Below, piece by piece: positions 1-64,000 of a DNA stretch of 64,000 nt. A program made the position numbers and the translations under genes. Each line of letters opens with the position of its first letter. Positions within the stretch are counted from its first letter, which is position 1. Origin of the DNA: Candidatus Thorarchaeota archaeon (GTDB lineage: Archaea > Asgardarchaeota > Thorarchaeia > Thorarchaeales > Thorarchaeaceae); the NCBI GenBank assembly GCA_046482545.1, contig JAWOEX010000028.1, positions 1-64,000 on the forward strand, written 5' to 3'. A model generated the notes under the pieces. That model was not told where the DNA came from. It saw only the letters and a list, made by a program, of their open reading frames with translations, and did no database searches.

Positions 1-203
1 GGACAAATGCCGCATATGCGAGGTGCAATCCGAACAGCCTCTTCCATGGGACGTCCTTCAAGGAACTTCTCAAAGAAACGGGTGCTACTTACGTTGAACT
101 GAACATCCTTGACTTCATTGTTCGGGCCAAGTTTAATTGTCAGTGACCCGTGGCCTTCAAGCCTTGTTACAGGGTCGATTCGAATAGTGCGTTCATCGGT
201 CAT
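1..203 (-). CDS. mvhA: [NiFe]-hydrogenase large subunit MvhA (group 3c), 5' part; runs off the left window edge
   Basis: Not in the ORF track. Manual translation from ATG at 203 gives [25 protein letters not shown]...[27 protein letters not shown], with the TRLEGH and L1 RxCGxC motifs. ATGA overlap with the mvhG stop. Confidence 0.93.
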   Translation of the reverse strand, partial: [67 protein letters not shown]

Positions 204-1123
204 TTGTCCTTAGCCTCCTCTCGCTTGATTCGCATACTTCCTAAATGGCTGGCTGGATACGTAAATCGCCAGAACGTTCCGAGTGGGTCTTTCACTTGCT
301 CGAGTAAATCATCCGGATCTATAGGTGCATAGCTGCCAAGCATGGATATTCCTGCTGCTCCGTGGTCATCATGGATTGGTGGCGGTGGTCCGAAGCATCC
401 TCGGCAAGGAACACCTTTGTTCACACATTGTCCCTCACAAAGGCCCCAGGTAGCAGAACCTAAGCAGATGTATCCTTGTTCCAGGAGGCACCTATCAGGA
501 TCAGCCTTTCCTTGGTATGGTCGTAGGACTTCGGGAATGGGAGTATCTTCCTTCTCCCGGTCACAGTAGTGGCAAACAGTATGGGGAGGCAATTCAAGAT
601 CCTCGCCTTTCAAGAGAGCAGTCAACGCCTTCAGAATCAAATCAGAAGTTGGTGGACAGCCAGGTAGATAGATGTCAAAATCAACATAATCCTTGTTGGG
701 TTTCACAACGTCAGTTATTGGAGGAAGATTCTCTGTGGGTACTTCACCGTTCTTTACCGTCTTGTTGTTCCTGAATTTGACGTCATAGCATTCTTCTACG
801 TCCGAAAAATTCGCCATTCCAGGAATGCCTCCGAACGTACTGCAAGAGCCAAAGGAAATGAGGGTCTTGCACTTATCCCTCATGACCTTCAAGAGATGAA
901 CGTCTTCTTCAGTACGAGCCATTCCCTCATACAGACCGATATCAATTGAGCCATCAGGATACGCTTCAAGATGCTCATGTTTGAAGTCGGCTACAGCCGC
1001 CCAGAATTTGATATCTAGCTGCGGAAGGACATCGGCCAAATGCATGTGAATATCCACAAGGCTCTGGAAACATCCCCAGCAAGAACTGCCCTGTCCAAGT
1101 GCAACTGATACCTTTTCCGTCAT
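200..1123 (-). CDS. mvhG: F420-non-reducing hydrogenase small subunit MvhG
   Basis: SSCWGC, GSCSTFGGIPG, PGCPP, CHYC, CLLEQGYICLG and PCRGCFG Fe-S motifs; lies between mvhD and mvhA. Confidence 0.92.
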   Translation of the reverse strand: MTEKVSVALGQGSSCWGCFQSLVDIHMHLADVLPQLDIKFWAAVADFKHEHLEAYPDGSIDIGLYEGMARTEEDVHLLKVMRDKCKTLISFGSCSTFGGIPGMANFSDVEECYDVKFRNNKTVKNGEVPTENLPPITDVVKPNKDYVDFDIYLPGCPPTSDLILKALTALLKGEDLELPPHTVCHYCDREKEDTPIPEVLRPYQGKADPDRCLLEQGYICLGSATWGLCEGQCVNKGVPCRGCFGPPPPIHDDHGAAGISMLGSYAPIDPDDLLEQVKDPLGTFWRFTYPASHLGSMRIKREEAKDK

Positions 1124-1125
1124 GT

Positions 1126-1365
1126 TCAGTTCTCCTTCAGTCCATAAATCAATTCTTCACCATTGTCATCTACAATCTCAATGTCGCCCCATCTAAGCAT
1201 TCCAACAAGATTCCATACCACTTGAGATTTCTCTAAATCGGTCTCTGCTGCGATTTCTGAAACCAATGAAGGACCGTTCGCTAATACGTCTTCGATGGCC
1301 CTACGCTGCTTGCGTATGACTCCTCTTTTTTGTTTGAACATCTTCGAAAATTCGCTCATTGCCAT
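1126..1365 (-). CDS. Small winged-helix protein within the mvh operon (start probably ATG at 1359)
   Basis: GPSLVSEIAAETDLEKSQVVWNLVGMLRWGDIE is wHTH-like; overlaps the mvhD stop. Confidence 0.7.
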   Translation of the reverse strand: MAMSEFSKMFKQKRGVIRKQRRAIEDVLANGPSLVSEIAAETDLEKSQVVWNLVGMLRWGDIEIVDDNGEELIYGLKEN

Positions 1366-1802
1366 TGCCTCTCAATAGGTCCTAACTCGCGGACCTGCTC
1401 GGTCAAAGTAGTCACTCCGTCTGCAAATTTCTGAGCCTCCGAAGCGCTGGCCCATTGGAGTCTAATTCTTCCTGAATCAACGCCTGCTTGCTCAATGGCT
1501 TTCTTCATCAGCGCCCATCGGGCCCTGAGTTTTAGGTTGCCACTCGTATAATGACAATCGCCAGGATGGCAACCAGATACCAGAACTCCGTCAGCGCCCA
1601 TATCTAGCGCCGCGAGAATGAATTCCACATCGATCCTGCCAGTACAGTTCACTCTAATGATTCTAGCATTCGGTGGATACTGGATACGACTTGTACCCGC
1701 GAGGTCAGCACCAGCGTACGAACACCAATTGCAGCAGAATGCCACAATTCGAGGTTCCCACTGGTCTTCTCTATCAACCGGTTTTGCCTTCGCAGTTGTC
1801 AT
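1356..1802 (-). CDS. mvhD: Hydrogenase iron-sulfur subunit MvhD
   Basis: FCCNWCSYAGADLAG, RVNCTGRID, GCHPGDCHY, WASASE. Confidence 0.96.
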   Translation of the reverse strand: MTTAKAKPVDREDQWEPRIVAFCCNWCSYAGADLAGTSRIQYPPNARIIRVNCTGRIDVEFILAALDMGADGVLVSGCHPGDCHYTSGNLKLRARWALMKKAIEQAGVDSGRIRLQWASASEAQKFADGVTTLTEQVRELGPIERQWQ

Positions 1803-3556
1803 TGTGTAACACCTCCTTTGCCACCAACAGGTGGACAGAGGTAGGCTTCTACCATCGACATAATCTGATCGTCAGTAGAGTGCCTCATAACTATAGCATT
1901 GCTTGGACAAGCCGCTGCACAGGTACCGCAACCGTGGCATTTGGCTTCGGTGACACTGGCTATTGGGGGATCTTCGGTTTCGTCCATAGAAATCGCCCCA
2001 TACGGACATGTTGATACACAGGTGTGACAGGAAGAACATAAATCGGTGAGAACATGTGCTACAGTCGATTCGATTTCTACCCTTTTCCTTGCCATTAGAC
2101 CTGTTGCTTTTGCCGCCGCGCCGCTAGCATCCACAACAGCCTCAGAAGCGTTCTTTGGGGCTTGAGCTGCTCCTGCAATCATTACTCCAGCAGTGTGCGT
2201 TGTCAATGGTGCTAGTTTGATGTGCTCCGGATTGAAGAAACCATCAGGGGCTCGTGTTAAGCTGAATCTATTGGCTACTTCTCCTATGCCTTCAGGTGGT
2301 AGCATTGCTGAAGCCAGAACGAGAATATCAGGTTCAAAGTGGAGTTTCTCGTCTGAAAGAACATCCGTCCAGTTCAGCATAACGTTCCCATCTTTAGCCT
2401 CAACATCCGGATTCTCATCTGTGGGAAACTTGCTGAATATAACATGCTTACTTCGAGCCTGCCTGTGAATCTCCTCGTGATTCTTCCCATATGTGCGTAC
2501 ATCCCGGTATAGAATTACAACCTCGTCTACTATGTCCTTCATTTCACTGGCAGATTTCGCAACTGCAGTACAACAATATCGTGAGCAATGTTCATGTCCT
2601 TCTTTGCCAGGTTCTCGAGAACCAACGCATCCTATGAAGGCCACATTCTTGATTGGTTTGCCGGTGCTTGGCTGCTTTAGCTCGCCCTTCGCTTTGAGCC
2701 TTTCAAGGTCAGCAAGAGTCAGAATATCAGGACTCTTACCGTAACCATAGTAACCATGAGGCTCAAACGAATCGAAACCTGTCGCAACAATAGCTGCACC
2801 TACTTCTAGCGTGTCTTCGGACCCATTAGCATTGTTTCGGATTTTGGCCTCGAAGTTGCCAACATACCCTTCAAACTCAACGACTTCCGAATTGGTGAAG
2901 ACAATTATATTCGGGTTTTCCTTTGTGCGCTTCACCATTGGATTTATGACATCGGACGCTTCTTCCATTGTCGGAAACAGCGTCGACCACTCAGCAACAT
3001 GGCCGCCGAGCTGCTCATTTCTCTCGACGAGTACGACCTTGAAACCTCTGTCAGCTATGTCGAGTGCAGCTCTCAGTCCTGCAATACCCCCACCCAAGAC
3101 CAAAGTCTGAGGGGTAACATCAACTGTCTTTATCGGTAGACTCTCGAGCTTCGCCGCGCGGGCTACAGACATTCTGACAAGGTCTTTCGCCTTCTGTGTG
3201 GCCTTTTGTGGCTGATTCATGTGACACCAAGAAACATGCTCTCTGAGATTGACCTGTTCGAAGAGATATCTATTCAGGTCTGCTTCCTCAATTACTCTTC
3301 TGAAAGTTGTCTCATGCATTCGAGGTGAACAACTAGCGACAACAATCCGATTGAGGTCGTGTTCATCAATCATGTCTTTAATCAATCTCTGGCCTGCATC
3401 TGAACACATGAACATCTCATGAGTGGAGTAAATCACATTGGGAAGATTGCCAGCGTTTTTCGCAACTTCTTCTACGTCAACTACGCCAGCTATGTTGTGT
3501 CCACAATGGCAAACAAACACGCCTATTCTTGGTTTTTCAGTCGTAGCCATTTTCAT
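1799..3556 (-). CDS. hdrA: Heterodisulfide reductase subunit A-like protein (N-terminal domain + FAD domain + C-terminal ferredoxin; no inserted ferredoxin)
   Basis: RIGVFVCHCG, CSPRMHE, NLREHVSW, GGGIAG, CVGSR...CSRYCC and a C-terminal pair of CxxCxxCxxxCP motifs. Confidence 0.92.
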   Translation of the reverse strand: MKMATTEKPRIGVFVCHCGHNIAGVVDVEEVAKNAGNLPNVIYSTHEMFMCSDAGQRLIKDMIDEHDLNRIVVASCSPRMHETTFRRVIEEADLNRYLFEQVNLREHVSWCHMNQPQKATQKAKDLVRMSVARAAKLESLPIKTVDVTPQTLVLGGGIAGLRAALDIADRGFKVVLVERNEQLGGHVAEWSTLFPTMEEASDVINPMVKRTKENPNIIVFTNSEVVEFEGYVGNFEAKIRNNANGSEDTLEVGAAIVATGFDSFEPHGYYGYGKSPDILTLADLERLKAKGELKQPSTGKPIKNVAFIGCVGSREPGKEGHEHCSRYCCTAVAKSASEMKDIVDEVVILYRDVRTYGKNHEEIHRQARSKHVIFSKFPTDENPDVEAKDGNVMLNWTDVLSDEKLHFEPDILVLASAMLPPEGIGEVANRFSLTRAPDGFFNPEHIKLAPLTTHTAGVMIAGAAQAPKNASEAVVDASGAAAKATGLMARKRVEIESTVAHVLTDLCSSCHTCVSTCPYGAISMDETEDPPIASVTEAKCHGCGTCAAACPSNAIVMRHSTDDQIMSMVEAYLCPPVGGKGGVTQ

Positions 3557-4890
3557 GCCACCTTCTTAGAAAGTGCAATCGTTGCCTGCATCGCAGCAGC
3601 ACTTCCAGATGCCACGGAGTCAGGAATATCCTTTGGACCTTCAGCACAACCACATACGAAGATTCCTGAAATCTTGGTATCCACCGGTTTTGTAAGAGTA
3701 TCCGGAACTCCGATGTATCCTGTATCGTCCAAATCCATGTTCAGAGTCTTTGCTACCTTTTTGAGGCCTGAAGTAGGTTCAACTCCGGGACTCAAGACAA
3801 TGAGATCGTGCTTCCTCTCAAGCATTTGTCCTGTTGTTGTATCTTCTACCCTGACCAACAAGCTGTCACTGTCGCTGTCTTCATAAACCTCCCCAACCCT
3901 GCCTCTCATGAAATTCACACCGAATCTGGTTTTGGCCATTTCATAGAACTCTTCGAATCCCTTCCCGAAGGCACGAATATCAAGGTAATAGACAGTGACA
4001 TCAATATCGGGATGATGCTCTTTCGCCATCACGGCATTCTTAATCCCATACATGCAGCATATTCGAGAGCAGTGGGGTACTCCTTTGTTAATGTCTCTTG
4101 CACCGACGCATTGAATGAAACCAATGCTTTTCGGAACAGCTCCATCACTTAATCTAATCAAGTGCCCTTTCGTAGGACCGGAAGCATTGATGAGTCGTTC
4201 GTATTCGAGTGCATGAATTACGTCCTGATATTTGCCATATCCAAGTCGTGGATATCTGGATACATCAAACAAATCATAGCCAGTTGCAATGATGATGGCT
4301 CCGGCGTTGATGTGCAATCGCTCATCTTTCATATCATGGTCGATAGCGTCTCGTCCGCATGCGTCAACGCATCTGTTGCACTTGATGCAATTCTCAATAT
4401 CGATCGTATAGCTATTCGGCATTGCTTGGGGGAATGGCCGGTATATTGCCTTTCGAAAGCCTATACCTTGCTCGAATTCTGATGGGACTTCAATGGGACA
4501 CTGAGAAACACATTCTCCACAAGCTGAACACTTGTCTTTATCAACATAGCGTGCCTTCTTCAGAACAACTACATCAAAGTCACCTTGTTCACCCTCCACT
4601 TTTTCTATCTCCGAATATGTTAAGAGAGTGATATTGGGGTGCCTATCAACTTCGCTGAGCTTTGGTGTAAGTATACATGCAGAACAGTCTAAGGTTGGGA
4701 AGGTTTTGTCGAGGCTAGCCATCTTTCCACCGATAGATGGCGATTCTTCCACTAGGTACACTTGGAAATCCTGATCGGCAACATCTAGAGCAGCTTGCAT
4801 TCCTGCTACTCCGCCGCCAACAACCACTATCGTAGATGCGGGTTTTGATTCGATATCAGTTACTAATTCCGTTTTCTGTTCTGCCATCAT
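3553..4890 (-). CDS. hdrA: HdrA-like flavoprotein core with inserted ferredoxin; lacks the N- and C-terminal domains
   Basis: GGGVAG, LDKTFPTLDCSACILTPK, CSACGECVSQCP, CVGARD...CSRICCMY, GPKDIPDSV. Confidence 0.92.
   Translation of the reverse strand: MMAEQKTELVTDIESKPASTIVVVGGGVAGMQAALDVADQDFQVYLVEESPSIGGKMASLDKTFPTLDCSACILTPKLSEVDRHPNITLLTYSEIEKVEGEQGDFDVVVLKKARYVDKDKCSACGECVSQCPIEVPSEFEQGIGFRKAIYRPFPQAMPNSYTIDIENCIKCNRCVDACGRDAIDHDMKDERLHINAGAIIIATGYDLFDVSRYPRLGYGKYQDVIHALEYERLINASGPTKGHLIRLSDGAVPKSIGFIQCVGARDINKGVPHCSRICCMYGIKNAVMAKEHHPDIDVTVYYLDIRAFGKGFEEFYEMAKTRFGVNFMRGRVGEVYEDSDSDSLLVRVEDTTTGQMLERKHDLIVLSPGVEPTSGLKKVAKTLNMDLDDTGYIGVPDTLTKPVDTKISGIFVCGCAEGPKDIPDSVASGSAAAMQATIALSKKVA
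4006..4086. repeat. Near-identical 81-bp tract shared by two hdrA paralogs (copy 1)
   Basis: Matches 7058-7138 with 2 mismatches; 4013-4073 is identical to 7065-7125. Confidence 0.9.
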
Positions 4891-5765
4891 TTAGCCTCCT
4901 GAAGGGCTCCGAAGATAGGTTTCGAATCAATCCGATTAAGCCATACACCCAGTTCGTCCATTGGAATACCAAGCGCGGGTCCCATAAGTTGGGGCAAGGT
5001 CAATACTGGAATGCGTTCCTCAGGGCTCATTCCTTCGCCAAACTGACATTGAGTTAATTGAATATTGCAGAACTGACATGCCGTAATCAATCCATCAGCA
5101 CCGGAATTCTGTATGTTCCTTATCTTATCCAAACCGATTTTCGTTGCAACTTCCTCATCCATCGCTAGCAACGGTCCGCCACAACATCGCGTTTTTCCGG
5201 TGTAGTTGACTTGATCAGCCCCAATTATCTCGATAATCCTGTCAATTATGGTGGGATTCTCTGGGTCATCTACCTGAACTATCTCAAATGGTCTGGTAAC
5301 GTGACACCCGTAATGAGCCGCCAGCCGCAAACTGGAGTAGGGATTAACTACGGCCCGTTCGATTGCCTCGTAGCCAATATCCTCGTTGAGGACTTGTAAA
5401 AGATGCTTCACTCGAGAGCTTCCCGTATACTTGAGGTCTTCTTCGGCAAGCAATTCGTTCAACTCGTTGCGGAGTTCTTCATCGTTATCAAGTTCATGCT
5501 TGACCATTTTCAGAGAACCCGAGCAAGCTCCGCATATAGCGAGAATATCACGGTCATAGTGCTCGCTCAGAGCCAGAATCCTTCCACTCATTGCGATGAA
5601 GGCCTTCTTACTGAGTGATTCAACAAATTGCGTACCACAGCAGTTCGCGTTCTTCATATCTATGAGATTGACACCGAGCTTCTCTAGAACCAGCTTAGTT
5701 GCTTTCTCATATGATGGTAATCTGACAGGTGTTGTACAACCAGCGTAGATGACTAATTCCTTCAA
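4887..5765 (-). CDS. hdrB: Heterodisulfide reductase subunit B
   Basis: Two CCG domains (YAGC...NCCG...CGAC; HYGCH...RCCGG...CQFC) and the DDPENP motif. Confidence 0.92.
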   Translation of the reverse strand: MKELVIYAGCTTPVRLPSYEKATKLVLEKLGVNLIDMKNANCCGTQFVESLSKKAFIAMSGRILALSEHYDRDILAICGACSGSLKMVKHELDNDEELRNELNELLAEEDLKYTGSSRVKHLLQVLNEDIGYEAIERAVVNPYSSLRLAAHYGCHVTRPFEIVQVDDPENPTIIDRIIEIIGADQVNYTGKTRCCGGPLLAMDEEVATKIGLDKIRNIQNSGADGLITACQFCNIQLTQCQFGEGMSPEERIPVLTLPQLMGPALGIPMDELGVWLNRIDSKPIFGALQEAK

Positions 5766-5770
5766 GCCCG

Positions 5771-6265
5771 TTACTCTCCATCAATATAGCGTTTCTTCAC
5801 TTTCTTGGAAAATTTGCAATTCCATCCAAGATCGGGGTCTAAATCGAGATCAAGTCTGTCGTCCTCTTGGAAGTCTGTGTAGGAATCTTCGAGCATCCAT
5901 CCGTCCTTTGCTATGATATCTACTGTGTCAGAGAAAATATCAGGTACGTAACCTTCTTCGCCTGCTAGTTCTCTTACCGCTCGAAAAATCTCGGCTATGC
6001 TGACACCTTCCTGGCATCGTTCTTCACACATTCTACAGGTCATACATAGCCATGGTAACTCACTCGACAATACTTCCTCCCGTTTGCCGATGACTATTTT
6101 CTGTATGAGTTTCCTGGGGCGATACCTGTCCGTTACATTAGCTACCATGCAACTCGCACTGCAAATCCCACATTGAACACATTTTGAGATTCCTTCGCCC
6201 CCTGGCCGCTTCGAGAGCTCCTCCACGAAGTCGGAATTCGGGACATGGTTTTTTTCTTGTGTCAT
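5771..6265 (-). CDS. hdrC: Heterodisulfide reductase subunit C
   Basis: CVQCGICSASC and WLCMTCRMCEERC. Start re-called to ATG at 6265 (MTQEK), which follows AGGAAAGGA. Confidence 0.9.
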   Translation of the reverse strand: MTQEKNHVPNSDFVEELSKRPGGEGISKCVQCGICSASCMVANVTDRYRPRKLIQKIVIGKREEVLSSELPWLCMTCRMCEERCQEGVSIAEIFRAVRELAGEEGYVPDIFSDTVDIIAKDGWMLEDSYTDFQEDDRLDLDLDPDLGWNCKFSKKVKKRYIDGE

Positions 6266-6601
6266 TACATTTCCTTTCCTTGCAAACTGCCGTCCCGTAT
6301 GCTGTAATCGACAGCACTTGATACCATTAATAAGAGCATTTTGGTACGGTTGTAATCGTTCTCTCTTTGACACATGAATATCACTATATCCAGCACAAGG
6401 GTTTTTTGGTTACGAATTGATACCTCTTTCGTTTCCTCCATTATATTTGTACCGCGTAAAGGGGTATATGGTAGAAAACGTCTCTTTTGTTGATTCAGAT
6501 AATTCACGTTCTATTGAACTGAAAAAAGTAACAGTATGAGACTCAGTAGCATACCCAGACTGCTGAATCTACACGCAGGTAGTGCTGATCCCCTTAGACC
6601 G

Positions 6602-9376
6602 CTAATCGTCTTGTCCTTTTGATAGCATAATGCTGACCTTCATGGCGGCTGCGCTACCAGCAGACACGCTGTCGGGTATGTCCTTAGGACCGTCTGCGCA
6701 CCCACATACGAAAATCCCTGGCATAGTAGCAGTCACAGGTTCTGACAATAGAGAAGGCACATTGATGTAGCCATCCTCATCGAGATCAGTACCCAACTCG
6801 ATTGCCATATCCCGAAGGCCCTCAGGAGGTTGGATACCAGGACTTAGAATCACCAAATCGTGCTCATAATCATTGATTTCGCCGGTTGTGGTCTCTTCCA
6901 CTCTAACCAGCAGGTCTTTAGTTTCATCGTCTTCCATCACGCAGCCCACACGCCCCCTCACAAAGTTAACACCGAATCTCGTCTTCGCCATTTCATAGAA
7001 TTCTTCAAACCCTTTCCCAAAAGCCCTAATATCGGCAAAGTAGATTGTGACCTCTGAATCGGGGTGATGCTCTTTCGCCATCACGGCATTCTTAATCCCA
7101 TACATGCAGCATATTCGAGAGCAGTAGGGTACTCCTTTATTTACGTCTCTTGCCCCAACACACTGCACGAAACCAATACTCTTTGGAATCTTGCCGTCGC
7201 TCAAGCGAATTAGATGACCCTTGGTGGGCCCTGCAGCACTAATGAGGCGTTCATACTGCATTGCATTGATTACGTTAGCATACTCGCCAAAACCCAGACG
7301 GGGATACTCCGAGACATCGAAGAGCCGCGCGCCTGTAGCAATCACGATTGACCCTACTGAAAGATTGACGATTTCCTCTCTCATCATGTGGTCAATGGCA
7401 TCTCTATCGCATGCATCTACGCATAGCTTGCATTCACAACAATTAGCACATCCCAAGCAGCGCTCCGCTTCAGTTAGCGCTATTTCTTCGTTGAAACCAA
7501 GCTCAACTTCCGAGAAACTGTTCTTCCGCGACGCCACACTTTGCTTTGGCATTACCGCTCGTGATTCAATGTGTCGCCCACTCTTGTCTACTTCAAATGA
7601 CTGAACACGATGCCTGTCATCAGTTCGACCTTGCCGTAAGTCCTTGTCACTCAGATATCTGTCTATTGACTCTGCCGCTTCTTTCCCATGTCCGACTGCC
7701 TTTACTGCAGTGTACGGTCCAGATACCAAGTCCCCACCTCCAAATACTCCGTCTATGTTCGTCTCAAGCGTTATTGGATCTGCTTTCAATAGCCCTTTAT
7801 CGGTACAGTCGCACTCATTTTGTATTCCCACAGGGTCGGGGCTTTGGCCTATAGCCACTATCATATTATCCATGGCAATGGTGAACTCTGAATTTGGTAT
7901 GGGAATCGGTCTTCGTCTTCCTGAGTGGTCAGGTTCACCCAATCTCATTCTAACACACTTGACCCCCGCAAGGGCGTTTTTCGAAGTGAGGATTTCCACC
8001 GGTTGTGTCAGAAACATGAATCTGACGCCTTCCTCTCTGGCATCTTCAACTTCACTTGGGATTGCTGGAAGCTCAATTCCCGAACGGCGATATATGACGA
8101 CAACATCGGATGCACCCATCCTGAGCGCTACTCTTGCAGAATCAACAGCTGCGTCACCACCACCAACTACAGCAACTTTCTCCCCTACTTCGATTTCCTC
8201 GGTCGTTGCAACCTTTTCTAAGAATTCAGTAGAATGGAAAACCCCAGTCATCTTTTCTCCGTCAATCGCTAGCCTGTTGCTTACTGAAGCACCAGTAGCC
8301 ATAAAGATGGCATCAAAACCGTCCTCTTGGAGTTCTTCAATTGAATTAACCCTATGGTCGGTTTCTATCTTGACACCCATTGCTCTGATTCTGTTGATTT
8401 CATAATCCAAGACATTTCTAGGGAGTCTGTATTCTGGTATCGCATACCGCAATAGCCCACCAGCCTTGGGCATCTGTTCAAACACCGTAACAGGATAGCC
8501 TTTTCTAATCAAGTGATACGCACAAGACAAACCGGCAGGCCCAGATCCAATAACAGCCACAGAAGAGTCCTTATCCAGTTCAACTGGTTCGAATTCGGGT
8601 GATTCCCCAGCCATTTCATAGTCAGCCAAGAATCGGTGTAAATTGCGGACGCTCATGCTCTCATCTAGCCTTCCTCTCTCACATTCGGCCTCGCAGAAAC
8701 CTATACATACCCTACCAAGAACCCCCGGGAAAGGTATGGAATCCCTCACAATTTTCAGAGCTTCCTCATATTGCTTTTCTTTCATAAGAGAAATGAAGCC
8801 TTGTGCGTTGACCCCAGCCGGGCAGCTGGCTCGACATGCAGGGAGACCTTTCTTGTCTATTGTATATGTGTTCGGTGTTGCCTGAGGGAAAGGTTGGTAA
8901 ATCGCTTTTCTGAAGCCAATCCCTTGATCAAACTCGCTCGGTAGCTCCACAGGGCATACATCCATACACTCCCCACAGCCTGAGCATTCCTCAGGATCTA
9001 CATACATAGGCTTTCGGACAACTTGGACATCAAAATCCCCAGCTACACCGTTAACGCTTCTTATCTCACTGTAGGTTAGAAGGTGAATATTTGGATGCCG
9101 ATCCACTTCGCTTAGCCTTGGAGTCAGAATGCAGGCAGAACAATCAAGAGTCGGAAACGTCTTGTCAATCATTGCCATTCGGCCTCCTATTGAAGGCGAC
9201 CTTTCCACAAGAATAACATCAAAGCCTTGATCCGCAATATCCAAGGCGGCCTGCATTCCAGCGACACCTCCACCCACTACCATTGCAGTTGTAAGAGCAG
9301 AGCGTCCTTGCGAAGTTTCAATCGATTTTGCGATGTCAGCACACATCTCCGGTACTCCATTCCCGTTCAAGCACAT
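6602..9376 (-). CDS. HdrA core with an inserted GltD/NfnB-like NAD(P)H oxidoreductase module (HdrL-type fusion); exact start uncertain
   Basis: HdrA motifs DKTFPTLDCSAC and CSRICCMY flank ACRASCPAG...GRVC...CEAEC, GSGPAG, IPEYRLP, GGGDAA, YRR and AERCLGC. Confidence 0.88.
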   Translation of the reverse strand: MCLNGNGVPEMCADIAKSIETSQGRSALTTAMVVGGGVAGMQAALDIADQGFDVILVERSPSIGGRMAMIDKTFPTLDCSACILTPRLSEVDRHPNIHLLTYSEIRSVNGVAGDFDVQVVRKPMYVDPEECSGCGECMDVCPVELPSEFDQGIGFRKAIYQPFPQATPNTYTIDKKGLPACRASCPAGVNAQGFISLMKEKQYEEALKIVRDSIPFPGVLGRVCIGFCEAECERGRLDESMSVRNLHRFLADYEMAGESPEFEPVELDKDSSVAVIGSGPAGLSCAYHLIRKGYPVTVFEQMPKAGGLLRYAIPEYRLPRNVLDYEINRIRAMGVKIETDHRVNSIEELQEDGFDAIFMATGASVSNRLAIDGEKMTGVFHSTEFLEKVATTEEIEVGEKVAVVGGGDAAVDSARVALRMGASDVVVIYRRSGIELPAIPSEVEDAREEGVRFMFLTQPVEILTSKNALAGVKCVRMRLGEPDHSGRRRPIPIPNSEFTIAMDNMIVAIGQSPDPVGIQNECDCTDKGLLKADPITLETNIDGVFGGGDLVSGPYTAVKAVGHGKEAAESIDRYLSDKDLRQGRTDDRHRVQSFEVDKSGRHIESRAVMPKQSVASRKNSFSEVELGFNEEIALTEAERCLGCANCCECKLCVDACDRDAIDHMMREEIVNLSVGSIVIATGARLFDVSEYPRLGFGEYANVINAMQYERLISAAGPTKGHLIRLSDGKIPKSIGFVQCVGARDVNKGVPYCSRICCMYGIKNAVMAKEHHPDSEVTIYFADIRAFGKGFEEFYEMAKTRFGVNFVRGRVGCVMEDDETKDLLVRVEETTTGEINDYEHDLVILSPGIQPPEGLRDMAIELGTDLDEDGYINVPSLLSEPVTATMPGIFVCGCADGPKDIPDSVSAGSAAAMKVSIMLSKGQDD
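7058..7138. repeat. Near-identical 81-bp tract shared by two hdrA paralogs (copy 2)
   Basis: Matches 4006-4086. Confidence 0.9.
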
Positions 9377-9696
9377 GTCCAGCGGCTATTGCTGCAGATT
9401 ATCGACCAGTATTCTTCAATTAGATATCATAATCGAACTCATTCTTCCGATAATCAAATTGATATACATGTTCTCTTAACAACATAAAACGACTTCCGAT
9501 GTAATAAAGCTTACATTTTCAGTTAGGACATGAGATATTCATCACAAAGAATCGAATACGGGGGTTGTTTTGGCAACTTTCTTACACAGGTATCTTGTCC
9601 GAAATCCGAAAAGTATGGCATTAAGCAAGACTGGCTTCTTAGACCATGCAGTCCCTTCCCTGAGGGAGTATGCACTTGATAGCTCAATTTGGCCAT

Positions 9697-10725
9697 TCAG
9701 AAATCGTGAGCATAAGAGCTTGAGTCTTTGGCGGCCTGAATCATGGCACGGACGTTTTCTGCAGGACTTGTCGGAGGAATGTCACATCCAGAAGCAAGAA
9801 TCATCGGTCCACTACGGCCACCATTATTTATCGCTTGTCTGCTGGCCTCTAGTACGCTCTCAGGGGTTCCTTCCATAAGCTGATTGGCGGGATCAACATT
9901 ACCTACCAGCGTTGCGTCTGGTACCTTCTCTCTTGCGTCCTCCAAGTTCAGAGGAGCATCAACACTAAGACCATCTGCTCCGGTTTCTTCCATCTTATCG
10001 ATAATTCGCAGGACATCGCCACATACATGGTAGACGGCATTGGTTTCTCCATCATGCAACCAATCAACGATTTCCTTATCATATTGCCAGAAGAAGTCCT
10101 TGTACATCTCTGGGGAGACCATATCTGGTGAGGCAACAGGGTCTGAAAAATCAACAACGTCTACCAAATCAAGAAAAGGCTCTATTGCAGCTTTCCAGAC
10201 CTGAGTACTCCAATTGAATATCCTGTGCACTGACGGTGGATCCTCAATGAGTTGCATCATGATGGTTTGCGTTTCCATGAGACGAGATACATTGGAAACA
10301 GGCCCAATAGTTGCAAGCCAGATACATTTCTCGTCTCCAACTTTTTCAACCAACTGCTTCACACATTCCAGTGCTGCCTGAGTTCTTGGTTCCTCTGATG
10401 AATCGAATTGCCCTATATCATCAATATCAGATGCGTCTTTAATCGCCGGTTCCTTTACAATCGGGAAACCGCCTTCAGGTATTTTCAGTTCTGAACCGAA
10501 GTACTCGGGAATAATAAGAGGGCTGAACATGGGGCAGACAGCATCAGCGTCGAAATCATTATCAAAACGCATCCAAGCTTCAGCCATCGCATCTGCATCA
10601 CGGTCGACTTCAATCAGGCGCATGCCGTAGTAGTTGTATGTCCAAGCAGTAGATACAACGCTTACGGGAATTCTTTCTGGTCTTTCCCCACTAAGAGCAG
10701 TCTCAATGAGCTCTCGAGGTAGCAT
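9697..10725 (-). CDS. MtaA/CmuA (UroD-family) methylcobamide:thiol methyltransferase-like protein
   Basis: GERPERIPV start, Zn-binding YHVCG and ASGCD, LVGNVDP, ENVRAM; directly downstream of the corrinoid protein gene. Confidence 0.85.
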   Translation of the reverse strand: MLPRELIETALSGERPERIPVSVVSTAWTYNYYGMRLIEVDRDADAMAEAWMRFDNDFDADAVCPMFSPLIIPEYFGSELKIPEGGFPIVKEPAIKDASDIDDIGQFDSSEEPRTQAALECVKQLVEKVGDEKCIWLATIGPVSNVSRLMETQTIMMQLIEDPPSVHRIFNWSTQVWKAAIEPFLDLVDVVDFSDPVASPDMVSPEMYKDFFWQYDKEIVDWLHDGETNAVYHVCGDVLRIIDKMEETGADGLSVDAPLNLEDAREKVPDATLVGNVDPANQLMEGTPESVLEASRQAINNGGRSGPMILASGCDIPPTSPAENVRAMIQAAKDSSSYAHDF

Positions 10726-10730
10726 TCTGA

Positions 10731-11372
10731 TTACACCTTTCCCGCTAGGTTGACAGCCATGTCAACTGCCTCCATTGCATCTTTCCCATATCCATCGGCA
10801 CCTATTTTCTCGGCGTAATCAGGAGATACAGGTCCACCACCAACCATGACTTTGGTGTTCATACCGTTTTCCTTCACAGCATCCGAAATCTCCTGCATCT
10901 TAAGCATTGAAGTGGTCATCAATGCTGAGACAGCAATGATGTCGGCTTCATTTTCTTCAGCCGCTTTGATAAATTCGCTGGAAGGAACGTCAGTTCCTAA
11001 ATCAATTACTTTGAAACCTGTGGCGTCCAGCATGGTCTTGACAAGATTCTTGCCTATTGAATGAATGTCTCCTTCGCAAACACCTATGACAACAGTCCCA
11101 CTAGCCTTGGTATCAATCTGAGTGAGGAGAGGTTCGAGGACTTCCATGCTGGCTTCAAACGCCTTCGCTGACATGAGAATCTCAGGTACGAAATATTCCC
11201 CTCTCTGGTATAATTCGCCAACTTGCCGCATTGCTTTGGAACAGCCTTTTGTTACAATGTCAAAAGGGGCGATTCCGTTATCAATCGCTTTTTGTGTCAA
11301 CTCGGGAACTTGCTCCCGATCGCCTCCGCGTATCGCTGTGATTAGGTCATCAAGGGCTTTGTTGTTAGGCAT
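10731..11372 (-). CDS. Corrinoid (B12-binding) protein, MtaC/MttC-like
   Basis: EYFVPE cap domain, GDIHSIGKNLV (DxHxxG), SALMTTSM, MVGGGP, IGADGY. Start re-called to ATG at 11372. Confidence 0.93.
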   Translation of the reverse strand: MPNNKALDDLITAIRGGDREQVPELTQKAIDNGIAPFDIVTKGCSKAMRQVGELYQRGEYFVPEILMSAKAFEASMEVLEPLLTQIDTKASGTVVIGVCEGDIHSIGKNLVKTMLDATGFKVIDLGTDVPSSEFIKAAEENEADIIAVSALMTTSMLKMQEISDAVKENGMNTKVMVGGGPVSPDYAEKIGADGYGKDAMEAVDMAVNLAGKV

Positions 11373-11482
11373 GAATGGGTACACCTCTAGGGATATGAGC
11401 TTCTTCAAATAGGAACGAGAGTGTGTAGAAACCATACGATATAAGAACGTTCTACAAGCGGTAAAACCAAAGTGGCGAGATT

Positions 11483-12499
11483 ATGAGTAAACCAAACCCT
11501 ATTGATTTCGTGAGAAATGCGATTGAGAATCGACCGCCGGACAGAGTACCTGTGATTCCGCTCGTGGGCCTTGTTTCTTCAAGACTTTCGAACTACTCGT
11601 TGCGGGAACTAGTCCATGATGCCGACAAACAGATCAAGTCTCAACTTGCAATGCTGAAAGAATTCAGGTATGATGGAGTTATAGATTGTATGGATTTAAC
11701 CGTGGAAGCAGAAATGTTGGGTGCTGGAGTTGAATTCAAAGATAAGGGATTTCCCTACGTAAAGAGGCACCCATTTGATAACAGTGAAGACATCAAGGAT
11801 TTGGCTTTCCATGACATCCATGATTCAAGACTAGGAGTCTTCATTGATACCATCAGGGGTCTTGCACAAGCAGTCGGAGAAAGCCATTTAGTCAGCAGCT
11901 ACGTGATTGGCCCATTCACCCTTGCTGGTCACCTTCTCGGTATAAATGATTTAATGGAACTGACGATTGATAATCCTGAATCAGCTAAAGATTTGGTATG
12001 CCACTGCGGGAGAATTCTGACGCCGTATATCGAAGCACAGATTGAAGCTGGTTCCCATAACGTCATCGTTCTTGAACCAACTGCAAGTACAAGTATCATA
12101 TCACCCAGATTTTTTGAGATGTATGCACTCTCGGAGCTCCAGAAAATCAATTCGCTCATCCATGAGAAAGGAGCATGGGGAACATTACACATCTGTGGGC
12201 ACACAACCCCAATTCTCGAACTAATGGTTAGAACTGGAGCTGATGCTCTGAGTCTGGATTCCGCAGTGAGTCTGAATATAGCCAGACAGAGGATCAGTAA
12301 AGAAGCCACAATTATGGGCAATGTGGATACTAGTACAATGCTCACAGGTACACCTGATGAAGTAGCTAAGGAATCAAGGCAGTGTATCCAAGATGCAAAC
12401 GGTCCGGAAGGTGGTTTCATACTGAGCACAGGCTGTGACATGCCGATAGAGACCCCACTTGAGAATCTCAGGGCTCATGTCAACACCGCTCTTGAATAG
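11483..12499 (+). CDS. Second MtaA/UroD-family methyltransferase-like protein (divergently transcribed)
   Basis: DRVPVIP, DLTVEAEMLG, GPFTLA, LHICG, STGCD, TPLENL. Confidence 0.87.
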   Translation: MSKPNPIDFVRNAIENRPPDRVPVIPLVGLVSSRLSNYSLRELVHDADKQIKSQLAMLKEFRYDGVIDCMDLTVEAEMLGAGVEFKDKGFPYVKRHPFDNSEDIKDLAFHDIHDSRLGVFIDTIRGLAQAVGESHLVSSYVIGPFTLAGHLLGINDLMELTIDNPESAKDLVCHCGRILTPYIEAQIEAGSHNVIVLEPTASTSIISPRFFEMYALSELQKINSLIHEKGAWGTLHICGHTTPILELMVRTGADALSLDSAVSLNIARQRISKEATIMGNVDTSTMLTGTPDEVAKESRQCIQDANGPEGGFILSTGCDMPIETPLENLRAHVNTALE

Positions 12500-12565
12500 G
12501 AACGGTGGCATACGGTGATCCTCAATAAGCAACATAGGATTTTCCCGGGCAGAAGATCTGGGCAA

Positions 12566-13819
12566 TTATTCTAATCGTTCCTTCAGTCGGTGTATTGCAC
12601 GGGATATTGTGTCATGTTCGGGGGCAAACGAGACCCGTAAGTAGTTATCTCCCACGGTACCAAAATAGCGACCTGCCATCATGAGAACGCCGGTTTTGGA
12701 TAAAAGGTAAGCCATGGTAGTCTCAGAGGGAGAGCTACCATCGGTTAGTGCCTTCAGCTCGTCATCCGTCAGTAGCTTCGTGATTTCTTTGTCCTTCCTG
12801 AGAAGGTGAGTCATTTGGTCCATCTTCTCCCCTAGTAAGTCATGAAGTGAAACCATCATGAATAAGCTGCCATTTGTTTTCACGGGTTCGAGGTAGGGTA
12901 TGTCATTCTCGAAAGCATCAATGAGCAGATCTGATCTCTTCTGATACTCTGTGAGCATGTATTCGACTGAAACCTCGGGGCTGCTTAGTGCTGCAACAGC
13001 TGCATGCTGCGAAAGAGTTGGAGCACAAATTGAGGTCTGTTCATGAATTCTTTTGTAGCAATCCATAAACTGCTTAGGCCCTATTATCCAGCCTATTCTA
13101 AATCCAGCCATTGCATGGCTCTTTGAAAGACCACAAATGGTTATGGTACGATTCTTGAAATCAGAAAGGGATGCAATGCTGACATGCTTAGCTCCACGAT
13201 AGACCAGTCGTTCATAAACCTCATCTGCTATTATGAACAAATCATTATCCTTAGCAATTTCACCTATTGCCTGTAGATTCTTGGCACTCCACACTGCACC
13301 GCTTGGATTGCTCGGGGTATGTACGATAATAGCCTTAGTAGAATCTGTGACGGTATCATTGATTGCTTCTACATTCGGCTGGAAGTTATTCTTTCTCAGC
13401 GAGGGGACTTGAACGGGTTTGCCCCCCAATATCTTGATCATTCGACTGTATCCGAAATAGGCAGGAGTTGGTACGATGATTTCGTCATTATCCTCAAGAA
13501 GGCATTGGAATGTATTGTAGATTGCAGGCGACGTTCCAGATGTGATTACAATGTCTTCTTCCACATCGAATGCGAAATGATTGTACTGCTTACATTTTTC
13601 TAGCACGACTTCTCTCAGCTTGAGAAGGCCTTCATCTGGAGAATAGTGTGTCCTACCATCTCGAATGGCTGCTACTGCGGCGTCTTTGACATAGGTTGGA
13701 GTCTCGAAGCCCGGCTCCCCAATGCAGAGACTGAGAATATTCGGTATCTTGGCAAGACGCAACACTAAATCGATTCCACTACGAGGGAGTCCTTGAATTC
13801 GCTGATTCATCTTTGGCAT
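12566..13819 (-). CDS. PLP-dependent aminotransferase class I/II
   Basis: GEPGFETP, TPSNPSG, ADEVY, GLSKSHAMAGFRIG, YLRVSF. Start re-called to MPKM (13819). Confidence 0.92.
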   Translation of the reverse strand: MPKMNQRIQGLPRSGIDLVLRLAKIPNILSLCIGEPGFETPTYVKDAAVAAIRDGRTHYSPDEGLLKLREVVLEKCKQYNHFAFDVEEDIVITSGTSPAIYNTFQCLLEDNDEIIVPTPAYFGYSRMIKILGGKPVQVPSLRKNNFQPNVEAINDTVTDSTKAIIVHTPSNPSGAVWSAKNLQAIGEIAKDNDLFIIADEVYERLVYRGAKHVSIASLSDFKNRTITICGLSKSHAMAGFRIGWIIGPKQFMDCYKRIHEQTSICAPTLSQHAAVAALSSPEVSVEYMLTEYQKRSDLLIDAFENDIPYLEPVKTNGSLFMMVSLHDLLGEKMDQMTHLLRKDKEITKLLTDDELKALTDGSSPSETTMAYLLSKTGVLMMAGRYFGTVGDNYLRVSFAPEHDTISRAIHRLKERLE

Positions 13820-14015
13820 ATAGTTGAACCTCGATGTATTCAACTGCAGCTAACTCCCTCAAAACTCATTCGACTATGGTAAAAGGAAGCACGGTCGGTA
13901 TAAGGAAAGAATTTTGTTGGAGTTCAATCAATTGAGCCAAAAAAATGACAGTGAGAGAACCATCGAAAGTGAGCACATAGATGATGGTTCTCCCTATCGA
14001 CTGTTCACTATTGCT

Positions 14016-14747
14016 TTACAGATTCAGTCTCTCTACAACAAATTCGGGAAAATCAAGCATCCTCATCTTCCCGTCACTTCGCTCTGTTGCTTCACGTAAA
14101 TTGAATGTGCAAAAGGGACAGGCAGTAGTCAGGATGGACGCACCGGTTTCTTTGGCTTCGTTGATTCTTGTGTCTGCTGCCTGTCGGGCTTTATCCCGAT
14201 TAGTGGACCGAACACCTCCACCGGCACCACAACATGATGCAGTCTCCTTGCTCTTGTGCATCTCAACCAACTCCACATCTGGAATGCTTTCTAAAGATTC
14301 TCGTGGAGCGTCGTAAATTCCCATATGCCGACCAACATGGCATGGATCGTGGTAGGTGATGCCAACCTTCTCACCCTCAGGAAATTCTATGCGCCCCTCG
14401 TCTATTAGCTCCTTCAGCAAGGTGGGAAAGTGAATCACCTCGAAGGGAAGCTCCTCACCCAAAATCTTCGGGTAGTCGAGAGCAAGAGTGCGGAAACATC
14501 CAGCACATGCAGTGACCACACGGTCAGCTCCTGCATCCTTCAAGGCTTCTACGTTGTGTCTCGCCATTTCTTTGGCCTGGTCTTGATAACCAGTTCTCAA
14601 AGCCACACTGCCACAACACCATTCGTCCTCTCCCAAAAGCTTGAAATCAACACCAGCATGTTTCAGTACTTTGATGGTGGATTCAGCTATCTCGGGCAGT
14701 CGATAAGTCGCCATACATCCTGCAAAATAGACTATCATTTGTTTCAT
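14016..14747 (-). CDS. CCG-domain (HdrD/GlpC/GlcF-like) Fe-S oxidoreductase subunit
   Basis: YFAGC...WCCG...CAGC and YHDPCH...CCGAGGG...CPFC. Confidence 0.9.
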   Translation of the reverse strand: MKQMIVYFAGCMATYRLPEIAESTIKVLKHAGVDFKLLGEDEWCCGSVALRTGYQDQAKEMARHNVEALKDAGADRVVTACAGCFRTLALDYPKILGEELPFEVIHFPTLLKELIDEGRIEFPEGEKVGITYHDPCHVGRHMGIYDAPRESLESIPDVELVEMHKSKETASCCGAGGGVRSTNRDKARQAADTRINEAKETGASILTTACPFCTFNLREATERSDGKMRMLDFPEFVVERLNL

Positions 14748-15145
14748 GCCTCCGCTAGTTCTTTCAATCTGTTGCGCTCCTTTGGATTCTCGCCAAAGGG
14801 ATTGTGTGTTTCTCTGATATTCTTAGCAATCTCCTTCGAAACCTCATTACCATATCCTTTCTCAACGAGCTCGGCTCTCGCAGCCTCCACAACTGTAGGG
14901 ATATCAAGACCCGAAAGACAGGTAGCTTGACAATTTTTGCATGTGGTACACTCATAGAGACGACCCGCAACTTCGTCCCAATCGAGCCACCCCTGCAATA
15001 AGGCATAGAGAATCGTCATCTTACCTTTGGCGCTATGTGATTCTAGCTTGGTTTCCTTGTAAATAGGGCAATTCGATTGACAGAGTCCGCAGCTTACGCA
15101 TTCCATGATAACGTATTCGTAGTCTTCAATAGCCATCTTTCTCAC
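14744..15145 (-). CDS. 2x[4Fe-4S] ferredoxin subunit (separately encoded N-terminal half of an HdrD/GlcF-like protein)
   Basis: CVSCGLCQSNCP, CTTCKNCQATC, HNPFG. Confidence 0.88.
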   Translation of the reverse strand: MRKMAIEDYEYVIMECVSCGLCQSNCPIYKETKLESHSAKGKMTILYALLQGWLDWDEVAGRLYECTTCKNCQATCLSGLDIPTVVEAARAELVEKGYGNEVSKEIAKNIRETHNPFGENPKERNRLKELAEA

Positions 15146-16599
15146 TCCCAGAGCTCCTTATCCTCCACATAGGCGGGATAGGTGAATTGAACACCCTCGT
15201 CACGTTCTTCTCGATCCAATCCCATCTTTCCCGGATTGAGTATACCTTGTGGATCGAAAAGCTGTTTGATTTTCCTGTCGAAATGCAATGCCTTGTCGCC
15301 TAGTGCATTCCGCACATATGGATTTCTGACATAGCCAAGACCATGTTCAGCAGTCAATACGCCGCCTATGTTTTGAACGTAATCAATGATTTCGCGTTCG
15401 GCTTTTTTCATTCCAGTCCAATGATCACTACTCTTCGGATCAATAAGCACAGCTGGATGAATAATCCCGATGCCAGTGTGACAAAATACCGCGGCAATTA
15501 GTCCATGAGATCGGATAATATTGCCAATCTTCCTCATGGCATCTGCCTGTTTGGAGAGTGGGACACATGGGTCTGCAGCAGCGAAACCAAACTCTCGATA
15601 TCCAGGATTCGTTTCCATAATTGCTACATCGACTTCCATTCTTGGAGCCCAAAGCCTCCTAACTCCTGCATCATCACTTGCAACCGTGACTTGTTTGCCA
15701 CCATGATTTTCCAGAATGGCTGTTACAACATCGATTCTTCGCTGCAAATCTTCTTCGCTATAGCCCTGAAGGTCACCAACAAAATTGCCTTCACATTCAG
15801 GGAATCCGAAGTCCATTACATCGTCAATTGTGCTGACAGTGTAGCCATCAGTTGCTTCCAAGGTACCAGCATCTACGCCAGACATATGTATCTCAAATGA
15901 AGCTTCCATCAGATCATCAAGATCATCGAAGAAGGCACCGACACTTGCTTCAACGGGGGGTCTCGGAATAAGTCGGATAGTTGCCTTCGTAATTATCCCT
16001 AACGTTCCTTCTGAGCCTGCAATCAGGGACATAAGATTGAAACCCATATTGCTTCTTGGCGGTCTGCCGCCAAGCTCCATAACCGAGCCATCAGCAAGCA
16101 CCACTTCCATTGCCTGAATCCACGAGCTCACACGCCCATATTTGTAGGCGTGATGTCCATTTGAATCGGATGCTAGGATTCCTCCCATGCTTGCAGCATC
16201 ATGGCTTCCTACATCGTGTGGAAAAGCCAATCCCTGTTTCTGCAGTTCATGGTCAAAGGTCTCATACCTGACTCCTGGCTCAACGACAGCAATCATATCC
16301 TCGGTGCTTATCTCGAGGATTCGATCCATCCGCGACAAATCAATTATTATTCCTCCATCCACTGGTAGGGATGAACCTTGGAAAGAAGCACCTCCTCCGC
16401 GCGGGGTTATGGGAATGTTTTCGTCCGCGGCCAACTTCACAATCCTGATGACCTCTTCCCGGGTTGTCGGAAAGACAATCACATCCGAAACAGCGAAATA
16501 CGGCGTTAGGTCTCTTGCGTAGGCTACGCGGTCAACCTTATCGGTGACGAGATTCTCGCTTGGTACAATCTTTTTTAGTGAATCTATGTAATTACTCAT
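15142..16599 (-). CDS. FAD-linked 2-hydroxyacid oxidoreductase (GlcD / D-lactate dehydrogenase family)
   Basis: PRGGGASFQG, VEPGV, GSEGTLGIIT, TAEHGLG, FDPQGILNPGK. Start re-called to MSNYI (16599). Confidence 0.9.
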   Translation of the reverse strand: MSNYIDSLKKIVPSENLVTDKVDRVAYARDLTPYFAVSDVIVFPTTREEVIRIVKLAADENIPITPRGGGASFQGSSLPVDGGIIIDLSRMDRILEISTEDMIAVVEPGVRYETFDHELQKQGLAFPHDVGSHDAASMGGILASDSNGHHAYKYGRVSSWIQAMEVVLADGSVMELGGRPPRSNMGFNLMSLIAGSEGTLGIITKATIRLIPRPPVEASVGAFFDDLDDLMEASFEIHMSGVDAGTLEATDGYTVSTIDDVMDFGFPECEGNFVGDLQGYSEEDLQRRIDVVTAILENHGGKQVTVASDDAGVRRLWAPRMEVDVAIMETNPGYREFGFAAADPCVPLSKQADAMRKIGNIIRSHGLIAAVFCHTGIGIIHPAVLIDPKSSDHWTGMKKAEREIIDYVQNIGGVLTAEHGLGYVRNPYVRNALGDKALHFDRKIKQLFDPQGILNPGKMGLDREERDEGVQFTYPAYVEDKELWE

Positions 16600-17028
16600 A
16601 GGCTGTAATATCTCCAGAGAACAGTGTTTTGTGTTGAAGAAGTTACACTGCTCAATACTATTTTCTTTGTCAGAATCAACACCAAGCGGATTCATGCAGA
16701 AGATAACTAAAAGCGTCTCGGATGTGGCAGAACCATCAGCTGAAGCAATAATCGCATTTTGTATGCAACTATCAGTTAGCAAACGCACAATACAACATCT
16801 AAAACCTACTAGGTTTCAGATTGTTACGCCTACATAGCTATACTGCAAAGGGGCTCGAATACAAAAGCTAAGCTATTGCCTGAGCGCTTTCCTTGTTCTG
16901 AAGACCTGTAGAAAGGCAAGAATGAGTGGAAAAACTTTGAAAGTCCGATTTCCACAATCTCATTAGGTATAATCTGTTGCATGTATAGATATCTGAGTAT
17001 CAAAACTTTCAGAAGAGGAATTCCACAC

Positions 17029-17907
17029 ATGAGTAAGAGATTTGGTATTGCTGGGCTGCAGTTGAAGAGGGAAAGCAGCGACCCTCAAGGGAATATGGAA
17101 AAATTCAAGTCCGTGTCGCGAAGTACTATCCAAGAATTCCCGTGGATCGACCTTTTATTCACGGGCGAGTATTACCTTCAAGAGCATAAAGGGGGGGAGA
17201 GTTGGAAAGATTATGCTGAAAACTTCCCGAATGCGATGACGGACGAGATTGCTGAACTGGCCCGGGAGCTTGGAACTTGGATTATACCAGGAACACTGAT
17301 TGAGCAGACGAACAAGGGAATTTACAATACGGCCTTTGTCTTCAACCCCATGGGAGAAATTGTAACATCCTATAGGAAGGCTTTCCCATGGCGGCCTTCA
17401 GAGGACTATGATTATGGCGATCAGCTGGTCGTCTTTGATGTGGAAGGCTTCGGAAGAATTGGGTTGTCAATCTGTTACGATCTCTGGTTTCCGGAAGTCT
17501 TTCGGACATTATCTTGGATGGGTGCGGAGGTAATTCTTCATCCGACAGCCAATCCGATGCCTGACAGAGATACAGAGATTATGCTCGCAAGAGCTCAAGC
17601 AGTCTTCAATCAATGCTACGTATTGAGCCTTAACACCACAGAAGAAATTGGGGGAGGGTATTCAGCATTTATAGATCCTGAGGGACGAATGCTGAGAGAG
17701 TCGGGTAACCAAGAAACAGTTCTCACATCCGTAATAGATTTTGACCATGTGTCTTGGGTGAGAGAATATGGCACTTTTGGGAACACACCAGTTTGGAAAA
17801 GCCTTCGTGAGTCCAAACTGAAAGGCGATTTTCCAATCTACAAGAATTTTGAAGAGGGGGAAGTATTCAAGGGTTTGGGAGAGCTTGAGCGGAAAGAGAC
17901 CCTCTGA
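17029..17907 (+). CDS. Carbon-nitrogen hydrolase (nitrilase / omega-amidase family)
   Basis: Glu-Lys-Cys triad in FTGEY, YRKAFP and ICYDLWFPE. Start re-called to 17029. Confidence 0.9.
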   Translation: MSKRFGIAGLQLKRESSDPQGNMEKFKSVSRSTIQEFPWIDLLFTGEYYLQEHKGGESWKDYAENFPNAMTDEIAELARELGTWIIPGTLIEQTNKGIYNTAFVFNPMGEIVTSYRKAFPWRPSEDYDYGDQLVVFDVEGFGRIGLSICYDLWFPEVFRTLSWMGAEVILHPTANPMPDRDTEIMLARAQAVFNQCYVLSLNTTEEIGGGYSAFIDPEGRMLRESGNQETVLTSVIDFDHVSWVREYGTFGNTPVWKSLRESKLKGDFPIYKNFEEGEVFKGLGELERKETL

Positions 17908-18002
17908 GACCGATTCAATTCAGTCCAGAACGTTCTCCGAACATGGAAGATTGCTGCACCCAATTGGGTGCAGCAAACAATTCTCATACAATACTGTATA
18001 TT

Positions 18003-19067
18003 CTACTCGCTTAGCTTACCCCGCACAATCTTGTATATAACAAACACTAGAATAAGGAGAGCAAATACTCCACCGTATCCCAGTAGTAGATTCTGGTCAA
18101 AGAATCCGAAGTACAATCCCAAAATCGGAATTGCTATGAGGTAGCCGTTGACTGCTTGAAGGAATACATCGATTCCCAAGCTCTGAACTACAACCATCAC
18201 AGACTCCCAGCCAACTACAATCCACCCGTACATGAAAGCCGCAATTGGATCCGAATGGTAGAACATGAGATATACGAAGGTACCAAAAATCCCGAATACA
18301 GCCGCAAATCCCGCATAGTCAATCGCCCTGAAGTCAATGTCTTCGACGTATGTACGCTCTTTCCGAGCACCAAAGGCACGGGCATTGATTGCAACTTCCA
18401 AGTCCATCGCCCTTCTGAACATCAGGAGTAGAAGGGGGGTTATAATCGGGATGTATGCCCGACGAATCTTCTGGAAGAAATTGGCTTTCTCAATATCAAA
18501 AGCGCGTATCTTCTGAGCATCAATAATGGCTTGCCAGCTTTCTTGGACCAGTGGTACGAACCTCATTGCAGTAACCAGCATGAAGATCATTTTCTGTGGA
18601 ACCCTGATTTTCGCTAATGCTGCATTCAGCCGTGACATTGATGTGGTCATAGTGAAGATTGGCAAGACTGTCACTACAACTATAATCCTAGTACTCACCA
18701 ACAGACCAAAAAGAATACCACCAATTGTTAGGTGACCGTAGTTCACGCCTTCTAGACCGGGTGCCGGTAGATTGAATAACTCAAGCAGCGTTGTCTGATC
18801 TCCGTAGCGATACGTAAGCCCTTGAACTATCATGAGAAATAGGACCATCCATTTCATCAGACTCAGGAGGAATCCCAAGCTCCGCAGTTCTACCTTCCCA
18901 GCAAGCCACCAGACCGTTGCAGTCAATATCCAAAGAACCATTATGGCAAGGTCTGAGATTTCATTCACCAATAGTGCAAAAATGAGTGCAAAACTAACAT
19001 AGGTGAGTTTCACCAGGGGGTTCATTCTGTCAAGAATGGTGTCTTTTGGTATATATTGAAAAGCCAT
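18003..19067 (-). CDS. ECF transporter transmembrane T component
   Basis: MNPLVK, MRFVP, DAQKIRA and AINARAF Arg motifs; multiple TM segments. Confidence 0.9.
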   Translation of the reverse strand: MAFQYIPKDTILDRMNPLVKLTYVSFALIFALLVNEISDLAIMVLWILTATVWWLAGKVELRSLGFLLSLMKWMVLFLMIVQGLTYRYGDQTTLLELFNLPAPGLEGVNYGHLTIGGILFGLLVSTRIIVVVTVLPIFTMTTSMSRLNAALAKIRVPQKMIFMLVTAMRFVPLVQESWQAIIDAQKIRAFDIEKANFFQKIRRAYIPIITPLLLLMFRRAMDLEVAINARAFGARKERTYVEDIDFRAIDYAGFAAVFGIFGTFVYLMFYHSDPIAAFMYGWIVVGWESVMVVVQSLGIDVFLQAVNGYLIAIPILGLYFGFFDQNLLLGYGGVFALLILVFVIYKIVRGKLSE

Positions 19068-19069
19068 TT

Positions 19070-20827
19070 TTAGGCACCTCCTGCAATGACATCTACCATC
19101 TCATCCACTGTGAGGAGTAAATCCTTGATACCATATGGTTTCAGCTTTTCTGCAAGTTGCGTAATCTGTGGTGCTTTGATGTCTGCTTGTTCCATGATAT
19201 CTTGCATCCCGAAAATCTCTCTGGTGGGTCCGTCAGCCACTTTGTTGCCATCAGCCAAGACGATTGTTCTGGGGGCGTATCTAGCGATGAGTTCCATGTC
19301 ATGAGAAATCATTAGTATAGTCTTCCCTTCTTTCTGCATATCAGTGGCAATCTCACAAATCCTGTGACGTCCTCGATAGTCTTGAGCAGTGGTAGGCTCG
19401 TCTAGAATAAGTATGGCCGGATCCATAGCTACACCAGCGGCAGCTGCAAGTTGTCTTCTATCTCCGAAACTAAGTCGAAATGGGAAGGTATCTCGTTCTT
19501 CCTCAAGATCGGCTCGTTTCAAAGCTGCATCAACTCGCTTCTTGATTTCGTCCTCGGGTAGCCCCAAGTTCTCCAAGCCAAACTCGATCTCTTTTTCAGC
19601 ACTGATGCTGAAAAGCTGGAAATCAGGATTCTGAAGAATAAGTTGGATTGTCCTTGCCAACTCTCCTGTGGTCATCTTACTGACATCATGCCCAAGTGCT
19701 TCAACGCTCCCTTCAGTTGCGTCAAGCAAGCCAATGAAGTGCTTCACTAAAGTAGTCTTCCCTGAACCGTTTTGACCGATAATAGCAACAATCTCAGTTT
19801 TCTTTATGTCAATGTCAACTCCTTTGAGTGCAGTAACAGGTTTTCGTCCTTCGTAGACATGTACAAGGTCTGAGGTTTTCAGCACTGTTTCCTCGACTGG
19901 TTTCTGATACATCGGCGGCTGCTCCCAGTCAATTTCAATGAAACCACTCTCCAGTAAATCGATGAGTAAATCAGAGGCTTCCTCCAGCGTAATTGGGATG
20001 CCGCCTCTTTGTTCATATTTCTCCTTGAAGCCAGGAATTTTTTCGGCCAGTCGCTTGCACAAAATGGTTACCTGAGGGGGATTGACTCCAACTGAGCTAA
20101 GTTCATCAACCTTTGAAAAGACCTCTCGCGGTGGCCCAATAGTTAACACTTCGCTCTTGTTAAGGACAAGTATTCTGTCAGCAAACTCAGCCACTCTTTC
20201 CGTCTTGTGACTGGTAATAAGAATCGACAGATCTTCTTCCTTGGTCAGTTTATTCAAGGTGTCCAGAACCTCACCAGTTCCTACCGGATCCAGTTGACTC
20301 GTAGGCTCATCCAAGACAAGCAGGTCAGGTAACATCGTCAAACCTGCCCCGAAAACAACTCGCTGTTTCTGACCGCCACTGAGATCAGATGGTCTTCTGT
20401 CATGTAGCCCTTCCAGTCCGCAGACTTTCGTTGCAAAATCTATTCTTTCCAAGATTTCCTCCTTGGGCACCGCAAGATTCGCAGGGCCAAATGCCAATTC
20501 TGATCTGACATCGTTTGTCACGAACTGGCTCTCAGGGTCCTGGAGAACCATGCTAACGTGCCGCGCAAGCTCTATAATCGGTGTATCCCACGGATCGAGA
20601 CCAGCGACAGATATTCTACCCTTTTCAGTTCCCGCGTAAACCTCGGGGATGACGCCATTCAAATGAAAACAAAGGGTGGTCTTACCGGCTCCATTTGCTC
20701 CCAATACCGCCAATACTTCTCCTCGATTCATTCCAAAGGAGACTTTGTTCAGAGCGGTTGGTCCCCGTTCATATGTGAATGTTACATTATCAACATTGAC
20801 TATCTCGTTGCTTTCCATACTTACCAT
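19070..20827 (-). CDS. ECF transporter fused duplicated ATPase (A-A')
   Basis: Two ABC domains: GANGAGKTT/LSGGQKQR/DEPTSQLD and GQNGSGKTT/LSFGDRR/DEPTTAQD. Confidence 0.93.
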   Translation of the reverse strand: MVSMESNEIVNVDNVTFTYERGPTALNKVSFGMNRGEVLAVLGANGAGKTTLCFHLNGVIPEVYAGTEKGRISVAGLDPWDTPIIELARHVSMVLQDPESQFVTNDVRSELAFGPANLAVPKEEILERIDFATKVCGLEGLHDRRPSDLSGGQKQRVVFGAGLTMLPDLLVLDEPTSQLDPVGTGEVLDTLNKLTKEEDLSILITSHKTERVAEFADRILVLNKSEVLTIGPPREVFSKVDELSSVGVNPPQVTILCKRLAEKIPGFKEKYEQRGGIPITLEEASDLLIDLLESGFIEIDWEQPPMYQKPVEETVLKTSDLVHVYEGRKPVTALKGVDIDIKKTEIVAIIGQNGSGKTTLVKHFIGLLDATEGSVEALGHDVSKMTTGELARTIQLILQNPDFQLFSISAEKEIEFGLENLGLPEDEIKKRVDAALKRADLEEERDTFPFRLSFGDRRQLAAAAGVAMDPAILILDEPTTAQDYRGRHRICEIATDMQKEGKTILMISHDMELIARYAPRTIVLADGNKVADGPTREIFGMQDIMEQADIKAPQITQLAEKLKPYGIKDLLLTVDEMVDVIAGGA

Positions 20828-20937
20828 CTATCCGTACTGCTCACTTGCTTCCAAAAAACCGGCTCAATAAAACTGCGAAATAAAGTAAGGAGACACCGGC
20901 TCATAGAGCCGATGTCCGTCTATAGTCAATATATTTC

Positions 20938-21738
20938 TTACCAAATAGCTCTTGGTATTCTTGGCAACCCGCTGCGCTCTAGGGCTTCTATCACAGGAAT
21001 AGCGATGAAAGTCGTGATAGCGGCCATAGTTGGTACCCACCATGTGTAGGAAATATGCACAACGATACCGAAGTCCACAGCATATTCAAGAATAAGCCAA
21101 TATACAGTACCCCATGGCAAGTACCATGCCATCAGGCCTATCATTATGGCAAAAAATACGGATATGTATCTCTTCGGTCTGTCGTCTCCTCGTGCCCATT
21201 CGGGTATATACTTAGTACCTGTCGGTAGTAGGATCAGAACAAACCACGGAAGCCAGTAGTAGGCACCCAATATGGCAACCAAGGGCTTCCAAGGCTGACC
21301 TGCAATTCCGGGCCATATATACGGAAAGACAGTAGCAAAGATGGCAACGACAATCCAGATTATTATCGCCAATACCCAGTACTCCCTCTCATCTCCATTG
21401 ATTGCAAATGCCGTAAAGAATGCAGGGAATATGCCTGTAAGCAATACATCAAGAGGGCCAAGTGGGAATGTGGCGGGGCTCAGAAACATACCAACAAAGC
21501 CGCCTATTACAGCAGCTAGAATTCCACCGATGGGTCCAAGAATCAATGGTCCGATTGCCGAAAACACGACTGACAGTGGCACAAATCCACCACCGCCAAC
21601 GTATGGGAAAATCGGAACCAGAGCTAGTGCACCTTGAACAGCGCCATAAACGGCGATGAAAGCGATGCTAGCTCCTCCATAACCCATGGGAGCTCTTTCT
21701 CTAACGCGTTCTTCTTCTGCCAGTTTTATCTCCTCCAA
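20938..21738 (-). CDS. Putative ECF substrate-specific S component
   Basis: Highly hydrophobic, with LILGPIGG and AxxxA-like packing; first gene of the S-AA'-T operon. Confidence 0.75.
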   Translation of the reverse strand: MEEIKLAEEERVRERAPMGYGGASIAFIAVYGAVQGALALVPIFPYVGGGGFVPLSVVFSAIGPLILGPIGGILAAVIGGFVGMFLSPATFPLGPLDVLLTGIFPAFFTAFAINGDEREYWVLAIIIWIVVAIFATVFPYIWPGIAGQPWKPLVAILGAYYWLPWFVLILLPTGTKYIPEWARGDDRPKRYISVFFAIMIGLMAWYLPWGTVYWLILEYAVDFGIVVHISYTWWVPTMAAITTFIAIPVIEALERSGLPRIPRAIW

Positions 21739-21949
21739 TTAGGTTTATTCAACCCAATCGTTTTAGTATATTAGAAGGAGTCACCACGGTATATAAGATT
21801 CGGGGTTGCTCGAATAAAGGTTATAGAGAATTGACATATGCCAATTAGAATGCTTATGACTATTGAAAACCTTCAATTCACGCCGTTTAGAATAGCGATT
21901 TCAAAATACCTATGTATGACTTCAATTTAATTCAGTATCAGGGAGTAGA

Positions 21950-22954
21950 ATGACTTTGGTAAATTTCGAGAAAATACGAGATGCGATGGAACAAATACAC
22001 GGAATTGCCAATCATACACCGATCATGACATCATCCAGTATCGACAATATAGCTGATTGCAGCCTTTTCTTCAAATGCGAGAACTTCCAGAAAGGGGGAG
22101 CTTTCAAGTTCAGGGGCGCATACAACAGCATCAGTCGGTTATCCGAAGACGAAAAGGAGAATGGAGTGATTGCTCACTCATCTGGAAATCATGCTCAGGC
22201 AGTTGCCCTTGCTTCCCAAATCCTAGGAATCGATGCCACAATCGTGATGCCAAGTAACTCAACCAAGGTGAAACAGAAAGCCACCAAAGGTTATGGGGCA
22301 AGAGTTGTGATGTGTGAACCGACTCTTGAGAGCAGGGAGAGTACGACGAATGCAATCATTTCTGAAGAAGGTCAAACGCTGATTCATCCGTACAATAACC
22401 CAAAGGTCATTGCTGGTGCAGGAACAGCAGCTCTCGAGCTGCTTCAAGAAAGGAGAGGAATCGATTGTGTGCTTGCCCCAGTAGGTGGAGGCGGACTGAT
22501 CAGTGGAACTTCACTTGCGGCGAAAGGCATGAATTCCGAAATCCAAGTGATAGGTGTTGAACCAGCCAATGCGGATGATGCGCATAAATCATTCACGACG
22601 GGGAAGTTCCATCCTAGCGCGAACCCTCATACAATCGCAGACGGATTGCTCACTTCACTTGGCGAACTCACCTTTGAGATCATATCTGGGAATGTGGATG
22701 AGATACTCTTGGTAGATGATATGGACATAGTCAAAGCCATGCGCCTTCTCTGGGAGCGGATGAAGATTGTGGTTGAACCCTCAGCGGCGGTACCCCTAGC
22801 AGGGGTCATGGCAAACAAGGAGATTTTCGAAGAGAAGCGAGTAGGGATTATCATTAGTGGTGGCAATGTAGATGTGGGTTCATTCTTTGAACAACTTGAA
22901 GAAGAAGCAGCAAAGAATGATGCAAAGCAAGACTCCCGTCACACACCCGAATAG
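21950..22954 (+). CDS. Fold-type II PLP Ser/Thr dehydratase or serine racemase-like enzyme (no ACT domain)
   Basis: FKCENFQKGGAFKFRGA, SSGNHAQ, GGGGL, VEPS, SGGNVD. Confidence 0.92.
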   Translation: MTLVNFEKIRDAMEQIHGIANHTPIMTSSSIDNIADCSLFFKCENFQKGGAFKFRGAYNSISRLSEDEKENGVIAHSSGNHAQAVALASQILGIDATIVMPSNSTKVKQKATKGYGARVVMCEPTLESRESTTNAIISEEGQTLIHPYNNPKVIAGAGTAALELLQERRGIDCVLAPVGGGGLISGTSLAAKGMNSEIQVIGVEPANADDAHKSFTTGKFHPSANPHTIADGLLTSLGELTFEIISGNVDEILLVDDMDIVKAMRLLWERMKIVVEPSAAVPLAGVMANKEIFEEKRVGIIISGGNVDVGSFFEQLEEEAAKNDAKQDSRHTPE

Positions 22955-23102
22955 GGGTTCCATCGTGTCTTCCCTTGTTGCACGACTTGAATATGTTACA
23001 TTCGGTTTACTCTCCGTGCAATAGTTGTACGCTAAATCGTACTAACAGCAGATCCAAAACCCAAATAGATTTCCAGCCTCTACAAACGAGGTTGAAGAGC
23101 TA

Positions 23103-24197
23103 GTGACCCGGTGGATTATGCATGTTGACATGGATGCATTCTTCGCATCTGTAGAACAATATAGAATCAATCCAGCTCTCATTGGTAAACCTGTATGCGT
23201 TGGACCAAATCCCACGCAGGGCCTTTCACGAGGGGTAGTCAGAACTGCGTCGTATGAGGCTCGCAAACATGGCGTCACATCAGGGATGCCGGTCTCGAAA
23301 GCCTACTCCCTTTGCCCAGAAGCAACGTTCGTCAGCAGTTCCTTTCAATACTACAAGGATGCCTCTGCGGATTTCATGAAGGTATTGCTTTCATATGCCG
23401 ATGATAACTCGTTGAAAAAAGCCAGCATAGACGAAGCATATGTAGATGTATCGGACATGTGTAGCACTAGGAATGAAGCGTTCAATATCGCGAAATCTGT
23501 CCAAGATGCAATCAAGCGTTCTACGCGTTTGCCTTGCTCAATTGGGATCGGGGCAAATATGTCGGTGGCCAAAATCGCTACGGGAATGAACAAGCCAATG
23601 GGTATCACAGTCGCTCCTCAGAATTCTGATAGACTTAGGAAGTTCTTGGCCCCCCTCGATGTGGAAGCAATCAGTGGAATAGGTTCGAAAACAGCCGAAA
23701 AACTTCACGCGTATGAACTGTACAAGCTCCAACAGATACAAGAGCTTACCATTCCCCAACTTGTTCCTATCATGGGTAATTCTGCAGAGTGGCTGCATGA
23801 GCGAGCTTGTGGTATCGATAATCGACCGATTCGAACAAACCACAATAGAAGCTCATTTAGTAAAGAAACCACATTCGGTGAGGATGTATCACCCAATGAC
23901 CTAGGCATGGTATACAAGACGCTTACGAGACTGTGCAAATCGCTTTGGACCAAGTTGACTGAGAGAAGCATGGCATATCAAACAGTCTCTCTCAGATTAC
24001 GCTATTCAGACTTTACTACGATACTAAGAAGTAAGTCGTTGCCAACCCCTACAGACTCTCCTGACATCATGGAAAAAACGGCAGTCAGCCTCTATCAAGA
24101 AAACAAATCTGACAATCGTCACATTCGCCTTCTCGGTGTCAAGCTCTCTAATCTCCGCGATATTGAATCCCAGATGAAGCTGACACAGTTTGTGTAG
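23103..24197 (+). CDS. dinB: Y-family DNA polymerase IV
   Basis: HVDMDAFFASVE, SYEARKHGV, SIDEAYVD, AKIA...KP and a little-finger domain ending IRLLGV. Confidence 0.95.
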   Translation: MTRWIMHVDMDAFFASVEQYRINPALIGKPVCVGPNPTQGLSRGVVRTASYEARKHGVTSGMPVSKAYSLCPEATFVSSSFQYYKDASADFMKVLLSYADDNSLKKASIDEAYVDVSDMCSTRNEAFNIAKSVQDAIKRSTRLPCSIGIGANMSVAKIATGMNKPMGITVAPQNSDRLRKFLAPLDVEAISGIGSKTAEKLHAYELYKLQQIQELTIPQLVPIMGNSAEWLHERACGIDNRPIRTNHNRSSFSKETTFGEDVSPNDLGMVYKTLTRLCKSLWTKLTERSMAYQTVSLRLRYSDFTTILRSKSLPTPTDSPDIMEKTAVSLYQENKSDNRHIRLLGVKLSNLRDIESQMKLTQFV

Positions 24198-24489
24198 TGG
24201 TTTCAGAGAGTATCTCTCTCAGATAGCACCAAGTACTCCCATCTTCAACACATACTCCATTGTGTTCAACAACGCACATAAGAATTGAAGAGCAACTAGG
24301 ATAATAGTAGGGATGGTAACAGTCGCCCCTGTAAAAGATTCGTTAAGTAGTCAAGGAAGGTCATCTTTGAGTGAAACAATTTCAAACTGGAACACCATTC
24401 TTAGCGGTAATATCCTTAATGTGGCAATACACCAATCATGGGAACCGTATAATCAATGGATATTATAGCACTAACAAACAAATGAAAAC

Positions 24490-25188
24490 ATGACAGTAAA
24501 AAAGGGCCAAGTTGTTGAAGCGACTCTTCTTTCAAGACCGAATCGATTTCTGGGTCTAGCAACTCTGAATGATGGTGAAGTTCAGGCATTCATTCCCAAT
24601 CCAGGTCGCATGGAGGAGCTCATGATTGAAGGAAAACCGATCTATCTCAAGCACCTTCCAAGCCCCAAGAGAAAGACCGATTATGATATGATTGCTGTCA
24701 GGCACGAAGGGATGCTCATATCCATCGACTCGCGTTTACCGAATCATTTTGTAGGTCAGCTCTTAGAAGAACACCGACTGCCATCATTCTCTGAATACTC
24801 AAGGATAAAACCAGAGCCCTCAATGTTTGACGGGCGTTTCGATTTCAAATTATATGGCGGTTCGGTTGATTCCATAATTGAGGTGAAATCGTGTACTTTG
24901 GTTCAGTCTCGAGTGGCGCTTTTTCCAGATGCGCCCACCGTACGTGGAGCGAGACACATGAGACATTTGGCAAATGCACTGACCAAAGAACTTGCAGATA
25001 GAGCCTGTGTCATTTTTGTCATTCAGCGGCCAGATGCTGGGCTTTTTGCGCCTAATGATAGGACAGATCCCGAATTCGGTGATGCCCTCAGAGAAGCACA
25101 TCAGCAAGGAGTTGAAATCATGGTCTTGCTGACCAAACTTGAAGGCTGGAAACTTGAATTTCTGCAGCAACTACAATGCAAGCTGTGA
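24490..25188 (+). CDS. sfsA: DNA/RNA nuclease SfsA
   Basis: RPNRF, NPGRMEEL, RKTDY, RFDF, IEVKSCTL, FPDAPTVRGARH, DPEF. Confidence 0.95.
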   Translation: MTVKKGQVVEATLLSRPNRFLGLATLNDGEVQAFIPNPGRMEELMIEGKPIYLKHLPSPKRKTDYDMIAVRHEGMLISIDSRLPNHFVGQLLEEHRLPSFSEYSRIKPEPSMFDGRFDFKLYGGSVDSIIEVKSCTLVQSRVALFPDAPTVRGARHMRHLANALTKELADRACVIFVIQRPDAGLFAPNDRTDPEFGDALREAHQQGVEIMVLLTKLEGWKLEFLQQLQCKL

Positions 25189-25301
25189 AATGTTTAGAGA
25201 CTCAAAAATGCAACAGGTCCGCAAAGCTGATAACAGATTACAATTATCAATACCTGTCACAGCATGGTAGAAGGTCGCAGATCAAAAAGAGGAGGATAAC
25301 C

Positions 25302-26219
25302 ATGGAGATTGAGAGCATTGTAGAAAGCATGAATGAAGACGAATTGTTTAGTCTCGCCAAAAAATTCAATATTCTTCTAACTGACAGAACTGTCAAACGC
25401 GAGTTTCTTGTTAACCAAATAAAGCAAAAACTAGCCGTATGGAAAGAGCAACATCCAAGTGCCTCTCGTGATATAGCTAACCCATCTATCAAGCTGACAG
25501 ATATCAAGAAGCAATTCGGCAGTACGGTGGCTGTAGATGGCTTGGACTTAACAGTCCGCCCAAGGGAGATTGTTGGGCTAGTTGGTCCGAATGGGGCTGG
25601 CAAAACCACAACCCTGCGGGTACTGACAGGAATCATCAAGCCAACATCTGGCAAAGTTGAGATTGCTGGAAAGAATATTCAGAAGGAGCCTCTCAAAGCG
25701 AAAAGAAGGATTGGGTACATACCGGAGAAACCTACCTGTTATCCCAGCCTTCGGGTCAAGGAATACTTTAGATTCGTAGCAAAACTTTATGGAGTGCCAT
25801 CGGTAGAAAGGATACTCCGGACCAGAAAATACGTAGAAATCTTTCATTTAGATAGACATCTGGACTCGTACGTGGGAACTCTCTCGAAGGGGAACCTTCA
25901 ACGAGTCCTAATCGTCGGGATTTTCATCAGGCCGCCTCCCTTTATCCTTGCTCTTGATGAGCCTATCTACGGGCTCGATCCGCTCGGAGCGTGGAATTTC
26001 AAGAAACAACTCAGGGAACTAAGAGATACGGGATCTGCGATACTTGTCTCAACACATATTTTGGAAGTCGCTGAAGCACTATGTGATCGATTTGTTATTT
26101 TGAATCATGGCAAGGCCGCAGGAAGAGGAACACTCGACGACCTGAGAGAACGATGTCCAGGTTGCCAGAGCCTCGAAGAGATATTCCTTGAGCTAACTGG
26201 TGGTATCCCGGCGGAGTAG
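25302..26219 (+). CDS. ABC exporter ATP-binding protein with an extra ~60-aa N-terminal helical domain
   Basis: GPNGAGKTT, LSKGNLQR, LDEP, STH. GGAGG SD upstream of ATG 25302. Confidence 0.9.
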   Translation: MEIESIVESMNEDELFSLAKKFNILLTDRTVKREFLVNQIKQKLAVWKEQHPSASRDIANPSIKLTDIKKQFGSTVAVDGLDLTVRPREIVGLVGPNGAGKTTTLRVLTGIIKPTSGKVEIAGKNIQKEPLKAKRRIGYIPEKPTCYPSLRVKEYFRFVAKLYGVPSVERILRTRKYVEIFHLDRHLDSYVGTLSKGNLQRVLIVGIFIRPPPFILALDEPIYGLDPLGAWNFKKQLRELRDTGSAILVSTHILEVAEALCDRFVILNHGKAAGRGTLDDLRERCPGCQSLEEIFLELTGGIPAE

Positions 26220-27791
26220 GTGGGAGAAATGACCATAACGCTTCTTCAGCTTGTTGCGAACGAGATTCGGATGTCGTACAATCAGATTCGAAAAACAATG
26301 TCTGAAAAGTCGGTGCTCGTTTTCTACTTGATAGTAATATCAGCAGGAATTTTCGTCTCTCATGTCATATCACTTCTTGTAGCATTCACGCCACTGACCG
26401 CAGATATTCAATTAGCCTTGGAAGACCTTCTTGGCAGGGGTCTGCTTTTCTCAGCAGCATCGTTGTTACCAATTGCATCTCTGCTATCTGGATACTTTGG
26501 AGAGGAGGCCTCCTCGTATATTCAGTCTACAGATGAGCACATTCTGATGCCCGCCCCAGTAAAAACTCATCAGATCTTCATAAGCAACTATGTTCGACGG
26601 CTCCTTAGGAAAATAGCATATGTTTGCGTTGTGGTTTTGGTTTTGATTCCTGTTATCCAAAAAAACCTAGGCGTACTTCCCGACTTAGTCACAATCCTCG
26701 TTTCTTCAATTCTCTATTTGGATAGCAATTATTTCATTCACAGTATTGCTGCTGAAATTTCTCATAGTGAGGGCAGAGCAAAGAGATTTAGTGGAATATT
26801 CCTAACAAGCATCATTCTTCTGTTACCAACAATTCCTCGTGTCACATCAAATCCCAGCTCGGTGATACTAATTCATTCTAATGCGTACATCGGAGTAATG
26901 ACAGAAACAACTGGAATTCTCTCTATTGGGCTTCCCAGCACTTTGATCTTTGCGTTTCTCTTGATGTTTTACGTAATTCTGGGCTTGATAGCTTCAGTCC
27001 TGAAGGAAAGTCCAAGAGGGGACGCATGGGGACAAACGGGAATTCAGTCGTCTGGGTTCAGTGAAGTCATAAAGGGCGAAGTTGACTTCGCTCATTCTAG
27101 GCTGGATGATCCAATCGCATGGATAATGACAAAAGACTTCTGGAGTAGATTTCGGCTTCCTCTGCAATTCTGGAAATACATCTACGCCAGTATTGGTGGT
27201 GCATTTGTAGTGTACCTCTTTATCTTCACCCCTTCTTGGCTTCCTCCAATTCAGATTCCCCAACAGTTCACGTCTGCGGCTGTGCCAGCCTTCATGCTTA
27301 TTCTTGTGCTTTTGGTTCAAGTATCATCTGTATCCTCTATACTTGGCTTCATGGATGAGAAAGATCGCGTATATCTCCTGAAAAGCAGTCCACTCAGAAC
27401 AATCGACATTGTTCTTGCCAAATATGTGCTTAGCGTTTTGGAGTCCTGCGTTTGGCTATTGCCCCAGCTGGGGCTTCTCGTCTACCTGTTTCGAGTACCT
27501 GGCTCAGCCTATCTTACCTCTGTTGCTTTTCCGTTGTTACTGATTTTCTGTGCTGTAGGAATCATGATAGGTTCCTACGTACCCGTTCTCACAAATAATC
27601 CATCCAAACCACCGATGCCTCTTGCTTTGGCTTTTCCGGTAATCGACCTTGTTCTGGGAGCAATGATTATGTCAATCATATCACAGATTGCTGACCACTG
27701 GTCAGTTCAGTTTCTTATACCCGCAACAACTGTATTATTGATTAGTTTCTTCCTGCGTCTTTCGGTCCGAGCACTAGATAACTACAAATGA
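26220..27791 (+). CDS. ABC exporter permease (two-lobed multi-TM protein)
   Basis: About 12 hydrophobic segments, EKDRVYLLKSSPL...IVLAKY motif; coupled to the ATPase gene. Confidence 0.8.
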   Translation: MGEMTITLLQLVANEIRMSYNQIRKTMSEKSVLVFYLIVISAGIFVSHVISLLVAFTPLTADIQLALEDLLGRGLLFSAASLLPIASLLSGYFGEEASSYIQSTDEHILMPAPVKTHQIFISNYVRRLLRKIAYVCVVVLVLIPVIQKNLGVLPDLVTILVSSILYLDSNYFIHSIAAEISHSEGRAKRFSGIFLTSIILLLPTIPRVTSNPSSVILIHSNAYIGVMTETTGILSIGLPSTLIFAFLLMFYVILGLIASVLKESPRGDAWGQTGIQSSGFSEVIKGEVDFAHSRLDDPIAWIMTKDFWSRFRLPLQFWKYIYASIGGAFVVYLFIFTPSWLPPIQIPQQFTSAAVPAFMLILVLLVQVSSVSSILGFMDEKDRVYLLKSSPLRTIDIVLAKYVLSVLESCVWLLPQLGLLVYLFRVPGSAYLTSVAFPLLLIFCAVGIMIGSYVPVLTNNPSKPPMPLALAFPVIDLVLGAMIMSIISQIADHWSVQFLIPATTVLLISFFLRLSVRALDNYK

Positions 27792-27992
27792 GACGAATCC
27801 CATTCCGTATCGCATAACCAGTTAGTTTTGGCCTTCAAACGGACAAGTATTAAGTAGAATTCAATATCCAACGTACACAAACAAGGGGACAACCAGCTGA
27901 AATGCATAACATATAGATAACAGCATACTAATCATAGTTATACAATGGGTATCTCCTGAAATTGCAGTTAATTCATATTAGAGGAGCTCAAA

Positions 27993-29765
27993 GTGGCAGA
28001 CAATCAGGAGCACGGAGAAAACGGATTGCTGTCTGAGTTAGGATGTCGGAACATACTCAAGATGGCGAATGACGGCATACTCGCCATCCAAGATGGTATC
28101 ATCGCCTACTCGAATACCGCCTTTTGCGAAATGTTGAGCACTTCTGCTAAGGAGATTATAGGTACGGCCTTTGAGGATTATCTTGACCCCCCAACGAGAC
28201 ACATGTATATGGAAAAAATAGAATCGTTCAATTTCGGGGAATCAAGCCGACCAAGCTTCAGAGTAAGGCTACTCGACTCAAAGCGGCATGTCGTAAATGC
28301 CGAGATGAGTACCTCTGACTTTATCCTCAACGGCAAACCTGCAATCTTAGCCATAGTCAGAGACATATCAGAACAGGTTACGTTGGAAGCATCTCTAGAA
28401 GCTTCAGAAGCCCGTTATCGAACTCTCTACGATTCTTCACCCATAGCATATTTCACACTAAGTAGAAGAGGAATAATTCAAGATGTGAATAGTGCAGCTG
28501 AAAATCTTCTAGGTTACGCTTCTTCGGATATGTTGGGACGTGATATATCATCTCTTACCACTGGCAAGGAACGCGGGCGTCGTTCTGCAAGTCAAATCGT
28601 CTCCGAGGTACTCCAAGGTAAGACTGTGAAAGACGTAGAGATGAATATGTTGCATTCCGATGGCAGCGCAATTTGGGCGAGTGTTACTGCAAGCCCTCTC
28701 AGTGTTCCTGATGAACCTTCAAGAATAGGTTTCATGGCACTGGATATCAACAGACGGAAAATGGCAGAACTCAAAGAAAAGGAAGAAAGAGAAAGAGCTA
28801 ATCTGTATCTTGACGTAATTACCCACGACTTATCAAATGTCAACCAGACTCTTCTGTTTACAATCGGCCTTATTGAACAGAGCTTGGATATTCCACCAGA
28901 GATTCAGCAACTCATACGAGAATCAAATTGGAATATCGACAGAGCAACACGGATGATCACCAATCTCAGAACTATATGGGAGCTTCAGAAACATCCACCT
29001 CAAGTCGAGAAGAATGATCCTGTAGAATGTATACATCGCGCGCTGCAATCTGTGAGAGAAACATTCAGATGGAAGCAAATAGATGTGACTTTCGAAATTG
29101 GAGAAGGTGAGTTCGAGATTGTTGGTAACAGGTTCCTTCCTAATGTCTTTCTTAACGTCCTCACTAATTCAGTGCTGTTCACAGAGGGAGATCAAGTCGA
29201 AATTAGGATCCAAGGGACCCGAGAGGGGGATATGGTCAAAATCAAGGTCATAGATTTCGGAAAAGGAATACCTGATGCAATGAAGGAGAGCATATTCAAG
29301 CGTAACAGCTCGGAACAGCAGATGGTGGGCCGAGGGCTCGGGCTCACGCTAGCGCGCATGGTCATCAAAGAACTTGGTGGTAGTGTTTGGGCTGAAGATA
29401 GGGTTCCTGGCGACCATACAAAAGGCGCATCCATTGCGATGACCTTACCCCAATGGGTTGAAGACGCAGAACTCCCATGCGGACGTAGTAAATGCATTGC
29501 CTTCTACGAGTCAAATCATTGTCTCTTCTGTGAACCAACAAAAGAGAGTCTTTTTGGTCTTCTAAGAGAGACGGGAATCCCAGATAGATTCGTAGAGGTT
29601 GTGAATGTGGATGATCCAAACGTTGTCATCGATGAAGACGAACTGCCTATGCTGCCTATGATTCGTATTTGCGAGGAAGAACTAACAGGTTTTGTCGGGG
29701 AGGACAGAATAAGAACGAGTCTCATGCGGCTTTTGACGAAGGAGTGCTATCCCGGAGCACTCTAA
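27993..29765 (+). CDS. PAS-PAS sensor histidine kinase with a C-terminal thioredoxin-like CxxC domain
   Basis: Two PAS/PAC domains, H-box ITHDLSN, N-box NVLTNS, DFGKGI, GRGLGL; C-terminal FYESNHCLFC...VNVD...LPMI. Confidence 0.9.
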   Translation: MADNQEHGENGLLSELGCRNILKMANDGILAIQDGIIAYSNTAFCEMLSTSAKEIIGTAFEDYLDPPTRHMYMEKIESFNFGESSRPSFRVRLLDSKRHVVNAEMSTSDFILNGKPAILAIVRDISEQVTLEASLEASEARYRTLYDSSPIAYFTLSRRGIIQDVNSAAENLLGYASSDMLGRDISSLTTGKERGRRSASQIVSEVLQGKTVKDVEMNMLHSDGSAIWASVTASPLSVPDEPSRIGFMALDINRRKMAELKEKEERERANLYLDVITHDLSNVNQTLLFTIGLIEQSLDIPPEIQQLIRESNWNIDRATRMITNLRTIWELQKHPPQVEKNDPVECIHRALQSVRETFRWKQIDVTFEIGEGEFEIVGNRFLPNVFLNVLTNSVLFTEGDQVEIRIQGTREGDMVKIKVIDFGKGIPDAMKESIFKRNSSEQQMVGRGLGLTLARMVIKELGGSVWAEDRVPGDHTKGASIAMTLPQWVEDAELPCGRSKCIAFYESNHCLFCEPTKESLFGLLRETGIPDRFVEVVNVDDPNVVIDEDELPMLPMIRICEEELTGFVGEDRIRTSLMRLLTKECYPGAL

Positions 29766-29826
29766 ATTGCTTCTTTTCACGATGAAAGAATAAGAGTTAT
29801 CGCTTGGTAATACATATTCCATTTAA

Positions 29827-30783
29827 GTGATAGATGTGTTAAGCTTTGGAATCCAGATAGAGCCACAATTCGGCTATGAGTTCAGTCGGATTAGAAGCCT
29901 TTCAAGCCTCGCAATCGAAAACGGATTCGATACGGTTTGGTTCTCCGACCACTTCATATTAAACTCCGAGGCCACAGATAGAGTCTTGCTTGACCCTTGG
30001 CTAGTCATGTCCGCCCTAAGCAGAGAGAACAGTGATATCCGCCTTGGGTCACTGGTTTTCTGTAACAGCTACAGGAATCCAGCGCTTCACGCCAAAATGG
30101 GCGCTACGCTTGACAATCTTTCAGGCGGCCGTCTGGAATTTGGAATAGGTGCGGGTTGGAAAAAACTAGACTATGAGGCATACGGAATCGAATATCCGGA
30201 TGATTTGACACGGATAGAACAGCTTGGTGAAGCGCTTCAAGTAATAAAGGGCGCATGGACAGAAGAGAAATTCACGTTTGATGGAGACCATTATTCTGTA
30301 GAGAATTTGATTTCGGAACCCAAACCGGTACAGGAACCACATCCTACGATTTGGGTGGGCAGTATGACTGGCAGAGATCATATAGTTGAGGTTGCAGCCA
30401 GATACGGAGATGGATTGAACCTCGCTTGGACGTTTACTCCAAAGCAGTGTGAGGAAATCTTCAGAAGAATGTCATCCATAGCTGAACAGCATGGAAGACA
30501 GCAGAGCATTCAGAAATCAATTGGCCTTTGGACACGATGGTTCAAGAACCGTAATGAGATGGACAAAAAGATAGAGGAAGTGGCGAAGAAGCGAGACTTG
30601 GCAGTTGAGGACTACCGAGATAGAATAAGCTCTGCACTGTGGGGAAATACCGAAATGATTGTTGAGCGTATCCAGGCGTACCAAGAAATAGGTGTAACGC
30701 ACTTCATATTCATGTTCCCTTATGGTGAGGAGGCCGACCAGTGCCAAGCCTTTGGTGAACACGTGCTTCCAGCTTTCAGCTAG
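29827..30783 (+). CDS. LLM-class (probably F420-dependent) oxidoreductase
   Basis: GFDTVWFSDHF, YRNPALHAKMGATLD, GRLEFGIGAGW, PKPVQEPHP. Confidence 0.92.
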   Translation: MIDVLSFGIQIEPQFGYEFSRIRSLSSLAIENGFDTVWFSDHFILNSEATDRVLLDPWLVMSALSRENSDIRLGSLVFCNSYRNPALHAKMGATLDNLSGGRLEFGIGAGWKKLDYEAYGIEYPDDLTRIEQLGEALQVIKGAWTEEKFTFDGDHYSVENLISEPKPVQEPHPTIWVGSMTGRDHIVEVAARYGDGLNLAWTFTPKQCEEIFRRMSSIAEQHGRQQSIQKSIGLWTRWFKNRNEMDKKIEEVAKKRDLAVEDYRDRISSALWGNTEMIVERIQAYQEIGVTHFIFMFPYGEEADQCQAFGEHVLPAFS

Positions 30784-31045
30784 GTATCCGCCTACAACTG
30801 AAACAATCACCGCACATAAGAGTAGGTTTAGAATACGAAGTCAAGAGGCAAGAACATCTTAGTCTGAGAGCCATTTTTGTATACATCAAGATCAAAAACT
30901 GAAACCCCGTACAGAGACTTTAATATAGGCCACTTTTTCACCAATATGCAAGGCACTTATGACATCACTAAATGCTACACTCTATCCAATGATAATAACA
31001 AACAGACGAATACTGTAGATTTCAGCCAATTCAGGTGCAAACACG

Positions 31046-31621
31046 ATGACACATGAACAACAGCAAGTCGAGGAAGAAGCAAGTGTTACTTGCCCCCCTG
31101 AAGAAAGAGAAAAGCTAGTCGCCATATTCCGACCAAGCCGCGCCGGGAGACTCATCCACTACGCGGTGGGTTTCATTGCGCTCATCTCGGGTACCCTCTT
31201 CAACATCATGACTGCGGGGAGTATCATCCCCTACAGGACCGTTTCTTGGAATGTGGGCATTGGAGCTATGGTCTTTGGCATCCTAGTAATACTGGGAGTT
31301 GAAGCTGCCCGAAGGTACACACTATACATCATCACTACTTGGAACGTGCGCGTCAGAACCGGAGTTATAAGCAAGCACACGAGGAGGGTTTTCTACGACG
31401 ACATAAGCAGGGTGGAGATTGTAAGCGAACCTCAAGAAGTTGCTGTTGGTATAGGTGACGTGGTTATCTATATGGAGAGTAACGGAGAAGAACCTGTTCT
31501 GGTGATAAGGGATATGAACAATCCAAAAGGCATACGAGAGCTGATTAGAAGGTTTGTGGAAACCACAGATGAGCCGACTAATTGGTCCCATGTCGAGAAG
31601 ACAATAGTGGCTCCTTGGTAG
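31046..31621 (+). CDS. Membrane protein with bacterial-type PH (bPH_2) domain
   Basis: Two TM helices followed by YIIT..V..RTGVIS...V.YDDI..V....GIGDVVI. Confidence 0.75.
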   Translation: MTHEQQQVEEEASVTCPPEEREKLVAIFRPSRAGRLIHYAVGFIALISGTLFNIMTAGSIIPYRTVSWNVGIGAMVFGILVILGVEAARRYTLYIITTWNVRVRTGVISKHTRRVFYDDISRVEIVSEPQEVAVGIGDVVIYMESNGEEPVLVIRDMNNPKGIRELIRRFVETTDEPTNWSHVEKTIVAPW

Positions 31622-31687
31622 GACATCAAATGAGAAGTAACACACATTAGTACTCTCTTTCTAGACAAGAAGCAAGAGGCGCTCGAC

Positions 31688-32518
31688 ATGAGCGATGTAT
31701 CAATTAGTTATCTGACAAAAAACGGGACATATTCTGAGAAGATTTTTGATATTGATTCCAAAAGCATCAATCTCTCAGGGTGCGATATCACTCACATTGA
31801 CCTTAAACAATTTGAGGGCTTTGAGAATCTGAGAAAACTTGACTTATCAGCCAATTGGCTTGAAACAATTATCTTGGAACCACTAGGCGCACAAACAGAA
31901 CTCAATCATCTCGATCTCAGTTCGAATAGACTCAGAGAAATTGATTTATGGCCTGTCGAAAAAATGGATTTGGAGTACATCTCACTAGCTATCAACAGAA
32001 TTCGAGACTTAAATTTGGCCCCTCTTGCCTTCTGTCCAAATCTGGAAGAAGCATATCTCCAGACAAATTCCATTCAAAGCATCGATTTGTCGCCCTTGAG
32101 TCACTGCAAGCAATTGAGATTTCTGAGAATAGATGATAACGAGCTATACGCCATAGACTTAGATCCTTTGGCAGGATGCACTCGGTTGCAAGAGTTATTC
32201 TTGGAGAGCAATCCTTTCGAAACTATAGATTTGAGCCCACTTAGAGGATGTAAACAGCTGGAAGGTCTTTGGCTCAGAGAAGCTGAATTACTGGCAGTCA
32301 CCCTGCATCCATTGTCAGAATCAAAGAGCTTGTTGTGGCTTGACTTGAGCGATAATGAGTTACATTTTTTGGACATTACACCGCTTTTCGATTGCCCAGA
32401 CCTTGAATCCGTAATGCTAGATGACTCGGTTATCCTGATAGCCGATAATAAATACAAAGATAGAGAATTCCCATATGCCTTGAGGAAATTTAGAGATAGA
32501 ATATACTGGCCTGAATGA
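31688..32518 (+). CDS. Leucine-rich repeat protein
   Basis: About 10 ~22-aa LxxLxLxxNxLxxIDLxPL repeats. Confidence 0.93.
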   Translation: MSDVSISYLTKNGTYSEKIFDIDSKSINLSGCDITHIDLKQFEGFENLRKLDLSANWLETIILEPLGAQTELNHLDLSSNRLREIDLWPVEKMDLEYISLAINRIRDLNLAPLAFCPNLEEAYLQTNSIQSIDLSPLSHCKQLRFLRIDDNELYAIDLDPLAGCTRLQELFLESNPFETIDLSPLRGCKQLEGLWLREAELLAVTLHPLSESKSLLWLDLSDNELHFLDITPLFDCPDLESVMLDDSVILIADNKYKDREFPYALRKFRDRIYWPE

Positions 32519-32629
32519 AATCCACCTATCAAACACAAGAGCTGGATAATCTTTACGAGTTAGCATTGTATTATTTAGACAACACTCATCCCTATCTTTA
32601 GCTTTGAGCCAGACAAATTGTGATTTGCC

Positions 32630-33301
32630 ATGGGGCAGCCAGAAGAGTCAGCAGCGAAGAGGACTCTAAAAATTGCAGGGGTCTTCCAAGAACTGACTGA
32701 AACGTGGAGCAACCGATTGAATGCATATTTTTCCCAGATAGACTCACTCGTAGATGGGGAGTGGTTGGATTCATCTGATTTGAAAGGAATACTCCGCGAA
32801 GCTAGGGAAGCTTCAAACGAAGCTTTGAATGGTCTTGGACGCGATTTGAGTGCTGAACTCATACAGAGGTCTGCAGGTGTATTCTCGAGGCACGAGAATG
32901 AAAGAGCTGCAATGATAGAGGAGATGAATAATCTCAAGGCTCAGCTTGACCAAGCTTTATCTGCTGACACAGGTAAGTTAATCCAGGAAAACAACTCGCT
33001 CAAACAGGCTCTTCTGAAAGTCCCAGAATATCAAGTCCTTAGTGCTCTGGAGAATCAGAAAGAAGCAACATACAAGGAACTGGGAGAAGCGTGCGATATA
33101 CGAACACGAAAGACAAGACCTCTGGTGCGCACGCTGGCTAAATGGGGTAACGCTAGTATTGACAAAGATACACGGCCGCATCGAATATTTTTCATATCAG
33201 CTCCTTGGGGGGATGATACATCAGAATCTTTCCAGCCAAGTCAAGAATTCGTCAAGAGTAGCAGGAAAAAGGAACTGGCAATTGAAATGTCAGAAATCTA
33301 A
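32630..33301 (+). CDS. Hypothetical coiled-coil + winged-helix protein
   Basis: Helical/heptad N-terminus; C-terminal YQVLSALE...ATYKELGEACDI...LVRTLAKWG is wHTH-like. Confidence 0.55.
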   Translation: MGQPEESAAKRTLKIAGVFQELTETWSNRLNAYFSQIDSLVDGEWLDSSDLKGILREAREASNEALNGLGRDLSAELIQRSAGVFSRHENERAAMIEEMNNLKAQLDQALSADTGKLIQENNSLKQALLKVPEYQVLSALENQKEATYKELGEACDIRTRKTRPLVRTLAKWGNASIDKDTRPHRIFFISAPWGDDTSESFQPSQEFVKSSRKKELAIEMSEI

Positions 33302-33340
33302 GCTTTACTTCTGATCACAACGCATAATCTCCAGATTATT

Positions 33341-34039
33341 TTGAAAAATCGACAAGCGATGTTTCCTCACTCAAGCTTCTTAAATTATGAATTGAACTAC
33401 TCCCACGTGACCTACGGAGGCAGAAAGTTGTTCCGATCAGATCATGAGACGATACATGTCAAGTGGCCCCGCAGATGTATAGCTTGCGGAAAGCGGATGG
33501 AAGAAGGCTCTGAACGATTCAGCAAAACCTACGACCGTATATGGATTGACAGAGACAATGAATCCTTCTCTGATGGAAAGCGGGTCATGGTCGAGCAGCA
33601 CAAGAAAATTCGAGCTACACTCTACATCTGCGAAGAGTGTAAAATCGACGCTCAAGAGAAAGTATCTGCTATAGGCGCTAAGTATGAAAATCGAGAAGAA
33701 ACTATGTGTAAGGTGTCTTTCAGCTTCTTTCTCTTTACAATTGGTTTGTTCGCCTTTCAACTGATGTTTCCAATTCTTCCTTTGCGTACATTTGGGATGG
33801 CTGCCTCAATATTGACCATTGCCACAATTGTAATGGGTGCTATCTGGACCAGAATAGCAAAGCGAGCAGAGCGGGTCAAGATTCTTCGAGAGAAACCGCC
33901 AGCTGGATTTTTGGGAATTGAAGTAGATGACCAAGGAAAGCTATGCTTTGTATTTAGCAATTCCAAATATGCTAAAGAGTTTAAGAAGATAAATCCATCA
34001 CTGAATACACAATCAGAACTGAATCCTTTTGCGCTCTGA
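33341..34039 (+). CDS. Hypothetical Zn-finger membrane protein (start uncertain)
   Basis: WPRRCIACG...YICEEC, two TM helices, C-terminal FSNSKYAKEFKKIN. Confidence 0.65.
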   Translation: MKNRQAMFPHSSFLNYELNYSHVTYGGRKLFRSDHETIHVKWPRRCIACGKRMEEGSERFSKTYDRIWIDRDNESFSDGKRVMVEQHKKIRATLYICEECKIDAQEKVSAIGAKYENREETMCKVSFSFFLFTIGLFAFQLMFPILPLRTFGMAASILTIATIVMGAIWTRIAKRAERVKILREKPPAGFLGIEVDDQGKLCFVFSNSKYAKEFKKINPSLNTQSELNPFAL

Positions 34040-34376
34040 ATAGAAAAAAGAGAAACAGAGATGAGGGCATCTATTCGCCCTTGAGCATCTCTGGGGGATT
34101 ATGCTTGGCGTGTTCTTGCATTTGAGCCTCTGAATTGAATCTGTCACCGCAGGCCTCGAGACCCTCGATACGGCTGGCCGAATTTGAGCGGTTGGAAGGG
34201 ATATCTCATCCCCTATGAGGGATTCTGTTAGCATAGAACATCTAACTAAACTCATCAAGAAATTGGTTAAAGAATCAGAAAGGTTAAGAGAAGCATACTG
34301 ACTCCCTTTCAAGAGCCCATACTCCTCTAGAGGGATAGAAATGCATAGGGCAACAACCCCGGTTTCGAATGACGAT

Positions 34377-34670
34377 TTGTCAGTGAAAGGCAAAGAAAAT
34401 GTGTTCTGGACAAAAATCATTTGTGGAATGACTTTCGGTTTTTCAAGCTATTTCGTGACGCGGTTCACAGCAGCTCCTTGGTATCTGCTTATTCTGGTCT
34501 TTTTTGTACCCACCATGATTATCTCCACATTCGTAATTTGGAGAAAAGCACAGGTGCTTGGAGTCGAAATATCCATAGCTGAAGCAATGAAATCGGCCTT
34601 TGATTTTACTGGGAGTTGGTTGATGGCATACATTGCTTTCGTTACTTTGGCCTATTTTGTCGGGTGGTAA
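34377..34670 (+). CDS. Small 3-TM protein, possibly EMC6-like
   Basis: Three hydrophobic segments with an EMC6-like spacing. Start (TTG 34377, GTG 34383 or ATG 34341) is uncertain. Confidence 0.5.
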   Translation: MSVKGKENVFWTKIICGMTFGFSSYFVTRFTAAPWYLLILVFFVPTMIISTFVIWRKAQVLGVEISIAEAMKSAFDFTGSWLMAYIAFVTLAYFVGW

Positions 34671-35956
34671 GTCTGAGGCGAAAATATCAGCTTATGATAG
34701 CACTATTTCTTGTTGAGATAGTCGCATTGTCCATATTTTTCGGAGTGATACCTACCACTCAGCCACTGGGAATGCCTCTTGACATAGACTACATCTCCGA
34801 TGGTGAATACAAGGGCAACTTCTTGATATCGGATAATAGCGGAAAAGTCATGATTGTAAATGACAATCTAGATGTGCTCTGGCAAAGCGATATCCCGGAG
34901 GTTTTCGTCCATGAAGCAGAAATCATGCCAAATGGAAATGTCATGGTCGCCGATACCGCAGGGGAACGAGTTTACGAGCTGGACATCGAAGACCCATCAC
35001 GAGTTGTGTGGGAATGGAATCCGAAAAACGTGGATGATGTCAACTGGACCGCCTACGGAGAAAGTTGGGACTGGAGCGATGAAGCTCTTGAGTATATCCA
35101 GAACAAAGAACCTGAGACAGGTGATTGGACACACATTAACGATGCTGAGTGGATTAACGGTACAAGGCGAGGGCGAAATTACGATTCAATCCTGATATCA
35201 ATCAGGAACTTCGACATGGTTGTCGAGGTCAACTACTCGGAAACTAAAGAAATTATCTGGCATTACGGGGAACCAACGAAAAAAGACAAGCTTAACCATC
35301 AGCACAATCCTGACATTAGAGAGAATGGTAATATCATCATTTGCGATTCTGAGAACCATCGGATTATCGAAGTGGACTACGAGACAAAACAGGTTGTATG
35401 GGAATACTCACCAGATTTTCCTGAGGGCAAGCTTCGTTGGGCAAGAGACTGTGATGACCTCGGAAATGGGACCTATCTGATTACAGATTCCAACAACGGT
35501 CGGGTATTCCTTTTGGATAGAGAGACAAAGGAAATCCTAATCGAGTACGGAAAGGATTTCCTTATTCAGCCATATGAAGCAGATCTAGTCATTATCGACG
35601 GGAAGGAAAGAATCCTCGTTGGCGATTCTCCGTCTACAGCTATCACTATAATCAATCCAACAGATGGCTCCTTCCAGCATATTGGCTATCCATTCATGGC
35701 CAACTACATTCGACTGACAGCGGGGCTATTTGTAGTCTACTACGGATTCATGTTCGCAGGAGCATATAGCAGAGCCGAAGGTTCCGGAGCTGTGTCCAAG
35801 CTAAAGAAGCACGAAGTCTACATCCAGGTAGCTCATCTCATATTGTCATTCACTATCTTCTGGTTTCTCGGTGCTTTCTACCGCTTCATCATTGAGTTCG
35901 GGCTGTTTCCAATCGTGGACAGAATCACTTGGGTGTTTGTTAGGCCTACTCCCTGA
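34664..35956 (+). CDS. Membrane-anchored aryl-sulfate sulfotransferase (ASST)-like beta-propeller protein
   Basis: N-terminal TM, WTHINDAE, ILISIRNFDMVVEVN, HQHNPD, WARDCD, C-terminal TMs. GTG start overlaps the upstream stop. Confidence 0.78.
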   Translation: MVSLRRKYQLMIALFLVEIVALSIFFGVIPTTQPLGMPLDIDYISDGEYKGNFLISDNSGKVMIVNDNLDVLWQSDIPEVFVHEAEIMPNGNVMVADTAGERVYELDIEDPSRVVWEWNPKNVDDVNWTAYGESWDWSDEALEYIQNKEPETGDWTHINDAEWINGTRRGRNYDSILISIRNFDMVVEVNYSETKEIIWHYGEPTKKDKLNHQHNPDIRENGNIIICDSENHRIIEVDYETKQVVWEYSPDFPEGKLRWARDCDDLGNGTYLITDSNNGRVFLLDRETKEILIEYGKDFLIQPYEADLVIIDGKERILVGDSPSTAITIINPTDGSFQHIGYPFMANYIRLTAGLFVVYYGFMFAGAYSRAEGSGAVSKLKKHEVYIQVAHLILSFTIFWFLGAFYRFIIEFGLFPIVDRITWVFVRPTP

Positions 35957-36057
35957 ACCGGGAAATCGATGCAGTTGTGAGCAGAGTGGCCGTATGATAG
36001 AGACGGACCAAAGACCTTTTCACCACCCTTTACGAAGCCCCCTGAAGTGAATGAAGG

Positions 36058-37803
36058 ATGTTTCTGGAGAGACCAGATGAGTATCCCCTTGACCAAATGA
36101 TTGACGTTGCAGCGGGCCGAACTCGTGCAGACATTGTTTTGAAAAATGGGGCGGTTGTCAATGTCTTTACTGGAGAAGTTACGGAAGGGGATGTAGCCAT
36201 CCATAGTGGGTACATAGCTGGAATCGGCGAGTATCAAGGAAAAGAAGTCATTGATGTGGAGGGAAAGTATGTTGCACCCTCGTTTATCGATGGTCATGTA
36301 CATGTAGAGTCAAGCATGGTCATGCCGGTTCAATATGCCAGGGCCGTCGTGCCTCATGGAACCGGTGCTGTAATAGCAGATCCTCATGAAATAGCGAATG
36401 TGCTTGGTATGGAAGGTATAATGTACATGTCCAAGAGCATGAGGGGGGGACCAATGAGCTTCTACATAATGATACCATCTTGCATTCCATCTACAGACTT
36501 GGAGACGAATGGTGTTGCGCTGGATTTCTTGGATATCAAACCTCTCATGACCGAAGAGTATGTTCTTGGCCTTGCGGAAGCGATGAATTACCAAGGAGTC
36601 ATCACTAGGGAACCAGACATCCTCGAAAAAATTAGAGTCACACTTCACGCAGGAAAACGCGTCGATGGACATGCTCCGGGACTTAATGGGCTTGATCTCA
36701 ATGCCTATGTTGCAGCAAGAATAACTTCAGAGCATGAGGCTACTACTCTCGAAGAGGCCAAAGAGAAGCTCGCGACAGGTATGCATATCCATATTCGCGA
36801 GGGGTCAACCGCAAGGAACTTAGCTGATTTAGCAGGAATAATCAAACCGGAGACTGCGACGTTCTGCAGTTTCGTAACTGATGACCGGAATACTCTTGAT
36901 TTGCTTGAACGAGGCCACATCGATGGCATGATTCGTGAGGCGATTCAATTGGGTGTTGATCCAGTCCTCGCAATCAAAGCTGCTACTCAATCTACTGCAA
37001 GGCATTATGGACTCCATCAAGCAGGAGCAGTGGCGCCCGGCTACTACGCTGACCTTGTTATACTGGACTCGTTAGAAGATATTGGAGTAGAGATGGTCTT
37101 CAAGAGCGGACACTTGGTCGCAAAAGATGGCAAGATGGTTGATAAATTCGGCGTAGAGGAAATACCAAATCTGAGAAGATCTGTGAACATTCACTGGCTT
37201 GAGCCTGAAGATTTCCAAGTTCCAGCACGTGGAGATAGAATGAATGTCATCGGTATGGTCCCAAATCAGATAGTTACTAACCATCTTGTCGAAGAAACCA
37301 ACGTCGTTGATGGGCTTGCTGTACCTGACGTAGATCGAGATTTGGCCAAAGTAACGGTTATCGAGCGGCACAATGCGACGAAGCCTCATACAATTGGTTT
37401 TGTGAAAGGTTCAGGCATAAAGGAAGGTGCAATGGTCTCTTCGATAGCCCATGATAGCCACAACATCGTGGTGGTTTCAACTAATGATGCCGACTTGATA
37501 GAAGCGGCAGTTCAAATCCTGAGAATGCAGGGAGGAATTTCGGTAGTGCGAGATGGTGAGATTCTCGCGTCGCTTGCACTGCCCATAGCAGGGCTGATGT
37601 CGGATCAACCGATAGAGCATGTTAGCGAGAAACTCAAGAACTTGAGAGATGCGGCGCAATCAATCGGTTCTTCTCTTGAGGAACCATTCATGGCAATGGC
37701 ATTTCTATCGCTGCCGGTTATACCCGAGCTTAAGATTACAGACAAGGGGCTTATCGATGTTGACAAATTCAGAATTATTGATCTATTCGATACTCCGAAC
37801 TAA
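36058..37803 (+). CDS. ade: Adenine deaminase
   Basis: IDGHVHVESS, ADPHEIANV, DGHAP, IREGS, TDD, AHDSHN, FLSLPVIP. Confidence 0.95.
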   Translation: MFLERPDEYPLDQMIDVAAGRTRADIVLKNGAVVNVFTGEVTEGDVAIHSGYIAGIGEYQGKEVIDVEGKYVAPSFIDGHVHVESSMVMPVQYARAVVPHGTGAVIADPHEIANVLGMEGIMYMSKSMRGGPMSFYIMIPSCIPSTDLETNGVALDFLDIKPLMTEEYVLGLAEAMNYQGVITREPDILEKIRVTLHAGKRVDGHAPGLNGLDLNAYVAARITSEHEATTLEEAKEKLATGMHIHIREGSTARNLADLAGIIKPETATFCSFVTDDRNTLDLLERGHIDGMIREAIQLGVDPVLAIKAATQSTARHYGLHQAGAVAPGYYADLVILDSLEDIGVEMVFKSGHLVAKDGKMVDKFGVEEIPNLRRSVNIHWLEPEDFQVPARGDRMNVIGMVPNQIVTNHLVEETNVVDGLAVPDVDRDLAKVTVIERHNATKPHTIGFVKGSGIKEGAMVSSIAHDSHNIVVVSTNDADLIEAAVQILRMQGGISVVRDGEILASLALPIAGLMSDQPIEHVSEKLKNLRDAAQSIGSSLEEPFMAMAFLSLPVIPELKITDKGLIDVDKFRIIDLFDTPN

Positions 37804-38618
37804 TCTGTAAGTCTGAGCTCTTCCTTGGCAGCTTGCATTTGCTCTCGTTTCTTGTACCCCGTTCTGATTGCAAGCACCGACCCACTGAACACCATGAGAG
37901 TAGCTATACCAAATGCCACGAACAAGATTGGCAAGAAATACTGATTCGGAAATGATAACAGATTGAAGAACAGACCCCTGAACAACAATAGGACAGCTTC
38001 TACAATCAAAATTGCAAACAGTGCGATACCAGCCGCAAGCTGTCTTTCATGCACATACACTTGCAAAGATATCTGAAGAAGAAAGGCCGAAAACACGTTT
38101 CCAAGGATATTTAGTATAAGCACGGAATCTCCGGGGATGAAAAAGTTGGGTATATTTGCCGGTCCCCAAGCGGTGAAGAACTGAGCATAAAGCATACTCA
38201 GGATGAAGAGCAGTTCATAAGCCATCATCAGAATGGCTCCTAGTCCTGTAACTCGCAAGATTTTGTTGTCGATGTCATCAGCCCAATCCATGTTCGAGAG
38301 ACGGTGATACTCTTCATTCAGCGGCCTTGCCCAACTGCTCTCAGCTTTGCAATGTGGCTTATCGCAGTTGACTATGGTGAAAAGCTTACCACCGTAATCA
38401 CCAACCCGCTTTTCGATACAATCCTCACATAGGAGATCACCACACACATGACAGATGCCTTTTGCGAGTCTGCCAGGATGATTGACACACTCTCTGCTCT
38501 GATCTGGACCTAACACTGGACTCGCACAATATTCGCACCGATTCACCTCGTCGTCATGAATTACTCGGACTGGCCCACCACAAGCCGGACATCGTATAGT
38601 CTGTACCATGAGAATCAT
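37800..38618 (-). CDS. Zn-ribbon + B-box-like membrane protein
   Basis: CPACG...CEYC followed by CVNHPGRLAKGICHVCGDLLCEDC; four TM helices. Confidence 0.75.
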   Translation of the reverse strand: MILMVQTIRCPACGGPVRVIHDDEVNRCEYCASPVLGPDQSRECVNHPGRLAKGICHVCGDLLCEDCIEKRVGDYGGKLFTIVNCDKPHCKAESSWARPLNEEYHRLSNMDWADDIDNKILRVTGLGAILMMAYELLFILSMLYAQFFTAWGPANIPNFFIPGDSVLILNILGNVFSAFLLQISLQVYVHERQLAAGIALFAILIVEAVLLLFRGLFFNLLSFPNQYFLPILFVAFGIATLMVFSGSVLAIRTGYKKREQMQAAKEELRLTD

Positions 38619-40015
38619 CCACGTCCATTTGCTCTACGGCGCCCCGCAACCTGTTGTTGCCAAGGTCTGGTAGTATCCCGGAGCTTTGACTCCTTCTGCT
38701 TTGCAGGATGGTCCTCGGTTAACTCCTGTTCACGAGCTTCTGCCAACGAAACGAAGTCTGTGTGCCGTATTATCTTGTAAGCTTCATATGCCACACCTAT
38801 AAGCCCGGCATAGAATAGTGCGGGTACTATGACTAGTGCACCAAGCAGGAGAAGTGCACCGACCAAAACAGGTATTGCCACGATTATTACCAACATCACG
38901 ATTAGGAAGGCTGCAGCATTATCCTTATTCCTTCCACGAGCTGAACGCATCGTCGATTGCGCAATTCTCATAGACCCGGCGAGTACATACTTCATTGCGG
39001 CAGCGTATTTCCCTAAGAATTTCCTGTAAAGCACCCCAACTTTTGAGAAGCGCCCGCCAGCTTGGTCGAACAACTCATCAATCGGCAAGACTAAGGATGT
39101 GGTCGTTACCGCAGGTTGATACCGTCCTTCAAAACAGTTCTGACAGAGATAGATATTTGAGCCGTGCCACCGCTCATCGACGGGAGGCTCCTGCGAAGTC
39201 AGACAGCGTCTACAGAAATGGTTACCACATACGGCGCACTTAGCCGCCGCTAGATACTCTGGATGGTTTTCACATGGGACAAACACTCCTGATACCGCCA
39301 GAGAAATACCGCAGTACGAGCATTCAACCGTATTATCAACCCTCATCTCTGTAAGGGATGTTGCTCCACCACAATTTGAGCAGAGGATAGCCATTCCTTC
39401 CTTTGTCGAGATACGACGGACATCCATGATTTCCTTTGCTTTCTCTTCCGAAAGCTGTGACCCATCTGGGCCAAGCATCTTGGTCTCTAATGGTGAAGGT
39501 ATGAGACCATCTTCAATCAGCGCCGCGCGGCCGCGGTCTCGTTCTATTACGGCACCGGGTGGGGGAACAACCTGGTCCCATCTTGCAAAAAGGTAAAGAA
39601 CGACTGCTAATTCCAGTCCGACAATCAATAGTGCAAGGTTCCCAATCCGGACGGAGAGCTGATATCCAAACCATGGAAAAGTCCAGCTGTAGTTCATCCC
39701 TGTGATATATAGAAAGAAACCTGCTACCATGACCGCAAAAATGCTGTATCCGATTTGGCCAAAAACAGCCCACCGACGTAAATCATCAACGTAATTGCCG
39801 ATGACGAGGCAAGGAATCGCCACTCCTGTAAGGATAATGAGAGAATAGATGAGTCCCATGCTCCCGAGGTCAGTGGCTCGGGTAACAGTAGCAGTCAAAA
39901 GGCCCGCCATAGCAAGAAGGCCAAGAATCCCAAATCCCATTTGCGTCAGGCCTATGAGTCGTAGACCAAAGGGCCGGTCATGGATTGTGTCCATTACATC
40001 CTCACTCTTGGTCAT
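38615..40015 (-). CDS. Multi-TM protein with central Zn-ribbon + B-box-like domain
   Basis: Four N-terminal TMs, CSNCG...CSYCG, CENHPEYLAAAKCAVCGNHFCRRC...CQNC, C-terminal TM hairpin. Confidence 0.75.
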   Translation of the reverse strand: MTKSEDVMDTIHDRPFGLRLIGLTQMGFGILGLLAMAGLLTATVTRATDLGSMGLIYSLIILTGVAIPCLVIGNYVDDLRRWAVFGQIGYSIFAVMVAGFFLYITGMNYSWTFPWFGYQLSVRIGNLALLIVGLELAVVLYLFARWDQVVPPPGAVIERDRGRAALIEDGLIPSPLETKMLGPDGSQLSEEKAKEIMDVRRISTKEGMAILCSNCGGATSLTEMRVDNTVECSYCGISLAVSGVFVPCENHPEYLAAAKCAVCGNHFCRRCLTSQEPPVDERWHGSNIYLCQNCFEGRYQPAVTTTSLVLPIDELFDQAGGRFSKVGVLYRKFLGKYAAAMKYVLAGSMRIAQSTMRSARGRNKDNAAAFLIVMLVIIVAIPVLVGALLLLGALVIVPALFYAGLIGVAYEAYKIIRHTDFVSLAEAREQELTEDHPAKQKESKLRDTTRPWQQQVAGRRRANGRG

Positions 40016-40129
40016 ATCTGCTCACTCATGAGATGGTGCATCAGGTATCTATTGCTATGCAATTCACTTTTGCTTTTCAATTTACTGTGCCTTGTAACCA
40101 AGATGAAGAAAGAACTCGGAGAAAGATTG

Positions 40130-40645
40130 TCAGGAAAGGGCCTCTTTTTCTCTCGATGAACGGAACCAAGGAATAGCACCGCCAGCATAGAGAATTTTCT
40201 TCATCAATGCAGGAAGAGGGTTGCCAGATAAGGTGGTTCCAGAATCTTTGATAGTCAATTGTGCTGATTCCAAGGAAATCTCGACCACCGAGCCGTCAGG
40301 GATAGAAGATGCTTCATCAAGCTGCATTATAGGCAATCCGATATTGATTGCATTTCGGTAGAATATTCGAGCAAATGACTCGGCGACTACGCAACCGACT
40401 CCCACTTCTTTCAGCACTTGAGGAGCTTCCTCTCTTGACGAACCCCCCCCGAAATTCTTGCCTGCAACAATGACATCACCCTTGTTTACTTCATCGGCGA
40501 ATTCGGGTCTCGGAATTTCCAATGTATGCTTCGCCATTTTCGAATAATCCAAGCATGTGAGATAGCGCCCTTGGATTATCTGGTCAGTATCGACATTATC
40601 GCCAAAAACCCATGCCCGGCCTTCTATGCTGTCATATTCTGTCAT
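40130..40645 (-). CDS. 3-isopropylmalate dehydratase / homoaconitase small subunit (LeuD/HacB family)
   Basis: GDNVDTDQII, NFGGGSSREEA, SFARIFYRNAINIGL. Confidence 0.93.
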   Translation of the reverse strand: MTEYDSIEGRAWVFGDNVDTDQIIQGRYLTCLDYSKMAKHTLEIPRPEFADEVNKGDVIVAGKNFGGGSSREEAPQVLKEVGVGCVVAESFARIFYRNAINIGLPIMQLDEASSIPDGSVVEISLESAQLTIKDSGTTLSGNPLPALMKKILYAGGAIPWFRSSREKEALS

Positions 40646-40647
40646 GC

Positions 40648-41919
40648 CTAAGACCTCCTCGGATCGGTAATCTCGCCCTCTAGGGCACTTGCTGCAACTG
40701 TCGCCGGAGAAGCGAGGTACACAAGAGAATCCTGATGCCCCATTCGCCCTCTGAAATTGCGATTGGTGCTAGATATGCTTACTTCACCAGCGCCCAGAAC
40801 ACCCAAGTGTCCACCAATGCAAGCTCCACATGTTGAATTAGTAATCACAGCACCTGCCCGCAAGAGGGTTTCGAGCATTCCTGATTGCATTGCCTTAAGG
40901 TATACCTCAGTACTAGCAGGAGTAACTATGAATCGTGTATCACAGTGGACTTCTTTGCCCTCAACGATTTCTGCTGCGATTTTCAAGTCCTCTAATCTTC
41001 CGTTCGTACATGAGCCAATGAAAGCCTGATCCACCGGTTGCCCCTCCACCTCGGAAACTGGTTTCCCGTTAGATGGACTGTGTGGTGTGGCGACAAACGG
41101 TGCTAACGGTTCGCCTTCAAGGTCAACTGTGAGGTTATCAACATATTCAGCATCGTCGTCAGGTTCTATCGGTGACCACTTAGCATCAGGTGCCCTTTGA
41201 CCAATCCATTTGCGAACTGCTGAATTAGCGGTCATCATAGTGCATTTTGCACCGGCTTCAACGCCCATATTGCACATTGTCATTCTCGAAGCAACAGACA
41301 TCGAGTCTATCAGGGAGCCAAGGATTTCAATTGATTGATAATTTGCGCCATCAGAACCAAGTTCCGCAATTATCTTGAGAATCAGGTCCTTGCTCATGAC
41401 TCTCTCCGACAGCTCCCCTGTTATGTCTATACGAATGGACTCAGGCACTCTGAACCAATTGCGCCCAGTGGCGGCGATAATTGCACTATCGGTAATAGCA
41501 AAACCGGTCGAGAAAGCATTGAACGCTCCATAGGTTGTAGTATGAGAATCTGAACCGACAATCAAATCTCCGGGTTTCACCAGTCCTTTCTCCGGAAGAA
41601 CCTGATGTGCTATTCCGCAATTCACATCGCAGAAATTACTTATTTCTTGGTCTTTCACGAATTGCCTGATTCTGCTATGCATCTCCGCAGTGCTTGCATC
41701 TGGAGCTGGAGACCAATGATCATTCGCAACCAAGATACTTTCTGAATCCCAGACTTCCTCGACCCCCATCTTGCCAAGAACAGGAATGATCCTTGCTAGC
41801 GCCTCGTTGACCATCAGGAAATCAACATCCGCAATAACAGTCTCACCAGCTCTTGCTTTTCCAGATTCCGTGTGATCTGCAAGTATCTTTTCAGCAAGTG
41901 TAAGGCCCAGTATTTTCAC
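40648..41919 (-). CDS. 3-isopropylmalate dehydratase / homoaconitase large subunit (LeuC/HacA family)
   Basis: DSHTTTYGA, GSCTNGR, CGACIG, NRNFRGRMG, LASP. Confidence 0.93.
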   Translation of the reverse strand: MKILGLTLAEKILADHTESGKARAGETVIADVDFLMVNEALARIIPVLGKMGVEEVWDSESILVANDHWSPAPDASTAEMHSRIRQFVKDQEISNFCDVNCGIAHQVLPEKGLVKPGDLIVGSDSHTTTYGAFNAFSTGFAITDSAIIAATGRNWFRVPESIRIDITGELSERVMSKDLILKIIAELGSDGANYQSIEILGSLIDSMSVASRMTMCNMGVEAGAKCTMMTANSAVRKWIGQRAPDAKWSPIEPDDDAEYVDNLTVDLEGEPLAPFVATPHSPSNGKPVSEVEGQPVDQAFIGSCTNGRLEDLKIAAEIVEGKEVHCDTRFIVTPASTEVYLKAMQSGMLETLLRAGAVITNSTCGACIGGHLGVLGAGEVSISSTNRNFRGRMGHQDSLVYLASPATVAASALEGEITDPRRS

Positions 41920-43067
41920 CCCTCAGTATTCATTGCGTTAATGACGGCATCGCTCACATCCTTGGTTGTTGAAGGTTGAATTTTCTTCCACTCCCCTCTA
42001 CACAAATCTGGTGTACGAATTTTCCCTTTCTTCAGCACATCTTCCACTGCATCCTTGATGACAATAGATGCCTCTCTGCACCGTTTATCATTCCGTTTTG
42101 AGCCAAGCCAATCGTACAGCATTGATACAGAGAGAATGGATGCAATTGGATTAGCCGTATTCTGTCCCGCGATATCAGGAGCTGAACCATGCACCGGTTC
42201 AAACATGGCCTGTGTCTCTCCAATGTTCCCTGACGGTGCCATACCAAGACCACCCTGAAGTGCTCCTGCCAAATCGCTGATAATGTCTCCAAACATGTTC
42301 GGGGCTACAAGCACATCATAGAATTCGGGCTTAGTTAATGCCCAGAGGGTCCAGGCATCTACATAGGCAAAATCGGGTTCGATGTTCGGATATCTTTTGG
42401 CTGTTTCTTTGAATACAGTCCGGAAAAGATCACACCCAGCAAGCATGTTGCTCTTGTCGACACATGTTACTCGGCTCCGCCCATCTAGTGGGGCACCGTT
42501 ACGCTGGCTGCAGGAATCGAAAGCGTACTTGATAATCCGGGTTGAGCCTTTCTTAGTAATCACACGAGAATCCACTGCGACTTCTGTTTCTCCACCCCTT
42601 TTCAGAGCTCCCCGGGTAGGTGCATATAGGCCCTCGGTATTCTCCCTTATTACAAGCATATCGATATCCTTGTGACTTTTCTCAGCCAAAGGCGTGGGGA
42701 CACCCTCGTAGAGCTTAGCAGGACGATGATTAGCATAAAGGTCAAGTTCTTGTCTTAGGCCAATTACTATGTTATGACCAGCATGCTTTCCATCAGGCAG
42801 TCTAACTGGTTGGCCCTTCGAGTCAAAGGCTCCGACAGCACCAAAGAGAATCGCATCTGCTTCTGTCTTCGTGAACTTCTCAGCTTCACTAGACCATTCT
42901 CGACCCTGTTTTGCATAGATTTCGCCGCCTACAGAGAATGATTGCTCTTCAATAGTGAATCCTCCCACTATTGATCGGGCTTCACGCATGGCCCGTACGG
43001 CCTCAGGAATCACCTCTCTACCTATACCATCTCCTGGAAGCACGGCCACTTTGTACGTTCTAGCCAA
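41916..43067 (-). CDS. Isocitrate/isopropylmalate-family decarboxylating dehydrogenase
   Basis: [43 protein letters not shown]. Confidence 0.93.
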
Positions 43068-43269
43068 TCCTAATCACCTTCATTTTCTCCAAACAAATGA
43101 ATACACCATTGAACGAGACTTTCTTAACCATAAGGGGGACGGATTTATACTCTTTATGTTGAAATCGATCTCCATCGTCCCTTCAGCTCCAATATGCTGA
43201 TAAGGGTTAGCTGAATTCAAACTAAATGAGCAAAGCATTTTGCAAACCAATATCTAGGTGGATTAAGCT

Positions 43270-43449
43270 GTGTCCGAAATTCCCATGCCCGATGACTACG
43301 TTCCAACTGAAGGAGAGGAAGATGAAGAAGAAGGATTCTGTGATCGTTGCTGCGAGTGTTGGTGCCAGCTCATTGGAATAATCATTCTTGTTGCTTTGTT
43401 CTTAGTGATTATGTCTGCGCTTTTCGGTCGAGGTATGTTTGGGTTTTGA
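43270..43449 (+). CDS. 59-aa acidic, cysteine-string, single-TM microprotein (below the ORF-track cutoff)
   Basis: GTG start after an AGGTGGA SD. Translates as MSEIPMPDDYVPTEGEEDEEEGFCDRCCECWCQLIGIIILVALFLVIMSALFGRGMFGF*. Confidence 0.7.
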   Translation: MSEIPMPDDYVPTEGEEDEEEGFCDRCCECWCQLIGIIILVALFLVIMSALFGRGMFGF

Positions 43450-43686
43450 TTAATCAGTCATTTTACATCGCATTAGAAGAATTGACGTAGCTCTTTATCT
43501 TAACAAGGTCTCGAAGAAAAGCACTTAGGAGTACGGGTCGAGACATTTCTAGTGGGTACAGGTGGAGCAATCTTGATGTATCTCATTTCCGTATACACTG
43601 GTGCATCGCCGTAGAAGCGATATACACTCAAGAGGTGCAAGTTTTACAAAAATCCTAAAAAATCTTGGTGCAGAAGTGTAGAAGAT

Positions 43687-44161
43687 CTGTAAGATTTCCT
43701 GCAAGCCCGTTTCGGGCAACAAACGAGAGGAGTTTATCAGGTCTAGTACGGAACCCGGGTCCAGTAGGACTAGGCAAGTGGGCTAGTGCTGTGCACGACG
43801 CACGCGGCCGAAGGCTGTGAGGAAGACCCCGTCTTCTAAGCAGAAGTCCTCACTCTCCAAACAAAGGTCCTCATCAGGCCCTGGAGAGTCCGCGGCTGTT
43901 CGCTTTGTCCAACTGGACCTGTCCAGCTTTGGTGACGAAGCCGGGCAGAGCGATAATAACCCCGCCGTGGCAAAAGCTGCGGGAACACTCGTTGCCCCCG
44001 GATGTGATGTATCCGGGTCAGGGCAGGAGACAGAAGCCGAGACCGCAAGAGGGACCGTGTCCTGATGATGGCGGCCAAAGTCTTTGCTTGGCCGGGGGTA
44101 GCGCTCCGGTATGGCGGCGACGCTGGGCAGGGGAAGGGTGGAACACAGGAGTCTCATGCAG
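43687..44161 (+). ncRNA. Large structured non-coding RNA candidate (~475 nt), family unassigned
   Basis: 61% GC over 43741-44160 versus AT-rich flanks. Terminal helix 43687-43701/44146-44161, more than 10 consecutive hairpins, GNRA loops, and G-U pairs that only work on the + strand. Confidence 0.75.
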
Positions 44162-44262
44162 TTGCTAAAACTGTAAGAAACGGGTTATCAAGAGAGAGTT
44201 ACATATAGTGATGCTTTAATAATCTACTAGGGGACGCATATGCAATAGAATGAGGCCTTTTC

Positions 44263-45180
44263 ATGTCCAGGACGAGAGAAGACTTCAAAAAGGCTTTTAA
44301 TCAAAGACTCAAAGCAGCAACAGAAGATGAGCTCCGGATTGTTATAAAGGAGCAATATAGAGAAGCATTTGATGTACTTACAGATTGTGAAAACGCAGGC
44401 CTCATACCGGGAATCATTGGCCCGCCTGGTGTGGGAAAAACTTTGCTTCTTAGAGCATACGCAAAAGAAAGTGGTAGGGATTTCCACTGGGTGACAGGTG
44501 ATGAAGGAGTCCGCCCATCGCATCTTGTGGGATCCTATAATCCCGCGCTGGTTTTGGACAGCGGTTTCAACCTCGATTCGTTCGATCCTGGCCCGTTATT
44601 GAAGTGCATGGTTTTCGGCGGGGTATTTGGATTGAATGAAGCGAATCGACTACCAGAGTATGTGCAAAACTCACTTCTAGAACCGCTTGAAGAAAGGATG
44701 GTTAGTGTTCCGAGAATTGGACGCATTGTCGCAGACGAAGAGTTCTTTGCAGTATTGACCATGAACCCCGAAGAGATGGCCGGAGCCCATAGACTGAGCG
44801 AAGCACTCAGGGACAGGATTCGTGTATGGATTCGCCTAGGATATCCAAGAAAGGAAACAGAAATTGAAATTGTAAAAGTCAACTGCCCGGAATACAAGCT
44901 ATCAGACCATATGCTTGAAACTATTTACAACCTCGTATCTTCTACCAGACAATCCACCGATATCGAAATTCCCGCATCGATTAGAGCAGGGATTTCTATT
45001 GCTAGGCTATCTGCTGAGATGGGAGAGAGAAAAGGGCAGAAGGAAATAACTCATACTACACTCTCTGAAGCAGCAAACTATGTACTTAGTGGAGCGCTTA
45101 GATTCAGACCAGGTGTTGATTCCGAAAATGCTGTAAACCGCATTATTAGGTCAACCATTGGAGGGAGAGAGGTTAGCTAA
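44263..45180 (+). CDS. MoxR-family AAA+ ATPase (CoxD-like)
   Basis: Walker A GPPGVGKT, Walker B variant LNEANR, LTMNP, LSEALRDR, LGYP, ASIRA (sensor II). Confidence 0.92.
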   Translation: MSRTREDFKKAFNQRLKAATEDELRIVIKEQYREAFDVLTDCENAGLIPGIIGPPGVGKTLLLRAYAKESGRDFHWVTGDEGVRPSHLVGSYNPALVLDSGFNLDSFDPGPLLKCMVFGGVFGLNEANRLPEYVQNSLLEPLEERMVSVPRIGRIVADEEFFAVLTMNPEEMAGAHRLSEALRDRIRVWIRLGYPRKETEIEIVKVNCPEYKLSDHMLETIYNLVSSTRQSTDIEIPASIRAGISIARLSAEMGERKGQKEITHTTLSEAANYVLSGALRFRPGVDSENAVNRIIRSTIGGREVS

Positions 45181-45182
45181 TA

Positions 45183-47672
45183 ATGGGTGCCAAAGCGAAA
45201 ACAGACCCCATTCCCAGTTTGGTTGTCGAATTCGCACATGAGTTCGTTATTCGTATGAGAGCACGTCATGACATTGTTGAGAAACCAAGCATAAGACAAA
45301 CCGAATCTATTCCGCGATTCTTGAGCGCCCGCTATTTCAAACAGGGCAAACTCAGTCTCGATGATCTAGTTGAAGCAGCCGTATATACAACATTCCCAGG
45401 AGATCAAAAAATAGCAAGAGACGTAGCTGAAGACATTGTACTTGGGCGTGAAGAAAAGGAAGAAGCTGTTCCATCGCCGCGACCTCAAAAAAAGAAGGCG
45501 AAAGAAGCAGCAAGCTCAGATTCACTTAGAGACGTTATCAAGACCATACTGCGAGAACAAGAGCTGTCCAATCAAATTGAATCCGACAAGATAGCAGACG
45601 GCTATAGCTATCTACGAGAACTGAAGAAATCAGGCAAGAATGAATTATTTGATTCGGCCACTGATTATCTAACGGAAGGGGACATAGTTTTACGTGGCAT
45701 TTCAAGTGACACTCAATTAAAACAGCAAGCATCACAGGAACTCCTAGAAAGACGTGGGGGGCTCAGCTCCAGGGATATCCAGAACTCGAAAACTTTGGGC
45801 AGTCTAGATGAGGTCTGTAAATCGCACAGCCGCGCTGAATCCCTAGCAGCAAAGGCATTACGCGGTGATTCGGATGTATCGAACAAATTCAGGGACTTAG
45901 CTGGACGAGATCCTGCAACCGCAGCTCGAGCTTTGTCTCATATGAGAGACATTGGAGCTCCAAAAGAGGCTACTCAGGATTCCATGAAGCAGAACCTAAT
46001 TGACTCAGTTCGCAATCTTGAGGAGATGGCTTCTTATGCATCTAATCTCAGTGAATTACCCGACAACAGCGATTCTCACCTTCAATCGGCCCCACAGGAA
46101 TTCCCCATTGCAGAAGCGCTTAGAATGGCAGAACGAATCAAGCAACATACAAAACAATCCCTTCAGGATCAATTGATGAAAGAATACGATTCTCAGTTCT
46201 CGCAGGGTGCTTCAAGAAATGTTGATAATCAGCAGCTTGCGAGAAATTCCATGTCAGGATGTCACTGGAAGAACTTGGTTAAGAAAGTCACAGATAGGAC
46301 AATAGGGCAATCTGCCTCACGCTCAGCTCCTAGTGAGTATCTTCTCAAGAAGCTGGCACAGCAATACAAGCTAAGCAAAGAGCTATCATCTGATTGTAGG
46401 ACTACTTGGAAGGACCAAATGCAACAGATAGCCGATGAAGCCATTTCTCATTCACAGTCAAAAGCACATATGAGAAGGAATGTGAGAAGGTCACGAAGAA
46501 TGGATACCAATCCCTCAGACGAATCCATTCGTCAACGAGGTAAGGAGCTAGGAATGAGCGAGAATGAGATTCTTGAACTTGTTAATCCTTCCTTTGAAGC
46601 TGCAAAGAAATTGATTAAGAAAGGCGTAAAGGATTTCGACAGACTACATGGACTGATATCATCAGCGGGACTCACTTCTTCTCAGCTCCAAGAACTAGCT
46701 GAATTGGCAAACCAAATGGGGAGTGCGTCAGCCCTAGGAGCAATCGGACAACTGAATCTTCCAGCTGCACTCGGAATGGGGCGTCCCGGCAGAGAACCTA
46801 ATGAAGAAAGAGCTAATATGGTGCTGAGAGGATTGCTTGGGGGACCCGCGACCAACATCCTGCGAACATGGTATACCTACCGAGACAGCCTTCCACCAGA
46901 CTTCAAGAAAAAGCTGAAACAGATTGCACGACGTCTTTTGATAGACTTGGGGAAGAATTCTGCCCGATCTGTTCTTGGGTCCTCAACTCTAGGAGGCATT
47001 CAACCATCAACGACAGTTCGTCCATTCCGAATTGGGGATGATATCGATCTCATAGATTTGGAGGAAACGCTCTCGTACCTTTTGTCTGAAGGGCGCACAG
47101 ATTTCCGCACATTGCGACCGGATGATTTTCTAATCACAGAAACTTACCATGGTCACAGAGCGTTTTATTGGGCTCTTGATAAGAGCGGCTCGATGGATGA
47201 TTCTCAGAAACTAGGAATGATTTCAATTTCTGTCATGGCAGGTCTCTATGGCATACAAAAGGATGATTTTGGTGTTGTGTTATTTGATGATGCCACGCAC
47301 AAAGTCAAGGAAATATCTGATAAGATTAAATCAGTTGAAAAAGTGGCATCCGACCTTCTCGATCTCCGCGCCAGTGGTGGTACCGGTGGCTCCGGCTCCA
47401 TTCGTTTGGCTATCCAGAATTTCGAACAAACTAGGGCCAGAGAAAAAATATTTATTTTCTGCACAGATGTATATCTGAGTGACCAATCAGCATGCGTTGA
47501 CTTAATGGGCAAAGTAAAGAAGAAAGGGATAGACACAATTATTCTAGTGCCGGCAGGCCAGTACGACCATCAATCAGCGGAGCAATTAGCCAAGGCCTCC
47601 CACGGTGTTGTGCTGGATATCGATTCCATAGATGACTTGCCTAATAGACTACTGCGGCTCACGAGCTACTGA
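45183..47672 (+). CDS. Large VWA-domain partner of MoxR (AAA-lid-like N-terminus, long helical middle, C-terminal VWA)
   Basis: VRPFRIGDDIDLIDLEETL, MIDAS DKSGSM, GGT, FCTD. Confidence 0.88.
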   Translation: MGAKAKTDPIPSLVVEFAHEFVIRMRARHDIVEKPSIRQTESIPRFLSARYFKQGKLSLDDLVEAAVYTTFPGDQKIARDVAEDIVLGREEKEEAVPSPRPQKKKAKEAASSDSLRDVIKTILREQELSNQIESDKIADGYSYLRELKKSGKNELFDSATDYLTEGDIVLRGISSDTQLKQQASQELLERRGGLSSRDIQNSKTLGSLDEVCKSHSRAESLAAKALRGDSDVSNKFRDLAGRDPATAARALSHMRDIGAPKEATQDSMKQNLIDSVRNLEEMASYASNLSELPDNSDSHLQSAPQEFPIAEALRMAERIKQHTKQSLQDQLMKEYDSQFSQGASRNVDNQQLARNSMSGCHWKNLVKKVTDRTIGQSASRSAPSEYLLKKLAQQYKLSKELSSDCRTTWKDQMQQIADEAISHSQSKAHMRRNVRRSRRMDTNPSDESIRQRGKELGMSENEILELVNPSFEAAKKLIKKGVKDFDRLHGLISSAGLTSSQLQELAELANQMGSASALGAIGQLNLPAALGMGRPGREPNEERANMVLRGLLGGPATNILRTWYTYRDSLPPDFKKKLKQIARRLLIDLGKNSARSVLGSSTLGGIQPSTTVRPFRIGDDIDLIDLEETLSYLLSEGRTDFRTLRPDDFLITETYHGHRAFYWALDKSGSMDDSQKLGMISISVMAGLYGIQKDDFGVVLFDDATHKVKEISDKIKSVEKVASDLLDLRASGGTGGSGSIRLAIQNFEQTRAREKIFIFCTDVYLSDQSACVDLMGKVKKKGIDTIILVPAGQYDHQSAEQLAKASHGVVLDIDSIDDLPNRLLRLTSY

Positions 47673-48406
47673 CCACGTGGCACAAACCCCTTCTGAGAGC
47701 CTAGCGTCTTCTCGCGTATATCTGAAATCCACAGTCTGTATGCGCAGGGATATTCAGTATCACGTAATTCGATGAAACGCCTTGAGAAGAGCTGCCTCAT
47801 GACCCTCATGAATCTATAGAAAGGTGTTCCTTGCTCAACAATCTCTGCGATACAGTTGATTTCATAGCTTAACCAAGATGGTGTGCCATTGGTAAACCAA
47901 GAAAAATGCAGGGTCACACGTGGATTCCTCATGATATTTTGATAGGTTCGGTCACCATACATTTCAGCTATACCGAAACGGAATAGGTCAACCGCAGTTT
48001 CATCAAGGTAGAGACTTCGGTAAAGTGCTATCCGATCATCAATAGTATCTTCAAATGGCTTACCATGTATCGTCAGTAAATCCCCTTCCAGATTATCAAT
48101 TCTTTCTCGTATTTCATCATCTTTGAGGGTAAGTCTCACGATCTTCGTTGCGGTGTTTATTGGGAATGGTTTATCTCTATCAAATGTGACCAAGGTTGGC
48201 TTCATGACAGTCGATTCCCAAATATTTTCAAACAGCATAGTCCTATGACCGGGAACTTCAACAGCATTCAGCATAGCTGAATAGAGGGGTTTCGGTATTG
48301 GGTTCAGCGGAAAGCCCAATGTGACGGTCTCGTCAGTAACTACTATTCTGCGAGATTCGCGGTCTACAAGGTGCACTCCTGAAGTGGGTTTTTCTGGCAA
48401 CCCCAT
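47666..48406 (-). CDS. Pyridoxamine 5'-phosphate oxidase-like (split-barrel flavin-binding) protein
   Basis: PTLVT...PINTA and RTYQNIMRNPRVTLHF. Confidence 0.6.
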   Translation of the reverse strand: MGLPEKPTSGVHLVDRESRRIVVTDETVTLGFPLNPIPKPLYSAMLNAVEVPGHRTMLFENIWESTVMKPTLVTFDRDKPFPINTATKIVRLTLKDDEIRERIDNLEGDLLTIHGKPFEDTIDDRIALYRSLYLDETAVDLFRFGIAEMYGDRTYQNIMRNPRVTLHFSWFTNGTPSWLSYEINCIAEIVEQGTPFYRFMRVMRQLFSRRFIELRDTEYPCAYRLWISDIREKTLGSQKGFVPRGQ

Positions 48407-48558
48407 TTGTCTCCTTTGTTCACATATAGAATCTTATTTGTTTAAAATCCCTTCCTCCAAGCCAAGCGTAAGCAACATAACACCAGACTAGCAAATCAAA
48501 TAAGGCCCCAAAGAATAGTACAGATTACAGAATACCTTGAAAGGTTTGGAATCATACC

Positions 48559-48831
48559 ATGATAGAAGCTCTTGAAATAACGGGGGATGCTGATTTAGTA
48601 GAGATAGACCCGGACCAAGCAAGGACCGAAACTGATCGTGTCTTGGTGTTTATTGACCACGAAGACAAAACCATTTACTTGTGGCGAGGGAACAAAGCAA
48701 GCTTATTCAAGAAGCTCAGCGGTACCCGGGTAGCAGCGAAACTTAGTCACACCTATCCCAACTACAGAATCAAGCCCATTGCAGAAGGAAATGAACCGGC
48801 TGCGTTCAAGAGACTATTCAAAAGGCGGTAG
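48559..48831 (+). CDS. Single-domain gelsolin-like protein (Asgard ProGel/1DGel type)
   Basis: VLVFIDH...IYLWRGNKAS...K...VAAKL...IAEGNEPAAF matches the gelsolin-repeat consensus (WxG, EGxExxxF). Confidence 0.82.
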   Translation: MIEALEITGDADLVEIDPDQARTETDRVLVFIDHEDKTIYLWRGNKASLFKKLSGTRVAAKLSHTYPNYRIKPIAEGNEPAAFKRLFKRR

Positions 48832-48896
48832 TTCCGCATATGTGGACGGGTTGGCGACCTGCACACTGGTAGATGCTCCGAAGCGGGGTAAGGTAC

Positions 48897-49157
48897 ATGG
48901 CCATTGACTTGCGGGCATATCTTCGTCTTATTCGTAACATAACGAGGGGTCTTATTAGCCGAACAAAAATCATAGCCGCCCTAAAGTATGATGAATGGAA
49001 GACGGTCTCCGAGATAGCTGATGGACTTGATGTCGGGCCAAGTACAGTGAGATACCACCTCAAGAATATGCGAGAGGAAGAAATTGTCAGGAAAGAAGAA
49101 GACGGTCCTGGCTGGTGTCTGGAGGAAAGGCAAAAGAAAATCACCGATTTTAGGTAA
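48897..49157 (+). CDS. ArsR-like winged-helix protein
   Basis: RTKIIAAL...KTVSEIADGLDVGPSTVRYHLKNM. Confidence 0.82.
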   Translation: MAIDLRAYLRLIRNITRGLISRTKIIAALKYDEWKTVSEIADGLDVGPSTVRYHLKNMREEEIVRKEEDGPGWCLEERQKKITDFR

Positions 49158-49230
49158 GAAATGATTATCCCCCAGAATCCATGCATCGATTTTTAGGGAC
49201 TAGTATCAAGTTGACTGATGTGAATTGATT

Positions 49231-49653
49231 ATGGCTAGCACAGTTGTAGGTTCAGTTCGAATAACCACAGAACGCAGTATTCAAGTGAAAGATGTTACGG
49301 GTTCAATACACCAGTGGCTCCGTGATAATGATGCTGAGGAAGGAATACTCACGATTTCCAGTAGTCACACAACCGCAGGTTTAACCATAAATGAAGCTGA
49401 ATCAGGACTGATGAGCGACATAGAAAATCATCTTGAGAAGTTGGTGCCAAGGAACCAAGGCTATGAGCACGATAGGGTTGACAATAACGCTCACGGGCAC
49501 ATAATGACATTACTGATTGGATCGACAGAATCAGTTCCGGTCAAATCCGGAAAGCTTGTACTGGGGACTTGGCAACGTGTATTGTTTGTCGAATGCGATG
49601 GACCCAGAAGCAGGTTTATCAGCTTAGCATTCGTGGGAAGCAAGAAGTCCTAA
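49231..49653 (+). CDS. YjbQ / UPF0047 (secondary thiamine-phosphate synthase) family protein
   Basis: HTTAGLTINE, YEHD...NAHGHI, LGTWQ, ECDGPR. Confidence 0.92.
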   Translation: MASTVVGSVRITTERSIQVKDVTGSIHQWLRDNDAEEGILTISSSHTTAGLTINEAESGLMSDIENHLEKLVPRNQGYEHDRVDNNAHGHIMTLLIGSTESVPVKSGKLVLGTWQRVLFVECDGPRSRFISLAFVGSKKS

Positions 49654-49666
49654 ATCTGAGTGACAG

Positions 49667-49954
49667 TCATTGCATCGGCGACTCTGTGGGCACAAGATAC
49701 TGTCCGTGAGTGGCTCCGCTCTTCTGTTGACTGTACTTGTGCCGTACCTTTGGGAACGTCTTCTTCATCAGCTTGTCAACTTGGCGTCTTTCTATGCTGT
49801 TTTTCCTGTACCGTACTGTGACCTTCACGAATTTCCAGCCATGCATGCGAATGTCAATGGGCTGGACAGCATTCTCTTTGAATCTTTTCTCAACTGACTC
49901 GAGATGGTTCTCGACGTTCTCCGCGTTCTTGGCAATGTTTGATTGAGCGTTCAT
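49667..49954 (-). CDS. Hypothetical basic protein
   Basis: 95-aa ORF filling the gap between convergent genes; purine-rich leader. Confidence 0.5.
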   Translation of the reverse strand: MNAQSNIAKNAENVENHLESVEKRFKENAVQPIDIRMHGWKFVKVTVRYRKNSIERRQVDKLMKKTFPKVRHKYSQQKSGATHGQYLVPTESPMQ

Positions 49955-50158
49955 TTCCTTATCTTCCCTGTATTCTGTATTCTCTCTTCCAAAAAGGTTT
50001 CAAGGCTATTTGGTTAGTTTGGAATCTTCTTGGCTACTAACTGGTATTCAAGCCACTGACCTTTCCTTATCAATCCCTCGGACCGTAAGCTACTGACTAG
50101 ATTGGCTACCCGTGCTAGTGAAAGTCTCTTGTCCGAAACGTGAGCACAGTTTTCGAGA

Positions 50159-50959
50159 TTATGGTGAGGTATGGAATCTCGCCACATCGTGTCCACCCAT
50201 GAACTCCCATTCACCTTCTACACCATGTGCAAGTGCGCCTACCTCTAAATGAAGCATGGCAATACCACAGTCCAGTCTGCGGTCCTTTAGATTCTTGGTA
50301 TATTTCTCAGCTACTCTGACTAGCACACTGTCGGATTCAACCCGAAACCTCCACGGCTGCATGTTTCCTGCGGAAGGTGCGAATCTAGCCAATTCCAGAC
50401 TCTCTCGTATCCATTCATCCAAGTCTTCGAATTCATTCGTAACGAGATTTTCCAGCGGTTTTCTGCCATGAGAACCCGTAGCTTTCTTCAACACTTTCTC
50501 TGAGAAGGTCAGGTCCTCTTTTGCATAGCCAACCGGCGTGATTGCAAGCAGTGTTTCATTTGATTCTAGAGGTGTTTTCAGTTCTGCATCGGCTCGTTTT
50601 AGCCAGCCCGCAATCCAGCACGTATCAAGACCCATTGCCGTTGCTTCCAGAATAAGGCCTTCACCCGTGTATCCAAGTGCAGCATACCCATTAGGATCTG
50701 ACTCGTCTACAATGAAAGCCATGTAGGCCTCAGCACCGGATATCTTCCCAAATGGACCAATAGCCCCTGTTACTAACTCGTCTGGCGATTCCTCCACAAG
50801 AAGAGAACGAACACTTCGAAATGGATGGAACTCGTCACAGAATCGCCTAAGTTGCTGAGCAGTGTCGTCCTGAAGCTGCCTCGATTGGAATTTCCTGCGA
50901 GAGTGTCTTTCGGGGATTGCTTTTGCCCACCGTTCTGCCGGGATGTTCATAGCATGCAT
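50159..50959 (-). CDS. Nitroreductase family protein (tandem TM1586-like)
   Basis: ERHSRRKF, ATAMGLDTCWI, APSAGNMQPWRF, DCGIAMLHLE. Start at 50950 or 50959. Confidence 0.88.
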   Translation of the reverse strand: MHAMNIPAERWAKAIPERHSRRKFQSRQLQDDTAQQLRRFCDEFHPFRSVRSLLVEESPDELVTGAIGPFGKISGAEAYMAFIVDESDPNGYAALGYTGEGLILEATAMGLDTCWIAGWLKRADAELKTPLESNETLLAITPVGYAKEDLTFSEKVLKKATGSHGRKPLENLVTNEFEDLDEWIRESLELARFAPSAGNMQPWRFRVESDSVLVRVAEKYTKNLKDRRLDCGIAMLHLEVGALAHGVEGEWEFMGGHDVARFHTSP

Positions 50960-51106
50960 TTGTGGAATTCTGCCTTTATACTTGTGTTGCTTGGATTTTT
51001 GATATTCCATAGAATGCACATTCTTTAGCCTAAAATAATGCACATAATTCCCAAATTTTATAAGAATAGACAATAGAAACTACAATGAGTACGGAGGATT
51101 TAGGAG

Positions 51107-51769
51107 ATGGCGAGAACAGATGAAGCTATCAAAAAGGACATTATTGACGAGCTTTATTGGGACAATCGCGTAGATTCATCCGACATCACCGTGCAGGTAG
51201 ATAATGGAGATGTTACCCTCAACGGTACTGTTTCAGATTATACCTCTTCGAAGAATGCAGTACTTGACGCTTGGGACGCCGAGGGTGTGACCGAAGTCAA
51301 GAACAATCTTGAAGTTGAAATTCCCACCGAAGTTAGTGTTCCAACTGACTCAGAGATTAAGTCTAACATTGCAGATATGCTGGAATGGAACGCCAGTATT
51401 GATGCATCTGAAATTGAAGTAGATGTCTCAGCTGGTGTGGTCACGCTCGACGGTGTAGTCGATGCATACTGGAAGAAGCTGAGAGCTGAAGACGTCACAT
51501 CAAGAGCCACTGGCGTACTCAATGTCGTCAACGAGCTCGCTGTTGTTCCAACTGAGGATGTCCTTGACAAGGCGATTGCCGAAGACGTGGTCTCTGCTCT
51601 TGAGACGAAATTCACAGTCAACGCTGATGATGTTGACGTGAAAGTAGAAGATGGCATTGTCACCTTGTCAGGAACTCTTCCAAGTTGGACTTCATATCGT
51701 GCAGCAATGGATGCGGCTGAGAACACCTTAGGCGTCACTGACGTCGTCGACCAACTCATCATCGAGTAA
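51107..51769 (+). CDS. Triple BON-domain protein (OsmY-like), no signal peptide
   Basis: Three repeats of DxxI...L...I.V.V.xGxVTLxG.V...A...GVxxVxNxL; GGAG SD. Confidence 0.92.
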   Translation: MARTDEAIKKDIIDELYWDNRVDSSDITVQVDNGDVTLNGTVSDYTSSKNAVLDAWDAEGVTEVKNNLEVEIPTEVSVPTDSEIKSNIADMLEWNASIDASEIEVDVSAGVVTLDGVVDAYWKKLRAEDVTSRATGVLNVVNELAVVPTEDVLDKAIAEDVVSALETKFTVNADDVDVKVEDGIVTLSGTLPSWTSYRAAMDAAENTLGVTDVVDQLIIE

Positions 51770-51787
51770 GCAGAGTAATCAGAACAC

Positions 51788-51840
51788 GGAAGGGGATTTC
51801 CCCTTCCAGCTATCTATTTTCTATTTCATTTTCTTCTGTT
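51788..51840 (+). terminator. Perfect 8-bp hairpin plus T-rich tract after the BON gene
   Basis: GGAAGGGG-ATTT-CCCCTTCC followed by T-rich sequence, between convergent genes. Confidence 0.7.
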
Positions 51841-51884
51841 TCTAACTGGTAACCAGATCCTACCGTACCCCGTTCCAATCTCAG

Positions 51885-54800
51885 TTACCCAGCTTGTTTT
51901 CTCCTAAGCATCACAATGACTATCAAAACCACGATAGCAGCCGCCGAAGCACCGACCACTAATAACAAAGTATCATCGAGTTCTACAGGAGGAAGCGTGG
52001 TTGTCGTAGATGTCGTGGTTGTGGTGGTAGTAGATGTTTCTGTTGTTGTAGTTGTTCCAGTTGTAGTGGTTGTCGTTGTACTCTCCATCATCACAGTCAC
52101 TATGACAGTATCGCTCATGGTGTTCCCGACTTCGTCAGCAAATACCACGGTGAAGTTGAAGGTACCAAGAGAAAGCCCATCTAAGTCTACAGTTATAACA
52201 TCACCCGTATCTGTCCAATCACCATTATCATACAGACTGCCATTCCTGTAGATGGTATATGAGTGCGGATGCACATCGCTGGCACTCCAAGCTATTTCAT
52301 GCCCAGTCGTCCCTTCATGGAAACTGATATCATCGACAGGATCTACCGCCGGAGCAGTAGCATCCACCAGAAATGTGTAATTTACATAAGCGGAATTCGA
52401 TGCTTGATCCGTGGCATAGACATGCAAGGTGTGCCATCCATCATCAGCAATCATTGGAATTGATGGGAACCAAGTAGTAGTTTCGTTTGTTGATGCATCA
52501 TCCCAGTGATAAAGCACATCTTCTGGATTGTTCTCGCTGATGGTAAGATTCACGAGAACTCCTGCTGGTTGCAGGGTACCATTTCCCGGAGCGTCCAATG
52601 AAATTTCCGGGGCGTCATTATCCAGCTCGAAAATGTAATGCTTATGGCTCCAATGACCCCATGTATCGTTTGCGTAGACATCTAGATGTTTGCTTCCGAC
52701 CACTCCGTTGATGGTTATCTGATAAGGTTCCTCCCATGTGTGATTGGTGGTACCCCAGCTATACAAGACCACATCGGTATCATCATCTGTAACGTTCACA
52801 TCTAGAAGTGTTCCGTCCTGAACAGCGGTGTTGTTGGCCGGTGTAGTTAGCAATATCGCTGGGGGATCATCAGTTGTAAAAACGAACAGTGCGGTGGCGT
52901 TATTGCCGCCAGTATCGTTGGCATAGACCCTCAGTATATGCTCGCCTTCACCAGAAGGTTGTGTCGCTGTGTATGGGTATTCCAATGTGGTATTATCCCT
53001 ACCGTCCCAACTTGCCGAAACCATCGCTACTCCTCCAAAATCATCCTCTACTAAAAGGGGGATGTCCCAACTAGTTGGAATCACTGATTCATTATCAATT
53101 ACAGATAGCGAAATCGTAGGGCTCTTGGTGTCTATCCCAAAACGAGTAAGGAAGCCGTCAGAATACCCACCAAAATTGTCTTGAAAGGCATTGCTGGTTG
53201 GAAAATCAGAAGATTCAGTAAGGCCTACGACTGTGAAGTTGCCATTCCACCAATGTACTACTGCTCTACCTTGGTCTAATCCACTACCACCCAAATACGT
53301 GGAAAAGTCGAGTGAGGTCAAGTCTGATGTCAGATTCACAACAAAGGCGTCCAGACTTCCTCCGATCGAGTCCTGATAGGCCGAGACTGTGGGAAAATCA
53401 GTAGACTTTGTCCATCCTGTAGCATAAACACCAGTCCCATAATCGGGACACCACAGACCATACAGAACATCACGATCTGAACCACCTAGATAAGTAGCTG
53501 CCAAGAGGTTTTTTCCATCAGCAGAAAGTTCCATTATGAAAGCGTCATCCTCACCAGCATTCGAATCGTCATATCCCTCAACCGAATAATACAAGTCATT
53601 CGAGTACGTACGGCCACCAATATAGACATCACATAATCCTTCAGTACTTGAGGGGGCCAGCTCAAGATCCAGTCCATAGTCATTGTCATTTCCTCCAGCA
53701 TAGGTACTCCAGTTGATTGAGCCCGCTGGGTTCAGTTTGGTAACAAAAATATCCCATAATCCGTCATTATAGTCCTGATAGTACCCTGCTGGTGAAGGGA
53801 AATCAGATGAGTATGTGGATCCTGTAACGTAGGCATGACACCATTCATCAACCCTAATTGCAAATTCCTGCGATGATTTCCATTCCCAGTGGGAACCACC
53901 CAGAAATCTCGAGAAGTTCAAACCACCTGTACTGTTAAACCGGGCAACAAAGGCATCATTGTCCCCCCCTTGGTAGGAACCAAAAGTGGTCGGAAAATCC
54001 GTGGAGCTAGTGTAGCCAACAATGTGAGGGCTGTAATAGCCCTCTTCACTCCAACAAACATCTATATCATATGCAGCATCGTCTTCTGATCCGCCCAAGT
54101 AGCTTCCGTACATCAATCCATTTCCTGTGTAATTCAATTTGGCAATGAAAGCATCCTTTGTGCTCATCCGACCGCTCTGGTAGGCATCATCGGTAGTTGG
54201 GAAATTTCGTGATGCTGTCTCACCTGTGATATAGACATGAGCCAAGTCGTCAAGTGCGATACCGCGTCCCCATTCTCCAAAGTTGCCTCCTATGAAAGTG
54301 CTATAAATTAACCCTCCCGTCTGATTCATTTTACACACAACAGCATCAGTTGAGGCTGCAGTCTCATCGTATCCATTCCTTGTCGGGAACCCGCTACTAC
54401 CCGTTCCGACAAGATATACGTATTCTCCCCCTTCTCCGTACGCGACATCAACGATACGATCCAAGCTGTCGCCACCCAAATATGTGCTCACAGGGATGCT
54501 CCAGGGGTCAATAATCAGGATCTCTGTGTTATCGTAAGTCGAAACTTCAAAGCCATACGAACGAGAGTCTATTCTTCTGAACCACGAGGGTACCTCTCTA
54601 CCGTCTTCCAAGAAAGAAATCAAGCCAGTATCTTTCAGTAATACCTTTCCACCCGATTCCACTGAGGTGACGATTACTGTGTTCTTGTCTACTTCAACTG
54701 AAGATTGGTCCCCAAACGATAGCTGAATTTCACTTGGATCTCCTCCGGACCTCACAATGAATTCGTATTTGAGCCCTCTCTCAGTCATGAAATAGCGCAA

Positions 54801-55322
54801 ATCGATATTTTCATACAAGGCAGGATACCAAATCTCCTGGAACGTAGGAACATTTGTGAAGCTATCATCACCAATGAAGTAGTTATTCTCATGTGAGTTC
54901 TTCTGCTTGCCAATTGGTTGACAATCGGGTCTGCCCTCAAAGTTGAGTTCGCTCATTCTGTACACTCCGTCCTGCTTCACAGCAAAGGTAATTTTGGATT
55001 CAGAAAAAGCAACAGACATACTACTTGACGTATAGTAGAATCTAATCTCCGGATCTCCGACCTGGCCCTTATTCTCTACAAATCCTGCAAATGGAATCGA
55101 CTCAGGAATCAGGCTACGGGAATTCTTCACAACGTTGTGAGAGGATAGCTGGTCTGTCCCATCATAGGTGTCATCCAAGCTGGGGCGCGAAATATCGATC
55201 TTCTGCTCCTCAGGATACGTAATCTGAGAGCCACTAGCTCCAATGGTAACAAATGGAGCCAGTAATAGCAGAAGGATTCCAAAAAGCAACAAGTGTGATT
55301 TCCTATACAAAGGTGATGGCAT
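51885..55322 (-). CDS. Large cell-surface protein: SBBP beta-propeller repeats, Ig-like domains, Thr-rich linker, C-terminal TM anchor
   Basis: Signal peptide, FVENKGQ, repeated STYLGGS..D/YxTGxTxSxDFP, YANDTxG Ig repeats, poly-T, TM followed by RRKQ; many NxT sequons. Confidence 0.9.
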   Translation of the reverse strand: MPSPLYRKSHLLLFGILLLLLAPFVTIGASGSQITYPEEQKIDISRPSLDDTYDGTDQLSSHNVVKNSRSLIPESIPFAGFVENKGQVGDPEIRFYYTSSSMSVAFSESKITFAVKQDGVYRMSELNFEGRPDCQPIGKQKNSHENNYFIGDDSFTNVPTFQEIWYPALYENIDLRYFMTERGLKYEFIVRSGGDPSEIQLSFGDQSSVEVDKNTVIVTSVESGGKVLLKDTGLISFLEDGREVPSWFRRIDSRSYGFEVSTYDNTEILIIDPWSIPVSTYLGGDSLDRIVDVAYGEGGEYVYLVGTGSSGFPTRNGYDETAASTDAVVCKMNQTGGLIYSTFIGGNFGEWGRGIALDDLAHVYITGETASRNFPTTDDAYQSGRMSTKDAFIAKLNYTGNGLMYGSYLGGSEDDAAYDIDVCWSEEGYYSPHIVGYTSSTDFPTTFGSYQGGDNDAFVARFNSTGGLNFSRFLGGSHWEWKSSQEFAIRVDEWCHAYVTGSTYSSDFPSPAGYYQDYNDGLWDIFVTKLNPAGSINWSTYAGGNDNDYGLDLELAPSSTEGLCDVYIGGRTYSNDLYYSVEGYDDSNAGEDDAFIMELSADGKNLLAATYLGGSDRDVLYGLWCPDYGTGVYATGWTKSTDFPTVSAYQDSIGGSLDAFVVNLTSDLTSLDFSTYLGGSGLDQGRAVVHWWNGNFTVVGLTESSDFPTSNAFQDNFGGYSDGFLTRFGIDTKSPTISLSVIDNESVIPTSWDIPLLVEDDFGGVAMVSASWDGRDNTTLEYPYTATQPSGEGEHILRVYANDTGGNNATALFVFTTDDPPAILLTTPANNTAVQDGTLLDVNVTDDDTDVVLYSWGTTNHTWEEPYQITINGVVGSKHLDVYANDTWGHWSHKHYIFELDNDAPEISLDAPGNGTLQPAGVLVNLTISENNPEDVLYHWDDASTNETTTWFPSIPMIADDGWHTLHVYATDQASNSAYVNYTFLVDATAPAVDPVDDISFHEGTTGHEIAWSASDVHPHSYTIYRNGSLYDNGDWTDTGDVITVDLDGLSLGTFNFTVVFADEVGNTMSDTVIVTVMMESTTTTTTTGTTTTTETSTTTTTTTSTTTTLPPVELDDTLLLVVGASAAAIVVLIVIVMLRRKQAG

Positions 55323-55422
55323 CTCCTACTCCTTTCTAAATAGCAAGGGTCAACACCGTCCCCGAATCATGAGTAATAAGTATTATCGGGACAAAAAACG
55401 GACAATAGGCCATTTGAATAAG

Positions 55423-55580
55423 TATATATGCACACAGGAGTGAGCATCTTTATACAGAGCAATATTGTGTTTGATTCGATTCGGTATAGGAATGTTTGTA
55501 GCATTTTTTCTGATTCTTATCATCTCAATGAGATACAACTCAATATTGAAAATTAACTCTGTGCAATAGGCGAAATAACA
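55423..55580 (+). promoter_or_regulatory. TATA box plus long structured 5' leader of cold-shock gene 1
   Basis: TATATAT at 55423; TACAGAG/CTCTGTG closing stem; paralogous to 56417-56575. Confidence 0.7.
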
Positions 55581-55793
55581 ATGGTAAAAGGAACAGTAAA
55601 GTGGTTTAACGCAAGAAAGAACTTTGGTTTTATTGAGCGAGAAGAAGGCGAAGATGTCTTCGTTCACGCCAGCGCAATCGAGAGCAATCGATTTCTCAGT
55701 GAAGGCGACAGAGTCGTATTCGAGACTGAGGAAAGCCCAAGAGGACTACGAGCAGTTAATGTAGTTCTTGAAGACGAGGTAGATGAGGTTTAA
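55581..55793 (+). CDS. Cold-shock domain protein (CspA family)
   Basis: [11 protein letters not shown]1 KNFGFI, RNP2 DVFVH, EGDRV. Confidence 0.95.
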
Positions 55794-55848
55794 ACAGAGG
55801 TAGAAGAGAGCAAGCCAACAAACTACTAATCTCACCCAAGTAAACTCT

Positions 55849-55905
55849 GCTTGCGTTTATTCGTGAGCAGTACCAATTATTTTTTTGTTTTTGTTTTTGT
55901 TTTAC
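55849..55905 (+). terminator. Conserved 3' hairpin plus T-tract after csp1
   Basis: GCTTGCG-TTTATT-CGTGAGC followed by TTTTTTTGTTTTTGTTTTTGTTTT; paralog at 56958. Confidence 0.7.
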
Positions 55906-56416
55906 AGTCTCGTGTAGCATGTCGGCCGGCTCGCTGGAAGAGTCGGACAAAATACCATGCTCAACTTTAATCCGGTCAAGGAACATACGCAGGTACTTGA
56001 TATGACATCGTCTGGTGTGCTTCTCCCTTTGAGTGCGCTGTAGTCAATCCAGTGGATTGTTTTCACAGAGTCGGACTAGGATGACGAAAGACACGAAGCC
56101 CGAACCGTGTTCTGACAACATAGAATAGTTCCATGAATTGCAGATAATCAGAAATGCATATGCATCACAAAATCTTGCACTACCAAGACGCTGGCATCCG
56201 TGTCATCCCGCTAGTCGTTAGAGATGAACTCTGGTTTGTGACAATCGTTGTCACAGCAGTCTTGGTAGGTGACATCATCAGCACATACATGTCGCGAAGA
56301 GAAACCCAAACATCGTAACCGTGGATACACCGCCTGTTTCTCAGGTTGACATCATCATCTATCGTTGATGGATGGGAAAAGGAAGAAGGAAAACAAAGCG
56401 ATGAGTATTCCAAAAC

Positions 56417-56575
56417 TATATATGTGCAAATGAGCGCATTTCTAGTATACAGAGTAACATTGCGGTTGGTTTAGATTCGGTCTATGATGTTAGTAGCATT
56501 TTTTCTGATTCTGATCATGTCTCTATGACAAAACTCAATGTTGAGAATTAACTCTGTATAATAGCAAAATCGGAA
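56417..56575 (+). promoter_or_regulatory. TATA box plus long structured 5' leader of cold-shock gene 2
   Basis: TATATAT at 56417; 10-bp closing stem TATACAGAGT/ACTCTGTATA. Confidence 0.7.
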
Positions 56576-56911
56576 ATGTCTAACATGACACAACACGGTA
56601 CCGTAAAATGGTTTAGCGCAAGAAAGAACTATGGTTTTATTGAGCGTGAAGAAGGCGAGGATGTCTTCGTTCATGCCAGTGCAATCGAGAGCGATCGCTT
56701 CCTTAGTGAAGGGGATAGAGTCGTATTCGAGACTGAGGAAACTCCCAGGGGCATCAGGGCTCAACGCGTGGTTCTTGAGGATGAATACGACGAGGAATCG
56801 TACGAAGCATCCAAGGAAGACTTCGCAGAGGATGACCTAGAAGTAGAAGAGGACCTGGAAGTAGAAGACGACCTGGACGTAGAGGATGACCTGGACGTAG
56901 AGGAAATCTAG
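56576..56911 (+). CDS. Cold-shock domain protein with an acidic repetitive C-terminal tail
   Basis: GTVKWFS, KNYGFI, DVFVH; tail (D/E)DL(E/D)VE x4. Start at 56576 or 56585. Confidence 0.93.
56831..56902 (+). repeat. 4 x 18-bp coding tandem repeat (DDLEVE-type)
   Basis: gatgacctagaagtagaa / gaggacctggaagtagaa / gacgacctggacgtagag / gatgacctggacgtagag. Confidence 0.9.
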
Positions 56912-56957
56912 AGGAACTCAGTTCTTAGCGCATCTGACTTTCTGTTCGGTTGTAAAC

Positions 56958-56997
56958 GCTCGCGGTTATCCGTGAGCAATATTTTCTTTCTTTTTTC
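56958..56997 (+). terminator. Conserved 3' hairpin plus T-tract after csp2
   Basis: GCTCGCGG-TTAT-CCGTGAGC followed by T-rich sequence. Confidence 0.7.
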
Positions 56998-57015
56998 CAT
57001 CTAGTTGTCTATCTG

Positions 57016-57957
57016 TTAAGTGAATCTACCGTATAGACAATGGGCATTGTTCCAGTAGATGTTCTTGAGAGCGGTTTTTGGCAATGAAAACCCGTTGATG
57101 TAGGTACCCCCTGAATCCGCGCTATCGGAATCTGGAAAGGGTAATGGCATATTCCGTACATCCGTCTCAAGCATCAACCTGAGAGATAGATGTCTTCCCT
57201 CGAAGTAATCCCAACCAGTGTCTCTAGCCACACAGTCAGTCCCGAACAGAATCCTATCAGAATAGTTTTCAAGGAACCACCTAGCCTTTTCGACATCTTT
57301 ACCAAGTTCTCTAACCATCCACCTCGCGGAGCCGGTATCTACATAGAAGTTGGAATAAGTGTCAAACCATCTTGCCAGGTTCTCCAGTCTGTGAATCTCT
57401 GGCTGTGCTGCAAAATGGGCTATCTGGAACTGGACGTTTGGATGCTTTCGGATAACCTCTTCTAGCTCCTTCAAATCCTCTTCTTTTGTTCGATATTTGG
57501 TTTTATCCGAATAATGGCTGCTATAATAGGTATCAGGATCGCTGAGATGCAAGAGGAATGGGGTATCCGTCTCTGCTAGGGCGGTAAACATTGGGTCTGC
57601 ACGGTCCACATCTAAGCGCAGAATATCCAAGTCAGATTTCACCCGATTCCTCACCTTGGGGGCTGATTGCATCTTCGCAACTTGGTAACCTCCACTACTC
57701 ATATCTCGAATTCCAGACGCTATGTATTCGAAGCCCTCTCTGGCGGCAAGGGTACCAGAGAAATACTTGGCAAAAACATACTTGTCAGGATACCTCTTAC
57801 AGACATATTGTTTATTTTCATCTCCATGAACGATAAGCAATCCCATATCAATGCCGAACTCGTTTTCGACTCCAATCAGAGTGTGCAGCGATTCTTGATT
57901 AACCAGATGTAGGTGAGCATCGAAAATCGGGCCCTGATATGTCAGTTTCTGTTCCAT
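57016..57957 (-). CDS. Amidohydrolase_2 family metal-dependent hydrolase
   Basis: IFDAHLH, LHLSD, IAHF, YVDTG, RILFGTD, IYWNNA. Start re-called to MEQK (57957). Confidence 0.85.
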   Translation of the reverse strand: MEQKLTYQGPIFDAHLHLVNQESLHTLIGVENEFGIDMGLLIVHGDENKQYVCKRYPDKYVFAKYFSGTLAAREGFEYIASGIRDMSSGGYQVAKMQSAPKVRNRVKSDLDILRLDVDRADPMFTALAETDTPFLLHLSDPDTYYSSHYSDKTKYRTKEEDLKELEEVIRKHPNVQFQIAHFAAQPEIHRLENLARWFDTYSNFYVDTGSARWMVRELGKDVEKARWFLENYSDRILFGTDCVARDTGWDYFEGRHLSLRLMLETDVRNMPLPFPDSDSADSGGTYINGFSLPKTALKNIYWNNAHCLYGRFT

Positions 57958-58051
57958 CAAAGACACTTGCGAGATGTTAAAGTGAGATACTGAAAACTCT
58001 GTCTGTACGACATTGATGAGAAAGACACAAAAGGAAAGCCTTAAACAGATA

Positions 58052-58765
58052 ATGATGAGGAATACAAATTTGAAACGAATTTTTGTAATACCAGCCGTGC
58101 TAACCATCATTACGATGTTTCTTGTGTCTCCCGTTGCAGCAGCAACCTCACAGGGACTCGAATGGGAGGTAGGCAATGGTGATAGATTTGACTTCACAAT
58201 GACTGCGACGGAAGAAGATGTGCCCAGCGAAGACATCTACATCAATATAACAGACACAGCATCTGATGCCATTCCGGATCCCCTTGAGAATTGGGGCGAC
58301 ATCCCAGAGCATAGCCATGGATTCTGGTGGTCAAACGGGACAACAATGGGCATGTCGACGCTGATATTCTTGGGCGTCTTCTTCGTTGGAGGTAAGTTCT
58401 CAGTTCCGCTAGGCAACTTCACTTTGTTGGAGAGCCTAATCAAGCCAGAACTAAGCGGTGAGGAAATCATTGATGAAGGTAACCTTTGGGGCGTAGAATG
58501 GAGCCAGGAAGAAACCACAACTGAGGATTTCAGAATAACCGCCACCTACAGCAAGAGTGACGGCTTCCTAGCTGAGTATAAGCTAGAAACGGTCAGCACC
58601 CTGAATGACACAGTTCTTGATTCCATAGAGGTAATCAGAAAAGATCTCCCAGCCGGGGGCGGCGGTTTGGATGACATCATCCAACTTGTTGAAGACAATA
58701 TCCTCTATGTAGGAATTGGTATCGTTGTACTTGTAGTTCTAGTTATGGCCTGTACGAGAAGATAA
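58052..58765 (+). CDS. Secreted/surface protein with C-terminal TM anchor
   Basis: Signal peptide ending PVAAA, LEWEVGNGDRFDF, YSKSDGFL, GGGG linker, TM followed by RR. Confidence 0.75.
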   Translation: MMRNTNLKRIFVIPAVLTIITMFLVSPVAAATSQGLEWEVGNGDRFDFTMTATEEDVPSEDIYINITDTASDAIPDPLENWGDIPEHSHGFWWSNGTTMGMSTLIFLGVFFVGGKFSVPLGNFTLLESLIKPELSGEEIIDEGNLWGVEWSQEETTTEDFRITATYSKSDGFLAEYKLETVSTLNDTVLDSIEVIRKDLPAGGGGLDDIIQLVEDNILYVGIGIVVLVVLVMACTRR

Positions 58766-58768
58766 AAC

Positions 58769-58797
58769 GGGTGGTTCAACCCACCCTCTTTTTTTTA
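58769..58797 (+). terminator. Hairpin plus poly-T between convergent genes
   Basis: GGGTGG-TTCAAC-CCACCC-TCTTTTTTTT. Confidence 0.7.
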
Positions 58798-60120
58798 CTT
58801 GAGACGCTTCCACAACTTCTTTGCACTCTGTCTCGATTTCTGAATCACGCTTTCTTCGTCCACCTTAGTCAGCATACCATTTTCGACTACGGTGTCGCCA
58901 TTAACAACGACATCGCTAACATCCCTTCCGGTGAATGTGTTTACTAGGTGTCCCATCACGCTCTTACCGTTCAAAGGTGTGGGAACATTAGTGCCGTCAA
59001 GCAAAACCAAATCCGCCAGTTTGCCAGTTTCGATGCTGCCTAATTGGTCTTCAAGACCATAGCAACGTGCACCCCCTATAGTTGCCATGTGGAATACTTC
59101 AGCCGGTCCGATTTCGCTTGGATTGCCTGAAGCAAGTCGATGAACGGTCATAGCGCATCGCATATTTTCAAAGGGATCGTAAATCCAACCGTCATTTCCG
59201 AGTCCGACAGTGATTCCCAAGTCTAGCATATCAGGAACTGGCGCTGTTCCCACAGCATTCAGCATATTGCTCATTGGATTATGAGCCACCTTCGCGTCTC
59301 TCTTCATTATCAGCTCAAGTTCATTCTCAGAGACGTGTACACAATGAGCAAGAACAGCATTCGAATCCAGTAGTTCAAGTCGATCCAGTCTTTCGACGGT
59401 ACGTTCACCCCACCGCTCCAAATTGTGGTACAAATCAACTTTTCCTTCTGATGTGTGGACGGTAATAGGAGCATCCAGCTTGCTCGCCGTAGAAGCGGCT
59501 TCTTTTACTATCTCATCTCCAACGGTAAAAGATGCATGTACGCTCATCATCCCAGAAACCAATGGCTCCTTCTTTGCTTCATTGATGAACTTGATATTTT
59601 CCTCAAGCCCGTTTCTTGCTTCTTCCGGATTATGTCGTTCAGTCATTTCGAAGGCAAGGATACTCCTGATTCCAACACTCTTTGTTGCATCAGCAATTGC
59701 TTGCAAGCTTCCATCTATGGAATTGGGTCCGGAATAGGTATCGGCGAAGAGTGTGCTACCGGATTTGAGCATATCCGCTGAAGCTGATAATGCGCTCGCA
59801 TGAGCATCCTCCAAGGTAAGAGCTTCATCAACAGGCCACCAAACACGTTGTAATACTTGAGCGAAGTCGGTCGGAGGCTCAATTCCAAGATCCGCTCCCC
59901 TGAGAAGAATACCATACAAATGTGTGTGAGCAGTGATGAGCCCGGGAATGAGAACGCAACCAGAGCCGTCTATGTGTGTTGATGGAGTTGTTGAAGGCGA
60001 ACCTGTTCCTATCTCCTCAATCTTGTCATCTTCAACATACACATAGCCATGCTCTATAATGTCATTGTTCGAATTGCATGTGACTACTAGGACGTTATCA
60101 ATAAGCAAACTACCCATCAT
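58795..60120 (-). CDS. Amidohydrolase (SsnA / MtaD / chlorohydrolase family)
   Basis: PGLITAHTHLY, WWPVDEAL, HTSEG, AHCVH, HNPMSNM, GNDG, GKLADLV. Confidence 0.9.
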   Translation of the reverse strand: MMGSLLIDNVLVVTCNSNNDIIEHGYVYVEDDKIEEIGTGSPSTTPSTHIDGSGCVLIPGLITAHTHLYGILLRGADLGIEPPTDFAQVLQRVWWPVDEALTLEDAHASALSASADMLKSGSTLFADTYSGPNSIDGSLQAIADATKSVGIRSILAFEMTERHNPEEARNGLEENIKFINEAKKEPLVSGMMSVHASFTVGDEIVKEAASTASKLDAPITVHTSEGKVDLYHNLERWGERTVERLDRLELLDSNAVLAHCVHVSENELELIMKRDAKVAHNPMSNMLNAVGTAPVPDMLDLGITVGLGNDGWIYDPFENMRCAMTVHRLASGNPSEIGPAEVFHMATIGGARCYGLEDQLGSIETGKLADLVLLDGTNVPTPLNGKSVMGHLVNTFTGRDVSDVVVNGDTVVENGMLTKVDEESVIQKSRQSAKKLWKRLK

Positions 60121-60209
60121 TGTAGAACCCACCATTACGTGGTATTTCAACGATTAAAAGAATCGCTTTTGGAGCGTCCATGTTTTCAAAGTACGAAATT
60201 CAGAAGCGG

Positions 60210-61700
60210 TCATAACTCAAGGTCCACGTAACTTATCGTTCCGTCACCAGAGGAATAGATGATGCCCTGCTTCTCAAGGTCGGAAATGATTTTGTCGATC
60301 GTATCATCATCGATGCGGACCTCTTTTGCCCGCTCTTTGAGCATATCTAGGCTGACCCCACCTTTGCTCGTTTCTGATAGGATTTTAAGAAGGCGAACGA
60401 AACGCTCGCTGGGAATCAAATCACTATCGATGGCCTGTACTCGCGCATCAATATCATCTTCTTCGATGGTTTTGTCTTCACCCTGAGTTTTCTCCTTCTC
60501 ATCGAGCAGAGCTGATAGCAGTGATTTCTTACTATCACTCTGCTTGGGCTCTTCTGGTTTAATTGATTCTATATCATCGAGGCTGACACCAATAGGGGCT
60601 TTTTGACTTTCACTTTCTCCTTCTTCAGTATCCGGGATGTAGGGTATGGGGTCAGCATTAGACTCAGAGACTCCCAGCCATTCAGAATTGATATCGCTGT
60701 TTCGTGAGGCTGCCCTGAGCAACTCCTTTCGGAACCTGTGCTGTATTCTTGAACGTTGTTCCTCGAGAGAGGATGAATTGCATTTTTCTACGCCAAGTCT
60801 AAGGATGGCACGTTCAGCCAGCGTACGGACTCGGGTATGAGAGTCAGCCACGAAATAGCCAAGTACCTTGATTATGCTGGTCAGCCGTGATTTCTCAATC
60901 GAGAGATTGTTGAGAAGTGCTTGTTTCACCCTCCAATCGGGGTCGCTCACCAGGTCCATCACGATACCGGCAGCCCTGTCAATTCCCGCTGATGCAACAG
61001 CACCAGCAATCTGAGCCCTCTCTTTCCAAGACGCATCACTAAGGAAAGGCATCAGATAGTTTACTGTATCTTGATCGGCTATGCCGCATATATACCGAAG
61101 CAGATTCCTCCTTTCATCTGCAGCTCTTTCCGCCAACAGTTTGAAAAGGCGTTTTTTATACTTCGGACTGAAGCCCGAAAGGCCCTCAACGGCTCCAAAG
61201 GAGATGGAATCAAGGTTTTCCCTAATCTGTGTTCGTACCCATCGATAGCCTGTTTTTCCCAATTTGCTCATTATCGAAAAAGTCGTTGACTGATGCTCTC
61301 GCCCAAGTTTCTCCAGAGCTTCAATCCAATTTTTGCGCTCCTCTTTTGCTGTTGGCGCCCCGACAGAGATGAATCTCTCGTCTATAGATTGAAGGATTTG
61401 TTCTCTTTCAGCAGGATTAAGTCTCAGCAGCGCATCGAAAAAATCAGCGAGATACCTACTGTAAGCACCTTTTGCAACAAGTCTAAACATCAGCTTCTTG
61501 AGATATGGATCCTCTGAATTATGTAGACTCCAAGCCTTTGGGAGTAGCGTCCTCACATGGTCCATGTCAGCAAGCGTTCCCGCAGCTTTGTAAGCTTCTC
61601 CAAGGTCAGGCGATTCTAGCTGCATTGCTAGATCGCGCATTTCCACAACGGAATTCTGCTCAGCCACACAAATTTTCTTAGCCTTTTTTCCCCGGGCCAT
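60210..61700 (-). CDS. HEAT-repeat protein with acidic linker and C-terminal winged-helix domain
   Basis: PFLSDASWKERAQIA, LVSDPDWRVKQAL, FVADSHTRVRTLA; C-terminal VSLDMLKERA...IDKIISDLEKQGIIYSSGDG. Confidence 0.78.
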   Translation of the reverse strand: MARGKKAKKICVAEQNSVVEMRDLAMQLESPDLGEAYKAAGTLADMDHVRTLLPKAWSLHNSEDPYLKKLMFRLVAKGAYSRYLADFFDALLRLNPAEREQILQSIDERFISVGAPTAKEERKNWIEALEKLGREHQSTTFSIMSKLGKTGYRWVRTQIRENLDSISFGAVEGLSGFSPKYKKRLFKLLAERAADERRNLLRYICGIADQDTVNYLMPFLSDASWKERAQIAGAVASAGIDRAAGIVMDLVSDPDWRVKQALLNNLSIEKSRLTSIIKVLGYFVADSHTRVRTLAERAILRLGVEKCNSSSLEEQRSRIQHRFRKELLRAASRNSDINSEWLGVSESNADPIPYIPDTEEGESESQKAPIGVSLDDIESIKPEEPKQSDSKKSLLSALLDEKEKTQGEDKTIEEDDIDARVQAIDSDLIPSERFVRLLKILSETSKGGVSLDMLKERAKEVRIDDDTIDKIISDLEKQGIIYSSGDGTISYVDLEL

Positions 61701-62780
61701 TTAGTTTTCCCCATCCACAATTTCGCCTTCGAGCAGATTTCTGGCCCCGCTAATCAGCGTCTCCGCACGTGCCTTACCTACACCCTTCACATCCTTGGAC
61801 AGTTGGTCAACACGTGCATGGGCAATGGCAACAAACGAGTCATACCCACTTTCTTTGAGACGGGATTCCATAGCTGGACCAATCCCATTCAGGGCCTGTA
61901 AATCCCCTGCAAATTCAACTTCTCTTAGATTCTCAGTAACGTACTCAGTCAATTCCTCCTGTTTGCTCAAATCTTCATCTGGTGAGGATGATTCCGATAT
62001 CTGAATTTTCTCTCGACTTGCATCGACTTGATTCTGAACAGGAGCCCCAGTCAGAGTCACTTGGTGAGTGGAATCTACAGGCAAATCATCAAGAGTTCCA
62101 GCCAATTCCAATTCCAGAAGCTGATGGTCATACTTCTCCAGAAGACGCTCTACGCGTTCATCACTTGCTTCCAAATTTGATTCTAGAATACTCAATGACC
62201 TTAGCAGATTTCGACCATATTGAGACTGCCTCAAAGCAGTCAAATCTATTCTTTCAGAATCTGGATCTGGTTTAGCTTTTCTGAATTTCTCAATCCGTGC
62301 CTCTCTTACCTTCGAAACTAGATATCCGAAGCCGTCTTTCTCAAGACCAGTTTCAACTATGTAATCAACATGGCCAGCCTCAATTTTCTCTTGGAGAATC
62401 GATGCACAATAGGCGCGAGCTTCCCGACGTCCGTCTTCCCAACTCGCTTCCTTGGTCAGAATACTAAGCAGCTTATCAGCACCCAAGTCAAGAGGGAGGC
62501 TAAGGGAAGTCATACCCAATCCACAGAATACAGCTTCCCGAACAAGCAAAATTCGCTGCGAAAGGTCCTTTGAATCTAATCCTTCAATGTAGGTTTCCAA
62601 TACCTTGTAAAATCGGTCCCAAGGGTTAGCATCCTTGTCTTTCCAATAGCCCTTGAGGGAATCGGTAATAGAAGAAAAATCACCTCTCATGCTCATCCGC
62701 AGTATCTTGTCAATGAATCTATCAACGGAAGATTGGGGGGATTTCTGCTTTCTGCTCAGGACTATGACCTCCACTGGCAA
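61701..62780 (-). CDS. Helical protein with C-terminal tandem helix-hairpin-helix (RadA-N/HHH_5-like) domain
   Basis: LQALNGIGPAMESRLKESGY...VKGVGKARAETLI; abuts the HEAT gene. Confidence 0.75.
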   Translation of the reverse strand: MPVEVIVLSRKQKSPQSSVDRFIDKILRMSMRGDFSSITDSLKGYWKDKDANPWDRFYKVLETYIEGLDSKDLSQRILLVREAVFCGLGMTSLSLPLDLGADKLLSILTKEASWEDGRREARAYCASILQEKIEAGHVDYIVETGLEKDGFGYLVSKVREARIEKFRKAKPDPDSERIDLTALRQSQYGRNLLRSLSILESNLEASDERVERLLEKYDHQLLELELAGTLDDLPVDSTHQVTLTGAPVQNQVDASREKIQISESSSPDEDLSKQEELTEYVTENLREVEFAGDLQALNGIGPAMESRLKESGYDSFVAIAHARVDQLSKDVKGVGKARAETLISGARNLLEGEIVDGEN

Positions 62781-63082
62781 TTCGATGATTGGGTAGCTGA
62801 GTGCCTGAGTTTCATGGACTGAGAACCACCTATCTAATATCTGGATATGTGTTATACACTGTTATTTTCGGTCCCATCAAGATAACCGTCACAACAATAG
62901 GCTGCCTTCGGGACTCATCATCGTGGGAAACCCTTTCGTCACCGGTATTATGATGACCCATAACCTAGAAAAAGGTTAGCTCTGGTGTGTTTAATATTCC
63001 CATAACTCTCTCATGAATTTCTCTTCGTACATCTTCAATTCTATTTGCGAGTATGAATCCAAGTGAAGGCAGTAAGTAATCA

Positions 63083-63634
63083 TCAGGGCCGTGGTGGTGC
63101 CACACCGAACACTTTCTGTAGTAGATTGTTGATACTGAAAGAAGATATGACATACCAAACGTAGAAGTACAAACCAAAGCCGCTGCCTTCAACGTTTACT
63201 CCGAGCCAACCATCAAGAAATGGAATAACCTCGTGGACATTAAAAGGAAGAATCGCAACCGCCCCGCCCGAATACACTGCCCTTAGAACAATGAAGACAA
63301 AAATGAAAGGGAGCCATGTTATGCAAGTAGGCTTACATCGAGAACTCATCATGTTGCTTTGAAGCCGCATGATTCTGGATTGTTCCTCCTGGACTTCTTG
63401 CAGGAGCCGCTCATCCTCTGTCTCTCTTGCCTTATTGAGCTTCTCCCGCCATTCTTTGACCTCTTCCATATCCTTCTGCATTTGCTCTACATCGGCAAAC
63501 TGTCTCGTAGCGGCAATGGAAACCAACGCTAGCGCCATGCTAACAAGCGGAATGAACACCGTGGATATGGGCATGGAAGAGACCGGGTCTAGTAGGCTAG
63601 CGAAGTATTGAATCAAATCAGTCCAGAAATCCAT
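63083..63634 (-). CDS. DUF106 / EMC3-Get1-TMCO1 (Oxa1 superfamily) membrane insertase
   Basis: TM1, cytoplasmic coiled coil, KPTCITWLPFIFVF (TM2), WYVISSF...QKVFG (TM3). Start re-called to MDFW. Confidence 0.88.
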   Translation of the reverse strand: MDFWTDLIQYFASLLDPVSSMPISTVFIPLVSMALALVSIAATRQFADVEQMQKDMEEVKEWREKLNKARETEDERLLQEVQEEQSRIMRLQSNMMSSRCKPTCITWLPFIFVFIVLRAVYSGGAVAILPFNVHEVIPFLDGWLGVNVEGSGFGLYFYVWYVISSFSINNLLQKVFGVAPPRP

Positions 63635-64000
63635 GTTGTAATTCCTCTTGTGCTTCGACATGAGCCATGCAGTCTCGGATTTAAGGCTTGGCCTAGGTCA
63701 GGAGAAATCAGAATACTAATGGACAGGTATTATCCGTCTAAGACATTGGAGTGTAGAGCCACCTCAACGCAAAAAGCCTTTGTCAATTGCAATCATCTGC
63801 ATGTCAAATTAATCTCTTACACTGCCAAAGGCATTTTCTATACTTCAGACTATATTCTGTTTCTCTTTTCATAGTAAATGTTTCACAACTGAGTCTCTAT
63901 CCGAAACCATTTTGTAAACGTTGGACGTTTCGCGCGATTCAGCTCAGTTCTATAACCTCCCATAAATTTGTATATTCACAAATATGGTTTTCAATGGCAT

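What the first reader, a model, noticed from the sequence alone, without database searches (positions are those of the whole stretch)
43687..44161. Large, ornate structured ncRNA candidate (~475 nt) of no recognisable class
Seen: a 61% GC island (256/420 nt over 43741-44160) in an AT-rich intergenic gap. The ends pair (CTGTAAGATTTCCTG 43687-43701 with CAGGAGTCTCATGCAG 44146-44161). Inside is a continuous series of helices: 43705-43717; GTCTAGT/ACTAGGC 43741-43775; 43791-43803; 43804-43818; GTGAGGA/TCCTCAC 43817-43853; ACTCTCCA/TGGAGAGT 43852-43889; CGCTTTGTCC/GGGCAGAGCG 43901-43952, enclosing a GUGA tetraloop hairpin; 43965-43982; 43993-44025; a GCAA loop near 44045; GGCCAA/TTGGCC 44073-44093; and 44099-44125. 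Many stems contain G-U pairs valid only on the + strand, which points to selection at the RNA level. The canonical RNase P (GAGGAAAGUCC), SRP helix 8, group II domain V, tRNA and rRNA signatures were not found. Inference: a previously undescribed large archaeal RNA (ribozyme, RNP scaffold or regulatory leader).
Basis: partly seen in the sequence, partly recalled or inferred. Interest (0 to 1): 0.92.

Follow-up and report, generated by a model that had tools for sequence, protein, structure and literature searches.

The report
Mini-transposon carrying oversized TnpB guide RNA
The folded stretch is most likely the unusually large (about 425-base) guide-RNA scaffold of a transposon nuclease (TnpB), carried by a gene-less mini-transposon present dozens of times in this Asgard archaeon; the parent element was noted before by computer, but its RNA is not in Rfam.

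Summary
The structure is real, but this is not a single-copy orphan RNA. It lies in a 554-bp element (43634-44187) flanked by a duplicated TCAAGA. This Thorarchaeote has 35 near-complete copies and about 100 pieces, and the orthologous site in two congeners is empty. The same ends bound 8.2-8.3-kb elements encoding a giant Cas1-fold protein and a RuvC-rearranged TnpB; the RNA overlaps the last ~110 tnpB codons. Across 81 copies, 132 consensus pairs show 257 compensatory events (controls 19-38); G-U outnumbers A-C 3:1. In relatives, the bases just behind the RNA are often tRNA or 16S fragments, frequently matching intron-less alleles. This places the guide at 44188 onward and suggests a purine at TAM position -3. 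Best reading: a TnpB omegaRNA (~43763-44187) in a PATE/MITE-like cassette of the Asgard aCas1-TnpB element (Altae-Tran 2023). Expression and activity are untested; this copy has a weakened TATA, lacks the conserved UCACUC loop and may be a relic. The scan already reported this on other copies and genomes. Added here: tree-based covariation, the TCNNGA duplication, a TAM inference, and evidence that the published 'hypervariable guide' is a hairpin stem.

The parts
43628..43633 (+). Left copy of the duplicated hexamer TCAAGA (family consensus TCNNGA)
   Evidence: Same hexamer at 44188-93; one hexamer-equivalent at the colinear empty site in G001/G002; 19 of 27 paired ends identical vs 3.4 in shuffles
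43634..43703 (+). Transposon left end: T(C/T)TTACA motif and repeated TGTA(A/G)(G/A)A motifs, imperfectly inverted to the right end
   Evidence: 59 left-end HMM hits in the genome; 81-84% identical to the left ends of the 8.2-8.3-kb elements
43704..43762 (+). 5' module of the mini-element with purine-rich box and TATA-like box 43733-43740 (TTTATCAG; family consensus TTTATTAG); inferred start near 43763
   Evidence: Box at -34 from GGACTAGG: perfect match in 21/40 mini-elements and 6-7 of 7 in 35/40; a weaker box at -36 in tnpB-linked loci (4/36 and 19/36). Promoter function is inferred.
43763..44187 (+). Predicted omegaRNA scaffold, about 425 nt, 22 consensus helices
   Evidence: 257 compensatory events on 132 pairs vs 23-38 (slid) and 19+-5 (matched random); this copy keeps 98 of 100 well-supported pairs
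43802..44065 (+). Remnant of the tnpB 3' coding tail (residues 473-559, past RuvC-III), overlapped by the RNA
   Evidence: tblastn 84% identity; ORF 43817-44065; stop codons inside other copies
43872..44009 (+). Candidate kissing-loop pair CAUCA (43872-76) with UGAUG (44005-09)
   Evidence: 94% canonical in 81 sequences but only about 1 compensatory event: conserved, not proven
44157..44187 (+). Terminal hairpin and right end (CTGTAAGA...GGGTTA); this copy has a short loop without the UCACUC motif
   Evidence: 88 right-end hits; motif in 30/36 tnpB-linked but 13/45 mini-element copies
44188..44207 (+). Right hexamer TCAAGA (44188-93) and host flank; predicted guide segment
   Evidence: Conservation ends at 44187; the equivalent position holds tRNA/16S fragments in relatives; the flank is colinear with the empty site

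Best explanation
The region is the omegaRNA (reRNA) scaffold of a Thorarchaeota TnpB nuclease, carried in a non-autonomous mini-transposon made by internal deletion of an 8-kb aCas1-TnpB element. SHOWN: multi-copy element with defined ends; 6-bp TCNNGA duplication; empty orthologous site; descent from the tnpB 3' end; + strand covariation; Cas1 fold and invariant E/H/D/D residues in the giant partner; TnpB with D242, Gly345 in place of the RuvC-II Glu, an alternative E403, and D437. INFERRED: a TATA box drives transcription from about 43763 through the right end into the flank; TnpB made by one of the five full-length tnpB frames in the genome binds the scaffold in trans; the first 15-21 flank bases guide it to an empty copy of the same site behind a 5'-RAN-like TAM; the cut is repaired from the occupied allele, which keeps or spreads the insertion, while the occupied allele is spared because its element end reads TTA. 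INFERRED, weaker: the aCas1 domain is the integrase that moves the ends into TCNNGA sites. This particular copy may be partly or wholly inactive.
For: Homology and position. TnpB identity: Pfam PF07282 above cut-off, and TnpB/Cas12f structures as best sequence matches; motifs conserved in 29 loci. Copies and ends; empty site. RNA-level selection; with pairs chosen from tnpB-linked loci only, mini-element copies still show 181 G-U vs 68 A-C and 178 alternative Watson-Crick pairs. Guide position: 14 of 46 relatives' loci have a tRNA fragment right behind the RNA end (0/138 shuffles, 2/45 downstream controls), and seven carry 16S fragments. Target side: purine at -3 in 40/47 insertion sites and T in 0/47 (13.8 expected), with no mirror bias downstream; purine at -3 in nearly all tRNA/16S targets read by eye. 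aCas1: the top 12 structural matches are all Cas1, Z 8.8-13.2, next 6.6; no serine or tyrosine recombinase found in this 98.9% complete genome. Precedent: PATEs that encode omegaRNAs used in trans (PMC10055086); aCas1-TnpB loci (PMC10691335).
Against: No expression, binding or cleavage data. This copy has a variant TATA, lacks the UCACUC loop kept by 30/36 tnpB-linked copies, lacks the extra 5' hairpin of tnpB-linked copies, and its left flank reads CAC (no purine at -3). Mini-elements and tnpB-linked copies interleave in the tree, so some covariation on mini-element branches may be imported. A strict tree-shuffling G-test left only 6 pairs at E<0.05. The structure was predicted from the same alignment it was tested on. 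The -3 purine bias could be an integrase preference. In another Thorarchaeota group aCas1 travels with an IS607 serine recombinase, so aCas1 need not be the transposase. Pfam Cas1 does not detect the domain, and its Foldseek E-values are only about 4e-3.
Confidence: 0.8

Rival explanations
1. Same origin, but the gene-less copies (this one included) are dead passengers: only tnpB-linked copies make working RNA, and the mini-elements spread because they keep both DNA ends.
For: UCACUC loop missing in 32/45 mini-elements; tip branches of mini-elements have fewer compensatory double changes than tnpB-linked tips (23 vs 90 for similar unpaired change) and more pair-breaking changes; variant TATA and non-consensus -3 base here.
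Against: TATA-like box at a fixed distance in 35/40 mini-elements; G-U over A-C on mini-element-only branches (124:60 on tips, 33:10 internal; 181:68 with independently chosen pairs); most copies keep the whole 425-nt core although only the ends should be needed to move.
Confidence: 0.3
2. The RNA-TnpB complex also steers the aCas1 integrase (CAST-like targeting), or aCas1 adds new guides behind the scaffold (a proto-CRISPR mini-array).
For: In relatives without the TCNNGA-type ends, the guide often matches the tRNA or 16S gene beside which the element sits, sometimes in inverted orientation, which a target duplication cannot give; 2-3 tandem units of a short CAGGTC(G/A) repeat plus a 16S fragment; strict head-to-head pairing of aCas1 and tnpB.
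Against: The distance and orientation from matched site to element vary from tens to hundreds of bases; the TnpB keeps all catalytic residues; cutting of intron-less alleles with repair from the linked allele explains the pattern without guided integration; in this genome the guide is simply the flank.
Confidence: 0.15
3. The folds act in single-stranded DNA (transposon end structures or a MITE palindrome), not in RNA.
For: G-T wobble is also tolerated in ssDNA hairpins (own knowledge); mini-elements of 145-410 bp that have lost most of the core still keep both ends.
Against: Those deletions show that the core is not needed between the ends; the core overlaps the tnpB 3' end as omegaRNAs do; non-TCNNGA lineages keep it too; target-like fragments follow it.
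Confidence: 0.04
4. A self-splicing or self-cleaving ribozyme (group I-like IStron), or a host housekeeping RNA or leader of the MoxR-type gene.
For: GGACU/AGUCC helix with a UAAGCAGA linker resembles the P7 and J8/7 order of group I introns (by eye); C/D-like UGAUGA words.
Against: No Rfam match for this or a tnpB-linked copy even at E<=10; no bulged G-site and no room for P4-P6; RNase P and SRP are present elsewhere; absent at the orthologous locus of two congeners.
Confidence: 0.03

Closest known systems
aCas1-associated TnpB loci of Asgard archaea (Cas1H-Asgard-1/-2; Altae-Tran et al. 2023, PMC10691335; Makarova et al. 2020, not readable here)
   Same: Asgard host, Cas1-fold giant partner, TnpB, and the GTTCACTCA motif downstream of tnpB with a conserved T before a variable stretch.
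   Different: In the main text (supplement not held) the paper gives no RNA structure, no mini-elements and no target duplication for these loci. It suggests that the variable stretch before GTTCACTCA may be the guide; here that stretch pairs with the bases after the motif (hairpin with a UCACUC loop), and target-like sequence begins about 15-25 nt later. I could not see the paper's figure, so the match of regions is my reading.
TnpB omegaRNA/reRNA of IS200/IS605 and IS607 elements, including archaeal sotRNAs (RF02656/RF02657; PMC12558985)
   Same: Sense RNA overlapping the tnpB 3' end, ending at the right end, guide taken from the flank, TAM on the left.
   Different: About 425 nt, roughly twice the characterised scaffolds (about 100-250 nt, own knowledge); no Rfam match; RuvC-II-rearranged TnpB with a 125-residue tail under the RNA; no Y1 or serine TnpA in the element; 6-bp duplication.
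PATEs and gene-less omegaRNA-bearing IS derivatives of Geobacillus stearothermophilus (Meers et al., PMC10055086)
   Same: Gene-less multi-copy derivatives that keep both ends and an omegaRNA to be used by TnpB in trans.
   Different: PATEs move by Y1 peel-and-paste with no target duplication; these copies have a TCNNGA duplication, imperfect inverted ends and their own TATA-like box.
Casposons (PMC8464041)
   Same: Cas1-family integrase, inverted ends, target duplication, taste for tRNA genes in related lineages.
   Different: No family B polymerase; 6-bp rather than 13-14-bp duplication; Cas1 domain fused into a 1400-1950-residue protein with a PD-(D/E)xK-like motif; carries TnpB.

Membership tests
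TnpB omegaRNA | Sense overlap with the tnpB 3' end, at the element's right end | tested here: met
TnpB omegaRNA | Cognate TnpB with RuvC triad and zinc finger | tested here: met
   D242, alternative E403 (Gly345 at the canonical site), D437, two CxxC motifs; rearranged type as described in PMC10691335
TnpB omegaRNA | Conserved structured scaffold followed directly by a variable 15-21-nt guide | tested here: met
   Covariation; boundary; tRNA/16S fragments at that position
TnpB omegaRNA | TAM next to the target, absent from the donor end | tested here: inconclusive
   Purine at -3 in 40/47 sites, T in 0/47, donor end TTA; could be integrase bias; this copy reads CAC
TnpB omegaRNA | Expression, binding to TnpB, guided cleavage | not testable with these tools
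   No transcript or assay data
Asgard aCas1-TnpB element | aCas1 gene next to tnpB | tested here: met
   Head-to-head in this genome and many relatives; Cas1 fold; invariant E94, H167, D174, D177 (alignment A2 numbering)
Asgard aCas1-TnpB element | GTTCACTCA motif downstream of tnpB | tested here: met
   30/36 tnpB-linked copies; lost in the window copy
Asgard aCas1-TnpB element | Placement in group Cas1H-Asgard-1 or -2 | not testable with these tools
   Supplement not held
MITE / non-autonomous derivative | Dispersed copies, no transposase, ends shared with a larger element | tested here: met
MITE / non-autonomous derivative | Target duplication and empty orthologous site | tested here: met
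   the hexamer is partly linked to the left-end haplotype, so a shared recombination core is not excluded
MITE / non-autonomous derivative | Terminal inverted repeats | tested here: inconclusive
   Only an imperfect match (T(C/T)TTACA, plus TAAC in some copies) about 10 nt inside each end
IS200/IS605 PATE | Y1 TnpA ends, no target duplication | tested here: not met
   6-bp duplication; the single Y1 locus has no match to these ends
IS607 | Serine recombinase TnpA and GG core | tested here: not met
   None found in this genome; IS607-aCas1 elements of relatives have other left ends and no match to this TnpB
Casposon | Cas1-family integrase | tested here: met
   (fold only; activity untested)
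Casposon | Family B polymerase and 13-14-bp duplication | tested here: not met
   Three ORFs per complete element; bases 7-14 no more alike than chance
Group I intron / IStron | Catalytic core matching the Rfam group I model | tested here: not met
   no P4-P6 room and no bulged G-site in the consensus
RNase P / SRP RNA | Match to RF00373 or RF01857 | tested here: not met
   True genes at C34:21067-21410 and C28:160542-160852

The most novel reading that the evidence does not exclude
The oversized scaffold serves a Cas1-TnpB system that does more than keep its own insertion: it either directs a Cas1-type integrase to chosen sites or lets aCas1 add new guides behind the RNA as a mini-array. In related lineages those guides hit intron-less tRNA and 16S alleles and so spread tiny introns. 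That would be an RNA-guided Cas1 transposon or a living proto-CRISPR in Asgard archaea.
Probability: 0.15. Interest if true: 0.9.

Novelty: new variant of a known kind. Interest (0 to 1): 0.55.

Why it matters
It turns an untested literature note (Asgard aCas1-TnpB loci) into a testable system. It supplies a scaffold with boundaries and a covariation model, a guide start, a candidate TAM, element ends and a 6-bp target. A 425-nt scaffold would be an outlier among TnpB/Cas12 guide RNAs and deserves a structure and an Rfam family. About 1% of this genome consists of these cassettes, each with a different potential guide. If the Cas1 domain is the integrase, this is a Cas1 transposon without a polymerase that travels with a Cas12 ancestor, which bears on how CRISPR adaptation and interference came together. 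The window copy alone is one more copy and may be inactive.

Tried and rejected
Rfam at gathering and E<=10 thresholds: nothing credible. RNase P and SRP: found elsewhere. Group I/IStron reading from a P7-like motif: rejected. A 14-bp casposon-type duplication: bases 7-14 match at chance level (2.5 vs 2.3 of 8). IS607 or tyrosine-recombinase mobilisation: no such gene found in this genome; followed the lead of earlier finding e1-5384079 and found that those IS607-aCas1 elements are a different group. DDE and Y1 transposases of this genome share no end sequence with the element. Pfam, NCBIfam and PDB sequence searches did not name the giant protein; only the fold did. A conservative tree-shuffled G-test gave few significant pairs, so event counting on the tree was used. 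A partner for the UCACUC loop was not established (candidates without covariation). Flank guides of the mini-elements have no perfect second target in the genome: nine matches with 2 mismatches, three of them to left ends of sister copies. No exact core motif in viral contigs (one 19-mer only). The target of the recurring guide GTGCATGCA(G/T)CCG was not found. My test for open tail frames was too strict and is not used. The sigma-70 promoter scan does not apply to archaea. Makarova 2020 was not held.

Full report
Observation. The GC figure is exact (256/420). The + strand folds better than shuffles (z -2.2, against -1.1 for the - strand). Rfam has no match, and RNase P and SRP RNA lie on other contigs. 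Record titles with matching contig lengths identify the relatives as Thorarchaeota.

It is a dispersed repeat. The stretch matches 23 of 36 genomes of the same family, usually at many places, and none of 24 genomes outside it. In the own genome a single-sequence search gives 86 hits, 35 nearly full length. A profile gives 107 pieces covering 34.6 kb, 1.1% of the assembly; a few are duplicated at contig ends. Median identity among full copies is 71%. Conservation runs from 43634 to 44187. The same hexamer, TCAAGA, stands at 43628-33 and 44188-93. Family-wide the hexamer is TCNNGA, identical on both sides in 19 of 27 scorable copies against 3.4 after shuffling. In two congeners the orthologous gap has no element and is colinear with one hexamer-equivalent. 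The hexamer is partly linked to the left-end haplotype (same NN in 44% of pairs with near-identical ends, 12% otherwise), so a shared recombination core rather than a pure duplication stays possible.

The parent element. The same ends bound elements of 8226 and 8296 bp. Each encodes a 1410-1655-residue protein, a short ORF and, head-to-head, a 544-559-residue TnpB. TnpB has D242, Gly345 at the RuvC-II position, an alternative E403 and D437, conserved across 29 loci; this is the rearranged type described in PMC10691335. The first 260 residues of the giant protein fold with pLDDT 91, and their twelve best structural matches are all Cas1 or casposase (Z 8.8-13.2, next 6.6). E, H, D and D are invariant in 29 sequences. 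The two genes co-occur across the family. This fits the aCas1-TnpB loci of Altae-Tran et al., including their GTTCACTCA motif. No serine or tyrosine recombinase was found in this genome. IS607-type aCas1 elements exist in relatives but have other left ends and no match to this TnpB. That weakens, but does not exclude, aCas1 as the transposase.

The RNA. The window copy encodes TnpB residues 473-559 at 84% identity. Homology with intact tnpB loci begins at GGACTAGG (43767). Upstream, mini-elements have their own module with a TATA-like box at -34 (perfect in 21/40, 6-7 of 7 in 35/40), while tnpB-linked loci have a weaker box at -36 and one extra hairpin. A start near 43763 is inferred from archaeal promoter spacing (own knowledge). 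On 81 sequences (mean identity 67%) RNAalifold gives 132 pairs in 22 helices. Parsimony on a tree counts 257 compensatory events, against 23-38 with slid partners and 19+-5 for matched random pairs; G-U outnumbers A-C 1109 to 375. A stricter G-test passes only 6 pairs, and the structure came from the same alignment, so R-scape is still wanted. With pairs chosen from tnpB-linked loci alone, mini-elements still show 181 G-U to 68 A-C. This copy keeps 98 of 100 strong pairs.

Where the guide is. The variable stretch before GTTCACTCA, proposed in the paper as a possible guide, pairs with the bases after the motif in many lineages with different sequences. The bases after the terminal (A/C)GGT(C/T)(A/G) behave like guides. 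In 14 of 46 relatives' loci they match a tRNA gene (0/138 shuffles, 2/45 controls), and seven loci carry 16S fragments, some in tandem units. The resident gene beside the element is often split by a small intron inside the matched site: 16S in G005, G031, G004 and G001, probably G026 (element and 16S on separate contigs), and tRNA-Asp in G035. There are exceptions: G002 has the guide and an intact site, and G005's second guide meets an intact site with a seed mismatch. Some tRNA fragments are plain att-like duplications. Insertion sites in this genome have a purine at -3 in 40/47 cases and never T, with no mirror bias on the right; the element's own end reads TTA. The tRNA and 16S targets, read by eye, mostly have a purine at -3, often GAA.

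Mechanism. Most likely (0.8) the RNA is TnpB's omegaRNA. Transcribed through the right end, it would take its guide from the flank and direct TnpB, supplied in trans, to empty alleles, preserving the insertion by recombination as shown for IS605 elements and proposed for PATEs (PMC10055086). Expression, binding, cutting and the role of aCas1 are inferred. This copy has a variant TATA, no UCACUC loop and a non-consensus -3 base, and mini-elements interleave with tnpB-linked copies in the tree. The chance that the gene-less copies are relics is about 0.3. Guided integration or guide capture by aCas1 remains open (0.15).

Novelty. The element type is in the literature as a computational note, and gene-less omegaRNA carriers are known. 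Three paper searches aimed at this system found no description of this RNA's structure, these mini-elements or the target rule (the library is incomplete). The scan itself has reported the omegaRNA reading for other copies and the 16S guide arrays in other genomes. Verdict: new variant of a known kind, interest 0.55.

Noticed in passing
L163, L160, L154, L153, L114, L115, L146 (behind the omegaRNA); 16S loci L384, L388, L390, L394, L398, L180: aCas1-TnpB elements beside 16S genes carry 1-3 tandem units of CAGGTC(G/A) plus a 16S fragment. Resident 16S genes often have ~30-nt introns inside the matched sites; G002 is an exception. Also reported earlier by the scan.
   Followed up: partly
L104, L110, L128/L173, L106, L108, L109, L112, L113, L130/L175, L158: Guide-position fragments match the tRNA type found beside the element, in either orientation; in L104 and L158 an intron in the resident tRNA splits the seed.
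   Followed up: partly
G000 C28:871 (minus) and L116, L141, L145, L147, L148, L151, L152, L162, L187: Recurring fixed guide GTGCATGCA(G/T)CCG. Six of these loci (five relatives plus the own-genome one) lie near the same acyl-CoA dehydrogenase-like host gene cluster; the target was not found.
   Followed up: partly
L108, L109, L112, L113, just upstream of the tnpB TATA box: A copy of the RNA's 3'-end motif (GAGTGAACTCAACTG...AACAGGTCA) precedes the tnpB promoter, so the promoter itself sits in guide position.
   Followed up: no
window 43492-43635: 3' remnant of a VIT1/CCC1-like membrane gene; the gene is intact at this locus in G001 and G002, and a paralogue lies at C9:300695-301318.
   Followed up: partly
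L350-L358: A second Thorarchaeota group pairs aCas1 giants with an IS607 serine recombinase and GG-core ends; no match to this TnpB nearby.
   Followed up: partly
G000 C18:5190 right flank; C9:359460-359776; C38:29017: Copies insert into or beside other copies; one flank guide matches the left ends of three sister copies with 2 mismatches in 20.
   Followed up: no
alignment of own copies, window 43773-43809 and 44035-44133: Two alternative sequence modules occur in mixed combinations across copies, pointing to recombination or gene conversion among copies.
   Followed up: no
G000 C2:1-380 and C2:2318-2803: The contig starts with a very GC-rich isocitrate dehydrogenase-like stretch fused to a partial 16S gene (possible chimeric assembly); an aCas1 C-terminal remnant lies downstream of this 16S.
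   Followed up: no
window 44263-47672 and 40130-43067: Neighbours are a MoxR-type ATPase plus vWA gene (+) and a leuB/leuC/leuD-like cluster (-); unrelated to the element.
   Followed up: no

Follow-up and report, generated by a model that had tools for sequence, protein, structure and literature searches.

A genus-specific structured 5' leader with compensatory base changes precedes the cold-shock-domain genes of a Thorarchaeota lineage

Introduction

The 5' untranslated region (UTR) of Staphylococcus aureus cspA reportedly forms a long hairpin that is processed by RNase III and governs mRNA stability and translation, with feedback from the Csp protein. In Escherichia coli, the cspA 5' UTR (Rfam family RF01766) is described as a thermosensor (Giuliodori 2010, cited in PMC5378194), and the 5' stem-loop of its cold box is credited with stabilizing the transcript at low temperature (Xia 2002, cited in PMC1636342). 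Among archaea, Methanosarcina mazei zm-15 provides a precedent for cold-related mRNA stability that depends on the leader: long 5' UTRs are described as stabilizing its mtaA and mtaC mRNAs under cold conditions (Cao 2014, cited in PMC5378194).

The stretch of DNA analyzed here (the window, 64,000 nt) belongs to a Candidatus Thorarchaeota genome of 3.05 Mb (98.9% complete), and carries two cold-shock-domain (CSD) genes, csp1 and csp2, in tandem on the forward strand. To our knowledge, very few cis-regulatory mRNA structures have been defined in archaea, and we know of none in Asgard archaea. The original prediction for this locus, made from the nucleotide sequence, held that both genes are preceded by copies of a structured leader with compensatory changes, and that this leader is an independent archaeal RNA thermosensor.

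Like the leader of E. coli cspA, those described here are predicted to be long (about 130-160 nt) and structured, lie directly before a small cold-shock-domain gene, have been duplicated along with the csp paralogues, and combine a helix at the predicted 5' end with a U-rich single-strand target. Unlike it, they are driven by a promoter of the archaeal TATA type, place the ribosome-binding site (RBS) outside every predicted switching helix, and yield equilibrium folds that are flat with temperature; the two leaders have neither sequence nor structure homology. The S. aureus leader shares with them a long 5' hairpin, but is bacterial and unrelated in sequence, whereas the M. mazei mtaA and mtaC leaders precede different genes and have no defined conserved structure in common with them.

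Results

The first gene, csp1 (55581-55793, + strand), encodes a 70-aa CSD protein (PF00313), while csp2 (56576-56911, +) encodes 111 aa, in which the CSD is followed by an acidic repeat tail; a genome-wide search returned these two as the sole CSD hits in the genome. A further in-frame ATG of csp2, at 56585, falls where the b-type paralogue starts in the alignment. When the DNA of 60 relatives was searched, the combination of leader and csp gene was recovered in two other species of the genus only, with three copies in each. The eight resulting units represent three types of paralogue (a, b and c), of which the window's genome carries a and c; all alignments below comprise these eight copies, drawn from three closely related species (the window's genome, G000, together with G001 and G002). 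The tail of c-type Csp proteins (56790-56911 in csp2) is an acidic, low-complexity region of E/D-L-E/D repeats, and whole-protein length varies by species (111, 99 and 146 aa), with a tandem repeat expansion in G002.

Homology between the units extends from the TATA box to a terminator hairpin with T-tracts, where it ends (at ~55892 for csp1). Downstream of csp1, a likely terminator (55847-55903, +) comprises a hairpin at 55847-55870 followed by several T-tracts; that of csp2 (56958-56998, +) comprises the hairpin GCTCGCGG..CCGTGAGC and a T-tract. The best explanation of this layout is that each csp gene forms a self-contained unit with a promoter, a leader, a coding sequence and a terminator of its own. 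Most csp copies carry a G+C-rich hairpin of the form GCTCGCGG-NNNN-CCGTGAGC 3' of the gene (CTGCTTGCG..CGTGAGCAG in csp1), trailed by one to several T-tracts (including loci L014, L020 and L022), while the c-type copies of the two sister species have another hairpin at this place. Such a 3' end of hairpin and U-tract is bacterial in appearance, although the host is an archaeon.

The spacer of ~500 nt between the two units (55893-56400) contains no ORF longer than 77 aa and no homology to the csp regions of the sister species. A remnant of a third csp copy was considered here and rejected, as the spacer is not homologous to the sister-species units and the genome contains only two CSD hits. Minus-strand ORFs at 55383-55667 and 56471-56764 were likewise rejected, as reverse readings of the conserved csp gene and leader that the 1-nt indels of the leader would break.

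A TATATAT box lies upstream of both genes (55423-55429 and 56417-56423), at a distance of 158-159 nt from the start codons (ATG at 55581 and at 56576). It is preceded by purine-rich, BRE-like bases in the putative csp1 promoter (55418-55429, +) and by CCAAAAC in that of csp2 (56412-56423, +). Across the eight copies, a TATATA(T/A) box follows purine-rich bases upstream of the sequence (T/G)(A/G)TACAGAG, with which the leader opens after a spacing of 28 nt (seven copies) or 29 nt (one copy). The intervening 21-22 nt are unconserved (mean identity 0.57, no better than unrelated flanking DNA), and leader conservation sets in abruptly 28-29 nt past the box in every copy. The transcript is predicted to start at this onset, where archaeal RNA polymerase should begin, and the length of ~129 nt given for the 5' UTRs rests on this predicted start. 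No conserved, promoter-like AT-rich box was found near the csp ATG in the eight-copy alignment. Genome-wide, TATA-like hexamers are most frequent 40-70 nt before the ATGs of long ORFs, so that a csp leader of ~129-130 nt is unusually long for this organism.

The predicted 5' UTRs span 55451-55580 (csp1, +) and 56445-56575 (csp2, +), are 81% identical to each other, and score 131.7 and 150.3 bits, respectively, with R1, a covariance model built from the eight leaders. In the RNAalifold consensus of these leaders, a three-way junction precedes an open, A-rich tail, and minimum free energy (MFE) folds of individual leaders agree with it: both csp1 (-28.6 kcal/mol, z -1.7) and csp2 (-34.2 kcal/mol, z -2.8) adopt the same architecture, with z-scores that are modest for single sequences. 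The folded domain comprises ~115 nt, starting 0-2 nt from the predicted 5' end, which is closed by P1, a consensus helix of 7 bp (UACAGAG with CUCUGUA). In csp1, P1 pairs 55453-55459 with 55557-55563 (TACAGAG/CTCTGTG); in csp2, 56446-56454 pairs with 56552-56560 (TATACAGAG/CTCTGTATA). P2, of 8 bp, joins 55460-55467 to 55541-55548 (CAATATTG/CAATATTG) in csp1 and 56455-56462 to 56536-56543 (TAACATTG/CAATGTTG) in csp2. P1 and P2 are separated on the 3' side by a purine-rich bulge of 8 nt (6 nt in two copies), located at 55549-55556 in csp1 and 56544-56551 in csp2. A K-turn in this internal loop was considered and rejected, no G-A/A-G tandem being seen by eye.

Within the junction, P3 is an interrupted hairpin of 19 bp (55473-55521 in csp1) and P4 a short hairpin (55522-55534). 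The inner block CATTTTTTCTGATTCT is common to both leaders, at 55502-55517 and 56497-56512; these positions, on the 3' strand of P3, are those of a U-rich block, CAUUUUUUCUGAUUCU, that is near-invariant in all eight copies, with a 1-nt insertion in two. The original prediction had named the TATATAT boxes, the alignable leaders, the closing and second stems, a U-A to C-G double change between the two copies and the shared inner block, and each of these was recovered when the sequence was checked.

The consensus fold leaves 13-17 nt before the ATG unpaired; this A-rich tail (55564-55580 in csp1, 56561-56575 in csp2) holds the ribosome-binding region. Its SD-like site in csp1, AGGCGA, occurs 7-8 nt before the ATG in the a-type copies and in that of type b from G001, and is one mismatch away from AGGUGA, the complement of the 16S rRNA 3' end (GGAUCACCUCCU). 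The 16S rRNA match of the window's genome, on contig C2 (258-1487), covers model positions 1-1478 within just 1230 nt, and a second, partial match lies at the end of contig C33 (32736-33767); these matches may reflect an internal deletion, a misassembly or two rRNA loci.

Conservation of the leader was compared with that of the remainder of the unit, using mean identities over the 28 pairs of copies. The leader (0.78) equals the core of the coding sequence (CDS; 0.78), and is therefore kept as strongly as the protein sequence, in comparison with 0.55 at synonymous third positions, 0.52 at four-fold degenerate sites, 0.57 in the TATA-to-start spacer, 0.55 in the 60 nt upstream and 0.52 in the 150 nt downstream. 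Purifying selection acts on the leader; sites that went through the same duplication and conversion are much less conserved. Its best-kept stretch is a block of ~45 nt around CAUUUUUUCUGAUUCU, whose conservation beyond the needs of pairing suggests sequence-specific recognition.

The consensus pairing also withstands comparison with controls. Over the eight copies, standard pairs occupy 96.6% of cells, vs. 38-52% when partners are slid by 1-3 columns, and five pairs (8 cells) change on both sides, vs. 0-1 in the slid controls. Of 500 shuffles, none equaled the observed covariation score or the number of cells paired, and 13 equaled the number of pairs with a double change. These changes identify the leader as a conserved structured element with real compensatory changes at csp genes, as originally proposed. 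Compensatory base pairs in excess of controls are what a structured cis-regulatory RNA of generic type displays, and here the signal lies in P2, where four of the eight pairs have changed on both sides, with G-U or mismatch intermediates (C-G/U-G/U-A, A-U/G-U/G-C, C-G/U-A and U-A/C-A/C-G). P1 is nearly invariant, P3 varies by G-U exchanges only and the register of P4 differs from type to type; double changes are absent from P1, P3 and most of P4, which are conserved or changed on one side. Junction and loop columns are free to vary. We count about four independent compensatory events, and power is low with eight related sequences; that the events are few reflects the small number of sequences, their origin from three close species and the exchange of sequence between paralogues.

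Such exchange is apparent when G001_a (L014) is compared with G002_b (L020:1300-2000), which are 0.92 identical in the CDS, 0.86 at four-fold sites and 0.75 in the 3' region, and just 0.77 in the leader, a mosaic that indicates recombination or gene conversion whose breakpoint lies close to the start codon. The units being duplicates, and sequence having passed between copies, the similarity of the leaders might be a residue of recent tandem duplication and of conversion between paralogues, with no function of its own. We hold this to be very improbable: leader identity far exceeds that of four-fold sites (0.78 vs. 0.52) and also that of the spacer and flanks of the same duplicated units, the P2 changes are compensated, and variation is concentrated in the loops.

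An upstream ORF offers another account of the conserved sequence. All copies have an AUG at +40 to +42, from which a frame of 13-25 codons (M-L/F-V-A-F-F-L-I-L-I...) runs; its translation would unwind P3, P2 and P1 and tune translation of csp. A similar hydrophobic peptide is encoded in six of the eight copies, and in those of types a and b, 11-15 nt separate the end of the uORF from the csp ATG. The frame is not kept, however, in the two copies with 1-nt insertions after codon 6, and c-type copies stop after 13 codons. Nor is there a synonymous bias among the copies that remain in frame (~3 synonymous vs. 6 non-synonymous differences in codons 1-12, counted by eye). The AUG itself lies within a helix and is abutted by AGGA at zero spacing, and frames of such lengths are expected by chance. 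As a leader peptide or regulatory uORF, this frame hardly deserves credence.

The longest T run of the leader measures 6-7 nt in every copy, with the U6 at about +52 to +58, just past the hairpin at the tip of P3. Premature termination, or cleavage by aCPSF1, might occur at this run, with read-through being modulated; for example, Csp bound to the U-rich nascent strand could act in the manner of an antiterminator, which would make attenuation a specific version of the explanation that we favor below. All eight copies keep the U6(7) run at the same place and length, and it is longer than the four Us that define the shortest of the U-tracts that serve as the archaeal termination signal and are bound by aCPSF1 (PMC8716108). 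CSD proteins bind U/T-rich strands (PMC1636342), and the csp genes' own terminators consist of a hairpin with multiple T-tracts. The leader, by comparison, offers one tract only, the first Us of which are paired in the fold. Termination efficacy in archaea grows with the number of U-tracts bound by aCPSF1, a single tract leading to partial termination (PMC8716108). Moreover, 130 runs of T6 or longer are tolerated within the 1.68 Mb of long ORFs, and T6 runs are only mildly depleted on their sense strand (T:A of 1:2.7, vs. ~1:2 expected from composition); a lone U6 is therefore unlikely to terminate strongly, and would give partial termination at most. Attenuation is thus a possible but doubtful mode of action for this leader.

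The original prediction's further claim, that the leader is a thermosensor, fared less well. As such, it would refold between low and moderate temperature and thereby change translation or stability of the csp mRNA without protein factors, the behavior reported for E. coli cspA. The presence of a long leader on a cold-shock gene fits this proposal, as do helices rich in A-U and G-U pairs, complementarity between the U-rich block and the RBS/start region (-6.4 to -12.2 kcal/mol over the eight copies), and a 5-bp alternative pairing of the U-run with GA(A/G)AA of the internal loop. But the consensus fold pairs neither the RBS nor the AUG, and the predicted probability that positions -18 to +3 are unpaired (mean 0.4-0.7) hardly shifts from 4 to 45 °C. 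In ensembles predicted for 4-65 °C, both closing helices (P1 and P2) remain formed up to about 55 °C and melt at ~55-65 °C. A zipper-type thermometer (ROSE, fourU) is not apparent in a leader whose RBS tail is unpaired and whose closing helices melt in that range, and a melting-type thermometer is unsupported because predicted folding holds steady over 4-45 °C and does not sequester the start region.

Refolding into a second structure also found little support. The alternative stems of at least five columns that can form in at least seven of the eight sequences comprise only P1, P2 and three short stems devoid of double changes, so that no alternative helix covaries, and the pairing of the U-block with the RBS region weakens in some copies without compensation. 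One such pairing, an anti-RBS switch of the U-block with AAUCGGAAAUG (csp2-type, about -10 kcal/mol), was rejected as weaker and uncompensated in other copies and absent from the MFE folds and ensembles. The E. coli cspA switch is kinetic, and equilibrium predictions do not cover kinetic folding; direct sensing of temperature by the csp leader nonetheless appears unlikely.

Relationships to known leaders were sought with covariance models. No Rfam family reached its cut-off anywhere in the window. The cspA thermoregulator model (RF01766), a comparison proposed alongside the original prediction, scored 21.5 bits (cut-off 78) against leader plus CDS, and the part aligned with high probability was the CDS and not the leader; the leader alone gave no cspA match at E≤10. 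In the reverse direction, a scan of 151 Asgard genomes with R1 returned the eight known sites only (122-157 bits), leaving the 148 other genomes without a match. Nor did R1 detect a copy upstream of 83 csp loci from bacteria and Asgard archaea, or of 30 more Asgard loci searched with filters off; the best match among these 113 scored 16.5 bits (E=0.25). Because the Rfam score is below cut-off and R1 is blank at bacterial csp genes, the leader is not a diverged bacterial leader that traveled with the gene, and its proposed independence from the bacterial cspA leader stands. Its designation as an archaeal motif is apt as regards the TATA promoter and the Asgard genome in which it resides, but not as regards breadth, as it is confined to eight copies in three genomes of one genus and absent from the other 148. 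Scanning metagenomes for the signature ACAGAG..TTTTTCTGATTC..CTCTGT yielded 16 stretches, which were rejected as chance matches with no csp gene nearby.

The csp genes are themselves unusual in this lineage. A search with PF00313 detected CSD genes in 205 of 400 Asgard genomes, and some families nearly always carry them (133/135, 14/14 and 17/19 genomes). In the window's family, a protein search of 60 members together with Pfam found them in just three of 85 genomes besides the window's own: those of the two sister species, and a third, 9% contaminated, whose gene is divergent and lacks the leader. Because CSD genes are rare elsewhere in the family, csp genes and leader look like a gain of this genus. 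Closer public relatives of the Csp proteins (P0001, P0003, P0004, P0006 and P0007) are 87-93% identical, and the best matches outside are 72% (a MAG labeled Korarchaeota) and 64-68% (bacteria). The patchy distribution of CSD genes suggests that the genus acquired csp recently.

A second conserved csp leader was found in another Asgard family, f12, whose MAGs are labeled Promethearchaeota or Odinarchaeota. It measures ~165-195 nt, and extends from a CCTATAA box to the csp ATG (loci L034, L036, L038, L044, L045 and L016; 1306-1503 in L034, L036, L038 and L045, and 632-829 in L044), with a canonical GAGGTGA SD at -12. It is unrelated in sequence to the csp1/csp2 leader and gives no R1 match. In its predicted fold, UAGUUUC pairs with the SD-to-AUG region; the five copies compared contain no double change and are too similar for covariation. 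In family f9, the largest that bears csp genes, a crude scan placed a TATA-like hexamer starting -28 to -26 from the TTG or GTG of many csp genes (L142-L148, L153, L155, L163, L166 and others), among which tandem pairs are common; judged by this spacing, many f9 csp genes look leaderless or short-leadered. With a leader in f12 and seemingly none, or a short one, on many f9 genes, long structured leaders are thus recurrent, yet not universal, on Asgard csp genes.

Discussion

The csp leader described here is real, selected and structured, and it is both new and lineage-specific. We consider it probable that this genus-specific leader regulates csp mRNAs in cis, acting like the csp leaders of bacteria but being unrelated to them. 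The predicted mRNA would begin with a fold of ~115 nt, in which a three-way junction, closed by P1 and P2, bears P3 and P4, and continue with a single-stranded, A-rich tail of ~15 nt bearing the ribosome-binding site. By hindering decay that depends on the 5' end, the base-paired terminus could set the lifetime of the mRNA, and the U-rich strand, weakly held by G-U and A-U pairs, may be the site for a single-strand-binding factor.

That factor might be Csp itself, in which case expression would be autoregulated; the affinity of CSD proteins for single strands rich in T/U is in the nM range (PMC1636342, PMC1904285). Alternatively, the U-tract-binding termination factor aCPSF1, of which a Lokiarchaeal orthologue is functional (PMC8716108), could bring about premature termination or cleavage. 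A leader that governs mRNA lifetime is favored because the predicted 5' end is paired from nt 1-2, an arrangement shared with the cold-box stem-loop of E. coli cspA, the U-rich strand, six Us with pyrimidine-rich sequence after them, is of the type bound by CSD proteins, and U-tracts are aCPSF1 sites. Nothing in the predicted fold points to temperature sensing.

A bolder version, to which we give little weight, would make the csp leader a self-contained Asgard switch, independent of cspA, in which cold or the level of free Csp decides whether the U-rich strand is paired, bound or cut, and thereby sets read-through, half-life or translation. If this were true, no cis-regulatory stress-response RNA would have been defined in Asgard archaea before it, and the leader would exemplify convergence between domains. 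Small size, sharp boundaries and eight natural variants with their compensatory mutations should make the element easy to test in vitro.

The reach of the leader is limited to one genus, in a family otherwise devoid of csp genes. That a selected csp leader is unrelated to its bacterial counterpart nevertheless suggests that long, structured cold-shock leaders arose more than once, and such repeated origin would point to a general need for post-transcriptional control of the abundant Csp RNA chaperones.
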